64,000 nt of DNA from a virus, in the IMG/VR virus record IMGVR_UViG_3300021963_005763, positions 1 through 64,000 of that record, one strand, 5' to 3'. Below are positions 1 to 64,000 of the stretch, one piece after another; positions within the stretch are counted from its first letter, which is position 1, and every line of letters starts with the position of its first letter. The notes under the pieces are model-generated. The model ran no database searches, was not told the DNA's origin, and saw nothing but the letters and a program-made list of their open reading frames with translations. Both the position numbers and the translations under genes were made by a program.

Positions 1-1
1 T

Positions 2-997
2 CAGGTTATCTCTGGTCCTGAAGATATTCCTCGTGCCACTACTCCTGGTGCCTTTCTTAACTTTGGCGGGACTAATATCTATAAGTCTCGCCAAGTTGAA
101 GAGATTGCTCGCCTTTTTACCGCCGGAACCATTATGGCCGGCGACCATTTTGTTTTTTATGATGCTTGGCATCCAGGCATTATCAACCTCAAATACATGA
201 GTGAACTACTAAAAACTCCTGTAAAAATTCACGCACTTTGGCACGCTGGATCATATGATCCTCAGGACTTTTTAGGTCGTCTTATTGGAAACGCTCCTTG
301 GGTAAGGCATTCAGAAAAGGCATTTTTTGAAGCCATTGACTTTAACTATTTTGCCACAGACTTTCATATTGAGATGTTTGTGCGTAATTTATTAAATAAT
401 GGACTTAACGAGAATCCTTGGTTAGATGAGGATTTAGATGATGCTCTAAAAGGACGTTGGGCAGGCATTGTGAGGTCAGGTTGGCCAATGGAATATATGG
501 CAGAAACTTTGGCACCATATAAAGGTCGTCGTAAACGTGACCTAATACTTTTTCCACATCGTATAGCACCTGAGAAACAGATTGAAATCTTTTGGGATTT
601 GAGGCTAATTCTTCCTCAATATGAATTCGTAGTATGTCAAGAACAACCACTTACCAAAGATGAATATCATACTCTATTAGGTGAGGCTAAAATAGTGTTT
701 AGTGCTAACCTACAGGAAACCTTGGGCATCAGTTGTTATGAGGGTGCCTTGGTAGATGCTATTCCAATGGTGCCAGATAGGCTGTCATACTCAGAAATGT
801 ATTATGAAGGGTTTAAGTATCCCAGTCATTGGACAGAAAGTTTTGATAGTTATATGAGGTATCGTGCTGATTTGGTTCACCATATCATTGTTACTATGAC
901 ACACTATGAGAAACGGCTTCCGCAACTACAAAAACAAACTGATGATTTAACAGCAAGGTTTTTCTCATGTACCGCACTCATAAACAACTTGAATTAG
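2..997 (+). CDS. Glycosyltransferase (GT-B / GT4-like), 5' truncated by window edge
   Basis: Frame is open from base 2 (QVISGPEDIPRATTPGAFLNFGGTNIYKS...) into the 134..997 ORF. C-terminal GT-B motifs: ILFPHRIAPEKQ and ETLGISCYEG (E-x7-E), then ALVDAIPMVPD. Confidence 0.7.
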   Translation, partial: QVISGPEDIPRATTPGAFLNFGGTNIYKSRQVEEIARLFTAGTIMAGDHFVFYDAWHPGIINLKYMSELLKTPVKIHALWHAGSYDPQDFLGRLIGNAPWVRHSEKAFFEAIDFNYFATDFHIEMFVRNLLNNGLNENPWLDEDLDDALKGRWAGIVRSGWPMEYMAETLAPYKGRRKRDLILFPHRIAPEKQIEIFWDLRLILPQYEFVVCQEQPLTKDEYHTLLGEAKIVFSANLQETLGISCYEGALVDAIPMVPDRLSYSEMYYEGFKYPSHWTESFDSYMRYRADLVHHIIVTMTHYEKRLPQLQKQTDDLTARFFSCTALINNLN

Positions 998-1224
998 ACT
1001 TTGAAGAAGAATGGCCCATGCGTGACTATTACGATGATGGCCCTGTGACCATTGATGATCCCATTGTAGAATATAAAACATTTGAACAGGTCAGTTGGTG
1101 GAGGCTGAAACAAATGCTGGAACGGTGGCCAGCCATGCGTAAGAGTTGGGAAGCATTTATCATTGACTATAATGTATGCTTGGCCACTTTGAGAGAAGAG
1201 GACGAAGATGATATTCCATTTTAA
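967..1224 (+). CDS. Small acidic hypothetical protein ending in an SSB-like tail (EDEDDIPF)
   Basis: ORF track; fills the gap between the glycosyltransferase and clpP. The start could be 967 or 1018. Confidence 0.65.
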   Translation: MYRTHKQLELDFEEEWPMRDYYDDGPVTIDDPIVEYKTFEQVSWWRLKQMLERWPAMRKSWEAFIIDYNVCLATLREEDEDDIPF

Positions 1225-1236
1225 TAAGGAAACAAT

Positions 1237-1848
1237 ATGAGCTTAGTTCCTATGGTATTAGAGCGTTCTGGTAATAGTGAACGTGCTATGGATTTATACA
1301 GTAGACTGATGCGTGATCGCATTATTCTTTTAGAAGGCGAAATCAGAGACCATATGGCCAATCTTGTAGTTGGTCAACTTTTATTCTTAGAATCAGAAAA
1401 CCCAGACAAAGATATCAGCATGTTTATCAATAGCCCCGGTGGAAGTGTTACAGCGGGTATGGCTATCTACGATACCATGCAATTTATTCGTCCTGATATT
1501 AGTACATTTGTTATGGGACAGGCATGTAGCATGGGGTCTTTGTTAGCACAAGCTGGGTCTAAGGGTAAACGTTTCATTCTCCCACATGCTCGTCATATGA
1601 TACATCAACCCAGTGGCGGGGCAGGTGGTCAGGCCACTGACATGGAAATTCAAGTTAAAGAAATTTTGAAAATGAAACAATCTCTAACTGAAATTTATGT
1701 CAAGCATAATTCAGTAGGAAAAACTTTCGACCAACTTAAAAACGATATGGAACGTGATTATTTTATGTCGGCGGAGGAATCTGTTGCCTATGGTCTGGCA
1801 GACAGGGTTATGGAGAAGCGTTCTTTAACAACCCCCGAAGATAATTAG
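1237..1848 (+). CDS. clpP: ATP-dependent Clp protease proteolytic subunit
   Basis: [27 protein letters not shown], catalytic Ser (GQACSMG), His (MIHQP), Asp (ERDYFM); RBS TAAGGA. Confidence 0.96.
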
Positions 1849-1855
1849 GACGAAC

Positions 1856-2023
1856 ATGAAAAAAGGTAGCAAATGGTATGGTAGTAATGGTGATATATTT
1901 GAAATCGATGATATAAGAGTTATAAGAGGCGATACTTGGGTATTTTATACTAATACATTTACCATGAAGACTTTTAGCTGTCTAATCAATGCCTTTAAAG
2001 ATAGATTTAAGGAAATTTCGTAA
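1856..2023 (+). CDS. Small hypothetical protein, 55 aa, absent from the ORF track (MKKGSKWYGSNGDIFEIDDIRVIRGDTWVFYTNTFTMKTFSCLINAFKDRFKEIS)
   Basis: AGGA RBS 5 nt before ATG at 1856; open to TAA at 2021-2023; fills the gap after clpP. Confidence 0.65.
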   Translation: MKKGSKWYGSNGDIFEIDDIRVIRGDTWVFYTNTFTMKTFSCLINAFKDRFKEIS

Positions 2024-2861
2024 TTAGTTTATCTTCTTCATTTGTACATGCTATCATCTTACAAAGTGTGGGTCCAGCGGGTAGACTGAAGGATCCATTC
2101 CATATATTTCCTAAATGAGTATTATTACAGTTACTTCCTTTAATATATCCATTATGGCTTATTTGTAAATATTCTACCCCAGAATTACAAAGTTGACCAG
2201 TAAAACTATCATTATCTTTAATCATTAGTTCTACTCTTTGTTCAAAAGTTTTAGTCTTGTATTGAATGTTTTCTTCAATTAACTGTTCACCTTTCATTAT
2301 TTTCAGTTGTGTATCTGTATAATCAAACATACCTGTAACTGTACTAGCATCTTTATATAACTGACTTTTTGATACTAAGATACCATAAGTTTTTTCTATT
2401 TCAACTGCTCTATTAATATCATAATCAAAATGATTGGGACGAATAGGAACAACTACATCCACAATTTTATTATTTTTTTGAAATGTTTGTATTATAAAAT
2501 CTATTAATTTTCTATTTTGCCAATAGTGATACGTCAATATCAGTTTATCAATGTTAGGTTCTAAAGCCCACCAATCTAACCACAAGCGTCCACCATTACT
2601 ATGAATTTGAATCGTACCTCCATTAGTTTTACAATATTTTAACATCATAGGAAAGTCAAATAATTCTAGTGGTTCCCCACCATTAAATATCCAATTTATT
2701 TTTCTATTCATTTCTGTATAATGACTTACAATGGTTTTCAAAACATTCATGTATTCTTCTATAGAATGGTTGATATTTCCTCCCCAAAATCTCGATGGAC
2801 AATAAGAACAACCAGCCTGACAATGATCATGAATATTCCAATAGATTTTTGTTTCTAACAT
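2007..2861 (-). CDS. Radical SAM protein with probable C-terminal SPASM/twitch-like cluster domain
   Basis: CQAGCSYC (CxxxCxxC), GGEP, IHSNG; C-terminal cysteines LCNSG...SNC...LCKMIAC. Confidence 0.85.
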   Translation of the reverse strand: MLETKIYWNIHDHCQAGCSYCPSRFWGGNINHSIEEYMNVLKTIVSHYTEMNRKINWIFNGGEPLELFDFPMMLKYCKTNGGTIQIHSNGGRLWLDWWALEPNIDKLILTYHYWQNRKLIDFIIQTFQKNNKIVDVVVPIRPNHFDYDINRAVEIEKTYGILVSKSQLYKDASTVTGMFDYTDTQLKIMKGEQLIEENIQYKTKTFEQRVELMIKDNDSFTGQLCNSGVEYLQISHNGYIKGSNCNNTHLGNIWNGSFSLPAGPTLCKMIACTNEEDKLITKFP

Positions 2862-2862
2862 A

Positions 2863-2896
2863 TTGACAATCTCTAAATAATAGTGTAAAGTATTTA
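2863..2896. promoter_or_regulatory. Divergent promoter region: sigma70-like TTGACA-17-TAAAGT (+, toward queE) and a TAAATA late box on each strand
   Basis: TTGACA 2863-2868; TAAAGT 2886-2891; TAAATA 2874-2879 on +; TATTTA 2891-2896 (TAAATA on -, toward the radical SAM gene). Confidence 0.5.
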
Positions 2897-2951
2897 AAGA
2901 AATACAAAATATCCTTCAAGATTCAAAAACTAACATGGTCAAATATATCTT

Positions 2952-3806
2952 ATGAGTAAATTAAAAGTATCAGAATTATTCTACAGCGTTCAAGGTGAAG
3001 GACGCTATATGGGTGTTCCAAGTGTGTTCCTTCGTGTGTTCGGCTGTAATTTTACCTGCGACGGATTTGGTAAACCCCGAGGAGAACTATCAAATGAAAG
3101 ACACCTTGTAGCAGAACGCATAGCAGAATTCAAAACATATAAAGATCTACCCTTAGTCCATTCAGGTTGCGACAGTTATGCCAGCTGGGATCCAAGATTC
3201 AAGGAATTTAGCCCAGTGTTAGAAACTGATGCTATTGTAGATGCTATCATGGAAATGCTGCCCTACAAGCGTTGGATGAGAGAACATCTTGTTATCACAG
3301 GCGGCGAACCTTTGTTAGGCTGGCAACGTAGTTACCCAGACTTGTTAGATCACCCCAAAATGCAGGATCTAAAAGAAATCACATTTGAGACCAACGGCAC
3401 TCAAAAACTATTGCCTGATTTCAAACGTAGATTAATTGCCTGGACTAACCAACGTGAGGCCAATACCAATATTATAACCTTCTCAGTCAGTGCCAAACTT
3501 CCATCCAGTGGTGAAAAGTGGGGAGAAGCGATCAAACCAGAAGTAGTGTGTGAGTATGAAGAAATTGGTTGGACCTATCTCAAATTTGTAGTAGCCACAG
3601 AACAAGATGTTCAAGATGCGCTACGTGCCACAATGGAATATAGAGATGCTGGATTTGAAGGTGAAGTATATCTCATGCCAGTAGGCGGTGTGGAAAGTGT
3701 ATATAGTTTAAATAATAAAAACGTAGCATTGGCCTGTATGAAACACGGATTGAGGTACAGTGATCGACTTCAAGTCCCGCTCTTTAAGAACGAGTGGGGA
3801 ACATAA
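2952..3806 (+). CDS. queE: 7-carboxy-7-deazaguanine synthase (radical SAM)
   Basis: VSELFYSVQGEG..GVPSVFLRVFGCN, VITGGEPLL, ITFETNGT, YLKFVV, VYLMP, RYSDRLQVPLF. Confidence 0.9.
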   Translation: MSKLKVSELFYSVQGEGRYMGVPSVFLRVFGCNFTCDGFGKPRGELSNERHLVAERIAEFKTYKDLPLVHSGCDSYASWDPRFKEFSPVLETDAIVDAIMEMLPYKRWMREHLVITGGEPLLGWQRSYPDLLDHPKMQDLKEITFETNGTQKLLPDFKRRLIAWTNQREANTNIITFSVSAKLPSSGEKWGEAIKPEVVCEYEEIGWTYLKFVVATEQDVQDALRATMEYRDAGFEGEVYLMPVGGVESVYSLNNKNVALACMKHGLRYSDRLQVPLFKNEWGT

Positions 3807-4286
3807 ATGAAAAAAATACTTAGAAAACTTTTTGGTATAGAGGAAATGGAAAGGTCTATTGCCGAAACCATTCAACGTCGAATGGAGGCAGAACAGGCTA
3901 TCCAAGCAGCAGAAGAAGAAAAGAATCGACTATTAAAACAGGTAGAACAAGAACTTGCTGACGCAGAAGAAGCCAAAAGACTTGTTCAATTAACTCCAAA
4001 AGAATTGGCCACTGAGCGTAAGGAACCTTATGTAGCAGTATTAGAAACACATGTCAATAAAGATAATCTTAGAAATGGGTTTTTTGAGCTTGACTGGAAT
4101 GAATATTTCGTTGTACAATTAACAGAAGCAGGCTACAAAGGTGCTTCAGAAGAAGAAATTGTAGATGCTTGGTTTAGTGAACTTTGTCGTAATGTTGGGG
4201 CAGAATCTGGTGTAGATATGGATCGCCGTGGTTCTGGTTATGTTAATCGTGCTCTCCGTGATGACGGAAAAACAGAGGTCTCATGA
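3807..4286 (+). CDS. Hypothetical phage protein with N-terminal coiled coil
   Basis: ORF track; abuts the queE stop and overlaps the rnh start (ATGA). Confidence 0.75.
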   Translation: MKKILRKLFGIEEMERSIAETIQRRMEAEQAIQAAEEEKNRLLKQVEQELADAEEAKRLVQLTPKELATERKEPYVAVLETHVNKDNLRNGFFELDWNEYFVVQLTEAGYKGASEEEIVDAWFSELCRNVGAESGVDMDRRGSGYVNRALRDDGKTEVS

Positions 4287-5269
4287 CTTATATATTAGTT
4301 GATACAGCCAATACATTCTTCCGTGCCCGCCATGTTGTTCGAGGAAATCTAGAAGATAAAGTAGGTATGAGTATTCATACCATACTTGGCAGTGTTAGAA
4401 AAGCATGGAAGGATTTTAATGGCACTCATGTGGTATTTGCCTTAGAGGGACGTTCGTGGCGTAAGGACCATTATGCTCCATACAAACGAAACCGTTCAGA
4501 CGCTCGTGCTGCTCTGAGTCCACGTGAAGCAGAAGAAGATCGTGTGTTTTGGGAAACCTTTGATCAATTCAAAGAGTTTATTACAGGTAAGACTAATACC
4601 ACAGTTCTACATCATCCACAACTGGAGGCAGATGATCTTATTGCAGGTTGGATTGATCTTCATCCAAATGACGATCACGTTATCATATCTACCGACGGTG
4701 ACTTTGCTCAATTAATTGCTCCTAATGTAAAGCAATACAATGGAGTAAGTGGAGTTACAACTACACATGAAGGCTACTTTGACGAAAAGGGGAAACCCGT
4801 TAAAGATAAGAAAACAGGCGAAGTCAAACCTGCTCCAGATCCCGAATGGCTGTTATTTGAAAAATGTATGCGTGGTGATACCAGCGACAACATCTTCTCA
4901 GCATTTCCAGGTGTAAGAGAGAAAGGCAGTAAGAATAAAGTGGGTTTGAGAGACGCATTTGCTGATCGCAATAGTCGTGGTTGGGCATGGAATAATCTCA
5001 TGCTACAGCGTTGGACAGATCACGAAGGACAAGAACAGCGTGTGAAAGAGTGCTACGAACGTAACCGATTACTTTGTGATCTTAGAGCACAACCTAGTGA
5101 AATTAGAGATCTTATGTTTGACGTCATCAATGAACATATCAATAGTAAAAAGGATATCCCACAGGTTGGTATACGATTACTGAAATTTTGTGCCACCTAT
5201 GATCTACAAAAAATCAGCGAACAGATACAGAGTTATGCTGAACCACTAAATGCGAGATATATAGTATGA
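4283..5269 (+). CDS. rnh: T4 RNase H-like 5'-3' exonuclease (FEN family)
   Basis: YILVDTAN, SWRKDHYAPYKRNR, LEADDLIA, IISTDGDFAQL, RGDTSDNI. Confidence 0.92.
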   Translation: MTYILVDTANTFFRARHVVRGNLEDKVGMSIHTILGSVRKAWKDFNGTHVVFALEGRSWRKDHYAPYKRNRSDARAALSPREAEEDRVFWETFDQFKEFITGKTNTTVLHHPQLEADDLIAGWIDLHPNDDHVIISTDGDFAQLIAPNVKQYNGVSGVTTTHEGYFDEKGKPVKDKKTGEVKPAPDPEWLLFEKCMRGDTSDNIFSAFPGVREKGSKNKVGLRDAFADRNSRGWAWNNLMLQRWTDHEGQEQRVKECYERNRLLCDLRAQPSEIRDLMFDVINEHINSKKDIPQVGIRLLKFCATYDLQKISEQIQSYAEPLNARYIV

Positions 5270-5727
5270 TTGAAACAAAAGAATTAATTCCAGATAAAGA
5301 ATGGATACTTAAAAAAGAAGATAAAAAAATAGGCAGTATTACTAAAGCCAAAAAAGGATTTTCCTTTTTAATAAATGGAAAAAAATACAGTATTAACGAT
5401 TTGGATTCTCTTAAAATTGTAATACCAAAAAAAACAGTAGAGTCAAAGATTCATATTGAAGATAAGGGATTTTTTATATACGACTATCCGTGTAGTTCGA
5501 AACCTTTTTTTCCAATTTTTAATATCAAAAAACGTTTACCCATTTTTGCCAAAAGCTCAAAAAGTAAAAGTTTATTCTGTGCAGGTCACTATATAATCAA
5601 ATTTAGAAAAGGATGGGTGAAAAGTTTCTGTCCAAAAATGATTACATTGGAACGATACCCGTATAAAGGCCCATTTAAAACAGATATGGAAGTTAAACAC
5701 GAACTATTAAAAGTAAATAAACAATGA
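5266..5727 (+). CDS. Basic hypothetical protein
   Basis: ORF track; ATGA overlaps at both ends. Confidence 0.7.
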   Translation: MIETKELIPDKEWILKKEDKKIGSITKAKKGFSFLINGKKYSINDLDSLKIVIPKKTVESKIHIEDKGFFIYDYPCSSKPFFPIFNIKKRLPIFAKSSKSKSLFCAGHYIIKFRKGWVKSFCPKMITLERYPYKGPFKTDMEVKHELLKVNKQ

Positions 5728-5945
5728 AGCCACTAAATGTATTTCCGATAGAAGATTATTTAGAGAAGGTAAGGTTAGCGGTTAAGACTGGACAGAAAAA
5801 TCTTACATTGTCTCAAAAAGAGTATACAGATTTAGCTAATAGTTTAGCTATTGTAATGACACGTCTTACAGGTTCTCTAGATAAATCTGTTCAGGAAAAA
5901 CCTCTAGATAATATACAGATTAATGTAGACGGTGGAAGGTTCTAA
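5724..5945 (+). CDS. Hypothetical protein
   Basis: ORF track; translationally coupled to the upstream gene. Confidence 0.7.
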   Translation: MKPLNVFPIEDYLEKVRLAVKTGQKNLTLSQKEYTDLANSLAIVMTRLTGSLDKSVQEKPLDNIQINVDGGRF

Positions 5946-5986
5946 CAATATGGGCTAAATATATACGCATATTTGGAGAGCGTATT

Positions 5987-6286
5987 GTGAGCAGGCCTAA
6001 ACCACAAATTTTATTAGAAAATACAAATAAAAGAAATTATAAAACAGATCAGGTTTTAGAGGCAGATGCCATTTGGGCTGTGTTTTACAAAGATAAACCA
6101 ATTAATCTCAAAACCACAAGTATAGTAGGTCAACAACTAGGACCTAAATATAAAAAAGTAAGTTTTTCAAATTCTGGACATGCCTTTAATTTAGCAGAAA
6201 AATTAAACCGACAATTTAATAGTAAAGACTTTTCCGTGTATAAATTAACAGTAGGGGAAAAGTTCATAGATGAGCCAAAAAATTGA
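5987..6286 (+). CDS. Basic hypothetical protein (MSRPKP...)
   Basis: GGAG RBS before the GTG start; TAAATA late box at 5956-5961. Confidence 0.75.
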   Translation: MSRPKPQILLENTNKRNYKTDQVLEADAIWAVFYKDKPINLKTTSIVGQQLGPKYKKVSFSNSGHAFNLAEKLNRQFNSKDFSVYKLTVGEKFIDEPKN

Positions 6287-6656
6287 AATTACCAAATGTG
6301 TTTTAAAAGAGTTAGGACTAGAACCTAGCGAGGATAACCTCAAAAAATATTTTAAAATATGGTGGAAAAGTGTAAGAAAAAAGCCACAAAAAAGTCTATG
6401 GCTTACTGACAACGGTTTTAAGGCGTTTAACCAAGCAGATATAAAAAGCTACAACATCAAATTTAATACCACCATAGATTACTTTGATAACAAATTTGTT
6501 ATTTGGTTAGATAATAACATTGATTGTCCGTTTTATATGACAAGAGACGAAATATATCTTTTCGGAGAAAGAACAGCCATACAACTAATATTATTTTCCG
6601 GTGATTTGAAGATGTTGTATAAAGCACACACTAAAAACAAAGAAAAAAGTAGTTGA
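6270..6656 (+). CDS. Hypothetical protein
   Basis: ORF track. Confidence 0.7.
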   Translation: MSQKIEITKCVLKELGLEPSEDNLKKYFKIWWKSVRKKPQKSLWLTDNGFKAFNQADIKSYNIKFNTTIDYFDNKFVIWLDNNIDCPFYMTRDEIYLFGERTAIQLILFSGDLKMLYKAHTKNKEKSS

Positions 6657-6681
6657 CAAAACCATACTACCCCACTATAAT
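6653..6681 (+). promoter_or_regulatory. Perfect-consensus sigma70-type early promoter for the AAA ATPase
   Basis: TTGACA (6653-6658), 17 bp spacer, TATAAT (6676-6681). Confidence 0.88.
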
Positions 6682-6730
6682 AGAGACTCATAACAAATTA
6701 TTTGTAGTTCAACTTTATAGAGAGAAATAA

Positions 6731-7813
6731 ATGGCAAAAGAAATGTCCGCAAATCGCACTGTTACCCCAAATGGTGCCAAGGCTTCTATCCGCAAGGCAA
6801 TGAGCAAAAAGCGTCCAATCTTCATGTGGGGCCCCCCAGGTATTGGAAAGTCAGACATTGTCAAGCAGATTGGTGCTGAACAGGATCGTGAGGTAATTGA
6901 TGTCCGTTTGAGCCTTTGGGAACCCACTGACATCAAAGGTATCCCATATTACAATAGTCAAGCCAATACTATGACTTGGGCCCCTCCTTCAGAGCTTCCT
7001 TCAGATCCAAATAGCACTGCTATCTTGTTTTTAGATGAGCTTAACTCTGCGGCTCCGGCTACTCAGGCTGCTGCTTACCAGCTCATTCTTAATCGCCGTG
7101 TTGGTACTTATCGTTTGCCAGATGGTGTAGACATCGTGGCTGCTGGTAACCGTGAAGCAGACAAGGGTGTTACCTATCGTATGCCTGCTCCGTTAGCGAA
7201 CCGGTTCATCCATTTGGAATTGTCAGTAGACTTTGAAGATTGGCTACAGTGGGCTACTGCCAACCGTATCCATGAGCAAGTTGTAGGCTATGTTGGTTTT
7301 GCCAAACAGGATCTCTATGACTTCGATCCAAAGAGTGCCAGTCGCTCGTTTGCTACTCCACGTTCGTGGAGTTTTGTAAGCGATCTTTTGGAAGATGATG
7401 ACATCAGTGACAACACCCTTACTGATTTGGTATCCGGTGCTGTAGGTGAAGGTCTTGCTGTTAAGTTTATGGCGCATCGCAAGGTAGCCAAGCAGATGCC
7501 CAAACCAGAAGATATTCTTAGTGGCAAGGTAAAAGAGTTCTCTGTAAAAGAGATCTCAGCAATGTATTCTTTGACTATCAGTATGTGTTATGAGCTCCAA
7601 GAGGCAGACAAGAAGAAAGTCAAAGGTTGGGATTCAATGGCAGATAACTTCTTTGGCTTTATGATGGATAATTTCCCAACTGAGTTAGTTGTTATGGGTG
7701 CCAAAGTTGCTCTTACTAACTATGCTTTACCATTTGATGCTTCAAAGTTGAAGAACTTCGATCGCTTCCACGACAAGTATGGCAAGTATATTATCCAAGC
7801 AATGGAAGGTTAA
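6731..7813 (+). CDS. MoxR-like AAA+ ATPase
   Basis: Walker A GPPGIGKS, Walker B ILFLDE, IVAAGN, LANRF, ATPRSW. Confidence 0.9.
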   Translation: MAKEMSANRTVTPNGAKASIRKAMSKKRPIFMWGPPGIGKSDIVKQIGAEQDREVIDVRLSLWEPTDIKGIPYYNSQANTMTWAPPSELPSDPNSTAILFLDELNSAAPATQAAAYQLILNRRVGTYRLPDGVDIVAAGNREADKGVTYRMPAPLANRFIHLELSVDFEDWLQWATANRIHEQVVGYVGFAKQDLYDFDPKSASRSFATPRSWSFVSDLLEDDDISDNTLTDLVSGAVGEGLAVKFMAHRKVAKQMPKPEDILSGKVKEFSVKEISAMYSLTISMCYELQEADKKKVKGWDSMADNFFGFMMDNFPTELVVMGAKVALTNYALPFDASKLKNFDRFHDKYGKYIIQAMEG

Positions 7814-7837
7814 AAAGGGCCCGCAAGGGCCTTTTTT
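7812..7837. terminator. Rho-independent terminator, potentially bidirectional
   Basis: AAAAAG-GGCCC-GCAA-GGGCC-TTTTTT; GNRA loop, flanked by A and T runs. Confidence 0.85.
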
Positions 7838-7839
7838 GC

Positions 7840-7868
7840 TTGCTCTAAAAGCAAAGTGAATATATAAT
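7840..7868 (+). promoter_or_regulatory. Sigma70-type promoter for the VWA gene
   Basis: TTGCTC, 17 bp, TATAAT, immediately after the terminator. Confidence 0.7.
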
Positions 7869-7897
7869 ATGTGTATAGTAAAACAACGGAGAAACAT

Positions 7898-9160
7898 ATG
7901 ACTTCAGTGATGAAAGGTTCTAGAATATCAAAGCCCAAGTGGGAAGGTAAGACTTTTACTGCTCAAGAACAGGCTAGAATTATTGACAAATTGGTAACTG
8001 CTCGTGTGGGGTTGTTGCTACGTCATCCGTTTTTTGGCAATTTGGCTACTCGTATGAAGATGATTGAAGCCAGTGATTGGTGCCAAACTTTGGCCACTGA
8101 TGGCAGGAACTTCTATTACAATAATGGCTTTGTAAACGAACTCAGTCCAAAAGAGTGTGAGTTTGGCTTCGCCCATGAAGTCCTACACAACATCTTCGAT
8201 CATATGGGACGCCGCGAAGGACGTGATCCAAGATTAGCCAACATTGCCGCTGACTATGCTGCCAACCAAATCCTTAAGGATGAAAAAATTGGCACGGTGC
8301 CGAGTTGGATTAGGATCTTCCAAGATGACCAGTATCGTGGCAAATCTTATGAAGAAATCTATGCCATCCTCTACGCTGGAGCGGAAAAAATTCATCCAGA
8401 AGACTTGGGTGAATTGTTAGATGATCATCTCGATGATGATGACGGTGATGATGGTGGTGATTGTGAGGACGGCGATAAACCTGGTAAGGGCAAGCGCCCT
8501 CGTTTGAGTAAAGCAGAACGTCAACAGATCCGTGATGAGATCAAAGAGGCTATGATTGCCGCTGCGCAGAATGCCGGTGCAGGCAAAGTTCCGGCAGGAA
8601 TCCAGCGTATGATCAAGGACTTAACTGAGCCAAAAATGGATTGGCGTCAACTGTTACGTATGAACATCCAAAGTATCATTAAGAGTGACTTTAGTTTCAA
8701 TCGTCCAAATCGTCGCACCCAGCACACCGGTGCTATATTACCTGGGTTAATGAATGAAGAAACTATTGATATCAGTGTAGGTATTGATATGAGCGGTAGT
8801 ATTTCGGATAGTCAGGCCAAAGACTTCATCAGTGAGGTCAAGGGTATTATGGATGAATACAAAGACTTCAAAGTTAACCTGTGGTGCTTTGATACAGAAG
8901 TTTACAATTACGCAGAATTCACTGGAGATACAGCAGATGAACTTCTTAGTTATGAGGTAAAAGGTGGTGGTGGCACTGACTTTGTAGCCAATTGGGAGTT
9001 CATGAAGGAACAGGGTATTACTCCAAAACGCTTTATCATGTTTACAGACGGTTATCCCTGCGGTGATTGGGGTGATGAGGATTACTGCGAAACTCTGTTT
9101 GTCATTCACGGCAACGAGACCATTGTTGCTCCATTTGGTCAAACTGCTTATTACAAATGA
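7898..9160 (+). CDS. HExxH metallopeptidase-like plus VWA domain protein (DUF2201-like), AAA partner
   Basis: TLATDG, AHEVLH, acidic linker, MIDAS IDMSGS, GGGGTDF, FTDG. Start moved to ATG 7898 because of a GGAG RBS. Confidence 0.88.
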   Translation: MTSVMKGSRISKPKWEGKTFTAQEQARIIDKLVTARVGLLLRHPFFGNLATRMKMIEASDWCQTLATDGRNFYYNNGFVNELSPKECEFGFAHEVLHNIFDHMGRREGRDPRLANIAADYAANQILKDEKIGTVPSWIRIFQDDQYRGKSYEEIYAILYAGAEKIHPEDLGELLDDHLDDDDGDDGGDCEDGDKPGKGKRPRLSKAERQQIRDEIKEAMIAAAQNAGAGKVPAGIQRMIKDLTEPKMDWRQLLRMNIQSIIKSDFSFNRPNRRTQHTGAILPGLMNEETIDISVGIDMSGSISDSQAKDFISEVKGIMDEYKDFKVNLWCFDTEVYNYAEFTGDTADELLSYEVKGGGGTDFVANWEFMKEQGITPKRFIMFTDGYPCGDWGDEDYCETLFVIHGNETIVAPFGQTAYYK

Positions 9161-9444
9161 GTTTGAACAGGGGAGAACTGAATCCTTTAGATGTTCTGGG
9201 CCTGAGGAAATTAAACTTCATCCCAGAACATTTTCAAACCATCACAATAGAGACAGGATTTCAAGATATCAAAAAAATAGACCAATGGATTAACTACCAC
9301 TTAAATAGTAGATATGCCATTGAGCACACTGTGACCTTAGATCAGACAAGTAAAAAAATTACTCAGGTAACTATTATCGGATTAGAGGATCCAAAAGAAA
9401 TTACCATGCTAAGTTTAGGGTGCCATTTTTTACATCAAAAATAG
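9157..9444 (+). CDS. Hypothetical protein
   Basis: ORF track; ATGA overlap with the VWA gene. Confidence 0.7.
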   Translation: MSLNRGELNPLDVLGLRKLNFIPEHFQTITIETGFQDIKKIDQWINYHLNSRYAIEHTVTLDQTSKKITQVTIIGLEDPKEITMLSLGCHFLHQK

Positions 9445-9452
9445 GAGAATAT

Positions 9453-9656
9453 ATGGAAAACGATTTACCACAAACAAATGATACATCTACTGAGACACCA
9501 GATCTTAATGTAAATGATCTAGCAAATATTAGATCAATTATTGATGCTGCTGTTCGTAGAGGTACTTTCACTGCTAAAGAAATTTCAGGAGTAGGCGCAG
9601 CCTATGATAAGTTAGACAAATTTTTAACATCCATCGAAAGTCAAAAACAACAATAA
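9453..9656 (+). CDS. Small hypothetical protein
   Basis: AGGAG RBS before ATG 9453; the track start at 9420 is probably too early. Confidence 0.72.
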   Translation: MENDLPQTNDTSTETPDLNVNDLANIRSIIDAAVRRGTFTAKEISGVGAAYDKLDKFLTSIESQKQQ

Positions 9657-9666
9657 AGGAACACCT

Positions 9667-10320
9667 ATGAAACATGTAGGAAAAATGAAGAATAACTCTG
9701 CTAAGGTTGCTGTAGCATATAGAACTTTACCAGGAGATTCAACAAGTGCCTTAGTTGTAGGTACTAATGGTCTTCCAGATAGTCATCACGACGCTTTGAT
9801 GAGTCTCATAGAAAGTGATGCTGGACAGCAAGCCAATGAATTAGCAGACATGCTAGCATCTCGAAGATTTCCGGACGGTAGTGTAATGCTAGCTTATCTT
9901 CATAATAATGGTCATCTAACAAAAGTACCAACAAGTATGGTTCTAATGACCCCCAATACTGTAACTCAATTACCGTTAGATAAACTTAATGAGTTGATTG
10001 CCAAAGATAAAGGGGTAACTGTAGATGAACTAGCAGTTAAGGACGAAGGTGCTCAACGTCAAAAACCAGCAGCAGAAACTAAACCAACTATCCCGCCGGC
10101 TAATTCACCAGAAGCAATTAAACTTGTTGACGAGGCGCCATATCATCCAGGATATGAAGGTGCTGTAATAGAAAAGCCAGTAACAGCCAGTGATCTTAGA
10201 TCAATGGCAGATAAACTTTTCAAAGAAGCCCAAGCACTTAGAAAGAAGGCTGATGAAATAGAACCACCTAAACCGAAAGTTGTAAAAGCTAAAAAAACAG
10301 TAGAAAAATCTAATGAATAA
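9667..10320 (+). CDS. Hypothetical protein with Lys/Pro-rich C-terminus
   Basis: ORF track; AAGGA RBS. Confidence 0.78.
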   Translation: MKHVGKMKNNSAKVAVAYRTLPGDSTSALVVGTNGLPDSHHDALMSLIESDAGQQANELADMLASRRFPDGSVMLAYLHNNGHLTKVPTSMVLMTPNTVTQLPLDKLNELIAKDKGVTVDELAVKDEGAQRQKPAAETKPTIPPANSPEAIKLVDEAPYHPGYEGAVIEKPVTASDLRSMADKLFKEAQALRKKADEIEPPKPKVVKAKKTVEKSNE

Positions 10321-11200
10321 TCCTGAGTATGTGTATCTAAATGTATTAAAGGATATTTTAAATACAGGTGAATCTAAACTAGATAGAACAGGTATTGGTA
10401 CCATTAGTAAATTTGGTGTCCAACTAAGATTTGATCTATCAAAAGGATTCCCTGCCTTAACAACAAAAAAACTAGCATGGAAGTCTGTTGTAAGTGAATT
10501 GTTATGGTTCATTGAAGGTAGTGGCGACGAATATAGATTAAGAGAAATTTTACACGGTGCTAGATATTCTGATAAAACTACAATTTGGACTGATAACGCC
10601 CAGGCCTCGTACTGGACATCTAAACGACTTCAACGTCACCCAGGAGACCTTGGACGGATATATGGTGTACAATGGCGTAGATGGCGCAAACCATTAATTA
10701 GAATCAACAAAGTTGTTCTTCAAAATCATGATCAGTTACTTGAATTAGTAGATGGCTTAAAAAAAGACCCGTTTAGTAGACGGCATATTATTACAGCATG
10801 GAATCCGGGAGAACTAGATATTATGGCATTGCCACCATGTCACATGATGTCTCAATTTCATGTTAGCAAAGATAAAAAACTAAGTTGTCAGATGTACCAA
10901 AGATCTGCGGATATGTTCCTCGGAGTGCCATTCAACATTGCTTCATATGCTTTATTCACCCATATGCTGGCGCAGATTTGTGGATACACAGTAGGTGATC
11001 TAATTATTGTTCTTGGAGATGCTCATATATACAATAATCACATCGAACAGGTCAAAGAACAATTGTCAAGAAAACCATATGAACTACCCGAGTTGTATCT
11101 AAATCCAAGCATTAATGAAATCACCAAATTTACTATGGAAGATATAGGGCTTGTAAATTATCAAAGTCATGATGCTATAAAAGCACCTATGGCTGTTTAA
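10313..11200 (+). CDS. thyA: Thymidylate synthase
   Basis: DRTGIGT, FPALTTKK, ELLWF, YGVQWR, ALPPCH, YQRSADMFLGVPFN (dUMP-specifying Asn), GDAHIYNNH. Confidence 0.96.
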   Translation: MNNPEYVYLNVLKDILNTGESKLDRTGIGTISKFGVQLRFDLSKGFPALTTKKLAWKSVVSELLWFIEGSGDEYRLREILHGARYSDKTTIWTDNAQASYWTSKRLQRHPGDLGRIYGVQWRRWRKPLIRINKVVLQNHDQLLELVDGLKKDPFSRRHIITAWNPGELDIMALPPCHMMSQFHVSKDKKLSCQMYQRSADMFLGVPFNIASYALFTHMLAQICGYTVGDLIIVLGDAHIYNNHIEQVKEQLSRKPYELPELYLNPSINEITKFTMEDIGLVNYQSHDAIKAPMAV

Positions 11201-12465
11201 ACAACCATTACTTCAATAATACCATGACCGTCTGATGAATGAGACTCTAATGCTTTAGCAAAAACAGCATTAGGATTATCTCCTTTTTCATAGGCCCTTC
11301 CATGTCCTTGGACTCGACCTGTAACCAATAAATCACCTTTATGAATCCATCCATGTACTTTACAGGGAACTCTGCCTTTTAGAGCAATAAATGGATGTGT
11401 TGATTGATCTCCTGCATCCTCATTCATTCTATAGGCAGGTCTTACACTGACAATACCCGCAACTGAAACATCTGCGTCAATCGAGCTTATAGTAACTTCA
11501 TTTCTTCCGCCAATGACGAGTACAGTACCTTCACTATATACTGCATCAGCATGATATCTTTCAGCAAGGTCACTATATCGAGCAGCCGTAGCAATAACAT
11601 TCAAAACATTTGTACTAGGATTATAAAATAAACCAGTGCTTATGTAGGCAATACTGGCAGATGTAGCAGAAGCAGTAGATATAAAAGGAAGATTATAATT
11701 GGCATTTGTATTAGTAGCAGTAAATTGGAATCCGGCTGTGCTATCTGCAACTGTAGCTCTATCAGATAAAATAGAATGAGCAGCTGATCCCCAAAAATAA
11801 ATCCCCTTGTTAGAACTTATACCCGTTGTTGGATCTGCACCTACTAACGTCACACCTTTTACAATCTTAAAATTATCTGGTGAATTTGATTCTGCAGTGG
11901 GGAATAAGTTGTTAATATTAGTTTTTTGAGTAATATAAGTTTCATTACTCACTACAGCAATGATGCTTTCTTCTGTTCCAACCACCGCTTTGATATTATA
12001 TTTAGGAACGTTATTTCCTATGATAGCATCATATTCATAGTCACCTCTCCAACTTGCTATAAGATCAGCAGCATTTGGAGGTCCAATTAGTTCAAAAGAA
12101 GTCCCATTATGTGCAAAGAGCTGTTGAGATTCTGGATTATACCATAAGTCACCGCTTTGGTAGGTTTTGGTTTCATTTGGGTCAGCTGTAGTGACTTCTA
12201 AATGTCCTATAGGTTTCCAACTTGCCGAATTGTAAACATTAATCTGGTTCCCTACTGAATCGTACCATAATTGCCCTTCAATTGGATTACTAGGCGCTTG
12301 GCTATTACTAAAATTTTCTAATAATTTTAGAAAGTTTTCATTTTGAATTTCACCATATCCGGCAAAATTTCTACCAACCAAAGTAAGATCTGTAGTATTA
12401 TCTATTGCCCCATCTTCAACTGTAGCAACAATTGAACCATTTGTCTTGTTAATTATATAAGCCAT
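11197..12465 (-). CDS. Virion fibre/baseplate-associated protein (paralogue 3) with C-terminal intramolecular chaperone-like domain
   Basis: N-domain GRNFAGYGEIQNENFLKLLENF..NPIEGQLWYD; C-terminus ARYSDLAERY..IALKGRVPCKV..KGDLLV..AKALE..GIIEVMV. Confidence 0.7.
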   Translation of the reverse strand: MAYIINKTNGSIVATVEDGAIDNTTDLTLVGRNFAGYGEIQNENFLKLLENFSNSQAPSNPIEGQLWYDSVGNQINVYNSASWKPIGHLEVTTADPNETKTYQSGDLWYNPESQQLFAHNGTSFELIGPPNAADLIASWRGDYEYDAIIGNNVPKYNIKAVVGTEESIIAVVSNETYITQKTNINNLFPTAESNSPDNFKIVKGVTLVGADPTTGISSNKGIYFWGSAAHSILSDRATVADSTAGFQFTATNTNANYNLPFISTASATSASIAYISTGLFYNPSTNVLNVIATAARYSDLAERYHADAVYSEGTVLVIGGRNEVTISSIDADVSVAGIVSVRPAYRMNEDAGDQSTHPFIALKGRVPCKVHGWIHKGDLLVTGRVQGHGRAYEKGDNPNAVFAKALESHSSDGHGIIEVMVV

Positions 12466-13481
12466 TATGCGATCCTTACTACATTAGTAAAGGTATTACC
12501 CACTATTGGGAAATAAGTTGTACCTGTAGATGGATACACTTCATATGCCTCCCAAGCTTTTACACCTACAACACGTTCCTCTAACCTATAATGACGTACC
12601 TCTGTGGCTGTAAATGTACCACTTGTTAATAAAACTTTTACCTCAGATAATACAGAAGTAGCAGACGTCCATGTATTAGTAGCTGTTGAAAATAGATAAG
12701 GTAAAATTTGTAAGCGAACTATATTATTTGTAGCAGTATATGTTGTAGTAAACGCACCTATCCATCCAGAATTATAACTAGCCGTTAGAGTCTTATCAGG
12801 AGTTTGAACTATGCCGCCAGAGACTCTAAGTGTACCACCTACAAATAAATCTTTATTCACACTAAGAGTACTTAAAATATTTGTACCTGAATAAATTGTA
12901 GTTGTATTAGTATTAATTCCGTAATAATAGTAACTGGTAGAAGTATTAGCGATAAAAGTTGTAGTAGACAATATCATAACAGGTCTACCATAACTGTAAA
13001 TTACTGAACAAAATTTATTAGCATCACTACCGTACTCACGAACAGCATAAGTAGTAGGAGGTGGTTCAACTCCAAATTTACCCAAATTAGGATTAGTTTT
13101 AGGTCCTATAATATTCCAAGAACCGCCCGCATATACATTTAATTGATCGTTGTTGTCATCAAACCATAATTCACCCGTTCTAGGCTGAGCCGGTGAACTA
13201 GAACTTACTACAGCGTTTAGTAGACTACTCCAAGCGCTACCATTATATACTTTTAAAGTTTCATTTTGTGAATCATACCACAATTGCCCTTCTTGTGGAC
13301 TTCTAGGACCTGTGGTATTTGCAAAAGAAGTTAACAATCTTACAAAATTATTATTGACAATTTCCCCATAGTTATTGACATTTTTTCCTATTAGATCTAA
13401 GCTAGTAGCAACATCGTCAACTTCTCCATTAGCGATATTAACTAAAACCGTTCCGTTATTATTATATACAGTGTATGCCAT
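12465..13481 (-). CDS. Virion fibre/baseplate-associated protein (paralogue 2)
   Basis: Same N-domain (GKNVNNYGEIVNNNFVRLLTSF..PQEGQLWYD); TAATG-coupled to the next gene. Confidence 0.7.
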   Translation of the reverse strand: MAYTVYNNNGTVLVNIANGEVDDVATSLDLIGKNVNNYGEIVNNNFVRLLTSFANTTGPRSPQEGQLWYDSQNETLKVYNGSAWSSLLNAVVSSSSPAQPRTGELWFDDNNDQLNVYAGGSWNIIGPKTNPNLGKFGVEPPPTTYAVREYGSDANKFCSVIYSYGRPVMILSTTTFIANTSTSYYYYGINTNTTTIYSGTNILSTLSVNKDLFVGGTLRVSGGIVQTPDKTLTASYNSGWIGAFTTTYTATNNIVRLQILPYLFSTATNTWTSATSVLSEVKVLLTSGTFTATEVRHYRLEERVVGVKAWEAYEVYPSTGTTYFPIVGNTFTNVVRIA

Positions 13482-13482
13482 A

Positions 13483-15258
13483 TTAAGTCTTAATTATGTA
13501 ATAAATTGTTCCTGTAGTAAGGGCCGATGTTACATTTGGAACTTGGAAAAAACCTGCGGCTACAGTTGCGGATGTAAACGACCTGCCAATTACTGAATAT
13601 AAACTTGCATATGCCCCTGTAGCACTGTATATTAAACCGTTACACAGCAGGAAGTTATTATAAACTGTCGATGTGGTACTTGTAGACCAAGGCATGATCG
13701 ATCCTGTAGGAACAAGTGCAGCATAAACATCTCTAAGAAAGTTGGCCTTGCTAATTGATTCTAAATTGGTATTAATTGTGCTTGTATCAAGTACCAATAA
13801 ACTATATGTACTAGTAGCAGTATTTGTAAATGGCTGTGTAGCTATGGCACTTCTTTGTAGAGTGGCCGTGAAAATAACATTTGTAGATCCATCAAAACTC
13901 ACAGTACCAGTAGTAGCAACTTGGCCAACAATACTAAATGCACGTGATGTACCTAGTTTTGTAGCTGTTCCATATAGATTACCATAAAAATTACTTGTGC
14001 CAGTTGTACCAAAAGAACTAGCATATATTTTTCTAAATCTTCTTGTCGATGATCCTATATCATACACATCATCTTTCCCTGGATCAACTATCAATCCTGT
14101 TCCTATAGTTGATCCAACAACTATTCTACCTGTAAATGTACTCAATCCCGTGATAGATAAAGATCCCCCTACCGAAGCATTACCTGATACATTTATACCG
14201 CCACCATTACCAATAATCAATGAATCGGATGAAGCAAAGCTTATAGTCACCGTGTTATTAAAACTAGCGCCACCATTAACTTCTAAGGCAGCACCAGATG
14301 CATTTGTATTGGTCATGATACCGACGCTTTGATTTACAGGATCAAAGGTCAACCAGCTCCAATTCTCTAAACCTATCCGAAATTGTTTTGTATCATCGCT
14401 AAAATAAATTCTAGCACCGTCTATCGTACTGTTAATTTGTATAGTATGATTATAGGTAGCATTCTTTACTTTTAAGCCATCTGTCGAATTTACGATAAAT
14501 GTACCAGTATGTATTTGACTAGCAATGTTGTTTCTTAAAAAATCAGTGGCTCGTAAACTGGAGTTACTGGTCAAAACAAGAGAATCTGCTTTTGTTACAA
14601 TACCATTGTACCTAGCATTTACTCTAGTTGTTAAATTTGTACCTGTTGAAATTGAGGAAAATCCTTCAATGACTCTTTTTGGTGTAAATGATGTGTAACT
14701 TATTATTTCTACAACTTTTCCATTAGACCAATTTAATATTACAGGTTGCTCAATGTTATTTGTATCTGTTAGAGTAGTAGCTTCCGGTCCTGTTTTATCA
14801 CTGCCAGAACTAATTGTTGGTCCAACTATTTTCCATTCCGTACCATATCTTAATTTAAGTTGACTGTTAGCAGTGTCTACCCAGAGGTCTCCCTCGGCAA
14901 CTGTTTCTTGATATTGAATATATGGGTCATTATTCTGAGTAAAAATTCCACTGGCAGCAGGCCATCTACTGCTAGTGTCACTGCCATTACTTACTCGTAA
15001 AACTTTTCTGCCAGGGATACTAGTGTCGTACCATAATTGCCCCTCAATAGCGTTTTCAGGTGCATAAGGGCTTGAAAAATTTTCTAATAAATTTAAGAAA
15101 TTTTGAGCGTAAGCTAATCCATAATTAGGATATCCAGGTCCTACTAAACTAAGACTTGTATCATAATTGTTAATACCTGACCCTGTATTAGCTGAAGGGA
15201 CTACAATTGTCTCAGTTTTAAAAGGATTAGAGTATCGTAAAACGTATGGATTGGCCAT
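13483..15258 (-). CDS. Virion fibre protein (paralogue 1) with C-terminal tail-collar domain
   Basis: Same N-domain; C-terminal VPTGSIMPW..FLLCNG..YASLYSVIG..FQVPN..YYIIKT collar motif. Confidence 0.75.
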   Translation of the reverse strand: MANPYVLRYSNPFKTETIVVPSANTGSGINNYDTSLSLVGPGYPNYGLAYAQNFLNLLENFSSPYAPENAIEGQLWYDTSIPGRKVLRVSNGSDTSSRWPAASGIFTQNNDPYIQYQETVAEGDLWVDTANSQLKLRYGTEWKIVGPTISSGSDKTGPEATTLTDTNNIEQPVILNWSNGKVVEIISYTSFTPKRVIEGFSSISTGTNLTTRVNARYNGIVTKADSLVLTSNSSLRATDFLRNNIASQIHTGTFIVNSTDGLKVKNATYNHTIQINSTIDGARIYFSDDTKQFRIGLENWSWLTFDPVNQSVGIMTNTNASGAALEVNGGASFNNTVTISFASSDSLIIGNGGGINVSGNASVGGSLSITGLSTFTGRIVVGSTIGTGLIVDPGKDDVYDIGSSTRRFRKIYASSFGTTGTSNFYGNLYGTATKLGTSRAFSIVGQVATTGTVSFDGSTNVIFTATLQRSAIATQPFTNTATSTYSLLVLDTSTINTNLESISKANFLRDVYAALVPTGSIMPWSTSTTSTVYNNFLLCNGLIYSATGAYASLYSVIGRSFTSATVAAGFFQVPNVTSALTTGTIYYIIKT

Positions 15259-15262
15259 TTAA

Positions 15263-15871
15263 TTAAATTCCTGAGCTCAAACTTTGTATTCTAACGGTAT
15301 AATCTACCTGAATCATTCTATTCAAAGATTTTTGAACAGGATGAAAAATAACATGAGTTAGTAAGACACTCTCTTCTGTGCTTTGAGTGTATCCTTTTAG
15401 ACCCAATTCATCAAAAACAAAGGTGCCTTCTGTATTAGTTTCATTATCAAAAGCATATTGACCATCTGGTTCATTAAAATCTAATAAACAACTTACTAAA
15501 ATATCACTATAATAAGTACCTGTTCTGTGTCTAACTTCCATAAAATTGCGGGCAGGGTCAAAATTTTGAGGATCATTAGCATCAACAATTTTTGAGTAGG
15601 TAGGATTGTATAAATTAGCAGCAGAATATGTTGTATTAGGTGTCTTATAGGTAATTATTCCCGTAGGATCTATACGAGTCCCACCATTACCAAAGTCCAT
15701 AGCATATATGAAACCTCTGCCTAGATTGGCCATAGCTCGTGCCAATCCTACACTAAAATTTTCATAATGGATTGCATTACGTTTGTTTACAAAAACATAA
15801 TTACTTTGAGGATCATATATCTTGAGATGACCCTCAATGTGTAATAATCCGTTATCTTTATAATTGTTCAT
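15263..15871 (-). CDS. Baseplate/virion structural protein
   Basis: IEGHLKIYD..NKRNAI, FVFDELGL, LLTHVIFHPVQKS; TAAATA box upstream at ~15890. Confidence 0.65.
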   Translation of the reverse strand: MNNYKDNGLLHIEGHLKIYDPQSNYVFVNKRNAIHYENFSVGLARAMANLGRGFIYAMDFGNGGTRIDPTGIITYKTPNTTYSAANLYNPTYSKIVDANDPQNFDPARNFMEVRHRTGTYYSDILVSCLLDFNEPDGQYAFDNETNTEGTFVFDELGLKGYTQSTEESVLLTHVIFHPVQKSLNRMIQVDYTVRIQSLSSGI

Positions 15872-15923
15872 TTTATTTTATTCCAATGATATTTATCAAT
15901 TTATAAGATTCAAAAAATTGCGC

Positions 15924-17540
15924 CTATTGTTCTAATTGTAACAGAGTAAGAGTAACAACAATATTCCTAATAACTACATCGTTGTTGGTTACGCTTAGGT
16001 AAATTGTAGATGTACTAGGAGAATCATTATTGAATCCAAATGCTCCTGGACTAATTAATTTTGTCAACCCACCAGATGTAGTTAATGTTTCAACAATTAA
16101 ACCAGAATTATTAGCTACCTGAGTGGCTGTTGATCTGTAAAAATCAGCAGACCTTTGAGCAGCATCTGTATAAATCCTTACCCTGGCTGGATAATTTGTT
16201 TGAATTTTAGAAATCATATATGATTTATATCCTACAATTTCCATTGTAGCTGTACTATTTGAAGCTGTAGTAATATTATCAAAAACTGTGGTCCTACTTG
16301 GTAGTGTTGCCTGTAGACCTTGTACAAAGGTAGCGGTGGTGTAGACTACTAGTCCAGACCCTGTTGTTATCGTAGCAAGTAGATTACCTGTATGATCTAA
16401 AAATAAATGATTATCACTTGAATATCTATGGATAAAACTGCTTAGATTCAATCTTGTACTTGATATTGTTGTGCCACTGTTTATTGTATTAACTAAAAAC
16501 TTTGTACCCTGATCCGATACAGTAAAGTCACTAATCGCTTTGAGACTTATACTGCCTACTGCTACCCCAAAATTTGTAGAACTATTTTGATATTGTCCTC
16601 TATAGTCAATGATGCCTAAACTATCATCTTCTCTTATTGCATTCCTTCTTCCATATGTACCACTACCCCTACCAGCAACAAAAGTGAATCTCAATGTATC
16701 GTCTAGGCTAGCATTATCTGCGTCTAATCCTCCTTCAGCAGGCACACCGACCAGTCTCAATTGACTATTCACAAAATTTACATTTGTTGCTCCATGTCCT
16801 TGTTGAACAATACCATTGTTTCTTGTAACAACAGTGTGATTATTCATTCCAGCATCGCCGAAATACAAATTATTAACACTGATACTGTCACCACTTATTG
16901 ACCATTCTTGCCACAAATGGTTAAAGGCACTAGATGGACTTAATTTAGTATTCGTTGGATGGGTAGATAGCTTGAAACTAGTACCTGCTCTAAGTGTTTC
17001 AGTAAGACTAGATGACCATGTTTCACCGGCACGGAATGACAAAGTTCCTGTTAGAGTATTGACAAACCTTGTACCATCATATCCAGCGAACCCCATTCCA
17101 CCTATAGTATCCCCTGCCTGTAAAGCTGCCTTAGCAGAAGGTGATCCTCTAGCAACTTCACTGGTTATAAGAGGATTTTTAAGACTTAGTGTACCATAAT
17201 TGTCTACATATCCGCGAAGTGTTAAGTTTGTAGGCGAGTTTGATTCAAAGTCATTACTGATAAAAATACTAGTAGATGTACTATCAGAGGGTAATGTATC
17301 CCCTATTGCTATATTCTTCTTTACTGAAAGTCTTTGAAAAGTTGCTGTATTCGTTATGTTTAAACTATTAAAGGTCACGTTACTAGAAGTTGTAACTGGT
17401 TGGGTTAAACCTAGCTCAACTCCAAGCCAGTAAACAAAATTAGGATACCTGATCCTGCCAGTGGCCTGATTGTGTGTGATCAATAACCTGGTTACACTAG
17501 TAGCAGTGAAACTATCTGGTAAGTCAATTGTACGTGGCAT
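15924..17540 (-). CDS. Tail fibre-like structural protein
   Basis: Two RGS..A...D.(I/L)G.(M/I).(F/Y).G repeats; beta-rich C-terminal domain; S/T/N-rich. Confidence 0.6.
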   Translation of the reverse strand: MPRTIDLPDSFTATSVTRLLITHNQATGRIRYPNFVYWLGVELGLTQPVTTSSNVTFNSLNITNTATFQRLSVKKNIAIGDTLPSDSTSTSIFISNDFESNSPTNLTLRGYVDNYGTLSLKNPLITSEVARGSPSAKAALQAGDTIGGMGFAGYDGTRFVNTLTGTLSFRAGETWSSSLTETLRAGTSFKLSTHPTNTKLSPSSAFNHLWQEWSISGDSISVNNLYFGDAGMNNHTVVTRNNGIVQQGHGATNVNFVNSQLRLVGVPAEGGLDADNASLDDTLRFTFVAGRGSGTYGRRNAIREDDSLGIIDYRGQYQNSSTNFGVAVGSISLKAISDFTVSDQGTKFLVNTINSGTTISSTRLNLSSFIHRYSSDNHLFLDHTGNLLATITTGSGLVVYTTATFVQGLQATLPSRTTVFDNITTASNSTATMEIVGYKSYMISKIQTNYPARVRIYTDAAQRSADFYRSTATQVANNSGLIVETLTTSGGLTKLISPGAFGFNNDSPSTSTIYLSVTNNDVVIRNIVVTLTLLQLEQ

Positions 17541-17541
17541 A

Positions 17542-20133
17542 TCATTCTATCCTTATTATTTCATCTAATTCATTTGTTATCGGAACATAATTCTCGTCTA
17601 ATATTCTTGGATCACCACCATAGAAATAGACGTCAGGAAGTTCAGCTTCTTTCTGTCTAATAAACTTAGCCTGTCTAACTTGGCTAGTAAGTAAAGACTC
17701 TGTTCCTGTCCAAATTCTACCTTTTCTATGAGTTATTGTTAAGGTAACTCCAGGTTCTAATCTGTCACCAATATTTAATTTAATCTGTTGGGTAGAGGTA
17801 GTAATTTCAAATTCAGCTAATAAAGTTGTTAATTCTGTACTACTAAAATTTTCATATACCTGTCTTTCAGTCTTACTGAGTGGTCTACCTCCATAGAAAA
17901 CTTTTACCTGATCTATTGCTGGTATAATATAGTTGCCGCCCATATCTGTTTCATTGTTAAGATTAATACCCAGGCCAGTTTGTGTATTAAACGCCGAAAT
18001 AGTGTAGGTTGTAGTATTTGTTGTGCTGGTTGTAAAGACATAGACACTATCTGAAGCGCCTGGTATAGTTTGTAATACGCCTTGATCTATTATTTTACTG
18101 CCTAAATCACTCCATGGAGCAGGACCAGTTCCGCCTGTTCCTCTTCTTAATTGATACAAAGCATTGTCACTTCTACCAAAAAATTCAATACGCTCTCTAT
18201 CTAATAGCACTACACCTGGAACATTTTTAGCATCATTAACAGGACTTAATCTAGATTCGTCGTTTATATAAATTGTTTGATCATCAGGAGCAACTAATGC
18301 TGTAAGAAAAGTAGTATGCTCTTTACTCAAACGTTTATAACTTGTTCGTTCGTAAAAATCGCTGAATATTCTAAATCCGTATACTTGATTAGGAATATCT
18401 GGACGCTTTATGGATGTTGCCATTATAACTGAACTTGGATTCAAATCATAATCATAGGATATCTCGATAGTTCTAGCATCCGATAATACTCTGAAGTCTA
18501 TTCCATGTACAAGAGGAATCCCATCAACATAGACCCACACATAACTATCATCGAGAATAGCTCGTATGTAAGAAAATCTCCTCGATGGGGAGTACTGAAA
18601 TATTTCAGTTTCTAAAAATAAATTATCATGATTGCTAAAACTGGTTACTTTAACCGTTGTATCATTCAAAACACTAGGCTCAAATCTCAAAATATTTCCA
18701 CTTATTATATAATCATAGAGGTTACCTGTTTCACGTTTTTTGTTTACAATCGATATATACACACCATTTTGATATAGCCCAGGTTGTAGAATAATACGAT
18801 TATTAGCGAAATCATAATTAAAATCATATCCTGATCTAATAGGAGTACCATTAGCATAGACCAATATATCAGTAGGATCATATGGACCAATAGGTGTATG
18901 TCCATCATCAAAAAAACTAAAAAATCTATTATTATCAGTAACAAAATAATTGCTAACCTTAGGCGGCATTAACCTACGTCTTATAGTATTCAAACTACCT
19001 GTGCCTGTTTCAACAATTACCTTATCGCTAAAAGGTTGCCATGAAGCTAGCGTTGTATTCAATGTAAGTGTTTGACTACCGCTTACAGTGTAATAATCCT
19101 CTTTAATTTTATTAAACTTTACATCAGGTATACTAAAGAACCACGCAGATAATTGATGCTGCCCTGGGGGTAAATTATAAAAATGTATTGCTGCTCGTGT
19201 ATCTTTGTCTTTATGTATGTTAGGATTACCCTGCCAAGATTCTTCTAAAATATAGCCAAAGTTATTTGTTGATGATGTAGTGAGAGCTGCAACTTCTTGC
19301 CCATCTGCCAGTACATACACATTTTTAATTGATTCAAAACTTGCTAAACTTTCTAATATTACAAATGATGTAACAGTATTGTCTACATAGATTGAGTTTT
19401 CATCGATTAGTCCTGTACCACCTATTCTTACAAAACTATATCCAGCAGTGCCTCTGCTTGGTTGCGGTGGTAATACAATATTTTTACCTTGAATAAAATA
19501 TTGATTACTTGTTGTAAAATTAGTTGTAGTAGATCGTTGAAAAATTTGATCATTAAATGTTACAATAAACCCAGCTGCTGATTCAATACTACCAGTAATT
19601 TGATTTGTTACAGTTGTATTTGCCTCAACTAAAAAAGATCCTGACAACACAGTTGCATATGTTTCCCCCGCCTGGGTATATACATTAATGCCCAGGCTAT
19701 CTGTAGTATGGCCTGGTACTAACTCTTCTGGGGCAAAATCATGTTGTGGAGACATGAATTCGCCACCACTTATGACAGTTTCATTAGAATTAGTAGCTAA
19801 TGCCGAAACTGAATATCCATTTTGCCAACTACCTGCATCTAACGACAAATCTGCGGCGGCAGGTTCAAAATCGTATTTCCAAAATTCAACCCCTGGATCA
19901 GAATACACTGTAGCACTGAAAATGTAACATGTACCGGATGAAAGGTTATTGATTTTTATCAAAGCTCGGCCACGTAGTTCTGTATCTTCTAAAAGATTAT
20001 ACCAAATGGTTGTACCTGTGGTTGCTATTAGAGATTCGTTAACATATACCACAGTTCTAGAAATATCAGCCAAAAGATTATCAGTTACAATGATTGCCGA
20101 ACTAGCTGTAGTTGTTTGATCAATAGTTCTCAT
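17542..20133 (-). CDS. Baseplate wedge-associated structural protein (863 aa)
   Basis: APEELVPG, VYANG/VYVDG..DF Ig-like repeats, PGVVLLDRERIEF..LRRGT.GT; TAATG overlap with the giant gene. Confidence 0.65.
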   Translation of the reverse strand: MRTIDQTTTASSAIIVTDNLLADISRTVVYVNESLIATTGTTIWYNLLEDTELRGRALIKINNLSSGTCYIFSATVYSDPGVEFWKYDFEPAAADLSLDAGSWQNGYSVSALATNSNETVISGGEFMSPQHDFAPEELVPGHTTDSLGINVYTQAGETYATVLSGSFLVEANTTVTNQITGSIESAAGFIVTFNDQIFQRSTTTNFTTSNQYFIQGKNIVLPPQPSRGTAGYSFVRIGGTGLIDENSIYVDNTVTSFVILESLASFESIKNVYVLADGQEVAALTTSSTNNFGYILEESWQGNPNIHKDKDTRAAIHFYNLPPGQHQLSAWFFSIPDVKFNKIKEDYYTVSGSQTLTLNTTLASWQPFSDKVIVETGTGSLNTIRRRLMPPKVSNYFVTDNNRFFSFFDDGHTPIGPYDPTDILVYANGTPIRSGYDFNYDFANNRIILQPGLYQNGVYISIVNKKRETGNLYDYIISGNILRFEPSVLNDTTVKVTSFSNHDNLFLETEIFQYSPSRRFSYIRAILDDSYVWVYVDGIPLVHGIDFRVLSDARTIEISYDYDLNPSSVIMATSIKRPDIPNQVYGFRIFSDFYERTSYKRLSKEHTTFLTALVAPDDQTIYINDESRLSPVNDAKNVPGVVLLDRERIEFFGRSDNALYQLRRGTGGTGPAPWSDLGSKIIDQGVLQTIPGASDSVYVFTTSTTNTTTYTISAFNTQTGLGINLNNETDMGGNYIIPAIDQVKVFYGGRPLSKTERQVYENFSSTELTTLLAEFEITTSTQQIKLNIGDRLEPGVTLTITHRKGRIWTGTESLLTSQVRQAKFIRQKEAELPDVYFYGGDPRILDENYVPITNELDEIIRIE

Positions 20134-23100
20134 TACAATAACTCTCTAAAATCTCCACCTAATGGTAAGTTACCACCACCGGTGCTTCCCCCACTTGTAG
20201 GCGCTATATCTGAATACACATAACAATCAAATACACCCTGTGAAACAACTGCTCCACCTGATGTTTTAGCGATTTGAATAGTCAAATTAAATCTGCCAAA
20301 TGCGCTGGCAGTATCGGCTAATGCTCTAGCATACCATCCCAAATTACCAAATACTGCTGATGTTTCAGCAGTATTTACTGTAACCCAATTTCCTGTAATA
20401 GCGCCTGAGGCAAAATCTGCGTAGGTTAAGGTATTAGCAAAACCTGGGCCAGTAAATTCTACTGTGCCTTGCCATTCATTTACAGGCTCAACAATACCTC
20501 TTACATAATATGTAGACAAGGAAGTATTGACTGCCCATGTCTGAGAAGTAGGTTTATTAGATAAAGCTTCTGCTTGATCGTATATATAAAAATCAAATGT
20601 ACCTGTATTGTTTATCCTAATATTGGAATAGGCTGTATTTCCATTTACTGTATAACCATAGACAGGCACATTACCATAGACCTGATTTAATTGATCTAGT
20701 ATATAAATTGTAGCACTGTTAACTGTCTTACCAGGCAATGTAATCCAAACTACTTCAGTACTTTCTAGTCCAGTCGTAGCAGCATCGCTAGAAACATTGA
20801 AGGAAATGTCTGCGTATTGACCACCTGGGTTAACTGTACCGCCATCAACCATTACAAATGTTCCTGTATATGTTGTAGTGTTTAAATCGCTTACTGCAAC
20901 AGTACCGGTAATAACAAATGGAATCACTGTGCCCGCATTTACATAGGTAGTTGTTAACCTAAATGTAGCAGTTGATCCTTCATAAACTGAAGGAGTGAGA
21001 GAAGTTAGTTGATAAGTGCTTGGTTGGGTTAAAGAAGTATCTAGAATAGAAATGCTAGTAACCGTAGTAGTAATTGTTGTACTATACGAGTTAACATTTG
21101 TTACAGTGCTAATGTCTAATCCGAACGACATTATTTCTGTACCTTCGGTTAGGAAATCTTCAGTAAACTGTACATCAAAGCTAATCGGTAAATCATCTTC
21201 GCTATAGAATGTAATCCAATCTGATACAAGAGTATTGGCGGTTATGTCACCGGATGTGATGTTTATACCAGACCCAGTAACTCTTGCTCTAATACCATCA
21301 CTGGCAAAATCTAGATTTGATCCAGCTACGGTAAATTTAACAACTTCTCCCTCTTTGGCAGATGTTACAACTGCTCCATCAACGTTCCTAGCAGTAAGTG
21401 ACCATGTGCTCATACCTAATGGACGGTTTCTCAGTTTCATTGACTTGTTAGCAATGATCTTAGTGCTTGTACTCGAAGCTGTAGTAATCCACGAAACAAC
21501 ATTTACATAATACGTTTCTGTATTAAGTCCACCATTGGTTAATGTATTAACAGCATTAATTGTAGAACTAGTAAGGAAAGTAATTGGCAAGCTAGTAGCA
21601 TTGGTAGTAATTACTCCTGTTAAGCCTCCAACAAAATCTGCAGCAACTATATTGGTTCCTGTAATATAATACCAGTATGTTCTGCCTTGTCCAAAATCTA
21701 CATCATTTCCACTTATGGTCCAGGTAGCTGTATATCCTTCCATCATGCTAGGAGCACTTGAACTGAGGTAATAATCAGAAAATATACAATTGCCAACATA
21801 GGTGTTGTAATTGCCAATTAATCTGTTTTGTGGCTCAATTGTTTCTAATAAACTGTATGTTCTCAACCTAGATGTAGTAGAACCAGCTGTAGTTAAAACC
21901 TGTAATGTGCCTGTTGAAAGAGCTATAAAAGTTTTGCTACTAGTGATTGTTGATATTGATTTTATCCCATCAAATCCAGTGGCTGCTATTCCAGTAATCT
22001 CTATCACATCACCTGCTCTCAAAGCGCCATTAAAGGGAGTCATAGTTTCAAAGGTTATAGCCGAACCTGCCAGAGTAGATGTACTAGACGCAAATTTAAT
22101 CAAATAAGTAGCAGTACTGATTTGTATACTATTATTAGCAGCATTAACAGACACAACAACTGTGTCAGTCCTTACTTTACGATACGGTGTGTTTAGGAAA
22201 TTTAAAGTTTGGCCAGGAACGATACCTGTTGTAGTATTAAGGAATAATACTATAGAACTACTAGATGCAGTCGAAACAACTCTAGCTCTAGAATAATAAC
22301 TTGTAAAATCATTCCAACCACCGCCATTATCATAGACAGTACCAGTTGACAAGATAGGAGTTGTATAATCAAAAGCCAATCCAGTTAGCTGTCTGCCAGG
22401 AAACTCTAATCCTGTCATTAAAATAGGCAAATAATCACCGGGCATAGTAGATGAAGGTGTATAATAATTGTCTACTCTGTCTATGGCATTATAAAGATTG
22501 ATATTTTTAGTATAGTTAATTTTAAGAACTTTTCCAGCGGCTGGCAAATAATTTTTGAATATGAATTTAGAATGATCCTTATTATACCCGTTTTCATCTT
22601 TGCTAAAACTTATAATGTCATAATCAGAACTTAAAACTAACTTTCTATCTAACGTAGCAACAATATTAAATTTATTTGTATCAGCCTGATACGGTAATTC
22701 ATAATCAAAATTTAATCCGTTAGTTGTAGTAGTGTAGGATACTGTAGTTGCCCCGACTTCACCTGTCCTAGAATACCTATCAAATTTCAAACCAATAACA
22801 TTTTTACGTGTTGTGGTATTTGTTAGAATAACAGACGCAGTTGCTCCAGATCCATTACCTCCGCTAAATGTCACGTAGGTTAATCTATCGTATCCCAATC
22901 CTTCTCTGGTTACAACAATTTTGTAAACTTTACCATTTCTAATATATGCTTGTGCTAAGGCAGGGATTGAGGGATTACTATAAGAATTTATTGTAACTGA
23001 CGGGGCACTAGTATATCCGCTACCGCCATTTGCTATGATAATTTCTTTGACTCCGTAACTATAATTATCTGTCCAATCCTTCCAAGGATAGGTTAGCAAA

Positions 23101-26100
23101 ATACTGGAATTAGTAGAATCAGTTACAACTTTTTGTGTAGTAGTGAATGTACCTAATGTTGAATTATAATATGAAGGTAAATCAAAATCTGTAGTGTGCA
23201 TACGAGCATTTTCTAAATATTCATATGCGCTGACAAAGTTTCGTACCTTAGTCCTATAAGGCTTAATTTCTTTTATGTAATCTTCAATATACTTACTGCT
23301 ATCTAATGTATAAGAACTGCTGGTATTGAGATAGGAAATACTATTTTTAACTGTTATAAAACTAGTCTTAAACGCCCAATCTAATAATTTTTGTTCTGTA
23401 AGAGCATACTTTACTCCCTTAAAGAACATTAGGTTCCAATAAACTTTAAAATCATCTACAAAAATATCTTCTTTTAAAGCAATAATAATATTGGCTAATT
23501 CTCTATCCGGTAATTGATCAAACAACGTCTCATCTATACTGAGTTTGTCATAAGCATAGTCAGATGTAGAAATATTCCATAAATTATCATTAAATTGAAT
23601 AGTTCCATTCTGTAAATAAACAATTTTATAATCCTGAGAAAAATCTCCATTTAATGATTTTTCTAGTACAATAAAATTGCCATTTCCAGAATTTAAAATC
23701 TTAATATAATCACCTATATCTGTATCAACCAATGTGTCTAACTGAAAAACATCATTTATTGTATACCTAAATCCCTTATATGTGTCATAGTCCGATGCAC
23801 GATAATCTACATAATTCCAATATAGAGTTGTATTATATAACTGTGTTCTAGATTTGATCCAAATTCTTAAAGCATAATCAAATTTATAAAAACTCCATCT
23901 ATCATTACTATTCGAATCTACTGCTACAACAGCAACATGTTCCCTTACGGTTAAGACAGGATTAGAAACAAAATTACTACCTGAGTTTGTTATCATAGCA
24001 GAAATAACTTTACCCTGACTGTCTATCTCTGTTTTGATTTCTGCACCACTTAAATTATTAGCTATGGTCACCTTAGGGGCATATCCATAACCATACCCCT
24101 GGTTGATAACATCTACTCTAATAATTTTACCATTATACACACTACATGATAATTGCGCACGTAAGAATGTTTCTGTGCTTACATCTACTAATTGATCAAA
24201 TTCGTCAACTAATAAGTCATAGTCACCAGAATCTTCTGCTGGAATAGGTTCAAAACTATTAAGTTTGGCTAGATTTCTATTTCCAACAATAATGTTGTTA
24301 GCTAGTATATCGTTAGCATACCCTAGACAATTTCTCAAAGCTTGAAATCTATCTTTAAATATTGTCTGCTGTGGTCTAATTCCTAATCCATACTTTTGTC
24401 TGAAACTTAAAGACATATCGGGTACTGGATTTCCAATAGAATCTCTGCCAATCAGACTGTCTACAAATTTCTTATCTAGTAAGGACACAGGCATTGAAGC
24501 ACTATCACCCTCAGTCATTATAACCCATTCTGTATGTCGGGGAATTGAACTTTTTACACTATCGAAAGTAATATTAGCGCTGATATTTTTAGCAATTAAA
24601 TTGCCTTGAATATTTCCAAATGCTAAAGAATTTGTAGACAAAATATTGGCATATTTTAATCCATAGCCTAAAGGATCAGCAATGACCCTAGAAACTTCAT
24701 ACGCTGTAATCTTTCTTGATTTTACATTAGGTGCAGTAACCTTATTTTTGACCCAATAAAAATAAACATTCTCAAAGGATCCGGTCACAGTGTTAAGAAT
24801 TTGTTTTACACTCACTACACTATTGTCTGGATACTTAGGCTGACCACTTATACCTCTAGATAGTCCCCCTGGAGTATCAGCTGCCACTGCCCATTCGCTC
24901 GGTAGTAAATCAGATTTGACCCATTCATAGATATCTATACTGGCCCCGGGAAACAATTTGCCCCAATTATTTTTCCTAAAAATTTCATTACCTTGTTCAT
25001 ACCAAATATATTTGGCTGTGGATAAATCCCACCATAATTCTCCAACATGATCTTCAATCCAACTATTTTTAGAATCATTAATCGTGTTAGCAATGCCTAA
25101 AGAATAAATTGCAGGATCTGCTGATGTCTTGTATTTTAATTCTTGTTCAGCAATACCGGGTATTCTTCCTTTCAACGGATCAAATACATCTAGATAATCT
25201 AATAAAATTTCATTCTTAGTATCAATTAAACAAATTCTTCTCATCGTGTCAATATCTACAGTAGGTTCTTGTAAACGGAGAACATTCCATGTTTGACTTA
25301 GAGTATTTGAGACCTTAAATTGATAAAATCGTGAAATATCGTTAGAAGATGAAGAAGCAGAGTTTGACGGAGCGCCAACAAAAATGCTGCTATCGGTTAC
25401 TGCTACAGATTTGCCATATCTACCGTTGGCGTAGACATTATCCGGTAATAATTCATCTGCCTGAACAAAATATCCATCTAATTTAGTATATGTATAAGCA
25501 GCTCCTGAATCCTGGACACTATTAATAAATTTAGTTTCATTGTTATCAAATGTAGTTTCACCTAGTAGATCGATTTTGTTTTCGTAGAATTTAACATATT
25601 CAGATTTATTAGTACCCAGAGCAGTGATAACCAAGGTGTCTTCATCTGGACTTATGTCTATAGATTCACCAAATAGTAAATCAGAATTTTGAATTGGATT
25701 TTCTAAAATCTGACTGAGTTCATATCTACCAGAAGACTGTTCCGCATAGACAGCAACTTTACCATAGGTATTATAACTACTCAATGGCTTAGAAGATCCA
25801 ACAAAGATATATTTTCCTGACTTAGATACTGCTAGACTTTGTCCAAATTCATCATTGTATCCAAATGGTGAATCTAAAGTTTGCTTCCAATATAGGCCAC
25901 TATTAAATATTTGAACAATACCTTCTTGCCCGAAGTTGAAGTAAGATGGCGCACTAATTGCAATAGTAGAGCCCGCATCCGAACCAGCGATAGCCCAACC
26001 CCATTTACTACCTGCATTCAATGATACAGTTGCCGTGGTAATTAATTCTATAAATCCTACATATGCGGTAGCAGCACCAACAGTTGTCATACTAGTGCCT

Positions 26101-29100
26101 GTAAATGTAACTGTTGGAGCTGATGTATAACCAGTTCCTCTATTTGTTATAATAATACTTGTTCCAGTATTTCCTGTCTTGACTAATACTGCTGTAGCCG
26201 TAGTGCCTCCGGGCTGATTAGGATTAGAGAACGTAATAGATATCGAGCCAGTGCTAACAGGAGCAGTAGTTATTATAACATTTGCTACAGTATCGGTCCC
26301 AAAATTTGTTATAGAAGTTCCTGTGCCTGATATAGAATAAGCAAAAACAGTGCCAGTTCCTAGATATGAATCATTGCCAGGTGCTCCGACTAATAATGTA
26401 GTGGCCGAATTTAATCCTACCTTATTAATATACAGACTGTGCCCAAATCTAGAATTTTGATGAGTAGCAGTTGTAGCAGCAGTTTGAAATCCTGTAGTAG
26501 CAAAAGGTCTTGTAAAGGCAAATTTTGTTACTTCGGCTGTTCTATTCGAATTTTTTGTACTAACTTTTACTACACCTTCTCTGATATAACCACGAGATAC
26601 ATTTGTGCTACTGGTGATTGCTACTAGATAAGACGTCGATGTTGTTGCTCTAACATTTGTAGCACTAGGTGCTCCTGTAATGTAAAGATTTTTTTCAACA
26701 TCGTAAGCAAGACTATATCCAAAATCAGTCGTAGTATTTGTTTGACAAAATATTTGCCCGTTACTATTGAGTACATAATCAAAATTAGCTGTTAATCTTT
26801 CGTTAGACAGTTTCCTGTAGACGGCTACTTTACCAAAATTATATGAATTAACACTATGGTATGTTGGACTAGATACTAGCAGTGTATCGCCTGCAAATTT
26901 TAAACTAAAACCAAAACTTTGTCTTGCAGGAGATTGAGCTGTAGTGAACTCAGTGGCACTATTAAAATTTTTAATTTTTTCTAATACCGTCCATTTTTGA
27001 TCCTGATTTTTATCTACCCAAATTTTAGATCCATAACCATATCTAAATAAATCTGTTGATTTTGAGAAAGCAGCATAATCACTGAATCTTACTGGTTCAA
27101 ACTTAAACAGACTTCCATAATGAACAAGCGGCTCATTAACAATACCAGCCAATGTAGAATCTACTGTGAATTGATTAGATTTGTTGATAGTCTTAACAAT
27201 ATAAACGCCGTCTACTTGATAGTTAAATCTAACAACACTGATAATATCACCTGCTATTAAGCCATGATTAATATCAGTTACAAAAGTTATATCAATTCCT
27301 GGAGAATTTACATAAACACCCTTTATCTTTGCTCTTTGATTCGAATACCTATATACAGACCAATCACCGTTTTCTAAAAATCCTAACCATATTGTTGTAC
27401 CATCTTGAATAAGACTATTGTTAGCTATGTCTAGTAAACTATTTTTACTATAGGCAGTAGTAGTTACATCGTCTAATCTAACATATCCTGCGGTAGTTAA
27501 TTTAATATTGTTATCGTCAAAAGTTCCATTGACTGTTACAAAGGTGCTGGTTATCGAATAATTTGTAGGAGCAATTAATAAATCAGTCGACGAAGTGTAA
27601 TGTACAATACCAGATGTATTTTCGGTCAATTGGTCAGTAAGTGTAACCAGATATGGATTTTCTAAATATGAACCTTCTAATAACGGAAATTCAATTTCTT
27701 TGAAGCTGGATTCTGATCCATACGATCCTACTCTAAATGCCCATTCTTCTTTAATCTCTATACTACTATAATCTCGATTTTCACCAGCTTTGGCAATATT
27801 ATCTATGGCTTTCTTCGTACCTTTATCTCTTATATATCCTTGATAATATTTGTATTCAGCCTTGGCATTGGTTATTAATTTACTTAGATACAACCTAGGA
27901 GTATATCCAATGAGATGCTGAGCTAGGTCTTGTTGTTTAACATCAAAATTATCTATATCTAAACTATAAAAATCTTCAAATTGTTGTGCCTTGTAATCAA
28001 AATTAGGCAAAAGTTGGCTCACAGGTTTTCCGTCTAACAAGGTCCATTTAGTAAAATCAAACGTAACATCATACAATATTCTTTGATTAGCTGAATAATA
28101 AAGACTATTGAAAATCACTATTTGACTTGGATAGTACTCTTTGTAGGGCAACCAATTTGTTATTTTAATTTGATCATAGATAAACCCTGGACTTCTAATG
28201 TCTCCATTCCATCCCTTAGTTCTAAATCCAGATAATTTTATTCTCTTTTGTCTATAGCCTGTTGCTGCATCATAAATTGTATCATTAAAAACTGTAGTAT
28301 TGTTCAATACAAGTTCATGCTCTTTTTGTATTAAATTAATCTTGGCAAAAAATATCCCCTCTTCTGTGTTTTTTGTTTTAATTACACAGCTACCGTCTAA
28401 TCTTGAAATGTCGAAACCATCTCGCGGAAATAGTTGTCCGTCTGATTTTTGTAAAGAGTATTCATAATTATCAGCAAAAAGATTATCAACAATAGCGGTA
28501 GTATTATCAACTTTCAAATAATCCGCAAATGGTGACAGTGTGATTAAATTACCATCTGCCCAATTATGTACACCCCAAAATGCTAATTCTTTGCCGCTGA
28601 AATTCCAATCAATAACTTCATTGAGGTCAGGGTTGAAATAATCAAAAACAAAACCTTTTGTCTTTAAATATTCTCCATAGCCTAAAATTACATCATAAAC
28701 TTCTTGAATAGACCTAAATTCAGAATTATAATTTACTCTTGATTCTACAGATTCAAATTTCTTAGGTATAGCAATTCTCAATCCACCTTTGGTAGGTAAT
28801 TCAGGTAATCTAGCAAAGAATGTAGGGTTGAAGGTTGCCTGGGCAGCATGAGAGACCTTTACACGATAAAACTGATTACTATATAAAACAATTTGACCTT
28901 GTTTATAAAACTTATTGCTCGATCCTATTTCAATGTTAGACAATGTAGAAGAATCTAGATTTGGTTGCCATAATACATAATCTTCATCTTTGCCACCGAC
29001 TTTTAAAACTGTATCATTATTTGTATGAATTGCCTTTAGAATAGTAAAATAAGGTGCTTGTCTATCATATCCTCTAATTATGAATCTATCGCTAGTTTTC

Positions 29101-32100
29101 TGAACTATGACTCCAGATATAGAAATAGAAGAAATTGGATTACTGGAATTTAAAAATAATTCATAATCTTCAGGAGGTAACAATAAACCAGGGCTAGCTG
29201 ACTCAGGATCAACAGCATTAATTTTAACTTGTAATTTTTCTTTACTGGTAAATCCCCCTAATCTATGTACAAGATTAAAGGTCAGATATTTTAAATCCTG
29301 AGCTAGGTGTTCAGTATAATTTGAATTTTTACCAAGACCTCTTTCTAAAACTAGATTGATAAACCCTGCTGTAATTTCATTGTTATATCCATCTATCTTA
29401 ATTTTCCTTGGATCAACATGCTGCATGTCATCTTTATATACTAATCTATCAGCATGATTACGAATCATCCTAGAAGTATCTAAGAATCTACTACAATAGA
29501 TATTTGGATATAACAAAGCATTTACAATATTCACAGCAAATGGATAGAACGTGCTATTACGCCAAGTAACCTCTGCTGGTCCGAAATCTCCAAATTGCCA
29601 ATCTGCCTGGTAGTCGTTTACAGTTGAATGCGAAACTAAAAAGTCTAAAGGATTTCTAAGATTACCATTTGAATCTACAGGAATAATACTACTTAGACCA
29701 GGACGTCTATATCTAGTTAAACTATAATCAGAAGATAACTCACCCCTTCTATAACCTTCTTCTAGATCAGACCAAAGTAAAACATTAGTAGAGCTATATG
29801 GGGCAGACCCGTATAAATCATTCCACCATGTTGGTTCAACTGTATATCCTAACATTTCCCAAGGATGTGTATGAGGACGATCTGTATCATAAAAATATTT
29901 GAATATAGATCTCCATGAACCTGATAGAACTTTATTAGTTAGGGTATTGACAGAATTGATATAATTGTATGTTCTATAATTTGAAGAATTATATATGTTA
30001 TTTGTATTCCAATCTACATTGAAACTATTAGTCCAACTGGCAAATTCTTTTTCTAATAAATTATTATATTGACTTAATGTATGTTCTGTATAATGAAACG
30101 CTCCTGGTAAATTATAAATGGCCTCACCAGGGTATATAGTATTGTATTTGACCTTGATATTATTATAAATTCTTTTTTCTAATTCTAAAATAACATCATC
30201 TCTATAATCATTGAATGCCTTAATTAAACTTCCATCATGACACTGAATCATAGTTTGAGGTGTAGTAATATATCTATCATCCTCAAATATCTCAGGTACA
30301 AACTTAGCGTACATGCCAAGTTTCGTAGGTGTAGGAGGTACATAAGAACCTAAAGTATCAGTATAGATATGAAATTCTAAAGAATCATCTATAGATAGCC
30401 CTATGAGAAATTCTACAGATCCTTCTAGTTTGTTGAATATGTAATCTTTACCAAAGATTAATTGCTGTGAATTTTTATATACTAATACTGCTTGATGACT
30501 TAGGCTTTCTAGATCAAATTCTATATTAATTGGATAAGATGTAAAATAAGCAGAGTTTACAGTAACCTTCCTAATAGTTTTTGCTGTGCCATATGGCACC
30601 ATATCTGATCTATAAAAATTGCTTTCTAATCCCTTGGCTTGATTAATTTGAGTTAATACTGCGTCTACAATTTCTATAGGATCATTTTGATTTGGATATT
30701 CAGAAATTAATTTTAAGAAGGTAAATCGCCATTGCGAATATTGGTTAGCTACAAATCTAATAGAATCAATAAGACTATGATTTTTGTTACCTAAAAATAT
30801 CATAGGCAACGCAATTGGATCTTGGTTTTGAATAAGAACTGTGCCCTTTTTAGCGTAGGCTATACTGTCACGAATAGGATCGATACTTATTGTGCTCCAT
30901 AAGTTATCTTTCTCTAACATACTATCAAAATGATCGGATAACTGACTTAAAGTAAGAGTATCGAAAATATCATTTAGAGGATTATTTAATAAGTTTAATG
31001 GAATATCGTAATAGTAATTACTAACGGGCGTACTTGTTGTATTCCATTTTACAATAACTTGACTATTTTGATTGATAGATTCATTAAATTGTAAAACTAT
31101 ATTACTGCCAACAAAGGTAGCAGTAACAGAGGCTTTCATTCCATTTATCTTAGCATCAACTGTACCATAGGGAATATAAGGTAAGCTGAAAGCTTTGCTA
31201 ATTAAACTGCTTGTAGAAGTTGCCGTAACTAAAAAGTTTTCGACTACAGGTGGATAATATGAAAATCCAAAATTATATGTGTTTAGTAATTTGTAAAGAT
31301 CTGGGTTAACTAAATCCCATACTTTATAATATCCATTTGAAATAAAATTATTTTTAGTTACACCATTTTCAATACTAGTAAAATAATCAGAAGCCACATA
31401 GTTCTTAAATAGATAACCACCTATCCCTACAGATGTTGCGGATTTTTCTACAGGAAATCCTAAAATTGGATCTATTGCTCCCTGTCCAATAGAATAACCA
31501 AATATTTTACTTCCTTCAAAATTATTATCTAGAGATTCATCAGAAAAGCTAACACCATTTTTATCATATAAATCAAATAGAGGGGCTTCATTTCTTACTG
31601 TATGTTGCTGGCTTAATTTCCATTGTTTACTGCTATCTTTATAGTGAAAAGATTTACCTGCGTAGACATTTCCATAATTTATTGACACCGATGCTTGGTC
31701 TACCACACCTGAATCAGAAGCTTCAACCAGTGTAATTTGATTTGTAGTTGTATCAAACACAGTCTGATATATTTTATTCCTAGCATAAAGATCTTTAGCA
31801 TTGTTAAAGATTATTCTATATCCTTCTTCTAACAATATTCCATCTACGTAATATCCAACATTACCAGGTATTTCTATTAAAGGAAACTCAGTTACATCAT
31901 CAAGTAAGTCAACATTTTTAATACCAAATCTTCCAAAATTATACAAAGGAAGATAGGCATAAAACTCAATAATAGGCCTTTGTGCTCTAGAGGCATTACT
32001 AATATCTACATCAGTACCGTTTAAATTAGCTGTAGTTTTTATAACATCTACATGAAACCACCTATTATATCTAGACCAAGGATTAAGGTCACCACTCAAT

Positions 32101-32846
32101 CTGTTTATTGTTACATATTCTGGTACAATGGCTAATTTTTTGTCTGAGTCAAAGGGAAAACTATCAAATCCAGAATTATCAAAAACTTCATTATAAGTAG
32201 TGGCTAAATCACCATTGGGCTGTAATAGATTATAATCTAAGAATTGTATGTAATCTCCAACACCTTCTACAATATATTCTGTACCAGATGAAATAGTAAG
32301 TGTACCTGTTGAGTATGTAGCAGTAAATACTACCTTCATGCCGTTGCTAAGTTTAACTGAATTATTAATATTATAACTAGATTGACCGAATGCCAATAGA
32401 GGATTAATGTTTAATAAAATTGGATCTGGGCCAGAAGGTAACCAATGATATTGATCGTAGTTGACTAACTTATCCCAATCAATTCTAGGATTGTAAGAAT
32501 AATGTTCAAATTTTAGAGTGCTTGCTAAATTATCTGTTAAACCACCTGCATTCTTTATTTCATTTATTAAATCTTCATAATTAACTAAATCAGTAGGTTG
32601 TCCTAATTTATCTCTGAATACCAAACCAGGTATAAGTTGTTGTCTAGCTCTTACAGGGGTAGATTCACTTATGTAAGTATCTGTAACAGGATTAAAATTC
32701 GCAACTTCAGAGGTACCTACAAATCCTTCTATTCTTTCTAATTCAGGAGTTTGTATAAATTGGTCAAGTGTACTCGATAAAAATCTAGCATTTTTATCTG
32801 TCTGTAGATAACTCGGTAAAAGATTGACTGATTTTTTCTCTGCCAT
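20133..32846 (-). CDS. Giant multidomain baseplate wedge protein (gp7-like position, 4237 aa)
   Basis: Single 12.7-kb ORF directly after the gp6-like gene; FG-GAP-like propeller, G.GY..AP.VT repeats, Calx-beta/Ig-like C-terminal domains. Confidence 0.75.
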   Translation of the reverse strand: MAEKKSVNLLPSYLQTDKNARFLSSTLDQFIQTPELERIEGFVGTSEVANFNPVTDTYISESTPVRARQQLIPGLVFRDKLGQPTDLVNYEDLINEIKNAGGLTDNLASTLKFEHYSYNPRIDWDKLVNYDQYHWLPSGPDPILLNINPLLAFGQSSYNINNSVKLSNGMKVVFTATYSTGTLTISSGTEYIVEGVGDYIQFLDYNLLQPNGDLATTYNEVFDNSGFDSFPFDSDKKLAIVPEYVTINRLSGDLNPWSRYNRWFHVDVIKTTANLNGTDVDISNASRAQRPIIEFYAYLPLYNFGRFGIKNVDLLDDVTEFPLIEIPGNVGYYVDGILLEEGYRIIFNNAKDLYARNKIYQTVFDTTTNQITLVEASDSGVVDQASVSINYGNVYAGKSFHYKDSSKQWKLSQQHTVRNEAPLFDLYDKNGVSFSDESLDNNFEGSKIFGYSIGQGAIDPILGFPVEKSATSVGIGGYLFKNYVASDYFTSIENGVTKNNFISNGYYKVWDLVNPDLYKLLNTYNFGFSYYPPVVENFLVTATSTSSLISKAFSLPYIPYGTVDAKINGMKASVTATFVGSNIVLQFNESINQNSQVIVKWNTTSTPVSNYYYDIPLNLLNNPLNDIFDTLTLSQLSDHFDSMLEKDNLWSTISIDPIRDSIAYAKKGTVLIQNQDPIALPMIFLGNKNHSLIDSIRFVANQYSQWRFTFLKLISEYPNQNDPIEIVDAVLTQINQAKGLESNFYRSDMVPYGTAKTIRKVTVNSAYFTSYPINIEFDLESLSHQAVLVYKNSQQLIFGKDYIFNKLEGSVEFLIGLSIDDSLEFHIYTDTLGSYVPPTPTKLGMYAKFVPEIFEDDRYITTPQTMIQCHDGSLIKAFNDYRDDVILELEKRIYNNIKVKYNTIYPGEAIYNLPGAFHYTEHTLSQYNNLLEKEFASWTNSFNVDWNTNNIYNSSNYRTYNYINSVNTLTNKVLSGSWRSIFKYFYDTDRPHTHPWEMLGYTVEPTWWNDLYGSAPYSSTNVLLWSDLEEGYRRGELSSDYSLTRYRRPGLSSIIPVDSNGNLRNPLDFLVSHSTVNDYQADWQFGDFGPAEVTWRNSTFYPFAVNIVNALLYPNIYCSRFLDTSRMIRNHADRLVYKDDMQHVDPRKIKIDGYNNEITAGFINLVLERGLGKNSNYTEHLAQDLKYLTFNLVHRLGGFTSKEKLQVKINAVDPESASPGLLLPPEDYELFLNSSNPISSISISGVIVQKTSDRFIIRGYDRQAPYFTILKAIHTNNDTVLKVGGKDEDYVLWQPNLDSSTLSNIEIGSSNKFYKQGQIVLYSNQFYRVKVSHAAQATFNPTFFARLPELPTKGGLRIAIPKKFESVESRVNYNSEFRSIQEVYDVILGYGEYLKTKGFVFDYFNPDLNEVIDWNFSGKELAFWGVHNWADGNLITLSPFADYLKVDNTTAIVDNLFADNYEYSLQKSDGQLFPRDGFDISRLDGSCVIKTKNTEEGIFFAKINLIQKEHELVLNNTTVFNDTIYDAATGYRQKRIKLSGFRTKGWNGDIRSPGFIYDQIKITNWLPYKEYYPSQIVIFNSLYYSANQRILYDVTFDFTKWTLLDGKPVSQLLPNFDYKAQQFEDFYSLDIDNFDVKQQDLAQHLIGYTPRLYLSKLITNAKAEYKYYQGYIRDKGTKKAIDNIAKAGENRDYSSIEIKEEWAFRVGSYGSESSFKEIEFPLLEGSYLENPYLVTLTDQLTENTSGIVHYTSSTDLLIAPTNYSITSTFVTVNGTFDDNNIKLTTAGYVRLDDVTTTAYSKNSLLDIANNSLIQDGTTIWLGFLENGDWSVYRYSNQRAKIKGVYVNSPGIDITFVTDINHGLIAGDIISVVRFNYQVDGVYIVKTINKSNQFTVDSTLAGIVNEPLVHYGSLFKFEPVRFSDYAAFSKSTDLFRYGYGSKIWVDKNQDQKWTVLEKIKNFNSATEFTTAQSPARQSFGFSLKFAGDTLLVSSPTYHSVNSYNFGKVAVYRKLSNERLTANFDYVLNSNGQIFCQTNTTTDFGYSLAYDVEKNLYITGAPSATNVRATTSTSYLVAITSSTNVSRGYIREGVVKVSTKNSNRTAEVTKFAFTRPFATTGFQTAATTATHQNSRFGHSLYINKVGLNSATTLLVGAPGNDSYLGTGTVFAYSISGTGTSITNFGTDTVANVIITTAPVSTGSISITFSNPNQPGGTTATAVLVKTGNTGTSIIITNRGTGYTSAPTVTFTGTSMTTVGAATAYVGFIELITTATVSLNAGSKWGWAIAGSDAGSTIAISAPSYFNFGQEGIVQIFNSGLYWKQTLDSPFGYNDEFGQSLAVSKSGKYIFVGSSKPLSSYNTYGKVAVYAEQSSGRYELSQILENPIQNSDLLFGESIDISPDEDTLVITALGTNKSEYVKFYENKIDLLGETTFDNNETKFINSVQDSGAAYTYTKLDGYFVQADELLPDNVYANGRYGKSVAVTDSSIFVGAPSNSASSSSNDISRFYQFKVSNTLSQTWNVLRLQEPTVDIDTMRRICLIDTKNEILLDYLDVFDPLKGRIPGIAEQELKYKTSADPAIYSLGIANTINDSKNSWIEDHVGELWWDLSTAKYIWYEQGNEIFRKNNWGKLFPGASIDIYEWVKSDLLPSEWAVAADTPGGLSRGISGQPKYPDNSVVSVKQILNTVTGSFENVYFYWVKNKVTAPNVKSRKITAYEVSRVIADPLGYGLKYANILSTNSLAFGNIQGNLIAKNISANITFDSVKSSIPRHTEWVIMTEGDSASMPVSLLDKKFVDSLIGRDSIGNPVPDMSLSFRQKYGLGIRPQQTIFKDRFQALRNCLGYANDILANNIIVGNRNLAKLNSFEPIPAEDSGDYDLLVDEFDQLVDVSTETFLRAQLSCSVYNGKIIRVDVINQGYGYGYAPKVTIANNLSGAEIKTEIDSQGKVISAMITNSGSNFVSNPVLTVREHVAVVAVDSNSNDRWSFYKFDYALRIWIKSRTQLYNTTLYWNYVDYRASDYDTYKGFRYTINDVFQLDTLVDTDIGDYIKILNSGNGNFIVLEKSLNGDFSQDYKIVYLQNGTIQFNDNLWNISTSDYAYDKLSIDETLFDQLPDRELANIIIALKEDIFVDDFKVYWNLMFFKGVKYALTEQKLLDWAFKTSFITVKNSISYLNTSSSYTLDSSKYIEDYIKEIKPYRTKVRNFVSAYEYLENARMHTTDFDLPSYYNSTLGTFTTTQKVVTDSTNSSILLTYPWKDWTDNYSYGVKEIIIANGGSGYTSAPSVTINSYSNPSIPALAQAYIRNGKVYKIVVTREGLGYDRLTYVTFSGGNGSGATASVILTNTTTRKNVIGLKFDRYSRTGEVGATTVSYTTTTNGLNFDYELPYQADTNKFNIVATLDRKLVLSSDYDIISFSKDENGYNKDHSKFIFKNYLPAAGKVLKINYTKNINLYNAIDRVDNYYTPSSTMPGDYLPILMTGLEFPGRQLTGLAFDYTTPILSTGTVYDNGGGWNDFTSYYSRARVVSTASSSSIVLFLNTTTGIVPGQTLNFLNTPYRKVRTDTVVVSVNAANNSIQISTATYLIKFASSTSTLAGSAITFETMTPFNGALRAGDVIEITGIAATGFDGIKSISTITSSKTFIALSTGTLQVLTTAGSTTSRLRTYSLLETIEPQNRLIGNYNTYVGNCIFSDYYLSSSAPSMMEGYTATWTISGNDVDFGQGRTYWYYITGTNIVAADFVGGLTGVITTNATSLPITFLTSSTINAVNTLTNGGLNTETYYVNVVSWITTASSTSTKIIANKSMKLRNRPLGMSTWSLTARNVDGAVVTSAKEGEVVKFTVAGSNLDFASDGIRARVTGSGINITSGDITANTLVSDWITFYSEDDLPISFDVQFTEDFLTEGTEIMSFGLDISTVTNVNSYSTTITTTVTSISILDTSLTQPSTYQLTSLTPSVYEGSTATFRLTTTYVNAGTVIPFVITGTVAVSDLNTTTYTGTFVMVDGGTVNPGGQYADISFNVSSDAATTGLESTEVVWITLPGKTVNSATIYILDQLNQVYGNVPVYGYTVNGNTAYSNIRINNTGTFDFYIYDQAEALSNKPTSQTWAVNTSLSTYYVRGIVEPVNEWQGTVEFTGPGFANTLTYADFASGAITGNWVTVNTAETSAVFGNLGWYARALADTASAFGRFNLTIQIAKTSGGAVVSQGVFDCYVYSDIAPTSGGSTGGGNLPLGGDFRELL

Positions 32847-32847
32847 T

Positions 32848-35800
32848 TTATGTAGATGTTACTATGTTTGATGATGCCTTTAGTTGACTAGGCGTTATTC
32901 CGTTGATAATTTCAATATTATTAACTGTGGTTCCATTTATAAAAATTTCATCTGGCTGGCAGGCTATCTCGTACAAACTTCCAAATCCATTATCTACCAT
33001 AGGTACAATAATAAAATTAGAAATGTCTGGGGTCATCTCATTCATTACATAAGTAGCCAATTCACTAAAATAAAATGTTTGACCGAACTCCCAATTTTCT
33101 AAGGCAAAAAACTCATTTATTGCTGTTAAAATTCTTGCCTTTAAATTGTTATCATTGGTGTTTCTATTTGATGCTCTTACAGCCTTAAATTTAGCCTGTA
33201 AATTTAGCACGGCCTTGTCACCAAACAAAATCTTGTACTTAACCGGATGGTATATAATTTCGTCACTGATAGCTTTAATAGGTTCTAGATATTCACTATA
33301 ATTTTGTTCTAAACTTTGACTAGTTGGCGCACTAGGTTCTGTTGTATATATACCTTGAATATAACTTTTGTATTCAGCATTATAAGAAGCTGTAAGCACA
33401 TAGAGATCAATTATATTAGTCTTACTAGGATCAATTCTGCGTTGATTACCACTATTATGTGTATATTGAAATTTAAGATCTGATCTACCATTTCTTCCTT
33501 TGTATTGATCAGTAAACACTACAGATCCGTATTGTGATGACCAATACTTTACAACCTGTGTATCTTTGAAATAAAATAGCTGTCCATTAATCTTGTAGCT
33601 GTCTAATATAGCCTGTTCATTGTTTAATACAATAATATCTTCTCTTGTCAATGAATAAGAAGAATCAGTTGTGTTCTTTTTGAAGAAAACATAATTATTT
33701 CCAACAATATCAATAAAAGTGTTAGGGTCTATAACTTTAGAACTATCGCTGCTATTGTAAAAACTTACCACAACTTTATTAGGCTGAACATAACCGTCTT
33801 TTTCAACTATACCTTCATCTATCTGCCATAACCTATCAAAGCCCATAGGACTTGTTCTATTCACTATACCAAATAAATTTTGATATGGTGAAAATATACC
33901 CAACCCAATACTTATGGCATATTGTATATCTTGTTCTGGTACCCCTATTGTTCTTAGATCGTCGGCAGTAATTCCTTTCTGATTATAATATTCAACCTTT
34001 TGATCTGCTGAATAGTTTTTCCAACCATTAGGCAATACCAAAAACAAACTATCATTTGCATAATTTTCAGCATCAGGAACATAGTTAACAGACAACACAT
34101 TAATAGTATCAAGTATTATTTGGTTGGTTTGATAATCATAATTCTTAACTGTCTTGTCTATATAAAAAGCAGTTTCTAATTCACTTTCAAAAATATAATT
34201 TAATTTGCGATATCTAACCTTGTAAATACTTCCTGTCCATACAAATGCTATTAACCAACTTGCATCTAGTCCCTGGTCTAATGTATTTTCCTGATAGGCT
34301 AGACTAAAATCATTTATTAGATCAACATTAGAATTTAATATTATATCCCAATTTCGTGTTTCTTTATTAATTGTTAAACCAAAATTTCTAAAATTTCTAC
34401 ATTGATTCGTTACTTCATTTTCAATACTAAATCCCAGCAAAGGTTGATATGTAGGAATAACTTCTAAAGGAATTGCACCATCGGGAACATATGAGCCAAA
34501 AATCAACGGTCCTGTTCCATCATCTAATAATGTAGCCCCATCATTAATTATTTGCGAAACTGAAGTCCACATAGAAGTTTTACCTCCTAATGGAATAGAA
34601 TAATTTACGATAGTTTTAAGATTATTATTAGCATCAAAATATTTGCCCCTAGGTGAAGCAAATTTTACTAAACTATTAACATTAACAAATCTTAATTCAT
34701 TGTCTGTATTTGAAGATCCTACAGCGTAACTTCCATTATCATTGTAAAGATATCCTCTAACCTGCCCTGGGGTAGAATTTATCAACTTAAATTTAAGCCC
34801 TAGTCCTATAAGAGATATTCTATCCCAGTTTTCATAATAAAATGATCTCATACCTGCGCTAGCAACTATATTTGCAAGGTTATTTTTAACTATAGCTAAA
34901 ACATTTGCCACACTGGTAAATTCAAATTCAAATAATTCTTCCAATTGTTCTTTGTATAAAATACCGTCATTGGCAAATATGTTAGTTTTTCCATAATTTC
35001 CAGATACATCACTAAGATCAAAATACTTGCTTATACCACTGGATATTCTATTAACACTCTTTATTTTAAGTATATCACTGCCTGCATTGAGAGGTGCTAT
35101 GTTGTAGTCCTCCGCAGTAATCATTCTATTTTGGGTATAATAAGTTTGTGGAGCCTTTTGTTGAATAGTAGCGTTTGATTCGGTGCCCACGCTGTTACTT
35201 ACTGTATATTGTAAACTTAGTGTTATTTGTAGTGAATGATTTTGACCTAAATTATTAACATACGGAACATTTATTATAATTCCACTTAACTGTTCTGGTT
35301 TTATTGTATAGGTCAATCCATTACTTTGTCTGTAAAATAATCTAAAATCACCTTTCGGAAGATCACCAAACACACCATCAGCAAAATTTAAGTCAACCTG
35401 ATCATCAACTCGACTCGACACAGCATATAATGTTCTAATATTTTTACTTACACTATTATAGACAACGTTATTACCAACGGTGCTAGGAACCTGCGTCCAA
35501 AGAGTATCAAAATTTCCTTGTAAATTAAGTTGCCATAGCCAAACATCAGTATTATTGATATTAGGTACATTTACACCTATAATTTCATTTGATACAGGAT
35601 TTGAAATATTAAAAGATGTTGTCCCTAGTGTTCCCTGCCTAAAATGAAAGAAAAAACCATTATTGATACTAGCAGATCCTTGATTATCATTTCTATATAT
35701 AAAGGATAATAGGTTTGCAGGTTTAGGTGCTGATTCGTAAATGTAATCTTTACCTTCAAATGTACACGGAACAACTTCAAAAGTCATATTTGTGCCATTT

Positions 35801-36405
35801 ACAGATTTGTTAAAATTGTAAATAGGGACATCTATATTGGTGCTGTTTATATTATACTGTTCAGTTGAGATGCCATCTATGGTTTTTTTGGCAGTTGATT
35901 TGCCAAAAGAAGTTGTCATAGCACTATTAAGTATCGTGAGAAATTGTTGATACCAATTTGAATTAGTAGGATCATTCCAGGTTATGGTTGTATCAGCTAG
36001 ATTGATCCCATTTGAATCGTATACACTATCTGAAGTATTAACTGCCGTAACTTTTAAAAGACCATGAGCGGGTGTATTCCTAGAAGGATTATATCCTACT
36101 AATTGTGCCAACCGTAAAATACTATCACGTCTTTGTGCAGTTTCTAGAAAATTTTCTCTAGCATTTAGATCAATTCTAAAACTTAAGTTTTGGCCTAAGA
36201 ATGCTATAAGATCTACCAAGGCTATATATTCACTAGATTCAATAAAATCATTAAAGTCTTCAGGGTAATTTTCCTGAAGATATGAAATCATTGTACGTTT
36301 TAATGTTTCAAAATCATAACTTTTGAAATCAGCATTACGAAAGGATTGATATATCTTTGTCCAATCTTCACTGGCTAGTAATTTTGTATTGGTAGCAGGT
36401 ATCAT
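32848..36405 (-). CDS. gp6: Baseplate wedge subunit, gp6-like
   Basis: SYDFETLK..YLQENYPEDFNDF, ENFLETAQRRDSILRLA..GY, FADGVFGDLP, QNRMITAEDY. Start moved to ATG 36405; TAAATA box at ~36429-36434. Confidence 0.85.
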   Translation of the reverse strand: MIPATNTKLLASEDWTKIYQSFRNADFKSYDFETLKRTMISYLQENYPEDFNDFIESSEYIALVDLIAFLGQNLSFRIDLNARENFLETAQRRDSILRLAQLVGYNPSRNTPAHGLLKVTAVNTSDSVYDSNGINLADTTITWNDPTNSNWYQQFLTILNSAMTTSFGKSTAKKTIDGISTEQYNINSTNIDVPIYNFNKSVNGTNMTFEVVPCTFEGKDYIYESAPKPANLLSFIYRNDNQGSASINNGFFFHFRQGTLGTTSFNISNPVSNEIIGVNVPNINNTDVWLWQLNLQGNFDTLWTQVPSTVGNNVVYNSVSKNIRTLYAVSSRVDDQVDLNFADGVFGDLPKGDFRLFYRQSNGLTYTIKPEQLSGIIINVPYVNNLGQNHSLQITLSLQYTVSNSVGTESNATIQQKAPQTYYTQNRMITAEDYNIAPLNAGSDILKIKSVNRISSGISKYFDLSDVSGNYGKTNIFANDGILYKEQLEELFEFEFTSVANVLAIVKNNLANIVASAGMRSFYYENWDRISLIGLGLKFKLINSTPGQVRGYLYNDNGSYAVGSSNTDNELRFVNVNSLVKFASPRGKYFDANNNLKTIVNYSIPLGGKTSMWTSVSQIINDGATLLDDGTGPLIFGSYVPDGAIPLEVIPTYQPLLGFSIENEVTNQCRNFRNFGLTINKETRNWDIILNSNVDLINDFSLAYQENTLDQGLDASWLIAFVWTGSIYKVRYRKLNYIFESELETAFYIDKTVKNYDYQTNQIILDTINVLSVNYVPDAENYANDSLFLVLPNGWKNYSADQKVEYYNQKGITADDLRTIGVPEQDIQYAISIGLGIFSPYQNLFGIVNRTSPMGFDRLWQIDEGIVEKDGYVQPNKVVVSFYNSSDSSKVIDPNTFIDIVGNNYVFFKKNTTDSSYSLTREDIIVLNNEQAILDSYKINGQLFYFKDTQVVKYWSSQYGSVVFTDQYKGRNGRSDLKFQYTHNSGNQRRIDPSKTNIIDLYVLTASYNAEYKSYIQGIYTTEPSAPTSQSLEQNYSEYLEPIKAISDEIIYHPVKYKILFGDKAVLNLQAKFKAVRASNRNTNDNNLKARILTAINEFFALENWEFGQTFYFSELATYVMNEMTPDISNFIIVPMVDNGFGSLYEIACQPDEIFINGTTVNNIEIINGITPSQLKASSNIVTST

Positions 36406-36456
36406 TATTATATTATGGATTGATCCTATATTTATCAATAATATTATCAGCTAATA

Positions 36457-36891
36457 TTATTGAACTCTAAGACCTATCTGTTGGTCAAAAGCCAACCTAA
36501 GTGTGCTTGTTTCGTCTGTATCTTTTAATAATAAAGTTATTTCTATAAGAAATCCCTGTTCATATTCATTGACTTTTATGTTTAATGGAGCCACTCTTGG
36601 ATCAAAACTACAAACTGCCTTTATATCTTCTGTAATTAAATTCTTAATTTCATAGGTTAATGGCTCCATAATAAGGTCCCAAATGGCAGTCCCAAATGTG
36701 GGATTCATTAACCTTTCACCCCGTTTTGTATTAAAATGATTGATAATATCTTGTTTAATAAGATCAAAATCAAATAATTTATTAGATCCCATAGGATCAA
36801 CACTACTGTATCCTTTATATAAGTGATACCTAGTTTGTCGTTGTGTTTCAGTGTAGCTAACAGGATTTAATTCTATGTTCTTATAGGGCAT
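36457..36891 (-). CDS. gp25: Baseplate wedge subunit, gp25-like
   Basis: DLIKQDIINHFNTKRGERLMNPTFGTAIWDLIMEP..FDPRV. Confidence 0.9.
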   Translation of the reverse strand: MPYKNIELNPVSYTETQRQTRYHLYKGYSSVDPMGSNKLFDFDLIKQDIINHFNTKRGERLMNPTFGTAIWDLIMEPLTYEIKNLITEDIKAVCSFDPRVAPLNIKVNEYEQGFLIEITLLLKDTDETSTLRLAFDQQIGLRVQ

Positions 36892-36899
36892 GATAATAT

Positions 36900-39227
36900 T
36901 TATTGACTACCTCCGCCTGTTCTAATTGGATTTCCACTACTGTCAACTACTACACCGCTTTGTCCAGATGATAGAATTCCCCCGCTTAGTTGAGCATAAA
37001 AACATTCGTAGAATCCTTTCTTCTTGGCCTTAATATCGGGTGTATTGAATCCCACTGCCTTACAGGCTGCTTCAAAGTATCCTGCGCTATTTTGATCTGC
37101 CCTACATCTGTCTAAAAGATACTTAACACTGACTTCTGCAGCAATAGTAGGGTCATTGAGCAGTTTAGGATTATTAATTAGATCTTGCCCAACCATACCG
37201 CCGTACTTAGCATAGTTTGACCTTCCAGTTAATTGGATATATCCTCTACCAATAAATTTTGCCCCATCGCCTGATTGAGTATTGCCTAAACCCCTGCCTT
37301 TAGCAGTATCAGATCCATATAGGAACTCCGGTAGGCTATTATTAGGATTACCTGCGTATCTCTGTGCTAAAGTCTGGTCACCTTTGAACACACTAGGAAA
37401 TACCTGTAATAATCTAGCAGAACTATAGTTGAAATTTTCTTCTACTAATTTCCATCCACATTCACCACCGGCTATACCTAAAAGCGCAGCAACAGCATAC
37501 GGGCTTGTGAGTCCATATTTCTTACAGGCTGCTTTGAGAGCAGCGATACCTGCTTGAGCAGCCGGAGAATTAATTTGTTTAGCATATTCTGGGCTACAGG
37601 TACCTGGAGGTATCTGTGATTCATTCGCTGATTTTTGTCCTTCCCCTGCGGCTCCCCCTGCAGGAGTGTTAGTATTCGGTGGTACTCCGCTACTAGATCT
37701 ATCTGTTAAACTTACATCAGTAGCAGCTGGACTAAATTTTTCAGGATTAATATTTTCATGTTGATCCCATGGCTCGTGAGTAGGTACACGCTGCATGATA
37801 CTGACTATAGAATTAGGATCCTTATAGAATTTTCTATCTTCCCAACCAATCTCTTTTCTTCTATTAGGCAGGTTATAAAGAGGTAAATCAGGAGGCACAT
37901 CAGCTTTTGAAGCCATAGTCGGTGCCGCAGCAGATGGTCCATTAAGATCAATTCTGCTGCCACTGAGTAGTATTTCTCCGTTGGCTCCGAGGTTGATTCC
38001 TGCGCCACTACCTATGCTAACATGACTTTCTCCGGAAAGATCTATTCCATCATTACCTGAAGCTATAAAACTCTTATTTGATAAAAATTCTATAGAACCT
38101 TCCGCCGAAAATTTTACTGCGTCACTGACATTAAAATCTAACTGTTTTCTTATAGCAATTTTACTATGATCATCCACAGTAAGATAAAGATATCCAGAAA
38201 TATTTGCCTCCATATTGCCCACCGAACGCATATTAATATTTCTTCCTGCTTCTATATTAATATCTCTATCTGCTCTAAAATTGAAATCATTTTCGCTATG
38301 AATACTAACAGAATCTTTTGTATAGATATCTAACTTTCCATGACTGGTCATTTCTATCCAGGCAGTACCCTTGCTATTACCTATGTATATTAGATCACTG
38401 CTATTATGTAGAAGAATTTGATGACCTGTTCTCGTTCTAATTCTTACTAATTCATTCAATCCTGTTTTATCGCCATCATCCATGACAAAACTACTACCGC
38501 CTAATCTACTAACAAATGCTTCTACACCTTCCCTCTTTATAGACTTGTATCCTATCTTGGCCTTTTTAGCACCAGCACTAGTATCAATAGGACCAGGAGT
38601 ACTAATACCAAACACAGAACTAGGTACTTCTCGTCTAGCTCCACTGCTGGTAATTCCTCTAATATTATCTGCTAATAGTCCCTGATCTAACAGTCTATCT
38701 GCGAAAGGATGGACAGGTTTAGGTTTACCATCTGTACTTGTACCTTCTTTAAGACTGCTTTTATGTCTTTCTGCTACAGGTAATACATTGACCTGATACC
38801 TTCTAGCCTGTTCTGCTGTCATTAATACTTCATCGCTAGCAGCTATCCCAGGTACCATATGATTTTGAAAGGGCGACTGAACACAACCAAACCAATAACA
38901 TTGGTTAGGGTCTCCACCTATAAAAATGACCATTACAGTGGCACCTACGTCAGGAGGTACCATCCAAAATCCGTAACTTTTTTGTACATCATTAAAATCA
39001 GATGGATTGTTTCCTTCAAATCTTTCAGATGTAAATCCCATAAAAGGACTACAATAATTAGCTACATAAGTTTCACTTTGAAATTCTATATCACTAGGAA
39101 TGGTTTTTATTAAGGCTATTTCTAGCCTACCCATATACATAGGATCTAAATGATTAGTAACTTCAGCCAAGAATGGACCTGGCGATGGTGGTGGACTTCG
39201 TCTTCTCGATTCAAAATTAGCAGTCAT
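36900..39227 (-). CDS. gp5: Baseplate hub / cell-puncturing device (gp5/VgrG-like) with C-terminal GH19-type lysozyme
   Basis: OB-fold (DPMYMGRL..PPDVGATVMVIFIGGD), RIRTRTGHQILL, beta-helix repeats, RVPTHEPWDQHE, then E..GW..VEEN..GDGAKFIGRGYIQLTGRSNY. Confidence 0.85.
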   Translation of the reverse strand: MTANFESRRRSPPPSPGPFLAEVTNHLDPMYMGRLEIALIKTIPSDIEFQSETYVANYCSPFMGFTSERFEGNNPSDFNDVQKSYGFWMVPPDVGATVMVIFIGGDPNQCYWFGCVQSPFQNHMVPGIAASDEVLMTAEQARRYQVNVLPVAERHKSSLKEGTSTDGKPKPVHPFADRLLDQGLLADNIRGITSSGARREVPSSVFGISTPGPIDTSAGAKKAKIGYKSIKREGVEAFVSRLGGSSFVMDDGDKTGLNELVRIRTRTGHQILLHNSSDLIYIGNSKGTAWIEMTSHGKLDIYTKDSVSIHSENDFNFRADRDINIEAGRNINMRSVGNMEANISGYLYLTVDDHSKIAIRKQLDFNVSDAVKFSAEGSIEFLSNKSFIASGNDGIDLSGESHVSIGSGAGINLGANGEILLSGSRIDLNGPSAAAPTMASKADVPPDLPLYNLPNRRKEIGWEDRKFYKDPNSIVSIMQRVPTHEPWDQHENINPEKFSPAATDVSLTDRSSSGVPPNTNTPAGGAAGEGQKSANESQIPPGTCSPEYAKQINSPAAQAGIAALKAACKKYGLTSPYAVAALLGIAGGECGWKLVEENFNYSSARLLQVFPSVFKGDQTLAQRYAGNPNNSLPEFLYGSDTAKGRGLGNTQSGDGAKFIGRGYIQLTGRSNYAKYGGMVGQDLINNPKLLNDPTIAAEVSVKYLLDRCRADQNSAGYFEAACKAVGFNTPDIKAKKKGFYECFYAQLSGGILSSGQSGVVVDSSGNPIRTGGGSQ

Positions 39228-39230
39228 TGG

Positions 39231-42200
39231 TTAACTTTTTAATGGTGGCATGCCTAGATTTTTTCTAATAATAGGATTAGAACCAGTATAAGCAGGAGCA
39301 TTAGTATTTCCAGTCTTATTGACTAATTTATCTAGAGGACTCTTACCTAGAGCCTTACTACCGAATACTGCTAATACAGTATTTTGTAATTGTTGATTTT
39401 TTACATAAGATTTATCAGTAAGAGGATTTAATTGATCAGCAGCACTTGAAACCCTGTTAGTATAAGCATTTATGTCTGCGTCATTAGTAAATGATCTATA
39501 ATTGCTGTATGGATTAAACTCAACAGGTCCTGTATTTTCTAGTGCTGAAGCTAGATCTAGATTGCTTAGTTGACTTTGACTGATTCTACTAACATCGTTT
39601 ACGCCATAAAGGTTTGCCAATGCCCTCGGTCCGCCGCCTGCAACAACCTTATTAATATAATCTATATTAACACCAGGAGAAGGAGCAGATGTTTTAGGTT
39701 GTGTTACAGGCAAATTTTCTAAATCACTGGCAGAAATATTATCTAATCTAAGTCCGCTATCATATGCTTGAGCAAGTCCAACATCTTGTGGAACATTTTT
39801 ATAATTTGATATATCATTAGTTAATTTACTTTGAAACAAGTTTCCAAGACCAGAAACCTTACTAGAGTCTAAGCCTATTCTAGCCACAAGTGCTGACGGA
39901 TCTGCTCTTGTTCCTAAGGTAGATTTGACTGTATCACCGATATTATTAAGAATATTATTTGATTTCTTAGGACTAAGAGCTCCTATGTTATCAACGTTTA
40001 ATCTGCTTAGGTTAGATGGTATGCCTTCTATATACGAAACAGAATTAGGATCTAATTCCAAATCTTCTTTGGTAATTTTTACTGTAGCACCTTCCCCTAT
40101 TCCGCTTCCCGGATTGCTGATGAGTAGATTTTTTTCTAGACTCTCACTGACCAATGATGTAACTAAATCTTTTGACCTAGATCCGTCACTATAGGACAAA
40201 AGTGTTGCCACTGTCTGTCTAACTTTACTGGAATTTTCTAAAGATGTTTGGCTAAGTTCTGCCAGTCCTTCCTGGCTTAATCTTATATTTCTAGCCATAT
40301 CACTCGGAAGCGGCGCTCCAATTGGCAAACTATCAGATGATAGACTTCCATCCAAAGGATATTCTCCGAATGATTGATTTTTCACGGTGTCTTCATTACC
40401 ACCTAGCCCCCCTGTGGCATTGGTGAAATTAGTATCGTCACTGGGCAAACCTCTGTCATTGGGCAATCTATCACTAAAATCGCTGGCAGGTGTTTGTGCC
40501 TCAATGACTTGATCTTTAGGATTAGGAGAAGTAATCATAGCATCAGCCGGATCAGTTGGCTGTAGATTTTGATCTATAAGTTGCCCCGGAATACGAATAA
40601 GATTTAATTTCTGATAAAAGAATCCATCCTTAAAGGTATTCTTTACCGTAGTAACTTGAAAAACACCACTAAAGGGTATGCGATTACTGTCAAATATCAT
40701 CATACCATTAGAACCTATGTCAATAGGATTTCTAAAATTTATAGCTATTAAAACTTGACCAACTATATGTGCTGCTTCCCCATCAACAGTTTCTAAATGA
40801 GTTGTTAAAGCAGGATTATAATTCCCTATTCCACCTGTTACAGTAAAAAATGGATCTCCAAGAATTTCAATTTCTGCTGTAGCAAGACTTGTACTGTTAA
40901 GAACCTTTTCGTGCATTGACCTAGCTAACACACTGTAAGGATCATTTTTTGGCAGTGCTGAATTATATCCGCTTGGAGGTAGAACACTGGTAGCAGTAGG
41001 ATCTGTTCTTTTACTAGGTTGAGGTACTGTAGTGTCTGTATTCAATGTTGTAGGATTTTGTTTTACATTTGTACTATTACCAGGTCTAGCCGCAGTCTTT
41101 GTGCCTTTTTCATCTTTATTACCCATATTTTGAGGAATAGCTTCAAAATAAAGAAAATTAAAATTCAATCTAAAATTTCTAACATCTGTGTTTAAACCTG
41201 TATACAAATAATTGTATTCCCTTAACACTGACCTTTTTAACTTTTTTTCGTTAACTAAGGAACTTTCTAAATTAGGAATATTTGTATAATGAATCCTATA
41301 GGGAGTTACAACATAGGTATATGTTTGGTAAGGCTTCTTGGTTTTATCATCTATATTAGAAGAATTCTTAACCTCTGTTCTAACAATAAAATAATCAACC
41401 ATACCATCATTGTCTATTTTAAGATCTTTGATTAAATTACTAACATATTCGCTATCTCTAATAACAGCAGCAATAATTTCATGTAGACTTACATTTTCTG
41501 GAAACTGAGTAACTGTTTTTTTTGGTTCAAACTTTTTTTCATCTAAATCAGTGTCACCAGATGGAGCAACATCCTTGACTGTTTTATAATTTGTCTTTTT
41601 ATCTGTTTGGCTAGGATCTATCATCTGATAAAGGTTACTATCTGTGCCTAATTCAGACAACTTAGATTTAGCTATAGCACCTTCACTGTCATCAGTCCAT
41701 CCGTTTGCGCTAGGTTTAAGAAACTTAATTTCATAGGTATCATGAAATTGACTGCCTGCCTTTTTGGCATTTTGTTTTTCCTGATCAGTTACATTGTCCA
41801 TGAGATCTTTCAATATCTCTCGAACATTTTCTCCTGCCATTTTTACAGATTTTTTCAGTTTACCCGGTTGGCCGTAGGCAGTTTCATTGAATGGAACTGC
41901 GCTACATCTATATTTTGTACCACGTTCAGTTACTTCAACTTCTACTCCTGTAAATTTAAAAACAAAGTATCTTTCACTTTTAGGAACGAAATCCGCATCA
42001 GGAAATTGTACATCATCTTTATAACCAATAAACTGAAGTTTCAATACAAAACTCGCACTGGCATAATTAGGATACCCCGCCTTTACCGCAGATATCTGAA
42101 GTGCTTCTAAGAATCCATTTATACTGTATGGTTCAATAACTTCAAATTTAAGACTGGTAGGCTGAGTGGTACCGCCTTGCTGACTAAAGGCCATTATAGT

Positions 42201-42689
42201 ATCGATTTCTACATCGTCTATGAACATGTCAAATCTACCAGGACTATCTTTATTGAAGCCGGAAATAGCCTGTAAGTTTTCTGCTTGCTGTGCTGCTTCT
42301 TTTTTTTCTTCGTCCGTTTTGGCCTTTGATTGGTTTACCTTTACTTTTTCTTGGTCTTGAATAGTAGGATATGCTATGGCATCTCTACCTTTTCCACCAG
42401 ATCTTAAAATAACCAAATCTAGCTCACTATTTCTATAAGCAGCAGGATTATTAGCCACTGTTTTGTCTAAGGCAGCTAACACAAAATTATAGGTATATGA
42501 TCTATAACTACTCAGAATATTTTTTTTGCCGCTACTGACAAATTCAGCCTTTTGATCTGCCTCTTTTTTGTCTTTGTTGGTAGCCTTTTCAGTTTTGGCT
42601 GTCTTTCTTTCTACTTTTTGATTCGTAGATTCAGAGGGTGTAGGAACAAAAGCAGACTCATAACCGGAATATTCATATTCATTGGCCAT
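39231..42689 (-). CDS. Baseplate hub protein (gp27-like) with long C-terminal extension
   Basis: Position between gp53- and gp5-like genes; FEVIEPYS, EYNYLYTGLN, EIEILGDP, FSGVFQVTTVKNTFKDG.F.QKL.L.R. Confidence 0.65.
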   Translation of the reverse strand: MANEYEYSGYESAFVPTPSESTNQKVERKTAKTEKATNKDKKEADQKAEFVSSGKKNILSSYRSYTYNFVLAALDKTVANNPAAYRNSELDLVILRSGGKGRDAIAYPTIQDQEKVKVNQSKAKTDEEKKEAAQQAENLQAISGFNKDSPGRFDMFIDDVEIDTIMAFSQQGGTTQPTSLKFEVIEPYSINGFLEALQISAVKAGYPNYASASFVLKLQFIGYKDDVQFPDADFVPKSERYFVFKFTGVEVEVTERGTKYRCSAVPFNETAYGQPGKLKKSVKMAGENVREILKDLMDNVTDQEKQNAKKAGSQFHDTYEIKFLKPSANGWTDDSEGAIAKSKLSELGTDSNLYQMIDPSQTDKKTNYKTVKDVAPSGDTDLDEKKFEPKKTVTQFPENVSLHEIIAAVIRDSEYVSNLIKDLKIDNDGMVDYFIVRTEVKNSSNIDDKTKKPYQTYTYVVTPYRIHYTNIPNLESSLVNEKKLKRSVLREYNYLYTGLNTDVRNFRLNFNFLYFEAIPQNMGNKDEKGTKTAARPGNSTNVKQNPTTLNTDTTVPQPSKRTDPTATSVLPPSGYNSALPKNDPYSVLARSMHEKVLNSTSLATAEIEILGDPFFTVTGGIGNYNPALTTHLETVDGEAAHIVGQVLIAINFRNPIDIGSNGMMIFDSNRIPFSGVFQVTTVKNTFKDGFFYQKLNLIRIPGQLIDQNLQPTDPADAMITSPNPKDQVIEAQTPASDFSDRLPNDRGLPSDDTNFTNATGGLGGNEDTVKNQSFGEYPLDGSLSSDSLPIGAPLPSDMARNIRLSQEGLAELSQTSLENSSKVRQTVATLLSYSDGSRSKDLVTSLVSESLEKNLLISNPGSGIGEGATVKITKEDLELDPNSVSYIEGIPSNLSRLNVDNIGALSPKKSNNILNNIGDTVKSTLGTRADPSALVARIGLDSSKVSGLGNLFQSKLTNDISNYKNVPQDVGLAQAYDSGLRLDNISASDLENLPVTQPKTSAPSPGVNIDYINKVVAGGGPRALANLYGVNDVSRISQSQLSNLDLASALENTGPVEFNPYSNYRSFTNDADINAYTNRVSSAADQLNPLTDKSYVKNQQLQNTVLAVFGSKALGKSPLDKLVNKTGNTNAPAYTGSNPIIRKNLGMPPLKS

Positions 42690-42696
42690 AATCTAG

Positions 42697-42996
42697 TTAC
42701 CCATTTAGCGCCTGTTTTATCACAGATAATTTTGGCAAATATATTTGTACTCCTGCCACCATATCAAAAACTGGATCCTTAATTCTATCTTTATTCCTAG
42801 CAGCAAATACCCACCAATATCCTGGATTTTTATAGAGGTCATAAGCCAATAGATCAGGTCTAAATTCGTAGGTAGCAGTTATAGTAAAAAGATGATCATC
42901 AGACTGATAGGGAATATCTCGAAAATTTAATACATCTAAGTGATCGTTGACTATGCTAGTAGTGTAATATGGACTTGTTGGATTATAGATGATCAT
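42697..42996 (-). CDS. gp53: Baseplate protein gp53-like (LysM-like)
   Basis: YEFRPDLLAYDLY..PGYWWVFAARN..DPVFDM.AG..IYLP. Confidence 0.82.
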   Translation of the reverse strand: MIIYNPTSPYYTTSIVNDHLDVLNFRDIPYQSDDHLFTITATYEFRPDLLAYDLYKNPGYWWVFAARNKDRIKDPVFDMVAGVQIYLPKLSVIKQALNG

Positions 42997-42997
42997 T

Positions 42998-43933
42998 TTA
43001 AATGAATCCTTTTCCTCTCATAACGCCATTGAGGTAGCTATTAACACTAAACCCTTGCATTTCGTCTCTACTATACATAGTAATAACCGTTATAGCCAAT
43101 GTACTCATTGTAGGTACTGAAAAGATATTGGCAGAATCTGCCGACTTAAAGGTCATATAATCAACACTATCAGGTAATTCAATACGAAAATTAGTTATTG
43201 CTACAGGTACATTGTCTAACATTAAATCTCCGTAAGCAAACAATCTACATACAGGGGGCGGAGCGCCGCTATCTGGATCACCTGACCTTGCTCCTCCTGA
43301 TCTCATACGTGTTAAAGCTCTGACCAAGGTCTTAGTGGCAATATAAATTTTTGCGTCGTTTTCATTTTGTATTGTAAATTTTCCAGTCAATGTAATTGAG
43401 CTTAATTTACTGCGTTGATAGAAACTTATAGAAAAGTTGCTGTGCATGGGATTTAATGTACCATAATCCGCACTGGCTTCATAGGTTATACTAGGAGTGT
43501 AAGGGAATAAAATACCGCCTTGTCCAGTTAGGGCAGACGTTAAACCTGTTAGGTATTTAGGTGGTACAAGTATTCTTACCCTAAGATCCTGTCCTTGCTT
43601 ATTGCCATTAACATCAAAAAAATTAACTGTAGGATTAGGGATAGGTCTTTTTTCTGCACCAGTAGGAATCCCAGGCACTGATCTTTCTAATAATCCAACA
43701 GATTTCTCTCCGTTTATTTCTCTTTCATCATAATATTCGCCGTTGATGTCAACTATATTCGAATTTTGATATTTTTCCAATGTGCTTTGATCAGAATTTG
43801 ACTGGTTAGTGGCTAGATTGCGCTCTGCCGCCTGTAAATTTTCAACATTCTGTCTACTTTGTTGCGTAGACAATGGTTCAATTTCAGCTGTAGTTGTCTG
43901 GTTTGATGAAGCCACAGGGTTTAGAATAGCCAT
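42998..43933 (-). CDS. Baseplate tail-tube initiator (gp48/gp54-like)
   Basis: GILFPYTPSI, ITLTGKFT, GAPPPVCRLFAYG..DNVPVAITNF...LPDSVDY; first gene of the baseplate operon. Confidence 0.65.
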   Translation of the reverse strand: MAILNPVASSNQTTTAEIEPLSTQQSRQNVENLQAAERNLATNQSNSDQSTLEKYQNSNIVDINGEYYDEREINGEKSVGLLERSVPGIPTGAEKRPIPNPTVNFFDVNGNKQGQDLRVRILVPPKYLTGLTSALTGQGGILFPYTPSITYEASADYGTLNPMHSNFSISFYQRSKLSSITLTGKFTIQNENDAKIYIATKTLVRALTRMRSGGARSGDPDSGAPPPVCRLFAYGDLMLDNVPVAITNFRIELPDSVDYMTFKSADSANIFSVPTMSTLAITVITMYSRDEMQGFSVNSYLNGVMRGKGFI

Positions 43934-43964
43934 TGAAACAGTTTCCTAAATCATTTTAATTTTA

Positions 43965-44030
43965 TATTTACCTTATAAATAAAGTGCCATTTTAGTACCT
44001 CTTGACCTTTTATCTCTAAGGTTATATACT
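43965..44030. promoter_or_regulatory. Divergent control region: late TAAATA (-) for the baseplate operon; TATAAATA and a sigma70-type promoter (+) for the late sigma gene
   Basis: TATTTA 43965-43970; TATAAATA 43974-43981; TTGACC 44002-44007, 17 bp, TATACT 44025-44030. Confidence 0.7.
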
Positions 44031-44054
44031 CCTGGATAAGGAAGATTAATAATA

Positions 44055-44948
44055 ATGACTATAATAACAAAAAAGGTAAAATACCTTAACAATCGTGATC
44101 TATTAGAAGAAATTCATAAGAGTAAATGTAGTTTTTCATGTTTCAGTAGTAAAGAATATCAACAACACGACATAATCGTAGCAGATATAAAAAAAATCAC
44201 AATAAGAACCATAAGCGATGCTAAGAAAAACCGTGCTAAACGAATAGGTTTGAAAAATTTCGTAGAAGCTAGAAAAAACGGAGATAAAAAAATTAAATTA
44301 GCAGACCTTACTCCAGATTATAAAAAAATATTAAAGACCGATCTTGTGTTTAGAGTAATGACATTCGAACACATACCACTTACTCCGGGTCGAAAAAAAA
44401 CTACCAAGACTACTTCAGATAATCACGAAAAAGTAAATTTTCCTCCTTTCCAGCATTGGAAATTTAACGAAGAAAATGAATTGATCTGTGTGGGCAAAAG
44501 TCATTGGAAGGGCGGAATAAAGACAGGAAAATTTTCTAAAGAACACGGACGTATTACCGAAGAACTAGGCCGTATGTTTATTAAACTTTCCGAACGTTAT
44601 GCCCAACGTAGTAATTGGCGTGGCTATACCTATATCGACGAAATGCGTGGTCAGGCCATATTACAACTTAGCCAAATTGGTCTACAGTTCGATGAATCAA
44701 AATCAGAAAACCCATTTGCCTACTATACTGCTGCTGTCAATAATTCATTTACTCGTATTCTTAATATTGAAAAGAAAAATCAGAATATCAGAGATGACAT
44801 GCTGATTGAAAACGGACTAACGCCTAGCTCAACTAGACAAAATTATCAGGAATTCGCAGAAGAAATAGCACGACAGGCTAACTTATATAAAAATACAAGA
44901 ATGCCAAAAGCAGCAGAAAATATAGAAGATGAAGAGGAGGCGGCTTGA
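44055..44948 (+). CDS. gp55: Late-transcription sigma factor, gp55-like
   Basis: KYLNNRDLLEEI, LSERYAQRSNWRGYTYIDEM, FDESKSENPFAYYT..NNSFTRILNIEKK; upstream of gp47/gp46. Confidence 0.88.
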   Translation: MTIITKKVKYLNNRDLLEEIHKSKCSFSCFSSKEYQQHDIIVADIKKITIRTISDAKKNRAKRIGLKNFVEARKNGDKKIKLADLTPDYKKILKTDLVFRVMTFEHIPLTPGRKKTTKTTSDNHEKVNFPPFQHWKFNEENELICVGKSHWKGGIKTGKFSKEHGRITEELGRMFIKLSERYAQRSNWRGYTYIDEMRGQAILQLSQIGLQFDESKSENPFAYYTAAVNNSFTRILNIEKKNQNIRDDMLIENGLTPSSTRQNYQEFAEEIARQANLYKNTRMPKAAENIEDEEEAA

Positions 44949-44973
44949 CATTTAGATCTGTAATTGCTATTAT
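44945..44973 (+). promoter_or_regulatory. Sigma70-type promoter with extended -10 for gp47-gp46
   Basis: TTGACA 44945-44950, 17 bp ending in TGC, TATTAT 44968-44973. Confidence 0.75.
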
Positions 44974-44990
44974 GCCACAGAGGAGAGTCT

Positions 44991-46004
44991 ATGGCATTGT
45001 TTAAAAAGGTAGCGTGTTTTACAGATCTACATGTTGGTGCTAAATCAAACAGCACAGTTCACCTACAGGACTGTGAAGAATTTGTAGATTGGTTTATTGA
45101 ATCGGCTAAAAGAGAAGGTTGCGAAACCGCAATCTTTCTCGGAGACTGGAGTCATAATCGTAACAGTCTAAACTTATACACATTAGATACTAGCCTGCGA
45201 CTGTTAGAAAAACTGGGTGCGGCCTTTGAACAGTTCTTTTGGTTTCCAGGCAATCACGACCTATTCTACAAAGACAAGCGTGATATTCATAGTTCAGCGT
45301 TCGGGCGTCATATACCAGGCGTTACTGTGGTTGAAACCGTAACCACTATAGATGATGTAACTTTAGTTCCATGGCTAGTAGGAGATGAATGGAAGGTTAT
45401 GAAAAATGTTAAAAGCAAATACGTGTTTGGACATTTTGAATTGCCCAAGTTTATGATGAATGCTATGGTTCAGATGCCCGACCACGGTGAACTGCGTGCT
45501 GAAGATTTTAAGGGACCAGACTATGTATTCAGCGGACATTTTCATAAACGTCAACGGAATGGATGTGTAATTTATATAGGAAACGCCTTTGCTCACAATT
45601 ATTCAGATGCTTGGGACGATGACCGAGGCATGATGACCTTAGAGTGGGAAGGGGAGCCAAAGTTTCATAACTGGGAAAATGCTCCTAAATTTAGAACCAT
45701 CAAGCTAAGTGACCTCATTGATCGCAAAGACGAAATAATGAAGTCAAAAATGTATATTAGAGTGAACTTGGACATTGATATCAGTTTTGAAGAAGCCAAC
45801 TTTATCAAAGAAGAATTTACTAAGATTTATGACATAAGAGAAATCAGTCTTATTCAAGACAAGAGTAATTTAGAAGGTTCCTACGAGGATAATCCAGATA
45901 CACAATTTGAAAGCATTGATCAAATTGTATCAGAACAATTGACCAATTTAGACAGTGGTAATTTTGACAAGAAACTATTAATGGACATTTATAATGACCT
46001 TTAA
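44991..46004 (+). CDS. gp47: Recombination endonuclease subunit gp47 (SbcD/Mre11)
   Basis: FTDLHVG, FLGDW, GNHD, FGHFE, SGHFH; start at ATG 44991 after AGGAG. Confidence 0.93.
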   Translation: MALFKKVACFTDLHVGAKSNSTVHLQDCEEFVDWFIESAKREGCETAIFLGDWSHNRNSLNLYTLDTSLRLLEKLGAAFEQFFWFPGNHDLFYKDKRDIHSSAFGRHIPGVTVVETVTTIDDVTLVPWLVGDEWKVMKNVKSKYVFGHFELPKFMMNAMVQMPDHGELRAEDFKGPDYVFSGHFHKRQRNGCVIYIGNAFAHNYSDAWDDDRGMMTLEWEGEPKFHNWENAPKFRTIKLSDLIDRKDEIMKSKMYIRVNLDIDISFEEANFIKEEFTKIYDIREISLIQDKSNLEGSYEDNPDTQFESIDQIVSEQLTNLDSGNFDKKLLMDIYNDL

Positions 46005-47781
46005 GATTAAGACACTGACAGTAAAGAATTTCATGAGTGTAGGCAATCAAACTCAAGGTGTTGATTTTGATCAAGAGCAGTTGACCCTGGTGTTAGGATC
46101 TAATCATGACCTGGGTGGCGATGACACAGGTTCCAGAAATGGCACAGGTAAGACCACAATAATCAACGCCTTGAGTTATGGCCTTTATGGCCAGGCATTG
46201 ACCAACATTAAAAAAGAAAATCTAATCAACAAGATCAATAATAAACATATGTTGGTCACAGTTGAGTTTGAAAAGAATAATCTAAATTATCGTATCGAAC
46301 GTGGTCGTAAACCCAATGTTCTCAAATTGTTTGTCAACAATCAAGAAATCACTGCAGACAACCATGGAGACGATGAAAGTCAAGGTGACAGCAGAGAAAC
46401 ACAAAAGTCAATTGAACAAATGTTAGAAATGAGTCACACTATGTTCAAACACCTCGTAGCTCTCAATACCTATACCGAACCTTTCTTGGCCATGCGGGCC
46501 GCTGATCAACGTGAAGTTATTGAACAACTGTTAGGCATAACCCTATTGTCAGCCAAGGCAGAAGAATTAAAAAATCGTGTAAAAGAAAACAAGGACTTAA
46601 TTTCCAAAGAAAATTTTAGAATTGAAGGTATCAAATCGGCCAACGAAAATGTTCAGAAGAGTATAGAAAGCCTAAAACTTAAAAGTTCAGCTTGGCTCAA
46701 TAAACATGACCAAGAATTGGAATCATTAGGTCGTGCCATTGTTAATCTCGAAGCAGTAGATATTGAAGCAGAGATACAGGCTCACGCTAAATTAAAGGCA
46801 TGGTTAGACAATGATAAAAAATTAACCGGCTTAAGAAAGCAAAAGGCAACGTTGGAAACTGCTGTCATGCAGGCAGAAAAAACTGTGAAAAAATACACAG
46901 CAGAAGTAGAAAAATTAAAAGATCATAAATGTCATGCCTGCGATCAAAAACTTCAAGATCATAAACACAAAGAAATGTTAGATGATGCTGTCAAGCACAA
47001 GATGGAAGCAGAGGAATATGCTTTAAAAGTGGTCAATGACTACGGACTGATTGTCAATGACATTGAAAAAATCGGCAACCAAGGAGCAAAGCCTACTACA
47101 TTTTACGAAACTGAGGTAGAAGCATTAGGTCATAAAAACAATTTAGGCAACTTAGAAAAGGCACTGATACAAAAATCAGAAGAATCTAATCCCTATGAAG
47201 AACAAATTGAAGAACTAAAAAATTCTGCTATACAAGAAATAGATTGGACATCAATCAACGAATTAACCAAGTTGCGTGATCACCAGGACTTTCTTTTGAA
47301 ATTGTTAACAAATAAAGATAGTTTCATACGAAAACGTATTATTGATCAAAATCTTTCATATCTTAATAAAAGGTTAAGTTATTACATTGACAAATTAGGG
47401 TTGCCGCATCGTGTGGTGTTTCAAAATGATCTCACGGTAGAAATAACTCAACTGGGACAAGATTTAGACTTTGATAATCTCAGCAGGGGTGAACGTAATA
47501 GATTAATTTTAAGTATGAGTTTTGCCTTTAGAGACGTATGGGAAGGCCTATACCAACCTATCAATTTACTATTCATCGATGAACTTGTTGATTCAGGAAT
47601 GGATTCAGCCGGTGTGGAAAGTGCTTTAGCAGTATTGAAAAAAATGGGCAGGGAACGTAATAAGAATATATATCTTATTAGTCACAAAGATGAACTACAG
47701 GGCAGAGTTAATAACGTGCTTAGAGTGATAAAAGAAAACGGTTTCACTAGCTATTCAAACAGTTTAGAATATGTCAACTGA
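45994..47781 (+). CDS. gp46: Recombination ATPase subunit gp46 (SbcC/Rad50)
   Basis: KNFMSVGN, Walker A NGTGKTT, CHAC zinc hook, LSRGE signature, LLFIDE, ISH. Confidence 0.94.
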   Translation: MTFKIKTLTVKNFMSVGNQTQGVDFDQEQLTLVLGSNHDLGGDDTGSRNGTGKTTIINALSYGLYGQALTNIKKENLINKINNKHMLVTVEFEKNNLNYRIERGRKPNVLKLFVNNQEITADNHGDDESQGDSRETQKSIEQMLEMSHTMFKHLVALNTYTEPFLAMRAADQREVIEQLLGITLLSAKAEELKNRVKENKDLISKENFRIEGIKSANENVQKSIESLKLKSSAWLNKHDQELESLGRAIVNLEAVDIEAEIQAHAKLKAWLDNDKKLTGLRKQKATLETAVMQAEKTVKKYTAEVEKLKDHKCHACDQKLQDHKHKEMLDDAVKHKMEAEEYALKVVNDYGLIVNDIEKIGNQGAKPTTFYETEVEALGHKNNLGNLEKALIQKSEESNPYEEQIEELKNSAIQEIDWTSINELTKLRDHQDFLLKLLTNKDSFIRKRIIDQNLSYLNKRLSYYIDKLGLPHRVVFQNDLTVEITQLGQDLDFDNLSRGERNRLILSMSFAFRDVWEGLYQPINLLFIDELVDSGMDSAGVESALAVLKKMGRERNKNIYLISHKDELQGRVNNVLRVIKENGFTSYSNSLEYVN

Positions 47782-48094
47782 ATTTGAAGATAGATATCGA
47801 GAATTGTATTCAAGATACGTAGAGCTTAATATAAATCTGCATAATTACCATGTCGAGTTCTTCAGGCGTAAGTTAAAGAAAGATGCAGATAATATACGAG
47901 ATTGTCTTGCCGAGATGAGAGAACTTGTATTGGATATGAAAAAGATAGTGTTAGCAGTAAGACGAGAACATGTAAAAAATTGGCGAGTAAAAATACAGGA
48001 CAAATATTATTACTCTAAAGATGGAAAGAAAAAACTAAAGAGGTCAACGAAAAAAGATTATGGAAACTACAAACCACCTGAAAAAACTATTTGA
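47771..48094 (+). CDS. Basic helical hypothetical protein, possibly a distant Hc1-like paralogue
   Basis: ORF track; overlaps both neighbours. Confidence 0.55.
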   Translation: MSTEFEDRYRELYSRYVELNINLHNYHVEFFRRKLKKDADNIRDCLAEMRELVLDMKKIVLAVRREHVKNWRVKIQDKYYYSKDGKKKLKRSTKKDYGNYKPPEKTI

Positions 48095-48254
48095 AGAATT
48101 TCTCAAAGAAGATGAAAAGTTTACCAGCGGCAATGCTGCGGCTGGAACCAGAGCAAGAAAAGCATTAGCAGAAATTTCTAAGACAGTTAAAGCTCGTCGT
48201 AATGAAATTACAGAAGAAAAAAATGCTCGCAAGGAAGCCAAGGCCGCTAAATGA
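48060..48254 (+). CDS. Histone H1-like (Hc1 family) small DNA-binding protein
   Basis: EKF..GNAAAGTRARKALAEISK..KARRNEITEEKN. Confidence 0.78.
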   Translation: METTNHLKKLFEEFLKEDEKFTSGNAAAGTRARKALAEISKTVKARRNEITEEKNARKEAKAAK

Positions 48255-48257
48255 TTG

Positions 48258-48692
48258 ATGTCTTGGTATCATCAAGATACGATAGTCAATGAATTACCCG
48301 ATGATTGTATTGGTTTTGTGTATCTCATCACCAATACAATCACAAATAAAAAATACATAGGCAAAAAATTAGGCAAATTTTCAAAAACAACCTACAAAGT
48401 AGTAAAATTAAAAAACGGTACTAAGAAAAAGAAACGCATCAAAACAAAGATAGACTCAGACTGGCAAACATATTACGGCTCAAACGATCAACTCACAAAA
48501 GATGTAGCACAATTAGGCACCGACAAATTTCACAGAGAAATATTATATTTTTGTAAATCTAAGGCAGAATGTAGTTACATTGAGGCACGCGAACAATTCA
48601 CAAGAAAAGTATTAGAATCAGACGAATATTATAACGGACAGATATCTGTTCGTGTCCATGGCTCACATATCAAAGGCAAATTAATCGGTTAA
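48258..48692 (+). CDS. Stand-alone GIY-YIG family nuclease
   Basis: GFVYLITN..KKYIGKK, YYGS, FHREIL, SYIEAREQ (catalytic Glu), YYN. Confidence 0.85.
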   Translation: MSWYHQDTIVNELPDDCIGFVYLITNTITNKKYIGKKLGKFSKTTYKVVKLKNGTKKKKRIKTKIDSDWQTYYGSNDQLTKDVAQLGTDKFHREILYFCKSKAECSYIEAREQFTRKVLESDEYYNGQISVRVHGSHIKGKLIG

Positions 48693-49110
48693 CGGCTCGC
48701 ACAGGCTAACTTCATGTGCCCTAAACCTGGACCTAGTGTCGCAGGGACGGAATGCTCACCGCCGTAGTGAGAACTCAACCACTACCCATAAGGATGTAGA
48801 TCACTAATCGCCGTGATTTGGTTGTTTGAATAGGTTAAACCCAAGGCAAAAAAGACGCTCTTAATCGAGCACGTTTTACAAATGTGATAGCGTATATTTG
48901 TAAGACCGCCGTTGTAATGAAGACGGGGATGGAGGTACCGGACAACCGCCTCTGCTAAACACCCTAACGCTGTGTGACTATGCTACTCAGATGATGCATA
49001 ACTTCGCCCGCCCTGGGCGAAGTGTGACCACTTAATCTAGATGATACTAAAAGACAAAAATGCTTCGAGTCTCGTAGACGAAGAAGCGAACGAACGTAGT
49101 TCGTTACTAA
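48693..49110 (+). ncRNA. Candidate large structured non-coding RNA or ssDNA element, family unassigned
   Basis: ORF-free ~420 nt, about 47% GC (hand count over 48721-49080) in an AT-rich genome; more than 10 consecutive stems including a multiway junction; G-U pairs favour the + strand. Confidence 0.7.
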
Positions 49111-49133
49111 ATACCGGATACTGTCAATAAATC

Positions 49134-50417
49134 ATGAAATTATATCAAGCCCTCGGTCAAGAAACTATATTTGAAAGTATAGGTAGTAACGATCCCTATT
49201 TCCGTAAATGGCAAAAAGAAATACATCCTGTTCTATGTGAAGTTGCTCTACAACCCGATCAAATAAATCAATTATTCAAATCGATTGAGAAGGGCGGAGG
49301 GAGAAGTCTCATAGGCAAGGCCAAGGATGCTGCTGGAAAAATTAACAACATATGGTTTGATAAATTCGGTGGTATGTTACAAAATAGCACTCCTGTCCAA
49401 GCATTTGATCAAAAATATGAACAACTTAAATCAAGCATAGCTGCTAAGAATCATAAGGTAGCTGCTAGTTTAGCCAAGTATGGGGATTTCGCAAAAAACA
49501 ACCCTAAATTACAAAAATTTTTATTGGCAATCGCAGGCAGCGTGGCTGCTGCACTAGGAGTAGCGTTTGCAGGAGGGGTAGGTGCTGGAGCATTAGCAGT
49601 GGGCACAGGTGCAGGCATAGCAACAGGTATCATTAATATTGCTGACCGTTTATTACAAGGACAACGAGCCAGCACTGCTATTGGTAGAGGCGCTACTACA
49701 GGAGCCATTGCTGGACTAACTGCTGCGGCTGCTACAACAATTGCTGGATCGATAGCAGATAGTTTTAGAGCAGAATATGTTCAAGCCAGAGGTGCTAACA
49801 ATCTAATGAAAGGCACATTCGATCTCAATGGTCAATGGACCTTTGTCACAGGCAAAGCTGAAGATGTTCGTATGCTGAACAAACTAGTCGATGCTGGAGA
49901 TATGAACGGTTTTTATAACCTAGTGGCCAAGATGCGAACTCCGGAATATGTTCAAGGATTGAACGCTTCTATGGACATTATCAAACAGGCTGCTCAACAT
50001 TATCAAACAGCTAAGGATACACTGACAACATTGGCACAGGTAGCTGCTGCCGGAGCAGGCGGTGCTGTCAGTGCGGCTACAAGCGGTCAACCTACTACTG
50101 AATCAGTATCCCGTAGACAAATTACAGAATTATTTGGCATCACTGGTAATAAGATAGATGCTAGTAAATTAGAAAAAGCATGGACACAGGCTGGCTCTCC
50201 TACAGACAGTGAAGAAATTAGAAAAATTTTACAAAGTGCGGGCGTCGAATCTAGCATTATAGATCAAGCATTTCAAGATATAGGTGTTCAAAGTTCTGTT
50301 GGAAACACAGCAAATAAAACAGTTACTCAAACGGTAAATACGCAGGAAATAGTAGCAAGAATACGAAAACTTACTCCTGCTCAACAAAAAGAAATTTTAG
50401 CCTTGTTAGGACAATAA
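49134..50417 (+). CDS. Probable internal virion / ejected protein with glycine-zipper hydrophobic segments
   Basis: TAAATA at 49108-49113; FLLAIAGSVAAALGVAFAGGVGAGALAVGTGAGIATG and further G/A-rich stretches. Confidence 0.6.
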   Translation: MKLYQALGQETIFESIGSNDPYFRKWQKEIHPVLCEVALQPDQINQLFKSIEKGGGRSLIGKAKDAAGKINNIWFDKFGGMLQNSTPVQAFDQKYEQLKSSIAAKNHKVAASLAKYGDFAKNNPKLQKFLLAIAGSVAAALGVAFAGGVGAGALAVGTGAGIATGIINIADRLLQGQRASTAIGRGATTGAIAGLTAAAATTIAGSIADSFRAEYVQARGANNLMKGTFDLNGQWTFVTGKAEDVRMLNKLVDAGDMNGFYNLVAKMRTPEYVQGLNASMDIIKQAAQHYQTAKDTLTTLAQVAAAGAGGAVSAATSGQPTTESVSRRQITELFGITGNKIDASKLEKAWTQAGSPTDSEEIRKILQSAGVESSIIDQAFQDIGVQSSVGNTANKTVTQTVNTQEIVARIRKLTPAQQKEILALLGQ

Positions 50418-50418
50418 C

Positions 50419-51267
50419 ATGAGAATTAATGAAATTATAACTGAAGAACAACTGGATGAATTAAACCTAAAGGGTCTAGGAACAGGGTTAGGTAAAGTTA
50501 TCGGTGGAGCTGCTGGCGGTGTAGTTCAGGGTGCTAAAAATGTTTGGTCAGGAATGAAACAAGGCTATCAAGGCGCTCAACAGGCATTAGCCCCGGATAC
50601 AACTGGTACAACTGCTCCTGCAACAACTGCTTCTGGTGCTACTACATCTCCTAGTACCAGTGCAACACCTACTACGTCTACTGCTCCTAGTTCTAGCTCA
50701 GTCTCTCCGTCGACTGCTCAATCTACAACAACAGCTCCAGAACCGCAGGCAACTCTGGATGAATTAGATAGTATCAAGGCGTTGGTTCAAAAATTAAATC
50801 CTGAACAAAAGCAAGAAGTAGCAGCTGAATTACAAAAACCTGAAATACAACAACCGTCTGCACCTGCTCCCCAACAAGCACCTGCCGCTCCTACAGGAAC
50901 AAGTGTAGATATAGGTCAGGTTAAGCAGCAAAGTGCTCAACAAGCACAGGCAGCGCAGACAGATAAAGCTACAGCACAGCAACAGATCGCAGCTACACAA
51001 CAAGCAAATAGTCAAAAAGCCAAACAAGATGCTGCTATTAAGGCTGCTAAAGATGCTGCTATGGCTAAACCAGCTTTCCAGCAGACAGCATCAGACAAAC
51101 TGGCTATTCAAAAGGCACAGCAAATGGGTATTAGAGAAGCGGTAAGTGAGAGTAAACAACCTAAAAAGCCTGCACCAAAGCAGCCTGCTAAAAAGCCTAC
51201 TCCTGGAAAGAAGAAAAAAATTGTTGTTGCGGAATTTAATAGTAAATTTCTAGGAATACCTATCTAA
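50419..51267 (+). CDS. Low-complexity probable internal head protein
   Basis: N-terminus MRINEIITEEQLDE; T/S/P-rich, Q/A-rich and K/P-rich segments. Confidence 0.6.
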   Translation: MRINEIITEEQLDELNLKGLGTGLGKVIGGAAGGVVQGAKNVWSGMKQGYQGAQQALAPDTTGTTAPATTASGATTSPSTSATPTTSTAPSSSSVSPSTAQSTTTAPEPQATLDELDSIKALVQKLNPEQKQEVAAELQKPEIQQPSAPAPQQAPAAPTGTSVDIGQVKQQSAQQAQAAQTDKATAQQQIAATQQANSQKAKQDAAIKAAKDAAMAKPAFQQTASDKLAIQKAQQMGIREAVSESKQPKKPAPKQPAKKPTPGKKKKIVVAEFNSKFLGIPI

Positions 51268-51482
51268 AAGAACGGTAATCCAGATTCTTTAGTTGTCTTA
51301 AGATTATCTTCAATTAACTTAGCTATAATTTCTCGATCTTCGGGGGTTAACATATGACTTTGATCATATGTTAACCCACCTCGCATAAACCAACAGATTC
51401 TTAAAAGTTCTTGTTTTATGGCTTTTGTATCATTCTCATAGACTTTAACCATGTCGTCTATTCTGTCGGCGCTGAGATTCAA
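51264..51482 (-). CDS. gp51-like / tail assembly chaperone T-segment, probably expressed by -1 frameshift from the upstream ORF
   Basis: WFMRGGLTYDQSHMLTPEDREII motif; only a TTG start with no well-spaced SD; in the -1 frame of the upstream slippery site. Confidence 0.65.
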   Translation of the reverse strand: MNLSADRIDDMVKVYENDTKAIKQELLRICWFMRGGLTYDQSHMLTPEDREIIAKLIEDNLKTTKESGLPFF

Positions 51483-51487
51483 AAGCC

Positions 51488-52351
51488 TTATGCGAAAAAA
51501 TTTGATGGATCAAACGTCAACGGTATGGTGATCATATCTTCTGTTACACCTTGCTCTCTCATTTCGTCAGTTACAGGAATTTCTATAGGCCTTACTGCAT
51601 TTGATTGCTGAAGATTTTCTAGATGTTTTTGAATTCGGTTAAAGATTTCCTTGTCGGAATTCATTACAAATTCTCTAATATAGTCTTGGTCATCAACTGT
51701 ACCTTCACTAGTTTCAATTTTTATTATGCTTTCTGATATTACAGACATTGTAACATCTGTTAATTTGCTAAAACTATCTTTAAATATTTCAACTTTTTGT
51801 TCATCAGTTAATGTTTCATTGTTTACTGCCTGCATTATTTTTTGAGTTTCGAATGTTTTTACTGCAGTTTTAGTCATTTGCCTATAGTTTAATGGTCGTA
51901 CATAGACTGTCATCTCATCATTGATAGGGATAACAGGATCCCATCTAATGTTTGATAATAAATTATCCATAACTAGTCTAATATCTACCTGGTAATCAAA
52001 TTCGAAACCTTCCTTTAAACTAACAGGAGTTTTCATTAATTCACCATAGGTAGCTAGACGAATTGAAAGTAGCAGAATATCTAGGTCTATACTAGGTATC
52101 ATCCAGGCATTTTTGATTTGAGGAACACAGTTTTGAATGATATCAACTACTGCTTGTCCATTCATTAGGGCGTCCGGCACATTTAACATTAGTTCGTCTT
52201 TGGCAGTCATGCTATATACAGCCAATTGACCATTATCAGGCATGTCAATACTGTCCTCGGGATAATATGCTCCACCGCTAGGCAGTGAAATGTATATCTT
52301 AGGCTGTCTCATAAATGCCGCTAATGGGTTAGGACCACGGTTTTGAACCAT
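51488..52351 (-). CDS. gp26: Baseplate hub assembly chaperone, gp26-like
   Basis: RQPKIYISLPSGG..Y, VYSMTAKDE, IDLDILLLSIRLATYGE, YVRPLNY, C-terminal FDPSNFF; GGAG RBS before ATG 52351. Confidence 0.78.
   Translation of the reverse strand: MVQNRGPNPLAAFMRQPKIYISLPSGGAYYPEDSIDMPDNGQLAVYSMTAKDELMLNVPDALMNGQAVVDIIQNCVPQIKNAWMIPSIDLDILLLSIRLATYGELMKTPVSLKEGFEFDYQVDIRLVMDNLLSNIRWDPVIPINDEMTVYVRPLNYRQMTKTAVKTFETQKIMQAVNNETLTDEQKVEIFKDSFSKLTDVTMSVISESIIKIETSEGTVDDQDYIREFVMNSDKEIFNRIQKHLENLQQSNAVRPIEIPVTDEMREQGVTEDMITIPLTFDPSNFFA
51494..51503 (-). other. Candidate programmed -1 ribosomal frameshift site (A AAT TTT / T TTT TTC)
   Basis: Minus strand reads TCA AAT TTT TTC GCA TAA; the -1 frame reads TTT TTT CGC ATA AGG CTT TTG AAT CTC... 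into ORF 51264..51482. Confidence 0.72.
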
Positions 52352-52423
52352 TTTCAATCTCCGATAAATAAACTGATATTAATATGACTCGTATTTATCT
52401 ACTACTATAACACCTAATTTACA

Positions 52424-54823
52424 ATGGCAGACGTAACCGGTAATATTGGCAACGAAAATGTAACGCTGAATAATGCGGCTACTGAGGCTACGTTACGACT
52501 GTTACTACAAGCTACACTGGCAGCAAACAAGCAGAGTCTCAGTGCTGTACAACAGTTAGCTCAATCGAGTGGTTTAAATCCTCAGGTAGTTCAGGCAGCT
52601 AGTCAAGGTCTTACTCAGACAGGTGCTGCGACTAAAAATACTACAGGAGCTTTAACAGGTTTAGGTACTACAATCGGTGTAGCACGTGCATTATTTGAAC
52701 AATTTGACGGTGTCCTAAGAAAGGCAATTGATGGAACACTACAGACTAGTGATGTATTTGCCAGTCTTAAAAGTCTACCTGGACCTATTGGTTTAGTAGC
52801 AGCAGGTTTTCAAAGGATAGCAGAATTTCAAGAAAATAATATGAAGACTTTTCAGCAGATCAGCTCCGTAGGTGCTAATTTTGCTGGAAGCTTGACAGGC
52901 ATGCGCATGGCAGCAGCAGGCACACAGATGACCTTAGAACAATTTGGAGCTATGGTTACAAAAAATGCTGATACCCTAAGCATGTTAGGTGGTGGTGTAG
53001 AGAATGGTACTAGAGCATTTGCACAATTGAGCAAGCAACTCTTAACCGGAGATACCGGCAAACAGTTAATGGCTATGGGCTATACAGCCAACGATGTAAA
53101 TCAAGGACTATTAAATTATATACAAGTAACAGGTGGTCTTACTAGTGCGGAATTAAAAAATGCCGCAGTAACGAAACAGGTTACTGAGGCGGCGGGTGAA
53201 TATCTGGGACATCTCGATGGATTGGCAAGATTAACAGGCAAAAGCAGACAAGCTCAGGAAGAAGAGCTTGCTGCCGCCCAAAAGAACGCAGCCTTTCAGG
53301 CTTACATGCAAACTTTAAGTAAAGAAGAACAACTTAAAGCACAAAAAGGTATGGCTAGTGCTATGGCTTTGGGTGGAAAAGGCGCAGTAGATGCTTTTCA
53401 AAGTAAATTGATGGGTATAGCACCGGATAAGGCAGGTGCTATGTTTATTGCTACTGCTGATAAGACTGCTAGGGTAGTAGATGATATGGCTGACATGGTA
53501 AAGGATGGTAATGCTAAATCTAGCGATATCAATAAAAAGACTGCAGAAGGTATGCGTGCAGCACAACAGGATTTTGCCAAATATGGTAGAGAAGGATTAT
53601 TTGCTATCATTAGACAAGGCGGTCCTGTTGCAGATGCTTTACAACAAATCGGTATTACTGCTAATAAAGCAGCTACAATGACTGATGAAGAAATAGAACA
53701 GGCTTTGAAGAAGGCAGAACTAGAAAAAAGTGAAGCAGGTGCTATGGCTGAGGCAAATTCTAATTTGAAAAAATTAGGAGAAGCTTTAATTGGTATTATA
53801 AGTCCTATTGTTTCCTTACTGACTCCTGCCTTGTCAATGTTTTCGGGCGCATTATCTTCTGTTGCAGAATTTATAAACGGTATGCCTGAACCTTTTAAAA
53901 AATTAATTGGTGTTGTAGGAATAGCTACTGCTGCACTAATGGCCTATGCTGCTATGCAGAAAAAGGCAGCAATGACTCAGGCTGCAGGTAGTATATTACC
54001 TAGTGGAGGTGGTGCACCTGGTGGAGGTGGTGCACCTGGTGGAGGTGGCAGTGTGTTAGGCAGTCTATTACAGAATATAGGACCAGCAGCTAAAGCTTTA
54101 CTCCAAGGATTTGCTGATGGTTTATTGGCATTTAAGAACCCCGCAGTGTTATTAGGTGCTGCTAATTTAGGCGGCAGCATAGCAATAATTATAACAACTA
54201 TAGGTGCAGGTATTGCCGCAGCCAGTTGGATTATGGGCAAAGCATTACCGAGTCTTTCAGAAGGTATTAATTCATTTACAAATATTGACGGGGATAAGTT
54301 AGTAACAACTGCCAAGGGAATAACAGCATTAGGTGGAGCTCTAGTGGCATTCAGTGCAACAAGTTCTATAGCTACAGTTGGCAATACATTTAATAATATA
54401 ATAGGCGGCATGGCTAAATTCTTTGGTGGTGAAGATATTGTAACAAAAATATCAAACATGGTTATGAGATTTAGTCCTATGGTACCTCAATTAACAGTTT
54501 TAGGTCCAGCTATTCAAGGATTTGGTTCAGGACTTCTAGATTTTAGCAAAGCAATTAATTCAATTGATTTAAGCAAAGGTGAACGGGTTAGAGAATTATT
54601 AGCAAGTTATGCCTCATCTGGTGCTTTAAAAGCTATTCCTGGAACAACCCCAGAAACAGTGCCTCCTGCTGCCGTCGGCACACAAGAAAGTTCAGCAGCG
54701 TCTGTAGAAGCCTTAAATAAAACAATGGCTGAATTGTTAAAATATACAAAAGAAATGGCCGAAAACACCAAGAGGACTATGGATGGTGTTAAGGCGCTGA
54801 ATCCTAATTTATTCGCAGGTTAA
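52424..54823 (+). CDS. Probable tape measure protein
   Basis: 799 aa, A/G/Q/L-rich and helical with hydrophobic stretches; divergent from the chaperone gene; TAAATA at ~52365. Confidence 0.65.
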   Translation: MADVTGNIGNENVTLNNAATEATLRLLLQATLAANKQSLSAVQQLAQSSGLNPQVVQAASQGLTQTGAATKNTTGALTGLGTTIGVARALFEQFDGVLRKAIDGTLQTSDVFASLKSLPGPIGLVAAGFQRIAEFQENNMKTFQQISSVGANFAGSLTGMRMAAAGTQMTLEQFGAMVTKNADTLSMLGGGVENGTRAFAQLSKQLLTGDTGKQLMAMGYTANDVNQGLLNYIQVTGGLTSAELKNAAVTKQVTEAAGEYLGHLDGLARLTGKSRQAQEEELAAAQKNAAFQAYMQTLSKEEQLKAQKGMASAMALGGKGAVDAFQSKLMGIAPDKAGAMFIATADKTARVVDDMADMVKDGNAKSSDINKKTAEGMRAAQQDFAKYGREGLFAIIRQGGPVADALQQIGITANKAATMTDEEIEQALKKAELEKSEAGAMAEANSNLKKLGEALIGIISPIVSLLTPALSMFSGALSSVAEFINGMPEPFKKLIGVVGIATAALMAYAAMQKKAAMTQAAGSILPSGGGAPGGGGAPGGGGSVLGSLLQNIGPAAKALLQGFADGLLAFKNPAVLLGAANLGGSIAIIITTIGAGIAAASWIMGKALPSLSEGINSFTNIDGDKLVTTAKGITALGGALVAFSATSSIATVGNTFNNIIGGMAKFFGGEDIVTKISNMVMRFSPMVPQLTVLGPAIQGFGSGLLDFSKAINSIDLSKGERVRELLASYASSGALKAIPGTTPETVPPAAVGTQESSAASVEALNKTMAELLKYTKEMAENTKRTMDGVKALNPNLFAG
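54003..54048 (+). repeat. 18-bp tandem repeat (about 2.5 copies) encoding GGGAPG
   Basis: GTGGAGGTGGTGCACCTG x2 followed by GTGGAGGTGG. Confidence 0.85.
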
Positions 54824-54834
54824 TTAAATATACT

Positions 54835-56559
54835 ATGTCTTGGAAAAAATACTTTACTCCTGTAAAACCCACAACTGGCCAACTTAGTGTGATAAGTGGT
54901 TCTGGAGTAGGGCATACTAATCCTGCGCATCGCAATTATTCAAGTTACTTACCTGATGTTTATTCAGGACATCCTAATCGTCTAGAACGGTATGGTCAAT
55001 ATGATACAATGGATAGTGACAGTGAGGTTAATGCTGCTTTAGATATTCTAGCCGAATTCTGTAGTCAGACGAATGATGAAAATGGTACACCCTTTAGAGT
55101 TTTCTTTAAAGAACAGGCAACAAATGCTGAAATAACCGTAATTAAAAAATATCTACAACAGTGGACTAAACTCAATAAATTTCAATTAAGAATATTCAAA
55201 CTCGTGCGTAATGCTTTCAAATATGGGGATGTATTTTTTGTACGAGATCCTGAGACACAAAGTTGGTTATTCGTAGATTCTGCCAAAGTTGACAAGATTG
55301 TTGTAAACGAAAGCGAAGGTAAAAAACCTGAACAATATCACATCAGAGATTTTAATCCAAACTTAGAAACTCTAGCAACTACGGCTATCAATCCCAGTAA
55401 TGTAACTGGAGGAGGAAGTCAATATGCTAGTAGCTTTGCGGGAAATGCAGGTGGTGCAGGTTATAGCCGAGGCATGACAGGCGCATTTCCGACAAATATA
55501 TCAGGCACTCGATTTGACAAGAATGAAAGACAATATGTTATAGATGCTAGGCATATTATACATATCTCAATGAGTGAAGGTTTAGATAATAATTATCCTT
55601 TTGGAACTAGTCTATTAGAAAGTATTTTCAAAGTTTACAAACAAAAAGAACTTTTAGAAGATGCTATTATTATCTATAGAATACAACGAGCACCAGAGCG
55701 ACGTGTTTTTTATATAGATGTAGGTAATATGCCAAGTCATATTGCTATGAGTTTTGTTGAACGAGTAAAAAACGAAGTAAATCAACGCCGTATACCTTCA
55801 GTAACTGGTGGAAGCCAAAGTGTTATAGATGCAGGATATAATCCTTTATCAATAAATGAGGATTATTTCTTCCCACAGACAGCAGAAGGTCGAGGATCTA
55901 AGGTAGAAGTATTGCCTGGTGGAACTAATCTGGGAGAAATAGATGACCTCAAATACTTTACCAATAAGTTATTCCGTGCTCTGCGCATACCTAGCAGCTA
56001 CTTACCTACAGGCCCAGATGATGGAGGGAGTAATTTTAATGATGGAAGAGTGGGAACAGCTTATATACAGGAACTTAGATTCAACAAGTACTGTGAACGA
56101 CTACAATCATTAATGAATGAACAATTTGATACTGAGTTCAAATTATATTTGCATAATAAAGGTATTAATATTGACAAAAATTTATTTGATCTAAAATTTA
56201 ATCCTCCTCAAAATTTTGCTGCTTATAGACAAGCTGAAATGGATACAGCTAGAATTAATACTTTTAATACTGTAGTAGCTATACCATTTGTTAGTAAGAG
56301 ATTTGCTATGAAACGGTTCTTAGGCATGACTGCTGAAGAAATAGCAGAAAATGAACGTATGTGGCGTGAAGAAAATATAGATGAGGGTGTAGAATTACCT
56401 GCTAGTGCTGAATTAAGAAGTATAGGAGTAAGCGCAGGCGGCATGAACAGTGACTTATCAAGTATATCAAGTGCAACTGTTCCTCCACCTTCATCACCTT
56501 CAAACCAAGAATCTGCAGATACCGCTGCTCCGGCTGGAGCTCCTACTCCTACAACATAA
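54835..56559 (+). CDS. gp20: Portal vertex protein, gp20-like
   Basis: MDSDSEVNAALD, LEDAIIIYRIQRAPERRVFYIDVGNMP, EDYFFP..EGRGSKVEVLPGG.NLGEIDDLKYF. Confidence 0.95.
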   Translation: MSWKKYFTPVKPTTGQLSVISGSGVGHTNPAHRNYSSYLPDVYSGHPNRLERYGQYDTMDSDSEVNAALDILAEFCSQTNDENGTPFRVFFKEQATNAEITVIKKYLQQWTKLNKFQLRIFKLVRNAFKYGDVFFVRDPETQSWLFVDSAKVDKIVVNESEGKKPEQYHIRDFNPNLETLATTAINPSNVTGGGSQYASSFAGNAGGAGYSRGMTGAFPTNISGTRFDKNERQYVIDARHIIHISMSEGLDNNYPFGTSLLESIFKVYKQKELLEDAIIIYRIQRAPERRVFYIDVGNMPSHIAMSFVERVKNEVNQRRIPSVTGGSQSVIDAGYNPLSINEDYFFPQTAEGRGSKVEVLPGGTNLGEIDDLKYFTNKLFRALRIPSSYLPTGPDDGGSNFNDGRVGTAYIQELRFNKYCERLQSLMNEQFDTEFKLYLHNKGINIDKNLFDLKFNPPQNFAAYRQAEMDTARINTFNTVVAIPFVSKRFAMKRFLGMTAEEIAENERMWREENIDEGVELPASAELRSIGVSAGGMNSDLSSISSATVPPPSSPSNQESADTAAPAGAPTPTT

Positions 56560-56567
56560 ATAGTTCT

Positions 56568-56810
56568 ATGTTTCTAAGAGAGTTCATATATTTTGATAAG
56601 AAAAATCCCGAGATGGTAGATGATTCGCGTTATCTATCCGACAATGACTCTTCTATTTTGAATCTAAATGATACTCGCAAAACACGACTAACTTTAAAAA
56701 TGTTAAGTGAACTTAGAAAAGCAGGTGAAGCTAGAGAAAAAGAGTATAAGGAAGAAATGGGATTAGTTAGAAAAATGTATGCTGCTCCCCCTCCTGAAGC
56801 CGCCGTGTAG
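56568..56810 (+). CDS. Small head-region hypothetical protein
   Basis: ORF track; TAAATA 5 nt before ATG. Confidence 0.75.
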   Translation: MFLREFIYFDKKNPEMVDDSRYLSDNDSSILNLNDTRKTRLTLKMLSELRKAGEAREKEYKEEMGLVRKMYAAPPPEAAV

Positions 56811-56941
56811 GAAAAAATTAATTTTTTTCTAACCATTAGAGGCCAAAATTCTTCATTTTAGGCCTATTTTCTACCGAGTTTTTAATCAATTTGTAAATAT
56901 CCTTACAGCCTTGCCGCTACCATTTAAGGAGAATACAAGTC

Positions 56942-57970
56942 ATGACGAAGTTTGAACAACTTCTAGACTACATTGTTAACGAAGAACATGATAAAGCCAA
57001 TGAGCTTTTTCATGAAATCGTTGTAGAAAAATCTAGAGAAATTTACGAAAATTTAATTGCCGAAGAACAAGATGAAGATATGGACGAAGCTTCTGAAGAA
57101 GAAGCAGATGAGTCTGTAGATGAAGCAGCTGATGAAGAAATGGATGAGTCAGAAGAAGAAATGGACGAATCTGCTGACGAGGAAATGGATGAAGGTGAAG
57201 ACGAAGAAGCCGATGAAAGCATGGATCTAGAAGATTCATATATGATGGACGGTGACGACGAAGAGCCTATGGGCGGAATGGACGACATGGGTGGTGATGC
57301 CACAGATGACCTAGAAGGTGATGTTAGTGCCGACAGCCCAGAAGAAGAATTAAAAATGAGCATTAAAAATGCTATGGCAGAACTACAGGCTGCGTTTGAC
57401 GCTGCTGAAGATATGTCAGGCGGAGACATGGGCGGTGATGATGAATTCTCTGCCGGTGACGATGACATGGGCGACGAGATGCCAAAAGAGGATGATATGA
57501 TGGGCTTTATGGAAGGTCGTCGTATGACTCGTGAGTATATTGAAAAAGTTGGTAATGATTGGGACAAAGGTTCAAGTCAAAAACAACAGGCTAAACATGT
57601 TGGTGCAGGTTCAGGTGAAACAGCAAGTGCCCCCTCAGAAGGACGCAGTCCAATCAGTAGCGGTTCTGGAAAACCTACAACAGGCGCACATGCTAAAAAT
57701 TTAGTACAACATCACGCAGAATCAGCTCCTGACGGTACAACACCACATGGTAAAGCAGGTGGATTTTTAAGTAGTGCTAAGGATATGGGCACAGGCAACG
57801 GTAACGTTCCTGGTGGTAAGATGGGCGTTAAGAATCTAAAGAAAGTCAGTGGAGGTCACGGTGCTGAGAAGAAAGGTTCTGGTCCAGGTCCAGTTGGTTC
57901 AGGAACAGGCGATAAAGCAGGCCAGACCAGCATGGGTAACCAAGCTCAATTGATCAAGCACATTAAGTAA
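56942..57970 (+). CDS. Prohead core protein (gp67/68-like position), acidic N-half and G/K-rich C-half
   Basis: Between portal and protease; repeated (M/V/A)DE(S/A/G) units; TAAATA at ~56894; AAGGAG RBS. Confidence 0.7.
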   Translation: MTKFEQLLDYIVNEEHDKANELFHEIVVEKSREIYENLIAEEQDEDMDEASEEEADESVDEAADEEMDESEEEMDESADEEMDEGEDEEADESMDLEDSYMMDGDDEEPMGGMDDMGGDATDDLEGDVSADSPEEELKMSIKNAMAELQAAFDAAEDMSGGDMGGDDEFSAGDDDMGDEMPKEDDMMGFMEGRRMTREYIEKVGNDWDKGSSQKQQAKHVGAGSGETASAPSEGRSPISSGSGKPTTGAHAKNLVQHHAESAPDGTTPHGKAGGFLSSAKDMGTGNGNVPGGKMGVKNLKKVSGGHGAEKKGSGPGPVGSGTGDKAGQTSMGNQAQLIKHIK

Positions 57971-57983
57971 TTAGAGAATCTGG

Positions 57984-58616
57984 ATGAAACAAATTTCCTA
58001 TCTACGAGAACACCTGAGCTTCGATCAAGCTCAGGTGATTCTTGAATCTGACGACAAGGAAGGCAAAAATCTTTATCTTAAAGGTATTGCTATCCAAGGC
58101 GGTATTAGAAATGCAAATCAGCGTGTGTATCCTGTAGATGAAATAGAGCGTGCGGTGAAAACATTGAACGATCAAATTCAAAGTGGATATTCAGTGTTAG
58201 GTGAAGTAGACCATCCAGATGACCTTAAAGTAAATTTGGACCGAGTAAGCCACATGATAACACAGATGTGGATGGAAGGTCCTAATGGATATGGGAAGAT
58301 GAAAATTCTTCCCACTCCTATGGGCAACTTAATTCGTACCATGTTAGAAAGCGGTGTAAAACTTGGTGTCAGTTCAAGAGGCAGCGGCAACGTTGATGAC
58401 TATTCTGGCAAAGTATCCGATTTTGAAATTATTACGGTTGACATAGTAGCCCAGCCCAGCGCACCTGGTGCCTATCCTACTCCTGTTTATGAGCATTTGA
58501 TGAACATGAGAGGTGGAAACAAAGCATTAAAGGTTGCAAAAGAAGTAAAAGAAGATCCAAAGGCCCAGAAATATCTTCAAGAAAGTCTCTTGAATATTAT
58601 TAAAGGTCTAAAATAA
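57984..58616 (+). CDS. gp21: Prohead protease, gp21-like
   Basis: LYLKGIAIQG..NANQRVYP, GEVDHP, LGVSSRGSG, DIVAQPSAPGA. Confidence 0.95.
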   Translation: MKQISYLREHLSFDQAQVILESDDKEGKNLYLKGIAIQGGIRNANQRVYPVDEIERAVKTLNDQIQSGYSVLGEVDHPDDLKVNLDRVSHMITQMWMEGPNGYGKMKILPTPMGNLIRTMLESGVKLGVSSRGSGNVDDYSGKVSDFEIITVDIVAQPSAPGAYPTPVYEHLMNMRGGNKALKVAKEVKEDPKAQKYLQESLLNIIKGLK

Positions 58617-58634
58617 GCCCGAGGAGAAACATAA

Positions 58635-59723
58635 ATGTTGGACGCATTCAAAAAATTAGTAGAGAGCGGCGCAATTTCAGAAGATGTTGGATCTGAACTG
58701 CAGAATGCTCTTGCTGCTAAACTTCAAGAGAATCGCGACCAAGTAACCGCTGAACTTCGTGAAGAATTTGCTCAGAAGTACAATCATGACAAAAGTTTAA
58801 TGGTTGAAGCAATCGACAAGATGTTAAGCGACAGATTGGCCGCAGAAATGGCCGAACTGCATGAAGACAAAAAAGCTCTATCAGAAGCAAAAGCACAGTA
58901 CAAACAACGTATCAGTGAAGATGCTAAGAAATTAGAAAGTTTTGTAATCAAGCAACTAGGCAAAGAGTTAGTAGAATTTCAAGGTGATCGTAAGAAGGTC
59001 AGTGAGAATTTTACAAAACTAGAACAGTTTGTTGTACATGCCTTAGCTAAGGAAATAAATGAATTTGCCATAGATAAGCGTGATTTAGCTGAAACAAAAG
59101 TTAAATTAATTCGCGATTCTAAAGCAAAGTTCGAAAGTATTAAGGCTGAGTTTGTAAGCAAGGCTTCAAAGTTAGTAGAAAATGTAGTAACAAGTAAATT
59201 GAATTCTGAAATTAGCCAACTAAAAGAAGATATTCATAGCGCTCGTAATAACGACTTTGGACGTAGAATTTATGAAGCTTTTGCGCAGGAATATTCTGCT
59301 TCTTATCTAAATGAAAAATCTGAAACTAGTAAATTATTAAAGATTATTCAAAAGAAAGAACATGAACTTGCCGAAGCTCAAAAAGCAATAGCTGAAAAGA
59401 CAACCATTGTAGAATCAAAAGATCGCGAAATTCGCGTTACAAAAGATTTAATGGAACGTAAACAAGCTATGAATGAATTGTTATCACCATTAGGTGCTGA
59501 CAAAAGGGAGCTGATGCATACGCTTCTAGAGTCTGTACAGACAAAAGATCTTGCAAAGGCATATGAGAAATACCTACCAACAGTGATGGAAGGCGAAATT
59601 AGGAAGACAGAAAAGAAACCTGTTCTAACCGAAGGAACCGAAGTAACTGGTAATCGTGAAGCAAAGCCCGAGGTAGGCTTAGATAACATTATAGACATCC
59701 GCAAATTAGCGGGTCTAAAATAA
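58635..59723 (+). CDS. gp22: Major prohead scaffolding protein, gp22-like
   Basis: Long E/K-rich coiled coil between protease and MCP; GRRIYEAF; ends IRKLAGLK. Confidence 0.85.
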   Translation: MLDAFKKLVESGAISEDVGSELQNALAAKLQENRDQVTAELREEFAQKYNHDKSLMVEAIDKMLSDRLAAEMAELHEDKKALSEAKAQYKQRISEDAKKLESFVIKQLGKELVEFQGDRKKVSENFTKLEQFVVHALAKEINEFAIDKRDLAETKVKLIRDSKAKFESIKAEFVSKASKLVENVVTSKLNSEISQLKEDIHSARNNDFGRRIYEAFAQEYSASYLNEKSETSKLLKIIQKKEHELAEAQKAIAEKTTIVESKDREIRVTKDLMERKQAMNELLSPLGADKRELMHTLLESVQTKDLAKAYEKYLPTVMEGEIRKTEKKPVLTEGTEVTGNREAKPEVGLDNIIDIRKLAGLK

Positions 59724-59742
59724 TTCAAGGAGAAGACATAAA

Positions 59743-60918
59743 ATGTCAAAACTTTTAAATGAAAGATGGTCAGAGACCAAAGACGCTCTGCTTGAAGGCC
59801 TACAAGGTAACCGTCGTCAATCTATGGCAGTTTGCTTGGAAAACACACGTCGTTACTTGGCTGAAGCAGCAACAGCAGGTGCAACCAGCACTGGTAACAT
59901 TGCTACATTAAATCGTGTGATTCTACCGGTAATCCGTCGTGTAATGCCAACAGTTATTGCTAACGAAATTGTTGGTGTACAACCAATGACAGGTCCAGTT
60001 GGTCAAATTCATACTCTACGTGTTCGTTACGCTGACAGCGGTAACAATGTTGTAGCAGGTGAAGAAGCACTAAGCCCATTCAAGATTGCTGCTGCTTATT
60101 CTGGTAACGATGTTGACGCAACTCCTAAAGCACAGGTAACAAGTGCTCTAGAAGGTGCACCAGGTAAGCGTATGAGCATTCAGATCTTGAAAACACCAGT
60201 TGAAGCTAAGAGCCGTAAGCTATCAGCTCGCTGGACATTCGAGGCTGCACAAGATGCACAGGCACAACAAGGTATTGATATCGAAGCAGAAATCATGGCT
60301 GCTCTAGCTCAAGAAATCACAGCTGAGATTGACCAAGAAATCCTAGCTTCTCTACGTGGTCTTGCTGCTGTTGAAGAAACATATGACCAGTCATTAGTTT
60401 CTGGTACAGCTACATTCGTTGGTGACGAGCATGCCGCTCTTGCTATTCAGATCAATCGTGTAAGCAACTTAATTGCTCAGCGTACACGTCGTGGTTCTGC
60501 TAACTGGGCAGTTGTTTCTAACCAGGCTCTAACAATTCTACAGAGCGCAACAACTAGTGCGTTTGCTCGTACTACAGAAGGCACATTTGAAGCACCTACA
60601 AACACCAAGTTTGTTGGTACATTGAATGGCGCAATGCGTGTATATGTAGATGCATACATGAGTGACACCAGTGACAACAACCAAGTCTTAGTTGGTTATA
60701 AGGGTACAAGCGAAGCTGATGCTGCTGCTTTCTATTGCCCATATATACCTTTAATGAGTTCTGGTGTTGTTCTAGATCCAGCAACATTCGAGCCAGTAGT
60801 TGGCTTCTTAACACGTTACGGATATGTTGAGTTAACAAACACAGCTAGCTCTCTTGGTAACGCTGCCGACTATCTAGGTAAGGTTGCAATCACATCTGCT
60901 AATGTAAGCTTCAAATAA
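59743..60918 (+). CDS. gp23: Major capsid protein, gp23-like
   Basis: VIRRVMP..IA.EIVGVQPMTGPVGQI, SRKLSARWTFEAAQD, EITAEIDQE, FYCPYIPL, TFEPVVGFLTRYG. Confidence 0.97.
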   Translation: MSKLLNERWSETKDALLEGLQGNRRQSMAVCLENTRRYLAEAATAGATSTGNIATLNRVILPVIRRVMPTVIANEIVGVQPMTGPVGQIHTLRVRYADSGNNVVAGEEALSPFKIAAAYSGNDVDATPKAQVTSALEGAPGKRMSIQILKTPVEAKSRKLSARWTFEAAQDAQAQQGIDIEAEIMAALAQEITAEIDQEILASLRGLAAVEETYDQSLVSGTATFVGDEHAALAIQINRVSNLIAQRTRRGSANWAVVSNQALTILQSATTSAFARTTEGTFEAPTNTKFVGTLNGAMRVYVDAYMSDTSDNNQVLVGYKGTSEADAAAFYCPYIPLMSSGVVLDPATFEPVVGFLTRYGYVELTNTASSLGNAADYLGKVAITSANVSFK

Positions 60919-60943
60919 TTGCTTATATACAGAGTATAACATT

Positions 60944-60965
60944 AAGCCCGCCATGCGGGCTTTTT
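60944..60965 (+). terminator. Rho-independent terminator after MCP
   Basis: AAGCCCGC-CAT-GCGGGC-TTTTT. Confidence 0.88.
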
Positions 60966-60981
60966 GTTAACAGCCTTAACA

Positions 60982-61020
60982 GGTTTATGCGGTACCCGCC
61001 GCGTAGTGGCTAGAACCCAC
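60982..61020 (+). promoter_or_regulatory. Compact structured 5' leader (two hairpins, possible pseudoknot)
   Basis: TATGCGGT-ACCC-GCCGCGTA and GTGG-CTAGAAC-CCAC; 5' GGTT can pair with AACC at the second hairpin. Confidence 0.5.
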
Positions 61021-61039
61021 ATACATTGAGGAGAAACAA

Positions 61040-61753
61040 ATGGGACGTCCGATTAAAGAAAAGTTTTTTGGTAATACAAATTCACCTTACACAAATGTAG
61101 CAAGAGGTGGAACATCAGGAGTAGGTGGGGAAGGATTTGGTGCTGTTGCAATTTTAAATACAGCAACAAATAGCGGATATTCTACTTCTACAACTGTTAC
61201 ATGGACAGGAAGCACACCGCAAGTTCCGGGTGGTGTAGCAGCTAGCGGTACTGCAAATGTGCAATTTATTGGTGGAACTGGGCGTATTCAAAGTCTTAAT
61301 ATAACTACCGCTGGTACTGGTTATACATCAACATCTAGCGTTACTATAACATTTAGCCCAGCAACAGGTGGTACTGCTGCTACGTATGCTATTACTGCTT
61401 TAACATCAAGTCGCCAAAATGCGTTGAGAGGTTTCGCATACCTAACGACTGGAAGTAGTGCTGTTCCTTATGATATTATGGAACAAAGAAGTAGCCGCAG
61501 GTATTTAGTGAACACAAGTCAAGGTAGGGGCGTGGTTAAATTAGCTACTACTACAACCTTAACAGCAGGAACAATGAATTTAGAAGCTACTGATGCAAAT
61601 AGTAATAAGTATCTTGTTAAGAAATTAACAGGACGCCGTGCTGTTCTTGTAAGAACAACAGCTAGCGGAGCTTGGTTATTTGCTACAAATGCTGCCGCAG
61701 GGTGGACATTTAATTCTGCGAGCACAGGCACAGTTAGTTTAGCAAATAATTAA
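61040..61753 (+). CDS. Probable capsid decoration / virion protein
   Basis: Follows MCP; GAGGAG RBS; T/G/A-rich with GTGYTS..VTI motif. Confidence 0.65.
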   Translation: MGRPIKEKFFGNTNSPYTNVARGGTSGVGGEGFGAVAILNTATNSGYSTSTTVTWTGSTPQVPGGVAASGTANVQFIGGTGRIQSLNITTAGTGYTSTSSVTITFSPATGGTAATYAITALTSSRQNALRGFAYLTTGSSAVPYDIMEQRSSRRYLVNTSQGRGVVKLATTTTLTAGTMNLEATDANSNKYLVKKLTGRRAVLVRTTASGAWLFATNAAAGWTFNSASTGTVSLANN

Positions 61754-61774
61754 TTTTATTAAGGTGGTGATTTC

Positions 61775-61800
61775 AAGGGGCTTAGGCCCCTTTTTGTTTT
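61775..61800 (+). terminator. Rho-independent terminator
   Basis: AAGGGGC-TTAG-GCCCC-TTTTTGTTTT. Confidence 0.85.
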
Positions 61801-61814
61801 TGGTAAATACTGGT

Positions 61815-62339
61815 ATGGCTACTCCTTGGACTTTTCCATCAACAGTTACGCAATATGCTCAGACCGGAGCAGAACAAGCCCATATTTCTTGGTTGGAAAT
61901 AGATAATTTCAGTGCTTTAAAAAGTTTAAATCAACAACATATTAAAACCACCAGAGACCTTGTTCATATTGCTAGAGATCCTAGACATGATATTGTAGAA
62001 AAAACATACTATCTTAAACTTACAAATTTTGTTTTTCAAAATTTACCAAGTACACTGTCCGGTATCCAAGTAAGATTAACTATGAAAAGATTTGGTAGAA
62101 TCACAGACGATGAAATTTTTCTTTGTCTTAATAATGATATTGTAGGGGATAATTTTGGTGACCTGGATTTGTCCCCTACTAAAATTTATGGAAGCGAAAC
62201 TGATACATGGAACACATCACTTACAATATCAGATGTTCAACATTCTTCTTTTGGAGTTGTATTAAGATTCAAAAGTCATCCTCAATGGCCGCATAAGTCC
62301 AGCGCACTTATTGACGCAATTGAAATAAGAGTTCATTAA
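61815..62339 (+). CDS. Hypothetical virion protein (beta-sandwich-like)
   Basis: The track start at 61764 runs through a terminator; the likely start is ATG 61815, 5 nt after TAAATA. Confidence 0.7.
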   Translation: MATPWTFPSTVTQYAQTGAEQAHISWLEIDNFSALKSLNQQHIKTTRDLVHIARDPRHDIVEKTYYLKLTNFVFQNLPSTLSGIQVRLTMKRFGRITDDEIFLCLNNDIVGDNFGDLDLSPTKIYGSETDTWNTSLTISDVQHSSFGVVLRFKSHPQWPHKSSALIDAIEIRVH

Positions 62340-62364
62340 AATAAATACATTGAGGAAAACTTAA

Positions 62365-64000
62365 ATGCCAGTAAATGTTCTTAATATACCAGGTGATTAC
62401 TATATTACAGCCAATAATGGCCTAATTCAGGTAAAAGCAGGCCAAAGTGTTACTAATCAAGCCGGGTCATATCTATTAAATACCGCAGGGTCATACCTGC
62501 GTAATAATGCTGGATCTTTTTTAGAAAATGTTGCTGGTACATCACTAACAAATACGGCTGGTACTTCTCTCACAAATACTGCAGGAACAAATCTTACTAA
62601 CGTAGCTTCTGGAATTTTAGCTAACTCTGCTGGCACAAACATGACCAATAATGCCGGCGGGAATATGGTTAATGTTGCCGTTGGAAATATTACGAACCAG
62701 GCTGGGGGTAATCTAACCAATCAGGTCACAGGTAATTTTGATAATACAATAAGCGGAAATTTTAATAATGTTATTACTGGTAGCATTTTAAATTTATCTA
62801 ATAATAATATAACTAATAATGCTATAGGTAATATTTCAAATGTAAGTCAAAATTTTTCAATTTATGCAGATGTTATTCAACTAGGTGAAAATTCTGCTGA
62901 TAAAATAAATCCAGTTGGCTTGTTTAATAATAATCTTGTCCCAGATGTAGATATTACCTATGATTTCGGTACAAGTTTAATTTCCTGGCGTAAAGTTTAT
63001 GCTGAAGAATCATATCTAAAAGGTACCGATAACGTTGATAATCCCTATCTACGTCCATACAATCCGGCAGATATTTATGGTACAGCGGCTCAAAGACAAG
63101 CCGGTGCATTTTACGTAGCAGGTGGTGTAGGTATTGAAAAAGACCTAAACGTAGGTGGTTTCATCTACGGCCGAGTAGAAACTGCTAATACTAGTCTAAG
63201 TATCAACGTAACAGCAACAAATGTAGATCAAGTGTTTTATTCTACATTTGCTGTGAACACAGGCAATCAATTCTTGTTCATAGATAATGCTGGACCTTTT
63301 GGTGGATTTACCTATAACCCCAGTGAAGGAAAACTAACAGTTGATCGTGCCCGTGTTGCGCAAACTGATAATTCAGTTTCTACAATGACAGGTGCCTTTA
63401 CAATTACTGGTGGTGTAGGTATTGGGAAAGATGTTTATGTTGGTGGAAATATTCTACCTGGAGCAGTGAACACAGGCAGTCTAGGTAAACAAGATCTAGA
63501 ATGGTACCAAGGTTATATTGACAACCTATATACAAAAGTTATTGGTAGCACAGCCAGTAATTTAACTGTAGCCCCAGGTAGCGGTATGACTGATGTATTT
63601 GGGGACATCAGAGTACGCGGTACTAACCCAATAGGCACTGCACCTGTTGTTAGAAATACATTATACGTAACTATGGACGGCAATGATACCAATGATGGTA
63701 GAGCAATGGATGCTAGCCGTGCTTGTAGAACAATTGGTGGAGCTCTTAGAAGTCCTTATTATCAGGAAGGTACACAGATCTTAGTCAGCGCAGGGCACTA
63801 CCTAGAAGACAATCCCCTACCTATGAAACGCTATACAAGCATTCGTGGTAGTGATATTAGAACAACTTTTATTGAACCAATCAATAAGACGCAGGATCTT
63901 TTTCATGTCAATAGTGGATGTTATTTAAATTACATGACATTCTTAAATGGTCGTAGCGGATTACTAGAAGGACCATATGAACAAGGCTTTAATCGTGGTG
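62365..64000 (+). CDS. Fibre/spike protein with octapeptide repeats and pectin-lyase-like beta-helix, 3' truncated and absent from the ORF track
   Basis: ATAAATA and GAGG RBS, ATG 62365, open to window end: MPVNVLNIPGDY..(N.AG..L.)n..GGVGIEKDLNVGG..LYVTMDGNDTNDGR..ACRTIGGAL..ILVSAGHYLEDNP..SIRGSDIRTT. Confidence 0.85.
   Translation, partial: MPVNVLNIPGDYYITANNGLIQVKAGQSVTNQAGSYLLNTAGSYLRNNAGSFLENVAGTSLTNTAGTSLTNTAGTNLTNVASGILANSAGTNMTNNAGGNMVNVAVGNITNQAGGNLTNQVTGNFDNTISGNFNNVITGSILNLSNNNITNNAIGNISNVSQNFSIYADVIQLGENSADKINPVGLFNNNLVPDVDITYDFGTSLISWRKVYAEESYLKGTDNVDNPYLRPYNPADIYGTAAQRQAGAFYVAGGVGIEKDLNVGGFIYGRVETANTSLSINVTATNVDQVFYSTFAVNTGNQFLFIDNAGPFGGFTYNPSEGKLTVDRARVAQTDNSVSTMTGAFTITGGVGIGKDVYVGGNILPGAVNTGSLGKQDLEWYQGYIDNLYTKVIGSTASNLTVAPGSGMTDVFGDIRVRGTNPIGTAPVVRNTLYVTMDGNDTNDGRAMDASRACRTIGGALRSPYYQEGTQILVSAGHYLEDNPLPMKRYTSIRGSDIRTTFIEPINKTQDLFHVNSGCYLNYMTFLNGRSGLLEGPYEQGFNRG
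62440..62845 (+). repeat. Degenerate 24-bp / 8-aa tandem repeat, about 16 units
   Basis: NQAGSYLL NTAGSYLR NNAGSFLE NVAGTSLT NTAGTSLT NTAGTNLT NVASGILA NSAGTNMT NNAGGNMV NVAVGNIT NQAGGNLT NQVTGNFD NTISGNFN... Confidence 0.85.

Follow-up and report, generated by a model that had tools for sequence, protein, structure and literature searches.

Large, ornate non-coding RNAs borne by phages and prophages are exemplified by GOLLD and ROOL, which are of unknown function and are defined by covariation. Other structured RNAs lie beside enzyme genes. The HEARO or omega-RNAs of IscB and TnpB are long structured RNAs abutted by a nuclease gene (RuvC/HNH); the bridge RNA of IS110 lies beside the gene of a small DNA recombinase (a DEDD/serine IS110 enzyme) and recognises one DNA partner with each of its two loops, which share a core and serve as two different guides; and the ToxI antitoxin RNA (type III) is made up of pseudoknotted tandem units upstream of a nuclease gene, all alike at a given locus yet varying from locus to locus. 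The closest described system is the Polynucleobacter-1 motif (RF01718). Weinberg et al. 2010 (PMC2864571), the only publication found to name it in a literature search, listed it as possibly cis-regulatory, placed it downstream of PSSM2_218-like genes in freshwater and estuary samples (supplement), and gave no purified-phage example; none of the papers found describes a 3' extension.

The present analysis concerns an uncultured freshwater T4-like phage and covers 64,000 nucleotides of its DNA (the window, meaning the whole stretch analysed). It shows that the Polynucleobacter-1 motif is only the 5' third of a ~410-nt RNA with a second conserved domain. Positions 48693-49133 (441 bases) hold no open reading frame (ORF) of 30 amino acids (aa) or more on the + strand. 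Two other stretches of the window are without an ORF of at least 90 aa, yet in both there are ORFs of 73-99 aa on the same strand, which leaves 48693-49133 as the sole truly empty long stretch, as an earlier note on this DNA had claimed. The same note put its GC content at about 47%; the measured value is 46.7%, against 36.5% window-wide. The element starts one base past the stop codon of a GIY-YIG nuclease gene (48690-48692), and between the two neither a terminator-like nor a convincing promoter-like site was found on the + strand, the former as had been noticed before. The next gene downstream is orf427 (49134-50417), and the TAAATA ahead of it, which we take to resemble the T4 late promoter TATAAATA, is possibly a T4-type late promoter of that gene. 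Compared with shuffled sequences, the whole stretch folds with z = -2.3, and its 3' 306 nt with z = -3.2 on the + strand versus -0.6 on the - strand. The element is conserved in 211 viral contigs, in most of them at full length (nhmmer); this conservation, the covariation described below and the strand-specific folding bear out the proposal of a structured RNA, which is conserved and encoded on the + strand. No tRNA or tmRNA was found in the window by ARAGORN, and a blastn comparison of the stretch with 50,697 records of isolate phages gave zero matches.

The 5' domain matches RF01718 over the entire model (positions 1-141 of 141) with 113.1 bits, where the gathering score is 37 (E 9e-24), and seven related loci match with 112-119 bits. 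All consensus helices are formed in the cmscan alignment, namely three hairpins and a closed junction that holds two further hairpins inside, although the second hairpin contains two pairs flagged as non-standard. Among these helices are GCACA/TGTGC, CCTGGAC/GTCGCAGG, CTCAC/GTGAG, CAACCA/TGGTTG, which closes the junction, and GATCAC/GTGATT. These five had been listed in the earlier note, whose CTAC/GTAG is replaced by CC/GG in the consensus. That note had recognized no known RNA in the element, an error as regards the first 134 nt. No other Rfam family matches, intron families do not appear even at E up to 10, and the cmscan search that it recommended assigns a known family, which it had set as a refuting result, to one third, the remaining ~280 nt matching no Rfam model. 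The context agrees with that of 2010, i.e. downstream of a PSSM2_218-family gene and in a freshwater or estuary habitat. The same family is present in Polynucleobacter genomes and in this phage, and its carriers here are T4-like viral contigs, whereas the 2010 record had no purified-phage example. The Rfam model covers the 5' third only; two pseudoknots, twin boxes and the tail hairpins lie outside it (Table 1).

Table 1. Features of the RNA and its flanks (positions in the window).
Feature	Position	Strand	Remarks
GIY-YIG nuclease gene	48255..48692	+	145 aa, reduced to the catalytic core; syntenic with the RNA and upstream of it
5' domain, full-length Polynucleobacter-1 RNA (RF01718)	48694..48827	+	three hairpins plus closed junction; cmscan
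A-rich linker	48828..48856	+	sequence and length vary (alignments A1, A2)
Short hairpin GCTC/GAGC	48857..48870	+	4-6 bp in relatives; visible in A1
13-bp hairpin	48873..48906	+	loop feeds pseudoknot 1; both-sided changes in 13/13 pairs, 92% of cells paired
Pseudoknot 1	loop ATAGCG 48887-48892 with CGCTGT 48968-48973	+	6/6 pairs compensatory, 97% of cells paired
Small hairpin	48910-48911 with 48924-48925	+	
Pseudoknot 2	TTGT 48912-48915 with ACAA loop 48942-48945	+	both-sided changes in 3/4 pairs, 98% of cells paired
Enclosing helix	48926-48929 with 48961-48964	+	3/4 pairs compensatory, 95% of cells paired
Inner hairpin GGAGG...CCTCT with inner CGG/CCG	48931-48953	+	nearly invariant, one AU/UA swap; inside enclosing helix
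Module A	48974..49000	+	GTGAC 48974-48978, then hairpin TATGC/GCATA (48979-48983 with 48996-49000)
Box A in module A hairpin loop	CTC 48986-48988 + 7-mer AGATGAT 48989-48995	+	
Hairpin CTTCGCCC/GGGCGAAG between boxes	49002..49023	+	in all loci; forms CUUCG/CGAAG, CUUUG/CAAAG, CUUAG/CUAAG
Module B	49024..49046	+	GTGAC 49024-49028, then box B
Box B	TCT 49036-49038 + 7-mer AGATGAT 49039-49045	+	
Tail, two hairpins	49062-49087 and 49089-49105	+	MFE folds
TAAATA	49109..49114	+	invariant columns in 8 aligned relatives (alignment A1); 20 nt ahead of orf427 start

Covariation in the 3' domain scores 0.393 against 0.143 in shuffles, none of 500 shuffles being as high and slid controls all staying at or below 0.143, and it supports the 13-bp hairpin, the two pseudoknots and the enclosing helix. 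Pseudoknot 1 was first detected via mutual information. The GCTC/GAGC hairpin gets a low score in A2, since MAFFT displaces it there; by mutual information its pair 48858:48869 ranks among the highest, with four pair types. The stems read by eye in this domain (GCTC/GAGC, the 13-bp stem, GGAGG/CCTCT, TATGC/GCATA and the one between the boxes) are kept in relatives, and CCGTT/GACGG survives only in part: the ACAA loop is the partner of TTGT, and C48964 that of G48926, a position pair (G-C here) with five pair types. The earlier list of stems had missed both pseudoknots and the twin boxes. The first tail hairpin varies among relatives and is often a UUCG-loop hairpin, and in the second 49089-49094 covary with 49100-49105; the tail (49062-49105), seen in only part of the relatives, since many nhmmer matches end at position 374 of the model, is likely the 3' end region of the RNA.

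The 3' domain also carries a pair of boxes, which read CUC plus a 7-mer (A) and UCU plus the 7-mer (B) in the RNA and lie ~50 nt apart (48-59 nt). Both boxes are present in all 172 loci with readable boxes (six other loci were left out), and the two 7-mers are identical in 171 of these, in ten variants whose words differ between genomes; the covariation is one of identity, at an offset of 50. The same twin rule is followed with other words in Polynucleobacter genomes (AGCGAAA, ATCAAAA, AGAGAAA, AACAAAA and GGAGAAA). On a tree of 127 elements (boxes masked) at least 42 box changes are counted, 42 being also an upper bound in that recombination carrying both boxes together would inflate the count. 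The stem of module A varies with compensation across loci, as judged by eye; for box B no closing stem was found in module B. The same word twice, changing often and always together, is an unusual signal and points to a specific reader. Like GOLLD and ROOL, which the earlier note aptly invoked, this is a large phage-borne RNA of like behaviour, but it is smaller and shows no sequence or model match to either, and to our knowledge no twin-box feature has been described for them.

Searches for the partner of the boxes were made at several scales. Inside the element there is no complementary column; the reverse complement of a locus' own variant is enriched neither within the element nor in ~10 kb of flanks; the window's own 104-kb record holds no box complement, and a conserved complement at least 13 nt long was found neither in a 99%-complete phage genome (G001) nor in three partial ones. 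In the whole records G001, G002 and G003 the two best complement matches sit in coding regions, and since homologous sites in other genomes mismatch their own boxes, both are due to chance. Five bacterial genomes have no third 13-nt box copy on either strand, and no box-matching target was seen in these or in four phage records, a result that leaves room for short or host targets. Several specific candidates were also rejected. The invariant GUUGUUU can wobble-pair with any box variant and so explains nothing; a 'sense codon plus stop codon' finds no stop codon in the bacterial boxes; a 50-nt bypass of the T4 gene 60 kind meets stops in all frames; a CsrA site is at odds with AGA variants, which have no GGA; an anticodon-loop complement would need a pyrimidine at position 37; a hammerhead-like core is incompatible with the varying box positions; and an upstream 'complement' of the bacterial box is actually a promoter-like TGnTAAATA and is not kept.

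As to the neighbours, the protein encoded upstream is, by its sequence, a SegE-type GIY-YIG nuclease core. It matches Pfam PF19835 (SegE_GIY-YIG) with 112 bits against a cut-off of 25 (E 2.6e-32), falls into phrog_447 and the same family as PSSM2_218 of P-SSM2, and GFVY, KYIGKK, YIEARE and YYNG are kept among its relatives; its earlier description as a minimal nuclease reduced to the catalytic core was correct. A PDB sequence search with it gave no meaningful match and PADLOC only a weak homing-endonuclease match. A homing endonuclease of the I-TevI/Seg type was rejected on the core-only length, the fixed syntenic position and an identity that tracks gp46, and a group I intron with a GIY-YIG ORF on the lack of any intron family match and an ORF beginning directly after an Hc1-like gene. 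In bacteria, 17 of 151 Polynucleobacter genomes carry the RNA, in genomic islands where no GIY gene lies close by. One carrier is the cultivable Polynucleobacter asymbioticus QLW-P1DMWA-1, in which the 2010 alignment puts the RNA at NC_009379.1 2130672-2131206. Instead of a GIY gene, 20 of the 21 bacterial loci have a DUF6641 gene and a small tyrosine recombinase, the RNA lying between the two; the recombinase (188 aa, PF00589) matches only the C-terminal part of Xer models. Neither family was found in five phage records, one of them 99% complete. The att crossover of the islands is in a tRNA anticodon loop.

The earlier note had proposed a nuclease-RNA system, in which the RNA would scaffold or target the minimal GIY-YIG enzyme, itself devoid of a DNA-binding domain; carried over to the islands, such a system would have the RNA serve the catalytic-domain-only tyrosine recombinase. 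In its favour, 176 loci have the RNA immediately after the GIY gene and on its strand, with a variable gene downstream; the two neighbouring enzymes each consist of a catalytic domain alone, and in at least 15 of the 21 bacterial loci the RNA is followed by the recombinase. Such a system is nevertheless decidedly unlikely. The GIY-YIG family is widespread without the RNA (it is found in 508 isolate-phage records, and in the two examined, Melnitz and P-SSM2, neither a long spacer nor an RF01718 match lies behind the gene), and the RNA persists in ~17 phage loci with another, unrelated gene inserted between the two. The Lys-rich insert that had been singled out is missing in part of the RNA-linked copies, a basic patch being present in Melnitz and P-SSM2, and was rejected as an RNA-binding mark for its lack of specificity. 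GIY residues do not track the box variant (the protein was rejected as a co-varying reader at a normalised mutual information of at most 0.2 for position 1), the genomes searched hold neither a further DNA copy of the boxes nor a complement to them, and island att cores mismatch the boxes. Obligate co-occurrence, as in an omega-RNA-like system, is not observed, each occurring without the other; the locus also differs from HEARO/omega-RNA systems in its nuclease type and in that no guide segment was identified. The adjacency in phages is synteny within one phage lineage, and the GIY-YIG gene looks like a fixed neighbour of the RNA, not its partner. From ToxI, the RNA differs in having only two boxes in a large non-repetitive scaffold, in lying downstream of the gene, in the nuclease family and in occurring also without any nuclease. 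Bacterial copies resemble the IS110 bridge RNA in lying just upstream of a recombinase gene, but membership was rejected: the neighbour is a tyrosine recombinase, absent in phages, the boxes are identical, no matching DNA target was found and the island att core mismatches the box. There is a very slight chance that the boxes are two guides joining two partners with the same 7-nt core for the adjacent catalytic-domain DNA enzyme (GIY-YIG in phages, recombinase in islands); if true, this would be a new kind of RNA-specified DNA cutting or joining, loosely bridge-RNA-like. The boxes could also act as direct repeats in DNA or during copying, for instance as recombination sites whose 7-bp overlaps must be the same, as the primer RNA of an origin or as template-switch repeats. 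Tyrosine-recombinase overlap regions and template-switch repeats require identity, not complementarity, which the boxes offer, at a fitting length of 7 nt and with a recombinase as bacterial neighbour. This too is highly improbable, with phages that have no tyrosine recombinase, two boxes in every readable locus, a surrounding structure that is RNA-like and strand-specific, no reverse transcriptase noted nearby, and an att crossover that mismatches the box; two islands (G045 and G033) have a common tRNA-Phe site yet different boxes, on which the idea that the att core equals the box was rejected.

A cis-acting role, as a 3' untranslated region stabilising or ending an early operon mRNA or as a leader controlling the next gene, would suit the 2010 listing and the absence of a terminator behind the GIY gene. 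It would also suit contigs from the RNA libraries of two studies that run across the GIY stop codon and into the 5' domain, which are weak evidence of transcription because DNA carry-over is possible; four RNA runs consist of low-depth short contigs of relatives that leave parts of the element without cover and show no joint between the boxes and no starts or ends. Such a role is quite unlikely: the downstream gene is not conserved, the invariant TAAATA stands between the element and orf427, the bacterial element is divergent from its upstream gene and behind the promoter-like TGnTAAATA, and two pseudoknots with co-varying twin boxes far exceed a stabiliser's needs. A decoy or sponge, whose two identical sites titrate or recruit a dimeric or twice-binding protein of phage, island or host, fits the exposed boxes, whose spacing suits RNA loops and not phased DNA sites, and the failure to find a nucleic-acid partner. 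It is unlikely, as each of at least ten often-changing variants would require a matching shift in protein specificity, no candidate protein common to phages and islands was found, and the AGA variant is not a CsrA-type GGA site. To the explanation that we prefer we give an even chance: the stretch encodes the full-length Polynucleobacter-1 RNA, a pseudoknotted non-coding RNA that would act as a stand-alone scaffold and offer its twin boxes to one reader.

Under this stand-alone scaffold model, the RNA would be read through from the gp47-gp46-Hc1-GIY operon in phages and made from its own promoter in bacterial islands, and would not act as a nuclease guide. From the folded core, both boxes would be displayed to a common reader specific to the lineage. 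The simplest such reader would be one strand of nucleic acid, since the fixed differences between box A and box B are all transitions and could be tolerated by G-U wobble; alternatively, two copies of one factor may bind. That A/G changes are mirrored at positions 1, 2 and 5 of the boxes sits badly with a wobble-tolerant partner and counts against it, and the absence of a reader or complement in the searched genomes weighs against the model as a whole.

Polynucleobacter-1, an orphan motif in Rfam since 2010, is now the 5' third of an RNA with two pseudoknots, and the locus corrects the attractive but unsupported notion that a structured RNA next to a nuclease gene must always be the guide of that nuclease. 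The RNA is common in freshwater T4-like phages and is found as well in mobile islands of a cultivable bacterium, which gives the motif a full anatomy and an experimental handle, and identifying the reader of the boxes would explain why phages and islands both keep it.

The window preserves a T4-like gene order within a source virus record of 103,953 bases (CheckV completeness 29%): a gp47-like phosphoesterase, a gp46-like SMC/AAA ATPase, a 107-aa ORF, a 64-aa Hc1-like protein of the histone H1 type, a 145-aa GIY-YIG protein (48255-48692), an empty stretch (48693-49133) and a 427-aa ORF (orf427) without known family. The stretch holds no plausible ORF and is, as the earlier note had it, the only long one of its kind, since the two other window stretches without an ORF of at least 90 aa are occupied by same-strand ORFs of 73-99 aa. 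Its GC content, noted before as ~47%, comes to 46.7%, compared with 36.5% over the window. On the + strand neither a terminator-like site, likewise noted as missing, nor a convincing sigma-70-like promoter was found between the nuclease gene and the stretch, and folding of the 3' 306 nt gives z = -3.2 on this strand versus -0.6 on the other. The absence of ORFs, the GC contrast, the lack of a separating signal and the one-sided folding together establish that the gene-free structured element is genuine and strand-specific. The Hc1-like gene (48060-48254, + strand; PF07432, chlamydial histone H1-like Hc1, E 3e-15) lies directly upstream of the GIY gene and is retained in many related phage loci. 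The GIY coding region itself contains a long near-perfect inverted repeat (48293-48350; TGATTGTATTGGT ... ACCAATACAATCA), flagged by cmscan as microRNA-like on both strands, far under the cut-offs, and orf427 is followed by a very-low-complexity protein of 282 aa, rich in Ser, Thr, Pro, Ala and Gln (50419-51267, + strand), without family match.

The earlier note could match the element by eye to no known RNA. Its 5' domain (48694-48827), however, is a full-length Polynucleobacter-1 RNA (RF01718; 113.1 bits versus a gathering score of 37) in which every tested feature of the family was found, whereas 48828-49133 has no Rfam match at an E cut-off of up to 10. The phage fragment carries another orphan Rfam motif at 60965-61042 (+ strand), the freshwater-2 RNA (RF02980; 58 bits, cut-off 49.9). 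The Polynucleobacter-1 motif was described as lying mostly 3' of genes like PSSM2_218 of cyanophage P-SSM2, with its 3' half detected in part of the examples, and as not found in any purified phage as of 2010 (Weinberg et al. 2010 supplement, PMC2864571). PSSM2_218 (145 aa, annotated as 'NAD synthetase') and the GIY-YIG protein of the window are members of one family; the association of RNA and gene family has therefore been on record since 2010, with the nuclease identity then unrecognised. The same label is common for this small GIY-YIG family (phrog_447) in isolate phages (e.g. PSSM2_218; L234:26712-27149) and looks like a propagated misannotation. The 3' two thirds of the element, including two twin sequence boxes, are absent from Rfam, and no description of them was found in the literature; they are new relative to the catalogued motif, whose extent is the 5' third.

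Conservation covers both parts. Loci were gathered through the downstream protein and two short DNA patterns, one per domain, and an nhmmer profile built from eight aligned copies was run on the fetched viral contigs. The element was found in 211 of these, and most matches run from profile position 2 to 374-447, so the entire ~410 nt, and not the Rfam segment alone, is conserved. In the eight-copy alignment the 3' part contains long invariant blocks even where the flanking proteins are only 49-69% identical. A blastn comparison of the stretch with 50,697 phage records gave no match.

Mutual information in an alignment of 131 representatives (<93% identity) plus the window retrieves the hairpins listed in the earlier note and adds three unlisted features, among them two pseudoknots (see table); of the stems claimed, CTAC/GTAG has no counterpart in the Rfam consensus, and CCGTT/GACGG holds in part only. 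Pair counting on an independent 32-sequence MAFFT alignment, with 500 shuffles and slid structures as controls, bears out the covariation in relatives: 81.1% of cells are paired versus 67.1% in shuffles, and the covariation score is 0.393 versus 0.143; 0/500 shuffles reach 0.393, and all slid controls are at or below 0.143. Compensatory changes affect 13/13 pairs of the long hairpin (92% of cells paired), 6/6 of pseudoknot 1 (97%), 3/4 of pseudoknot 2 (98%) and 3/4 of the enclosing helix (95%). The 48857-70, TATGC/GCATA and CTTCG hairpins score poorly because MAFFT shifted them; their covariation is seen by eye in anchored listings.

Features of the 3' domain of the element (window positions)
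Feature	Position	Strand	Basis or composition
Enclosing helix	48926-29 with 48961-64	+	mutual information
Pseudoknot 1	long-hairpin loop 48887-92 with 48968-73	+	mutual information
Loop contact (pseudoknot 2)	48912-15 (UUGU) with 48942-45 (ACAA)	+	mutual information
Box A	48986-95	+	CUC + 7-mer, loop of TATGC/GCATA hairpin
Box B	49036-45	+	UCU + 7-mer

The strongest non-pairing signals of mutual information join columns exactly 50 nt apart, within two 12-14-nt words that contain the boxes. The 7-mers of box A and box B are identical in 171/172 loci. They come in ten variants that fit the pattern [A/G][G/A]AU[G/A]A[U/A/G], and two or three bases 5' of CUC/UCU and the second base 3' of the 7-mer change with them. 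On a tree of 127 elements built with the boxes masked, the 7-mer changed at least 42 times (position 1, 26 times; position 7, 16; position 5, nine; position 2, twice), a count to be read as an upper bound because recombination moving both boxes jointly mimics repeated change. Both boxes have the same setting, with GUGAC and some six variable bases on the 5' side and a hairpin of the CUUCG...CGAAG type on the 3' side, so that the two modules resemble the products of an old tandem duplication. The boxes differ consistently at four positions, in each case by a transition (CUC versus UCU; G versus A after the 7-mer). A single partner strand carrying G and U there could pair with both boxes, a property that might also arise by chance.

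The same design occurs in bacteria. In the 2010 alignment, the flank printed for Polynucleobacter (NC_009379.1) is laid out alike in its 3' part and carries CUC-AGCGAAA and UCU-AGCGAAA as its boxes (Weinberg et al. 2010, PMC2864571). RF01718 was found in 17/151 sampled Polynucleobacter genomes, some with two copies, and the bacterial boxes are AGCGAAA, ATCAAAA, AGAGAAA, AACAAAA or GGAGAAA, each in duplicate. One genome (G006) has two same-strand copies at a distance of 18 kb (C1:401229-401366 and 419563-419698, the latter with boxes AGAGAAA), and two copies are also present in each of G007, G008, G029 and G124. A divergent DUF6641 gene lies upstream of the RNA in 20/21 bacterial loci, and a same-strand, 188-aa tyrosine recombinase matching only the catalytic, C-terminal part of Xer models lies downstream in at least 15/21. 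The remaining locus (L396, G124:C80) has gp46 and GIY on a phage-like contig that binning placed in a Polynucleobacter MAG, a weak hint that these T4-like phages infect Polynucleobacter or relatives. In three complete genomes (G045, G033, G128; loci L413-L424) the module sits within an island. Two of the islands occupy tRNA-Phe and measure ~10.5 kb, with the module 1.8 kb from one end; the third, of ~22.7 kb, occupies tRNA-Met, and its module is ~10 kb from whichever end is nearer. Directly repeated tRNA halves flank the islands, with the crossover within the anticodon loop. A role of the box as att core was rejected, since the two islands at one tRNA-Phe site differ in their boxes. Neither the PF00589 recombinase nor DUF6641 was found in five phage records (one 99% complete); phages and islands thus have no protein neighbour in common, which speaks for the RNA as an independent unit.

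The earlier note proposed a nuclease-RNA system, and more generally the RNA could be the partner of the bare catalytic-domain enzymes adjoining it. In 176 loci the RNA directly follows the GIY gene in the same orientation, the 427-aa ORF is the downstream gene in only 32, and such a partnership is kept alive by the fact that the phage nuclease and the island recombinase alike consist of the catalytic core only. However, all these phage contigs have gp46-GIY synteny and so count as one lineage, and in ~17 loci GIY is separated from the RNA by an unrelated gene, a different one in diverse loci. This junction is an insertion hot spot for genes of 150-280 aa, including two GIY-type homing-endonuclease-like ORFs and SGNH-like ORFs (L229, L028, L022, L213, L226, L200, L109, L091, L188 and L179 are among the loci). 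The GIY family, moreover, is present in 508 isolate-phage records; behind the gene lie a spacer of 150 nt in Melnitz (49% identity) and 0 nt in P-SSM2, neither with an RF01718 match, and 20/21 bacterial loci carry the RNA without a GIY gene. The Lys-rich insert noted earlier is present in the window protein, but only part of the RNA-linked proteins carry a long one, the shorter basic patch also occurs in Melnitz and P-SSM2, and no GIY residue tracks the box variant. Every test that could be run opposed the partnership or was silent; it is not supported, and we consider it improbable.

We prefer, at about an even chance, a stand-alone structured RNA. Its knotted core would display the twin boxes, and one shared, lineage-specific reader, most simply a nucleic acid, would take up both. 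No box complement was found inside the element, its flanks or the window's genome, and searches of five bacterial genomes and three other full phage records gave no box partner either; the reader may still be a short partner (≤10 nt), a host-encoded one or a protein. Two near-perfect complements in coding regions were rejected as chance because homologous sites in other genomes mismatch their own boxes. That the RNA is a sponge for a protein binding twice is unlikely, and use of the repeats at the DNA level or in copy-choice seems most improbable. A cis-acting UTR is also unlikely. In each of two metatranscriptome studies a contig (48632-48782 and 48623-48787) runs from the GIY gene across its stop codon into the 5' domain, in agreement with read-through transcription, DNA carry-over being another possible source; one more contig covers 48850-48997. 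Six runs contain small parts of the stretch or relatives, and the four examined consist of short, low-depth contigs from which ends and levels cannot be read. An invariant TAAATA, which we take to resemble a T4 late promoter, lies 20 nt before orf427; if it is a promoter, the next gene would have its own, downstream of the RNA.

The stand-alone RNA that we favour is akin in kind to GOLLD and ROOL, as first suggested, but lacks their defining features; bridge RNAs, omega-RNAs and ToxI are similar in single features only, and the defining features of each are absent. The full architecture, together with the covariation in identity of the two boxes, is unusual, and can be tested in a cultivable bacterium.
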